In this document: piece after piece, positions 1 through 557 of the stretch
Position numbering within the stretch: the first letter of the stretch is position 1
Layout: each line of letters opens with the position of its first letter
NCBI RefSeq assembly: GCF_003334785.1
Contig: NZ_QOWV01000083.1
Strand: one strand, 5' to 3'
From: Escherichia coli
GTDB taxonomy: Bacteria > Pseudomonadota > Gammaproteobacteria > Enterobacterales > Enterobacteriaceae
Length of the DNA: 557 nucleotides
Notes under the pieces: generated by a model
What the model was told of the DNA's origin: nothing
Databases searched by the model: none
The model's input: only the letters and a program-made list of their open reading frames with translations
Made by a program: the position numbers and the translations under genes

Positions 1-557
1 CACCGTATTGACGCTTATTTATTGGTGAGTACTACGTTCCATGGCAGGAGTTCGTCAACACGGTTGGAGGGCCATTCCGGCAGTACGCTCAGAATATGGC
101 GCAGATACGCTTCCGGATCGATACCGTTCAGACGGCAGGTGCCGATCAGCCCGTACAGCAGTGCTCCACGCTCGCCGCCGTGATCGCTACCGAAGAACAC
201 GTAATTTTTCTTTCCGAGACAGACTGCACGAAGCGCTCTTTCCGCTGTGTTATTGTCCACCTCCGCCAGACCGTCATCACTGTAATAACAGAGGGCGTCC
301 CACTGATTCAGTACATAGCTGAACGCTTCGCCCAGTCTGGATTTTTTCGACAGCGTGCCATTCTTCTCCACCATCCATTCATGCAGCGACGTCAGTAACG
401 CTTTGCTTCGCTGCTGCCTGGCTGCAAGACGCTCTGACTCTGGTAATCCCCGTATTTCATCCTCGATGGCGTACAGTTCACTGATTCGCTTCAGGGCTTC
501 TTCTGCCGTCGCACTTTTGCTGCTGATGTATACATCGTGGATTTTTCGCCGGGCATG
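1..557 (-). mobile_element. Internal fragment of an IS66-family insertion sequence (3' part of the transposase gene plus 14 nt of downstream sequence); element ends not in window
   Basis: Inference from the transposase CDS filling the window. No terminal inverted repeat, target-site duplication or the upstream tnpA/tnpB-type ORFs can be seen within 557 bp, so the element boundaries and the specific IS name cannot be assigned. Confidence 0.8.
15..557 (-). CDS. tnpC: IS66-family transposase (TnpC/orf3-type), C-terminal portion; 5'-partial because the frame runs off the right edge of the window; stop codon TAA at 15..17
   Basis: Seen in sequence: my hand translation of the minus strand in the same frame as the 15..374 ORF stays open from 557 to 375 with no stop, giving HARRKIHDVYISSKSATAEEALKRISELYAIEDEIRGLPESERLAARQQRSKALLTSLHEWM joined directly to the track ORF (MVEKNGTLSKK...DNNTAERALRAVCLGKKNYVFFGSDHGGERGALLYGLIGTCRLNGIDPEAYLRHILSVLPEWPSNRVDELLPWNVVLTNK*). 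Established knowledge, recalled from memory and not database-verified: the HARR(K/R) motif, the NN-AER-LR ... K-N-LF-GS--GGER block, the LNG-DP--YL segment and the LLPWN C-terminal tail are hallmark conserved segments of IS66-family transposases such as IS66 and ISEc8-like elements. The symbol tnpC is the conventional name for this ORF type, not a specific element assignment. Confidence 0.9.
   Translation of the reverse strand, partial: HARRKIHDVYISSKSATAEEALKRISELYAIEDEIRGLPESERLAARQQRSKALLTSLHEWMVEKNGTLSKKSRLGEAFSYVLNQWDALCYYSDDGLAEVDNNTAERALRAVCLGKKNYVFFGSDHGGERGALLYGLIGTCRLNGIDPEAYLRHILSVLPEWPSNRVDELLPWNVVLTNK

Follow-up and report, generated by a model that had tools for sequence, protein, structure and literature searches.

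Insertion sequences of the IS66 family reportedly have GTAAGCG termini and generate an 8-bp duplication of the target, and both features are said to be hallmarks of the family. All three ORFs of IS679 are reportedly needed for its transposition. The transposases of the family are said to carry two D residues and an E, with a CwAHxRR motif that follows the second D and precedes the E. DDE transposases usually show an N-x-x-E pattern.

The stretch of DNA analysed here (hereafter, the window) is 557 bases long. It almost certainly derives from the interior of an insertion sequence of the IS66 family (ISEc47/ISEc23 group) and carries the 3'-terminal third of tnpC, which encodes the transposase. 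The reverse complement of the window is identical at 557/557 bases to genes annotated as 'IS66-like element ISEc47/ISEc23 family transposase' in chromosomes and plasmids of E. coli. Related sequence was found in 4,565 of the 5,426 complete E. coli genomes, at a median of 2 places per genome and at up to 42, as well as in 2,048 PLSDB plasmids of Escherichia, Klebsiella, Shigella and Salmonella; a match with 96% identity is also present in a few lambdoid phage records. The contents of the window are already known, belonging to a well-known and extremely abundant IS66-family element, and the finding is an ordinary one.

Domains and conserved residues of the transposase

The minus strand of the window carries, at positions 18..557, the C-terminal 180 codons of tnpC (residues 358-537 of 537), with the 5' end of the gene cut by the window edge. 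This is indicated by the open frame, by the 100% identity to annotated CDSs and by matches to Pfam and NCBIfam models. Most of the fragment (171..557, minus strand; fragment residues 1-129) corresponds to the C-terminal part of the DDE_Tnp_IS66 catalytic domain (PF03050, model positions 155-283 of 284, i-Evalue 1.2e-38), and the IS66 C-terminal element (PF13817, i-Evalue 1.6e-16) occupies positions 39..149 of the same strand (fragment residues 137-173). The NCBIfam model NF033517 (transpos_IS66) matched the 180-aa fragment at 3e-51 with 174.7 bits, just below its curated cut-off of 180 bits because two thirds of the protein lie outside the fragment; on that model, a copy 100% identical to the window reached 450.5 bits with its full-length protein. 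Membership of the IS66 family, proposed in the original prediction from the letters of the sequence, is therefore upheld by profile search, and nothing was found against this assignment.

In the full-length 537-aa TnpC of an identical copy, four domains were recognised: LZ_Tnp_IS66 (PF13007) at residues 60-130 (3e-12) and zf-IS66 (PF13005) at residues 138-182 (8.7e-12), both encoded beyond position 557, DDE_Tnp_IS66 at residues 196-486 (3.1e-97) and IS66_C at residues 494-530.

To explore the conservation of the transposase we aligned eight enterobacterial IS66 TnpC sequences that are 53-97% identical (ISEc47, ISEc23, an unnamed 90% relative, ISKox1, ISKpn24, ISEc22, ISEc8 and ISCro1). Invariant acidic residues appear in this alignment in the expected order: D268/D269 (in HxDDxPV), D332 (in LQADA) and E463 (in DNNxAExALR). 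The columns D458, N459, N460, A462, E463, A465, L466 and R467 are invariant around the glutamate in all eight sequences. Likewise, the segment C355-x-AHARRKIHDV366 is invariant at columns C355 and A357-V366. Only two of these features lie inside the window, both on the minus strand. The first is Glu463 (240..242), in the D-N-N-x-A-E-x-A-L-R motif. The second is HARRKIHDV (531..557, with HARRK at 557..543), which is the second half of the C-x-A-H-A-R-R-K-I-H-D-V motif and is cut by the window edge. D268/D269, D332 and C355 are encoded beyond position 557.

Because Glu463 is conserved and fits the usual N-x-x-E pattern of DDE transposases, it is probably the catalytic Glu of a putative DDE triad, with D268/D269 and D332 as the Asp residues. 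A PDB sequence search with full-length TnpC returned no relative of solved structure at E <= 0.01, and for this reason the catalytic residues were assigned from conservation only.

The complete element, its ends and its truncated copies

The counterpart of the window in plasmid NZ_AP022179.1 (locus L001) is L001:4001-4557, which overlaps the 3' part of an uninterrupted tnpC CDS of 537 aa (L001:2930-4543). The complete element at this locus has 2,541 bp (L001:2033-4573), with the left end GTAAGCGTAAAG... and the right end ...CGTTGACGCTTAC. In complete copies, the left end GTAAGCGT... is followed by tnpA (144 aa), tnpB (116 aa), tnpC (537 aa) and the right end ...ACGCTTAC. The tnpB gene overlaps tnpA by 4 nt, and its product scored 119 bits on NCBIfam IS66_TnpB (cut-off 50). 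These data agree with two expectations of the original prediction, namely that the full protein would have several hundred residues (537 aa in identical copies) and that two small ORFs would precede it. The second expectation is limited to complete copies, since the identical window also occurs in a 5'-truncated copy, described below, from which both small genes are missing.

The terminal inverted repeats were spotted by eye and then confirmed through the 8-bp duplications; an automated repeat search did not detect them, because they are short and imperfect. Direct repeats of 8 bp border three of the four independent copies whose flanks were compared (CCCGATGG at L001, CTTTCAAT at L004 and CCTTAAAA at L005), and no 8-bp duplication was found at the fourth (L003, NZ_AP022177.1 3714142-3717283). 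At this last locus a complete ISEc47 is located within ISCro1, with the ISCro1 tnpB on one side and the ISCro1 transposase on the other. The position of ISEc47 inside ISCro1 without a matching 8-bp duplication suggests a nested insertion followed by recombination between copies. In NZ_AP022179.1, the ISEc47 copy splits a gene for a DinB/UmuC-family (ImpB-like) translesion polymerase, whose halves remain as pseudogene fragments (L001:1817-2032 and 4573-4923), and an IS1203 is found further along the same split gene.

No part of the window extends past the element, whose right end is 16 bp away from position 1. The first 14 nt of the window (1..14, minus strand) belong to the 30-nt non-coding tail that extends from the tnpC stop to the right end, and form the inner part of the imperfect right terminal inverted repeat, as defined by the IS ends and the 8-bp duplications. 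The terminal ...TTGACGCTTAC of the right end is situated 16 bp outside the window; an intact element predicts 16 further bases before position 1, reading ...CTCCGTTGACGCTTAC on the minus strand. Positions 3..13 (minus strand) contain a subterminal motif, CGTCAATACGG, that is kept in 8/8 IS66 elements, in which it is placed 12-16 nt inside the conserved terminal ACGCTTAC. The motif is possibly part of the transposase binding site.

A second feature at this end is a perfect 10-bp palindrome (TAAGCGTCAA-12 nt-TTGACGCTTA) that joins the tnpC stop to the right terminus of the IS (L001:4541-4572; -17 kcal/mol, z = -4.9). One arm, TAAGCGTCAA, includes the stop codon and is inside the window (8..17, minus strand); its partner beyond the window, TTGACGCTTA, constitutes the IS terminus. 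The palindrome is present in ISEc47/ISEc23 and weakened in the 90% relative. It is absent from ISKox1, ISKpn24, ISEc22, ISEc8 and ISCro1, so we rejected it as a feature of the IS66 family and consider it lineage-specific; what is conserved instead is CGTCAATACGG together with the terminal ACGCTTAC. The palindrome could serve as a terminator or as an end-recognition element. An Rfam scan of the window gave no match at E <= 1.

The same 557 bp are found at 100% identity in NZ_CP104511.1 and in similar poultry E. coli plasmids of about 100 kb, in a copy (L002:2890-4573) that has an intact 537-aa tnpC and the right end. Upstream of tnpC, its similarity to ISEc47 reaches no further than about 40 nt, and neither tnpA, tnpB nor the left end is present; the neighbours of the copy are an element of the IS3 family and a truncated transposase pseudogene. 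The mosaic nature of this copy shows in its last 573 bp, which match ISEc47 without a single difference from L001:4001 onwards, against an identity of about 95% in the part further upstream. Its TnpC differs from that of ISEc47 by 10 amino acids, all of them before residue 349.

Such copies raise the alternative that the window derives from a remnant, either 5'-truncated, without tnpA, tnpB and the left end, or reduced to a tnpC fragment. In NZ_CP104511.1 and in at least 7 other plasmids, the identical 557 bp indeed belong to an element that has no tnpA or tnpB, and partial copies are common, given that the window matched 6,147 E. coli records and 3,513 of these cover at least 80% of it. However, most of the top matches with 100% identity are complete ISEc47 elements that have both ends and the three genes tnpA-tnpB-tnpC, 3,255 records contain at least 80% of the 2,541-bp IS, and even the truncated copy retains a tnpC of the full 537 aa. 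We therefore regard a remnant as rather unlikely. If it were one, the gene would still be an IS66 tnpC, but the element could not move on its own. The conclusion that the ORF is longer than first called holds even for the truncated copy, because its tnpC has the full 537 aa.

A more specific alternative is that the window represents a recombinant ISEc47/ISEc23 copy in which tnpC stands alone, with an intact gene and the right end, and, as a separate proposal, that the palindrome acts as a terminator or as a transposase-binding hairpin. Taken jointly, these two ideas are improbable. A solitary tnpC might be kept for supplying transposase in trans or for another role.

The last mismatch between ISEc47 at L001 and the mosaic copy at L002 is at L001:4000, exactly one base past position 557 of the window. 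A contig formed by collapsed repeats and broken at a SNP between IS66 copies would fit this position. Since the upstream divergence is about 5%, the chance that the edge and a mismatch coincide is also about 5%, roughly 1 in 20.

Reading frame, rejected gene models and annotation

Translation of the minus strand from 557 to 15 yields 180 sense codons (HARRKIHDVYISSK...SLHEWMVEKNG...LLPWNVVLTNK) followed by a TAA stop codon (15..17, minus strand), which is in the same place as the end of the annotated CDS at L001:4543; no internal stop or frameshift occurs. In 20,000 mononucleotide shuffles of the window, an open run as long as 180 codons appeared in any of the six frames in 83 cases (about 0.4%), and the other two frames of the sense strand have at most 53 open codons.

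The mechanical ORF list reports in this frame only an ORF of 119 aa (15..374, minus strand), whose first codon is the ATG at 374..372. The 61 codons that run from 557 to 375 are in frame with this call and include no ATG, GTG or TTG, so that the start at 374..372 is a mechanical artefact of the window edge. The original prediction held that the frame is open for these 61 additional codons, up to position 557, which was confirmed, and that the Met at 372..374 is internal and the true start located beyond 557, which is supported by identical copies elsewhere. In copies 100% identical to the window, this Met (372..374, minus strand) is residue 419 of the 537-aa CDS, a position occupied by M or L in the aligned relatives, and is not a start codon. 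In every identical copy examined, the ORF extends 357 codons (1,071 nt) past position 557, where the annotated CDS begins, giving the 537-aa protein. The upstream region of the window itself is outside the 557 bases; if the gene is intact, a further 357 codons in the same frame, beginning MSQKYLIRIAELERLL..., are expected past 557.

The claim that the extension at 375..557 is itself IS66 transposase sequence is equally well supported, as it falls within the single Pfam DDE_Tnp_IS66 match and includes the HARRKIHDV segment, invariant in the eight transposases. These data also bear on the idea that translation begins at Met 372..374 and gives a separate protein of 119 aa, an idea favoured solely by the ATG at 374..372 and the open frame that follows it. 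Against such a protein, the 61 upstream codons share its frame and a contiguous Pfam match and contain invariant residues, the position of the Met is a Leu in several relatives, and all annotated identical copies encode 537 aa. With a domain match that is continuous across the Met and invariant residues upstream of it, the 119-aa protein was excluded and has next to no chance of being real.

Equally negligible is the prospect of a real antisense gene in the plus-strand ORFs 41..322 (93 aa) or 96..398 (100 aa): both exist in the ORF list, but in ISKpn24, ISEc8 and ISCro1 the longest antisense open run is 59-72 codons instead of 127, whereas all 8 elements retain 180 open codons in the sense frame, and the ORFs are annotated in none of the records examined. 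As neither antisense frame stays open across the relatives, both ORFs were rejected as genes, and they probably arise from the codon composition of the transposase gene on the opposite strand.

The importance of these results is limited to the quality of annotation. An ORF caller that requires a start codon reports a 119-aa ORF here in place of the true gene, which encodes a 537-aa transposase and is truncated by the edge of the window. For curators, the window is repeat DNA, a fragment of a multicopy IS66 element whose flanks are not assignable to one locus. The window hides no biology beyond that of a well-known mobile element.

Transposition and comparison with known elements

Sequence identity, domain architecture, element boundaries and 8-bp duplications were observed directly. 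TnpC consists of a coiled-coil (leucine-zipper) region at the N-terminus, followed by a zinc finger, the DDE (RNase-H-like) catalytic domain and, last, the short C-terminal element of the IS66 family. From knowledge of the family, a mechanism can be proposed. TnpC would bind the imperfect terminal inverted repeats, and its D-D-E triad would cut and join the DNA (strand cleavage and transfer). Staggered cuts in the target would give rise to the 8-bp target duplications that we observed, and TnpA and TnpB would act as accessory proteins. Motifs for binding the beta sliding clamp are described in IS66 TnpB and/or TnpC in a published survey (PMC3971601). Identical copies are found at many sites and bear 8-bp duplications that differ from one site to another, which points indirectly to transposition activity. 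The copy behind the window is presumed to be intact and active.

Among the known elements, ISEc47 (NZ_AP022179.1 21853-24393, WP_000080164.1) is identical to the window at 557/557 nt, its TnpC residues 358-537 being the 180 aa encoded here, and it has the same stop and the same tail towards the right end. ISEc47 and the window show no difference within the window, and the remaining upstream 1,984 bp of the element lie outside it. The hybrid labelled as ISEc23 (WP_058100863.1, NZ_CP104511.1) is also 100% identical over the window and differs from ISEc47 only upstream. Canonical ISEc23 (WP_000080195.1, NZ_LS992193.1) has the same architecture and a TnpC that is 97% identical, but displays 21 nt differences within the span of the window. 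The more distant elements IS679, ISEc8, ISCro1, ISKpn24, ISEc22 and ISKox1 have TnpC identities of 53-84% and share the tnpA-tnpB-tnpC order, the terminus ...ACGCTTAC, the subterminal CGTCAATACGG and the CxAHARRKIHDV and DNNxAExALR motifs, whereas the palindrome at the stop codon, as found in ISEc47, is not part of these elements.

Follow-up and report, generated by a model that had tools for sequence, protein, structure and literature searches.

What does a 557-nucleotide stretch of an Escherichia coli contig encode, and is anything in it left over once the obvious gene is accounted for? We analysed this stretch, hereafter the window, over its whole length. A reading made beforehand from the letters of the DNA (the sequence-only reading) had taken it for a fragment of an IS66-family mobile element, and this is borne out both by IS66 transposase profiles and by 100% DNA identity to annotated genes. 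We put the probability at about 97% that the window is a fragment of a known IS66-family insertion sequence (IS) of the ISEc47/ISEc23 type. Its content is the tail of tnpC together with a few bases of terminal repeat, from an element that is very common in E. coli and already known, and its function is only that of a part of tnpC and an element end. None of the tests run gave evidence contradicting the IS66 reading.

Only one reading frame is open across the window. It lies on the minus strand and comprises 181 codons, from position 557 down to 15, with a TAA stop at 15–17; the gene runs on past position 557. Its product within the window, 180 residues long, starts with HARRKIHDV... at its N-terminal end and finishes with ...LLPWNVVLTNK at its C-terminal end. 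The features of the window are as follows, L001 being the complete reference element, L002 a plasmid copy and L003 a copy of ISEc23, all three presented below.
1 to 14, no strand assigned: non-coding IS end region, positions 17–30 from the tnpC-side tip (the window starts at L001 4001, the tip is at L001 3985).
15 to 17, minus strand: tnpC stop codon TAA; the CDS annotations of L001, L002 and L003 stop at this same place.
18 to 557, minus strand: tnpC, 3' third (final 180 codons), residues 358–537 of the 537-aa IS66-family DDE transposase TnpC, from translation, Pfam/NCBIfam, 100% DNA identity and third-codon-position bias against six relatives.
39 to 149, minus strand: Pfam DDE_Tnp_IS66_C (PF13817), 'IS66 C-terminal element', model positions 2–39 of 39, E 1.6e-16.
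171 to 557, minus strand: Pfam DDE_Tnp_IS66 (PF03050), C-terminal part of the catalytic domain, model positions 155–283 of 284, E 1.2e-38.
228 to 257, minus strand: DNNTAERALR motif with the candidate third DDE residue E463 (codon 240–242), from a seven-protein alignment.
543 to 557, minus strand: HARRK, second half of the invariant CxAHARRK block, from the same alignment.

The NCBIfam model transpos_IS66 (NF033517) aligned with the fragment over profile positions 229–385 of 387 (E 3e-51, 174.7 bits). This score is slightly below the whole-protein cut-off of 180 bits because the fragment amounts to only one third of the protein; the complete TnpC (537 aa) of a window-identical copy scores 450.5 bits against the same cut-off. 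At the DNA level, megablast against complete E. coli genomes showed all 557 of the 557 bases to be 100% identical to many genes annotated as 'IS66-like element ISEc47 family transposase', located in chromosomes as well as plasmids. The identity of the best database matches had been proposed as a check; these are IS66-family transposases, with no other family among them. The by-eye estimate of roughly 50% GC has to be corrected to a measured 53.3%.

We took as a complete reference the identical copy in the chromosome of E. coli WP7-S17-ESBL-04 (NZ_AP022177, locus L001), where the window maps to 4001–4557. It carries the following genes, in L001 coordinates.
4015 to 5628, minus strand: tnpC, 537 aa, from the annotation.
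5659 to 6009, minus strand: tnpB, 116 aa, matching IS66_TnpB with 119 bits (cut-off 50).
6006 to 6440, minus strand: tnpA-like gene, 144 aa, matched by two IS66 TnpA models with scores below their cut-offs.

The three genes are adjacent and lie head to tail on one strand. The element extends over 3985–6525 (2541 bp), its ends reading GTAAGCGTCAACGGAGCACCGTATTG... and ...ACGCTTAC; it has GTAAGCGT... terminal inverted repeats and the 8-bp target duplication GTCTTATT on both sides. When its flanks are joined with a single GTCTTATT, the resulting sequence matches many other E. coli chromosomes at 100% identity and without interruption, and this empty site fixes the boundaries of the element as well as its 8-bp duplication. 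The insertion splits a hypothetical-protein gene (3700–3993 and 6522–7365) located between arsC and slp; over 4300 further E. coli genomes have this gene intact. Two further checks had been suggested for the surroundings of the window, one for companion genes and one for inverted repeats with an 8-bp duplication: tnpA and tnpB are present in elements with window-identical copies, and GTAAGCG... repeats and the duplication were found in window-identical elements. The search for repeats had been directed to about 3 kb on either side; the repeats do exist, but the near end is a mere 16 bp outside the window and lies partly inside it.

The tnpC-side repeat enters the window at repeat position 17, so that window positions 1–9/10 (CACCGTATT/G) constitute the inner conserved box (CCGTnT) of that terminal inverted repeat. 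From position 17 onward, the repeat as present in the window (CACCGTATTGACG) matches the conserved inner box of six related tnpC-side ends, while the outer 16 bp (GTAAGCGTCAACGGAG) are located just outside the window, with the GTAAGCGT tip found there in the identical copies L001 and L002. We compared six complete elements, that is, the L001 reference and five relatives, leaving out a truncated E. marmotae copy. Their ends, 12 out of 12, begin with GTAAGCGT and share the inner CCGTnT (consensus GTAAGCGT..AG..AG.ACCGTaT), and perfect 8-bp duplications flank four of the six elements (GTCTTATT, TGCCGTTC, CGTTGAAC and TTTTAAAT).

For the comparison with related elements, one annotated copy of each was fetched, with the following identities over the window.
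ISEc23: 96.1% nucleotide identity, 96.7% amino-acid identity.
E. marmotae IS66 (truncated copy): 83% nucleotide identity.
ISKox1: 79% nucleotide identity, 87% amino-acid identity.
ISKpn24: 66% nucleotide identity.
ISEc8: 64.5% nucleotide identity.
ISEc22: 66% nucleotide identity.

Amino-acid identity over the window is 63–67% for ISKpn24, ISEc8 and ISEc22. Many genes annotated by PGAP as ISEc47 are like the window, with 100% nucleotide identity, and the reference copy has the full tnpA-tnpB-tnpC set within its 2541 bp; this three-gene layout is present in L001, L003 and L005–L008. ISEc23 (L003), an element of 2532 bp with a perfect 8-bp duplication, resembles the L001 reference in its gene order and in a tnpC-side end that is identical over 40 bp. 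The two are about 95% identical up to IS position 2124, whereas beyond it, in the 5' part of tnpA and the IRL, they are past detection by blastn. This divergence (L003 4609–5016 against L001 6109–6525) suggests that a module may have been exchanged at the tnpA-side end. ISKox1, ISKpn24, ISEc8 and ISEc22 share with the reference the gene layout, the GTAAGCGT tips, the CCGTnT box and a tnpC-side TTGACG; their TnpC proteins keep DNNxAE, FFGSDHGG and LLPW but are shorter (512–530 aa). The duplications of ISEc8 and ISEc22 are perfect over 8 bp, as in the reference. In agreement with these observations, an 8-bp target duplication and three ORFs are attributed to IS66 in a published account (PMC6778807, citing Machida 1984 and Han 2001). 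The Agrobacterium Ti-plasmid IS66 and IS679, the founding and best-studied members, which we compared by description only, share the three-ORF layout and the 8-bp duplication.

We surveyed the catalytic motifs in an alignment of seven TnpC proteins with identities down to 62%. Six blocks are invariant in the seven proteins: HxDDTPV, LQADA, CxAHARRK, DNNxAExALR, FFGSDHGG and LLPW. HxDDTPV and LQADA are located upstream of the part of TnpC encoded in the window, and the C, W and A residues of the CxAHARRK block fall just past its right edge. In the DNNxAExALR block, D458, N459, N460, A462, E463, A465, L466 and R467 are invariant in seven of seven. From what is generally established for DDE and IS66 transposases, we take HxDDTPV and LQADA to carry the two aspartates, and DNNxAE the glutamate, of the DDE triad. 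With this assignment, the window would encode only the last catalytic residue (E463) of the D,D,E triad, the candidate D residues lying outside it; it probably also encodes a mainly helical segment before E463 and the C-terminal element. The beta-clamp motifs of IS66 TnpB and TnpC (PMC3971601) fall outside the part of TnpC encoded in the window. An AlphaFold model of full-length TnpC, made with a 7-sequence alignment, had a mean pLDDT of 52.9, with the catalytic core below 50, and a PDB sequence search with the full-length protein gave no match at E≤0.1.

With gene identity, the organisation of identical and related elements, their ends and their target duplications observed in this analysis, the steps of transposition can be filled in from what is known of DDE and IS66 transposases. 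Full elements are units of about 2.5 kb, IRL-tnpA-tnpB-tnpC-IRR, of which the window holds the last 180 tnpC codons and the inner 9–14 bp of the tnpC-side repeat. TnpC would bind the GTAAGCGT...CCGTnT terminal repeats and act through an RNase-H-like D,D,E active site, of which the window presumably encodes the E in DNNxAE only. It would then cleave the ends and join them to staggered target cuts 8 bp apart, giving rise to the 8-bp duplications. Transposition would also need the accessory proteins TnpA and TnpB; in the case of IS679, all three ORFs were reportedly required.

Matches to the window occur in 4565 of 5426 complete E. coli genomes, at 13298 places in all (10807 chromosomal and 2491 on plasmids), with a median of 2 places per genome and a range of 1–42. 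In PLSDB, 2048 plasmids match, mostly from Escherichia, Klebsiella, Shigella and Salmonella and mostly conjugative. IS66-family elements had been expected to occur often on plasmids and within accessory DNA, which agrees with these counts, both the 2491 plasmid-borne places out of 13298 in E. coli and the 2048 PLSDB plasmids. The insertion sites are multiple and polymorphic, on chromosomes and plasmids alike, and for one insertion both the occupied and the empty site were seen. Ten phage records match the window as well. Several lambda-like Escherichia phages (LR595861, LR595864, OM475428, OM475430 and NC_049946) carry a 96.2% identical copy at a shared map position of about 22.7–23.6 kb. The window holds no new biology; its value is that of a marker only. 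It signals a mobile element present in many copies, which fragments assemblies, interrupts genes and favours recombination from copy to copy, and the DNA around the window in its source genome is probably accessory.

Does the window contain anything else? Eight other ORFs of at least 20 aa were called mechanically, among them two on the plus strand, antisense to tnpC.
41 to 322, plus strand: antisense ORF, 93 aa, mechanical call.
96 to 398, plus strand: antisense ORF, 100 aa, mechanical call.

The sequence-only reading had counted no additional ORFs. Taken literally this fails, as eight others exist, but it stands in substance, the antisense ORFs being without a family match and broken in relatives; similarly, the statement that one gene type explains all coding capacity holds in substance, with positions 1–14 set apart as non-coding terminal repeat. 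The candidates 41–322, 96–398 and 22–183 were rejected as genes, having no NCBIfam match and acquiring stops in relatives. We regard it as highly improbable that tnpC conceals, on the plus strand, a genuine overlapping gene (41–322 or 96–398) or a structured antisense RNA. In favour of it there are the two plus-strand ORFs themselves, 93 and 100 aa long, and in ISKox1 (L005 2513–3055, equivalent to window 15–557) the plus-strand frame of ORF 96–398 is stop-free over 543 nt; this looks like chance, because the same frame has 2–4 stops in the other six elements. Against such a gene, both ORFs gain 1–5 stops in related elements and lack an NCBIfam family match, and substitutions track the codon pattern of the minus frame, with 22/13/80 at its codon positions 1/2/3 in the comparison with ISKox1 and 3/4/14 in that with ISEc23. 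The substitution pattern indicates that coding constraint is on the minus frame only, and on these sequence grounds the plus-strand ORFs are antisense artefacts. Nor does the window show a promoter-like site, an Rfam match or an excess of folding that would speak for an antisense RNA: the Rfam search of the window gave no match at E≤1, promoter- or terminator-like sites were not found in it, and folding compared with shuffles gave z-scores of -0.52 and +0.49 on the two strands. A structured RNA was rejected on account of the absent Rfam match and the z-scores near zero. No tandem repeats were found in the window, and its internal repeats are short two-copy matches at chance level; the best inverted pair (220–238/321–339) was rejected, its complementarity dropping from 16/19 to 4–7/19 in distant relatives. 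These repeat, Rfam, folding and promoter searches, all negative, agree with the earlier statement that no repeats, RNA structure or regulatory architecture are left over.

Accepting tnpC as the only gene, one may still ask whether it belongs to a mobile element, and to an intact one. A domesticated, transposase-derived host gene that no longer moves seems to us next to impossible: nothing specific supports it, the gene is multicopy in numbers that vary between genomes (1 to 42 places), copies reside not only on chromosomes but also on plasmids and phages, the elements have terminal repeats and target duplications, and the insertion is polymorphic, its site being empty in other strains. A dead copy of the same family, that is, a truncated or mosaic remnant in which tnpC is kept and tnpA and tnpB or one end are lost, is possible although we think it somewhat unlikely. 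It is favoured by L002 (E. coli plasmid NZ_CP104511, 3985–5682), which is 100% identical over the window and yet 97.2% identical to the reference over IS positions 1–1698; L002 breaks off after position 1698, beside a transposase fragment and an IS3-family element, with no tnpB annotated and both tnpA and tnpB lost. Likewise, a Tn3-family transposase gene cuts L004, another relative, after position 1713, and among the 6147 matching E. coli records only 3513 contain a place that spans 80% or more of the window. On the other side, the frame is intact in the window, and among the identical copies there are many complete elements flanked by a target duplication; the window is by itself uninformative as to intact element or remnant. 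The same copies bear on the name of the insertion sequence. PGAP assigns some of the 100%-identical copies to the 'ISEc47 family' and others, namely matches H5–H8 with L002 among them, to the 'ISEc23 family', and the variants of this IS66-family element appear to be mosaics. With apparently mosaic variants, a short window cannot name the element: the 557 of about 2541 bp fit both labels, and the window alone is insufficient to choose between ISEc47 and ISEc23.

Two short sequences at the tnpC-side end deserve a description. TTGACG (window 8–13, positions 24–29 of the tnpC-side end) is located outside the coding sequence and is found in six of six tnpC-side ends (L001, L003 and L005–L008), whereas it is not conserved at tnpA-side ends. 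It is similar to a -35 hexamer directed towards the interior of the element, for which no acceptable -10 partner was found. In the ISEc47/ISEc23 clade, the tnpC-side end also forms a perfect 10-bp palindrome, TAAGCGTCAA-N12-TTGACGCTTA (L001 3986–3995 and 4008–4017). Its inner arm corresponds to window 8–17 and overlaps the tnpC stop codon, its partner arm lies outside the window, and the predicted hairpin has about -17 kcal/mol on either strand. The palindrome is weaker in ISKox1, with two mismatches that are not compensatory, and absent in ISKpn24, ISEc8 and ISEc22. The palindrome is thus specific to the clade, and may be incidental. That it is instead a clade-specific regulatory element (an mRNA 3' stabiliser, a read-through barrier or a second transposase-binding site) and not a by-product of the inverted repeat is, in our estimate, quite improbable.

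The surroundings of two plasmid copies differ from those of the reference insertion. The ISKox1 copy L005 (K. pneumoniae plasmid NZ_CP088996) has a second copy of the same IS end, 68 bp long (2424–2491), directly outside its tnpC-side tip and is without matching 8-bp flanks, an arrangement suggesting that it inserted into another copy or recombined with one. The ISKpn24 copy L006 (K. pneumoniae plasmid NZ_CP155648, 2484–4937) likewise lacks matching 8-bp flanks, as would fit recombination between copies, and an Hhe anti-phage gene is annotated some 370 bp away from it (5310–5563).

Follow-up and report, generated by a model that had tools for sequence, protein, structure and literature searches.

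The 557-nt stretch of Escherichia coli DNA analyzed here, referred to below as the window, is almost certainly the 3′ end of an ISEc47/ISEc23-type insertion sequence (IS) of the IS66 family, whose source is E. coli or a close relative among the enterobacteria. It comprises the end of the transposase gene tnpC with its stop codon, as well as the inner portion of the right terminal repeat, and includes a conserved block predicted to be the catalytic-core helix that carries E463. The IS66-family traits found in the window or in sequence-identical copies included matches to the TnpC models, the tnpABC organization, the 8-bp target duplication, the inverted repeats, and the conserved DDE and CwAH residues. 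This element is already known: it has a name, is annotated and occurs ubiquitously, and an existing Pfam model has the block as its core; the identification brings nothing new and has little significance beyond the correct annotation of one of the commonest mobile elements of E. coli and its plasmids. The proposed link between the IS66 and IS256-type folds, in turn, provides a concrete and testable assignment of the catalytic glutamate.

Gene Content and Family Identity of the Window

On the minus strand, a frame was open from position 557 to a TAA stop at 15..17, a stop that matched the annotated CDS ends in the four loci compared (L001-L004). These 180 codons, cut by the right edge of the window and free of any frameshift or stop within it, were assigned to the 3′ part of tnpC (18..557, minus strand; residues 358-537 of a 537-aa IS66-family DDE transposase) on the basis of the open frame, Pfam and NCBIfam matches, and 100% identity to an annotated CDS. 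The first-pass annotation had placed a conserved IS66 C-terminal block at about 162..257 on this strand, and indeed the translation of 162-257 was exactly DNNTAERALRAVCLGKKNYVFFGSDHGGERGA, corresponding to residues 458-489. The segments LNGIDPEAYL (residues 500-509, at 102-131) and LLPWN (residues 527-531, at 36-50), also reported there as lying downstream, were recovered in frame with the block on the same strand.

The remaining features of the frame were likewise located on the minus strand. The codon of E463, the putative third DDE residue, occupied 240..242. The upstream end of the frame, at 546..557, encoded H358-A-R360-R361, the second half of a CWAH-RR motif whose C355-W-A fell just past the window edge, the full protein having ...EVACWAHARRK... 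at this point. An all-alpha-helical insertion domain, predicted from the helices of the structural model described below and from conservation, covered 282..554 (approximately residues 359-449, or 356-450 in the model) and contained E389 and R404, and the region of the Pfam 'IS66 C-terminal element' (PF13817) covered 39..149 (fragment residues 137-173). At the opposite end of the window, the unstranded positions 1..8 belonged to the right terminal inverted repeat, which is imperfect, and formed its inner part (IS positions 17-24), as window position 1 is L001 4001 and the IS starts at L001 3985, and the right tip of the element, GTAAGCGTCAACGGAG, lay within the 16 bases immediately beyond window position 1.

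Profile searches with the 180-aa fragment revealed matches to Pfam DDE_Tnp_IS66 (PF03050; E 1.2e-38, model positions 155-283 of 284) and DDE_Tnp_IS66_C (PF13817; E 1.6e-16), and to NCBIfam NF033517 'IS66 family transposase' (E 3e-51, model positions 229-385 of 387). The NF033517 score of 174.7 bits was slightly below the cutoff of 180 because the fragment represents only the last third of the protein; the full-length TnpC of an identical copy reached 450.5 bits against the same cutoff. At the nucleotide level, the 557 bases were 100% identical to E. coli genes annotated as 'IS66-like element ISEc47 family' and 'ISEc23 family' transposase, the best 20 matches (all at 100%) comprising 13 annotated as ISEc47-type and seven ISEc23-type plasmid copies. 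Of the 5,426 complete E. coli genomes, 4,565 contained some match to the window, the number of places per genome having a median of 2 and a maximum of 42. Matches were present on 2,048 plasmids as well, Escherichia being the main source, followed by Klebsiella, Shigella and Salmonella. As a multi-copy repeat common to at least two IS66 subtypes, the window has no unique genome placement.

The Complete Element and Its Recent Transposition

In the chromosome of strain WP7-S17-ESBL-04 (locus L001), the window corresponded to L001 4001-4557 and was part of a complete element of 2,541 bp (L001 3985-6525), which starts with GTAAGCGT and finishes with ACGCTTAC. In this locus, tnpC was a 537-aa ORF on the minus strand (4015-5628), preceded by tnpB and tnpA, the latter two overlapping by 4 nt. 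The tnpB product matched IS66_TnpB NF033819 with 119 bits against a cutoff of 50, and the tnpA product scored just below the cutoffs of the IS66 TnpA models (66.8 vs 74). The tnpA-tnpB-tnpC order, which extends beyond the window, was observed in the sequence-identical copies L001 and L003. The element was bounded by imperfect terminal inverted repeats (GTAAGCG.../...CGCTTAC), both ends beginning with GTAAGCGT, bases 1-8 being identical and approximately 16 of 24 matching. Imperfect terminal inverted repeats starting with 5′-GTAAGCG are characteristic of the IS66 family in ISfinder descriptions. Moreover, an 8-bp direct repeat, GTCTTATT, was present on both flanks, and a host gene placed between arsC and slp was split by the insertion. 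This anatomy agrees with the published description of IS66 in PMC6778807, according to which these elements carry tnpABC, tnpC encodes the transposase and has the highest conservation of these genes, and an 8-bp target duplication is generated.

Two further copies were found in the same strain. The plasmid copy L003 was identical to L001 at 2,541 of 2,541 bases and was inserted within an umuC/impB-like gene with the duplication CCATCGGG, and a second plasmid copy, L004 (NZ_AP022179.1 35043-40096), was identical at all 2,541 positions and lay inside an IS1414 remnant with the duplication GGATAAGC, its tnpB being interrupted by IS1203. L004 thus presented a nested arrangement in which the IS66-family element had split IS1414, of the IS256 family, and had in turn been split in its tnpB by IS1203, of the IS3 family. 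As the IS66 sequence of L004 was still identical to that of the intact copies, these nested insertions were all recent.

Identical copies at distinct sites with distinct duplications are a classic sign of recent transposition. The occurrence in one strain of three such copies, at three sites and with three different 8-bp duplications (GTCTTATT, CCATCGGG and GGATAAGC), shows that this element type transposed recently, and the ISEc47-type element has therefore moved recently. In more general terms, the full-length element matched 236 records at ≥99% identity, and a full-element search revealed a median of 3 and up to 47 places per genome. The ISEc47-type copies examined were complete and flanked by target duplications, and tnpC was a full 537-aa ORF in the four of four loci examined.

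The first-pass annotation had suggested a recently active copy rather than an eroded relic and had proposed comparing copies within a genome. That comparison, performed in WP7-S17-ESBL-04, gave zero base differences among the three 2,541-bp copies, and the suggestion is upheld for the element type; it does not extend to the window's own copy, since the same 557 bases were present in the tnpB-interrupted L004 and in a truncated ISEc23-type remnant, and the intactness of a conserved block within so short a window is no proof of a complete or autonomous element, a reservation that the first-pass annotation had already made with respect to activity. It is possible, although less likely than not, that the window derives from a defective IS66-family element, either a truncated ISEc23-type remnant or a tnpB-interrupted copy, whose block would be intact owing to too little decay time or to use in trans. 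Besides L004, such an origin has a precedent in the plasmid NZ_CP104511, which carries the identical 557 bp in a copy that aligns with the full element only up to IS position 1698, which is without tnpA and tnpB, and which has an IS3-family element and a partial transposase upstream; seven of the best 20 matches at 100% were plasmid copies of this ISEc23 type. However, the other 13 were annotated as ISEc47-type, a type whose examined copies were complete with target duplications, and tnpC retained its full 537 aa at every locus examined, with the window itself free of frameshifts and stops. A far more radical alternative, that the segment is not a real gene at all, being a chance ORF or one whose coding strand is the opposite one, is extremely improbable. 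The window does hold long plus-strand ORFs antisense to tnpC, at 96-398 (100 aa) and 41-322 (93 aa), but the minus-strand frame has profile matches with E values of 1e-38 to 1e-51, an Rfam search of the window gave no match at E ≤ 1, and 15.7% of synonymous-codon shuffles of tnpC gave a plus-strand stop-free run at least as long as the observed one, by which these 93- and 100-aa ORFs are most likely a product of chance.

With regard to possible regulatory signals, a promoter and terminator scan over the full element gave counts no higher than in shuffles. Apart from this, RNA folding of the minus strand revealed a hairpin at L001 3986-4017, that is, window 1-17 plus the 15 bases before it, with -17 kcal/mol and z = -4.9, none of 200 shuffles being as stable. 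This hairpin occupies approximately the last 32 bases of the element, covers the tnpC stop and reaches the second-to-last base of the element; its 5′ half on the tnpC transcript strand corresponds to window positions 1..17 (minus strand), and it is formed by the palindrome TAAGCGTCAA/TTGACGCTTA inside the right terminal repeat. Such a terminal hairpin could act at the end of the transcript or in the control of translation, or could belong to the transposon end as a DNA feature.

Conservation of the Flagged Block

A homologue search against 1.84 billion cluster representatives retrieved 46,212 relatives at E ≤ 0.001. The alignment was built with 111 near full-length proteins among the best 150 relatives, 33-49% identical to the query, and as it was made from the best matches to the query it represents the closer members of a very large family. 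In this 111-member alignment, residues 458-489 had the highest mean information of the 506 sliding windows of 32 aa (2.93 bits, the overall value being 1.96). The next peak of conservation without overlap was at residues 190-221. The claim that this is the most strongly conserved block was thus confirmed for the exact 32 residues.

Sixteen positions of the block were conserved at ≥80%, and the element matched the consensus at 13 of them, namely D458, N459, N460, E463, R467, G472, K474, N475, F478, G480, G484, G485 and A489. The three departures, K473 (R in 93% of members), V477 (L in 81%) and G488 (A in 82%), were conservative, which bears out the statement that no substitution obviously breaks the pattern. 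Outside the block, the window departed from the consensus at I363 (F in 86%) and A410 (P in 86%). All five variants were carried by copies that demonstrably moved, indicating that they do not disable the enzyme.

Elsewhere in the protein, the same alignment revealed conservation of 100% for D268, 99% for D332, 100% for C355, 80% for W356, 87% for A357, 100% for H358 and 97% for E463, all of these residues being present here, D268 and D332 outside the window. High conservation was also observed for R360 (98%), R361 (99%) and E389 (98%), whereas R404 was invariant, and P505, Y508, L509, L513, L527 and P529 were conserved at 81-97%.

Predicted Fold and Assignment of the Catalytic Glutamate

To our knowledge, the IS66 family is without a solved structure, and no published statement of the IS66 DDE residues or of the CwAH motif was found in the accessible literature. 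In RNase H-like DDE transposases, the catalytic glutamate is located on the first core helix after the insertion domain, and in IS256/MULE/hAT-type transposases this insertion domain is opened by a CxxH motif. An AlphaFold2 model computed on the alignment (mean pLDDT 92.9, pTM 0.79) presented an RNase H-like order of elements: a strand at 264-276 holding D268, strands at 281-292 and 304-310, a helix, a strand at 328-330 followed by D332, another helix, a strand at 351-353, C355/H358 of CWAH, an all-helical region at 356-450, and a helix at 460-476. The insertion domain was modeled as helices 356-370, 373-392, 397-425, 431-441 and 443-450, with pLDDT mostly >95, and E463 was placed at the N-terminal end of helix 460-476, the first core helix after the insertion domain.

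A Foldseek search of this model against the PDB returned only four matches at E ≤ 0.001, all of them from the IS256-family transposase ISCth4 (chains of 6xgx and 6xg8), with a best E of 1.4e-8 and a probability of 1.0, Hermes and RAG1 following weakly. Sequence-based comparisons were negative. A phmmer search of the full TnpC against the PDB found no solved structure with detectable sequence similarity, and an hmmsearch of the 112-sequence IS66 profile against PDB sequences returned chance matches only (E ~1), ISCth4 being absent from them. An hhalign comparison of the IS66 alignment with an ISCth4/IS1414 alignment gave a probability of 0.3%, the IS256 side being shallow (8 sequences with 85% mean column identity), and PF00872 (Transposase_mut) had no match in the window-encoded C-terminal fragment, the sole part scanned against Pfam. 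In ISCth4, the DDE triad is composed of D175, D241 and E348, and a CxxH motif (C262/H265) marks the start of an alpha-helical insertion domain, which lies after a core strand and before the glutamate helix (PMC7780238).

By analogy with this arrangement, the block would form the first catalytic-core helix after the all-helical insertion, which is the likely reason for its conservation, and E463, together with D268 and D332, would make up the metal-binding triad in an RNase H-like active site. CWAH would open the insertion domain in the manner of the CxxH motif of IS256/MULE/hAT-type transposases, and a G-R/K-K-N-x-x-F-x-G turn would follow the E463 helix within the block. We infer from conservation, helix position and the fold match that E463 is the catalytic DDE glutamate of TnpC and that the chemistry of IS66 transposition may resemble that of IS256-type enzymes. 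The first-pass annotation, which described the block as a C-terminal signature, therefore probably under-described it, as it would be the helix that carries the DDE glutamate.

The other acidic residue to be considered is E389, which, if it were the catalytic glutamate, would leave the block conserved for DNA-end binding or structure only. In its favor, E389 is conserved about as strongly as E463 (98% and 97%, respectively), but in the model this residue occupies a central position in helix 373-392, a part of the all-helical insertion, whereas E463 lies on the first core helix after it (460-476). Furthermore, in ISCth4, the sole significant fold match, the glutamate comes after the insertion and its context, T-T-N-x-I-E, is mirrored by D-N-N-x-A-E in TnpC. 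E389 is thus an improbable candidate and the less likely alternative to E463.

Outside the window, the N-terminus of TnpC presented a coiled coil of ~95 residues, and four near-invariant cysteines (C141, C144, C178 and C181) were found in a beta-rich region that looks like a zinc-binding DNA-binding module.

A Mosaic Boundary at the Window Edge

The ISEc47- and ISEc23-type elements presented zero differences from the tip to IS position 573, and the first difference was found at window position 558, immediately past the window edge (L001/L002 4557/4558; IS 573/574). Beyond this boundary, the ISEc23-type sequence differed from ISEc47 at 42 positions in 1,071 bp (3.9%), with 10 amino-acid changes, and at such a rate the chance of 573 bp without differences would be ~1e-10. 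Identity up to IS position 573 followed by 3.9% divergence indicates recombination or end-swapping between IS66 subtypes, in which the 3′ 573 bp, running to the window edge, appears to have been exchanged as a unit. The window itself may be a repeat-collapsed or graph-delimited fragment common to several elements. A wider scenario, in which IS66 elements use an ISCth4-like copy-out/paste-in pathway via a circular intermediate and the 3′ 573 bp, comprising the C-terminus of the transposase and the right end, is exchanged as a unit between subtypes, can be put forward only tentatively and is rather unlikely to hold as a whole.

The surroundings of the truncated ISEc23-type copy were also composite. 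Past its right tip, the segment L002 2736-3886 (NZ_CP104511.1) harbored a tyrosine recombinase pseudogene in degraded form, together with a separate IS66-like tnpA adjoining a yacAB toxin-antitoxin pair, which points to NZ_CP104511.1 as a patchwork of IS66 fragments.

Comparison with Known Systems

Among the known elements, ISEc47, as annotated by PGAP in E. coli (for example NZ_AP022177.1 221446-223986), was 100% identical to the window over 557 bp, with no detectable difference within it. The ISEc23-type copy of NZ_CP104511.1 likewise matched the window at 100% identity over its whole length and onward to the tip (IS positions 1-573), but it diverged abruptly past the window and was without tnpA and tnpB. 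The IS66 and IS679 prototypes (Machida 1984; Han 2001; Gourbeyre 2010, cited in PMC6778807) share with the element the tnpABC organization, the 8-bp duplication and the models matched, and differ from it in host lineage and in sequence, the 50%-cluster representatives being 33-49% identical to the query.

The most distant system compared, ISCth4, resembles TnpC in an RNase H-like core interrupted by an all-alpha insertion that opens with CxxH, and it also generates 8-bp duplications. The spacing of the putative active-site residues is close, with 66 residues between the two aspartates in ISCth4 vs 64 in TnpC and 21 vs 23 from the second aspartate to the cysteine, and the glutamate contexts, Y-T-T-N-T-I-E-S in ISCth4 and D-N-N-T-A-E-R in TnpC, both have an N three residues before the E. 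In contrast, the two proteins presented no detectable sequence homology, and their insertion domains are of ~65 and ~95 residues, respectively. In TnpC, unlike ISCth4, there is a long coiled coil at the N-terminus and a beta region rich in cysteines, and the accessory genes tnpA and tnpB are part of IS66 elements, ISCth4 having a single ORF. Taken as a whole, this comparison suggests that TnpC may work like the IS256/MULE-type transposases, a likeness to be read as a mechanistic resemblance only and not as sequence-level membership in that group.

Follow-up and report, generated by a model that had tools for sequence, protein, structure and literature searches.

The 557-nt stretch of Escherichia coli DNA analysed here (the window) is the right end of a very common, already catalogued E. 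coli insertion sequence of the IS66 family, ordinary and intact-looking. Its first 17 bases very probably make up the inner portion of the right inverted repeat (IRR) in an ISEc23/ISEc47-type element, directly abutting the TAA stop codon of the transposase gene tnpC, with the tip of the element a few bases outside the window. The features of the window are listed below; throughout, position p of the inverted repeat (IR) corresponds to window coordinate p−16.

18..557, minus strand: last 180 codons of the IS66-family DDE transposase TnpC (translation, Pfam, NCBIfam, identical annotated copies)
15..17, minus strand: TAA stop codon of tnpC, within the inner palindrome arm (translation; annotated CDS end at locus position 3515, equal to window 15, in L001-L003)
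1..14, minus strand: inner 14 nt of the 30-nt tail, IRR positions 17-30 (flank divergence, shared tails, 8-bp duplications)
3..13: CCGTATTGACG, conserved inner IRR block, IR positions 19-29 (conservation over 31 distinct IRRs)
8..17: TTGACGCTTA, inner arm of a perfect 10-bp palindrome (L001 3486-3495 and 3508-3517)
3..5: CCG, forming a second, 3-bp stem with CGG at −4..−2 (minimum-free-energy structures)

Results

The Window Encodes the C-Terminal Part of an IS66 Transposase

An open frame on the minus strand (window 15-557) runs through 180 sense codons without an internal stop and terminates in TAA, the complement of 15..17, which leaves exactly 14 nt, caccgtattgacgc, between the stop codon and the left edge of the window. 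Translation thus bears out the earlier note, made from the letters of the window, which had put the stop codon at this place with 14 nt to its left. Domain matches in Pfam and NCBIfam show that the frame is a real gene. On the 180 aa of the window, the Pfam family DDE_Tnp_IS66 (PF03050) covers residues 1-129 (E 1.2e-38) and the IS66 C-terminal element, DDE_Tnp_IS66_C (PF13817), covers residues 137-173 (E 1.6e-16). The NCBIfam model transpos_IS66 (NF033517) matches with an E value of 3e-51. Its 174.7 bits fall short of 180, the curated cut-off for whole proteins, only because less than half of the protein (profile positions 229-385 of 387) is encoded in the window. Both parts that characterise an IS66-type DDE transposase (TnpC), DDE_Tnp_IS66 and the C-terminal element, are found on the window protein, and the three models support the assignment to the IS66 family made in the earlier note. 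The tnpC gene extends past the right edge of the window.

Identical Copies Belong to Complete, Three-Gene Elements

The window is 100% identical to many chromosomal and plasmid copies in E. coli, and a match to it is present in 4565 of 5426 complete E. coli genomes. In the 100% identical copies, RefSeq labels the gene either as an IS66-like ISEc47-family or as an ISEc23-family transposase. One of these copies, L001, is chromosomal (NZ_AP022177.1), and the window corresponds to positions 3501-4057 of this locus. Here the complete element spans 2541 bp (locus 3485..6025), is flanked on both sides by the 8-bp duplication GTCTTATT, and interrupts a hypothetical CDS, which is split into two pseudogene halves. 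Its genes lie on one strand, tnpC at 3515-5128, tnpB at 5159-5509 and a 144-aa transposase/TnpA ORF at 5506-5940, and this identical copy therefore has the tnpA-tnpB-tnpC organisation, which reaches beyond the window itself. A second complete copy, L004, is 2532 bp long, has the same 30-nt tail and is flanked by the 8-bp duplication TTATTTAC. Both complete copies contain tnpA, tnpB and tnpC, GTAAGCG tips and 8-bp duplications.

Within its length, the window shows no difference from ISEc23 or ISEc47, IS66-family elements of E. coli and other Enterobacteriaceae, and it does not tell the two apart because both types share ~95% identity rightward of nt ~418. When L001 3485-6025 is compared with L004 196-2727, ~95% identity extends from nt ~418 to the right tip, and the first ~410 nt, which hold the left inverted repeat (IRL) and the start of tnpA, are just 46-65% identical. 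Such a mosaic left end probably explains the mixed ISEc47 and ISEc23 names on identical tnpC 3′ ends.

In most E. coli chromosomes there is also a right end with 99% identity, located under a CDS labelled only "transposase domain-containing protein" (rows H28-H60 of the tip search described below). Its map position is similar from one chromosome to the next, ~1.8-2.1 Mb (K-12-like CP042843.1 and CP026027.1, for example), and it looks like an old, fixed IS66 remnant.

The Element Ends 16 nt to the Left of the Window

The non-coding tail that follows the tnpC stop codon is 30 nt long, 14 of which are carried by the window, and it ends on the coding strand in ...CGCTTAC. The tip (IR position 1) is located at window coordinate −15, 16 nt left of base 1. 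Homology stops at this one base in six independent contexts. These are copies with 100% identity to the window and close relatives that share its 30-nt tail; the tail is found in L004, L005 and L011. Three unrelated flanks, one in a chromosomal ars-slp region, one on a plasmid and one in a chromosomal island adjoining an IS3 fragment, diverge exactly to the left of the GTAAGCG tip and are identical up to that G, and the DNA beyond the tip base is that of the host or plasmid. On the plus strand, the right end of L001 reads ...GTCTTATT followed by GTAAGCGTCAACGGAG and then by caccgtattgacgcttattt..., the last being the window part, and its opposite end reads ...GGCATTGGCTTTACGCTTAC followed by GTCTTATT... 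The 8-bp repeats around the complete copies L001 and L004 are target-site duplications, and duplications of the same length are found in L014, L015, L026, L027, L037, L039 and L049 and around the ISCro1 copy in L003.

The earlier note had placed the terminus of the element and its insertion junction to the left of base 1, in agreement with the end point common to the six contexts. It had further expected a short non-coding tail and then a terminal inverted repeat. The short tail exists, but the 30-nt tail is itself the inverted repeat, and it straddles the edge of the window. The 100 to 300 bp of leftward sequence that were thought to be needed turn out to be far more than enough, since the tip is 16 nt away and 24 nt already take in the target duplication. 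Both the IS66-type inverted repeat and the direct repeat that were to be searched for are present in the identical copy L001, as GTAAGCG tips and as GTCTTATT on both sides.

A query consisting of the tip plus 84 nt matched 12,487 places in E. coli, and in 59 of 60 evenly spread rows the match begins at the tip base. These rows bear on the scenario that would have overturned the earlier reading, in which another gene directly follows the stop codon, or the window's own copy has undergone truncation or rearrangement immediately left of base 1, so that the usual tip or junction is lacking. Remnants of the element do exist in E. coli, such as rows H82-H85, which match only tip positions 1-77, 1-60, 1-49 and 1-33, and the tnpC gene of L003 is cut on its 5′ side. 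However, all those remnants retain the tip and have lost internal sequence instead, and the 14 nt of the window are identical to IRR positions 17-30. We consider truncation of the window's copy to be very improbable because 59 of the 60 E. coli matches keep the tip and flanks diverge at the tip. Extrapolating from the identical copies, the window's own copy would have an intact tip and junction, and its left neighbour on the coding strand is expected to be GCTCCGTTGACGCTTAC, followed by unrelated DNA.

The Tail Holds the Best-Conserved Block of the Right Inverted Repeat

To place the tail within the family, 79 loci encoding relatives of the window protein were fetched, one genome per GTDB species, and the stop codon, the right tip and, where possible, the left tip were located in each. 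The resulting profile comprises 31 distinct IRRs and 17 distinct IRLs. Ends entered it if they had a G[CT]TTAC tip or started with GTAA; all of them begin with GTAA, nearly all with GTAAGC. IRR positions 1-6 are conserved at ≥90% and positions 7-8 at 70-89%. After a gap, conservation rises again at positions 19-28 (window 3..12), each of which is conserved at ≥90%, and position 29 (window 13) is conserved at 80-89%; the exact block CCGTATTGACG occurs in 21 of the 31 IRRs. Neither the conserved CCGTATTGAC core nor the stop codon includes window positions 14 and 8-10. Among the 17 IRLs, positions 1-8 and 19-24 (CCGTCT) are conserved, and positions 9-18 vary freely among lineages.

Many relatives at 52-97% protein identity have exactly 30 nt past the stop codon, with the pattern T[AG][AG]nCGTCAATACGG-n10-ACGCTTAC, and in other relatives the tail measures 36, 37, 40 or ≥50 nt. 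At tail lengths of 30, 36, 37, 40 and 50, the spacing of CCGTATTGACG is fixed relative to the tip, not to the stop codon. The 14 nt that the earlier note took to hold nothing recognisable therefore include, at window 3..13, the best-conserved block among the 31 IRRs. A reading of the same 14 nt as an unconstrained non-coding spacer, placed before a separate and more distant inverted repeat, would fit the lack of any repeat or hairpin visible inside the window alone. It is refuted by the alignment of the inverted repeats and by the conservation profile of the relatives: just 16 nt separate the window edge from the tip, and window 3..12 are conserved at ≥90%, with window 13 at 80-89%, in relatives whose TnpC is 52-67% identical. 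We regard it as more improbable still than truncation.

In L001 the IRR is GTAAGCGTCAACGGAGCACCGTATTG and the IRL is GTAAGCGTAAAGCCAATGCCGTCTGT, an imperfect terminal inverted repeat starting with GTAAGCG, of which the window itself has only positions 17-30. The first six bases of CCGTATTGACG, CCGTAT, match CCGTCT of the IRL. The comparison of the two ends that the earlier note had proposed yields a mixed picture. Positions 1-8 and 19-24 are shared by IRL and IRR, but in this lineage the overall match is only ~16/26, with positions 9-18 poorly matched, and because of this poor match the inner limit of the functional inverted repeat is imprecise.

IS66 elements are reportedly bounded by imperfect inverted repeats of ~20-30 bp that begin with GTAAGCG. 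The other IS66 elements that we compared (ISCro1, ISEc8-like, Mixta, Pantoea and Pseudomonas elements) likewise have repeats that start with GTAAGCG, the inner block CCGT(A/C)T and, at the right end, CCGTATTGACG at positions 19-29, and many of them also have exactly 30 nt from stop to tip, with lineage-specific bases at IR positions 9-18. They differ from the window's element in two respects: IRL and IRR match at 22-24/26 positions in most other lineages, against 16/26 here, and most other IS66 elements are without the 10-bp tip-to-stop palindrome described below. The inverted repeats of ISPsk01, given as GTAAGCGTCCGGCGAACTCACCTT in a 2026 paper, are in agreement with the tip consensus (PMC12888890).

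Several groups of relatives showed features of their own. Mixta mediterraneensis Marseille-Q2057 (L037-L049, L051, L073) contains at least 13 copies of a 2650-bp (in some cases 2632-bp) IS66 member, in which IRL and IRR are the same over 22 bp (24/26 first positions) and several copies show clean duplications of 8 bp, suggestive of a recent burst. Some neighbouring Mixta copies have exchanged flanks, as in L040/L044 and L041/L043, pointing to IS-mediated rearrangements. IS66 copies are also found on contigs of Firmicutes and Actinobacteria metagenome-assembled genomes (MAGs) labelled Clostridia, Lachnospiraceae or Collinsella: L004, L005, L006 and L012 encode a protein 92-97% identical to that of the E. 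coli element, and L059 encodes a more distant relative at 53%. The near-identical copies are most likely due to binning contamination of short repeat contigs, not to inter-phylum transfer. In seven Pseudomonas loci (L061, L065, L067, L069, L074, L078, L082), no inverted repeat is found past tnpC, and TGATCCATGG... is found there instead, followed by an apparent putative ORF. This layout matches that of the passenger-carrying "tIS66" elements (PMC12888890).

A Tip-to-Stop Palindrome in the Window's Lineage

On the coding strand, the tail is laid out as TAAGCGTCAA-TA-CGG-TGCT-CCG-TTGACGCTTA-C. The outer palindrome arm, TAAGCGTCAA, occupies IR positions 2-11 (window −14..−5) and is part of the IS tip, and the TAA stop codon together with the next seven bases (window 17..8) is perfectly complementary to IR positions 11..2 (window −5..−14). 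Inside this stem, the second stem of 3 bp leaves a 4-nt loop centred exactly on the left edge of the window. The statement in the earlier note that the 14 nt show no recognisable hairpin or repeat is accurate inside the window alone, but their partners lie just outside, at −14..−5 and −4..−2; the hairpin goes unseen from the window because one arm lies beyond it. As RNA, the hairpin folds at −17 kcal/mol (z −5.7), with none of 200 shuffles equally stable, and as DNA at −12.7 kcal/mol (z −6.8). The left end has no comparable hairpin (−0.5 kcal/mol).

The hairpin could be selected, either as a 3′ stabiliser or terminator of the tnpC mRNA or as a DNA cruciform or single-strand hairpin that modulates the use of the right end. 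The perfect 10-bp and 3-bp stems, their RNA and DNA folding energies and the lack of such a structure at the left end all favour selection. Its distribution was traced along a neighbour-joining tree built from the C-terminal domains. The full stem is present in the window's clade (L002, L004, L005, L011), with 9/10 pairs in L006 and 7-8 in L007 and L008, and a full 10-bp stem with different loops is found separately in the distant L027 (Sodalis) and L029 (Acerihabitans), at 56-57% protein identity. Furthermore, the IRR and IRL of L027 disagree at positions 10 and 11, where the IRR bases complete the stem, and also at loop positions 16 and 19. That the stem recurs while its loops differ is a hint of some selection or of an exchange of ends.

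Against selection, the stem is missing in the close sisters L028 and L050 (4-5/10 pairs) and in ISCro1 (4 pairs). No covariation was detected over 19 distinct 30-nt tails: across the 13 pairs, 62.8% of cells are paired, compared with 62.4% after shuffling, and 268 of 500 shuffles reach the observed value. Among these tails only one cell is compensatory, and variation breaks pairs and does not compensate. Moreover, six of the ten outer pairs are automatic because two conserved blocks pair with each other, the TAA stop with the TTA of the tip and CGT with ACG. A family-wide conserved hairpin was rejected on the lack of covariation in the 19 tails and the missing stem in sister lineages. An intrinsic terminator was also rejected: the stem-loop is present, but there is no T/U-run, and a scan of the tail for terminator and promoter patterns returned 0 terminator-like and no promoter-like sites. 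The U-tract is missing because the element ends 1 nt past the stem, and the next bases are whatever flanks the insertion. A search of Rfam gave no match at E ≤ 1. Overall, the selected-hairpin explanation appears unlikely, if clearly less so than truncation or a spacer.

The centre of the 33-nt palindrome (L001 3485-3517), in the coding-strand loop TGCT, falls exactly between window base 1 and the preceding base. Assemblies can break at palindromes or repeat boundaries, and the position of the centre at the window edge may be due to chance or to the way in which the window or contig was cut.

The tail was also found on its own, as a 33-nt copy from tip to stop codon, in L083 1501-1533 (NZ_JBXYCE010000003.1; the same locus is in CP005999.1, an E. 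coli B7A plasmid), on an IncK/I-type plasmid with no other IS sequence nearby. It replaces ~265 bp of pilI-proximal backbone (pil region) that is present in L084 (NZ_CP116073.1); the deletion endpoint falls exactly at the palindrome base, and there is no target duplication or direct repeat. A mobile 34-bp, MITE-like mini-element was considered on this one solo copy and rejected, given that backbone is replaced, that no duplication is present and that the 34th base, C, is shared with L084. The solo tail looks like a deletion remnant, not a mobile mini-element.

At the opposite end of the element, CTAATTTAG occurs twice in L001 5944-5975 (coding-strand positions 51-82 from the IRL tip), 17 nt from start to start. 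The pair sits in a weak hairpin, AGAGCTCCTTCTAAATTAGACGGAGTTCT, just upstream of tnpA. For the 100-nt left end, the folding energy is −10.5 kcal/mol (z −2.0). These subterminal repeats could be a candidate operator or promoter-region element.

Discussion

The anatomy of the right inverted repeat and its conservation are read directly from the ends aligned here. In the arrangement that we favour, the element ends 30 nt past the tnpC stop codon in ...TTGACGCTTAC on the coding strand, with the 8-bp target duplication following the tip. The inverted repeat is bipartite, with a terminal block, GTAAGCGT (positions 1-8, beyond the window), and an inner block. Cleavage and strand transfer are presumed to occur at the terminal block. 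The inner block, CCGT(A/C)T, lengthened to CCGTATTGACG at the right end (positions 19-29), is presumed to be contacted sequence-specifically by TnpC, which would make window 3..13 a putative transposase-binding subsite. Both roles, cleavage for the tip and binding for the inner block, are inferred by analogy with other DDE insertion sequences; a literature search on IS66 end structure and on TnpC binding to these blocks returned nothing specific to them.

The 10+3 bp hairpin of this lineage is most likely a lineage-specific by-product or an accessory feature and not a requirement of the family. It resembles a rho-independent terminator or a 3′ stabilising stem-loop in being a GC-containing stem-loop of −17 kcal/mol at the end of a coding region, and differs from one in that the tail is without a U-tract of its own, is negative in the scan and is unconserved in relatives. 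That the hairpin is under selection for some role seems to us a doubtful proposition. A more specific form of the idea is distinctly doubtful: that in ISEc23/ISEc47 and, independently, in the Sodalis and Acerihabitans elements, the right end evolved to a near-perfect 33-nt palindrome selected for the tnpC message or for regulation of the end. If it were true, the palindrome would pair the cleavage tip with the transposase stop codon, and the hairpin would act either on the tnpC message, which it would protect or terminate, or on the right end, which it would occlude so as to regulate transposition. This would be an end-specific regulatory structure undescribed for IS66 elements. As a lineage-specific hairpin, it is a minor curiosity.

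The element is a known one with a typical, intact-looking end. The value of the finding lies mainly in correct annotation, in that the window reaches into the right inverted repeat of a catalogued IS66-family element instead of stopping short of it. IS66 right ends in unannotated DNA can, in addition, be recognised by a simple rule: GTAAGCGT and CCGTATTGACG follow each other at a distance of 10 nt, and the stop codon is often at positions 31-33.
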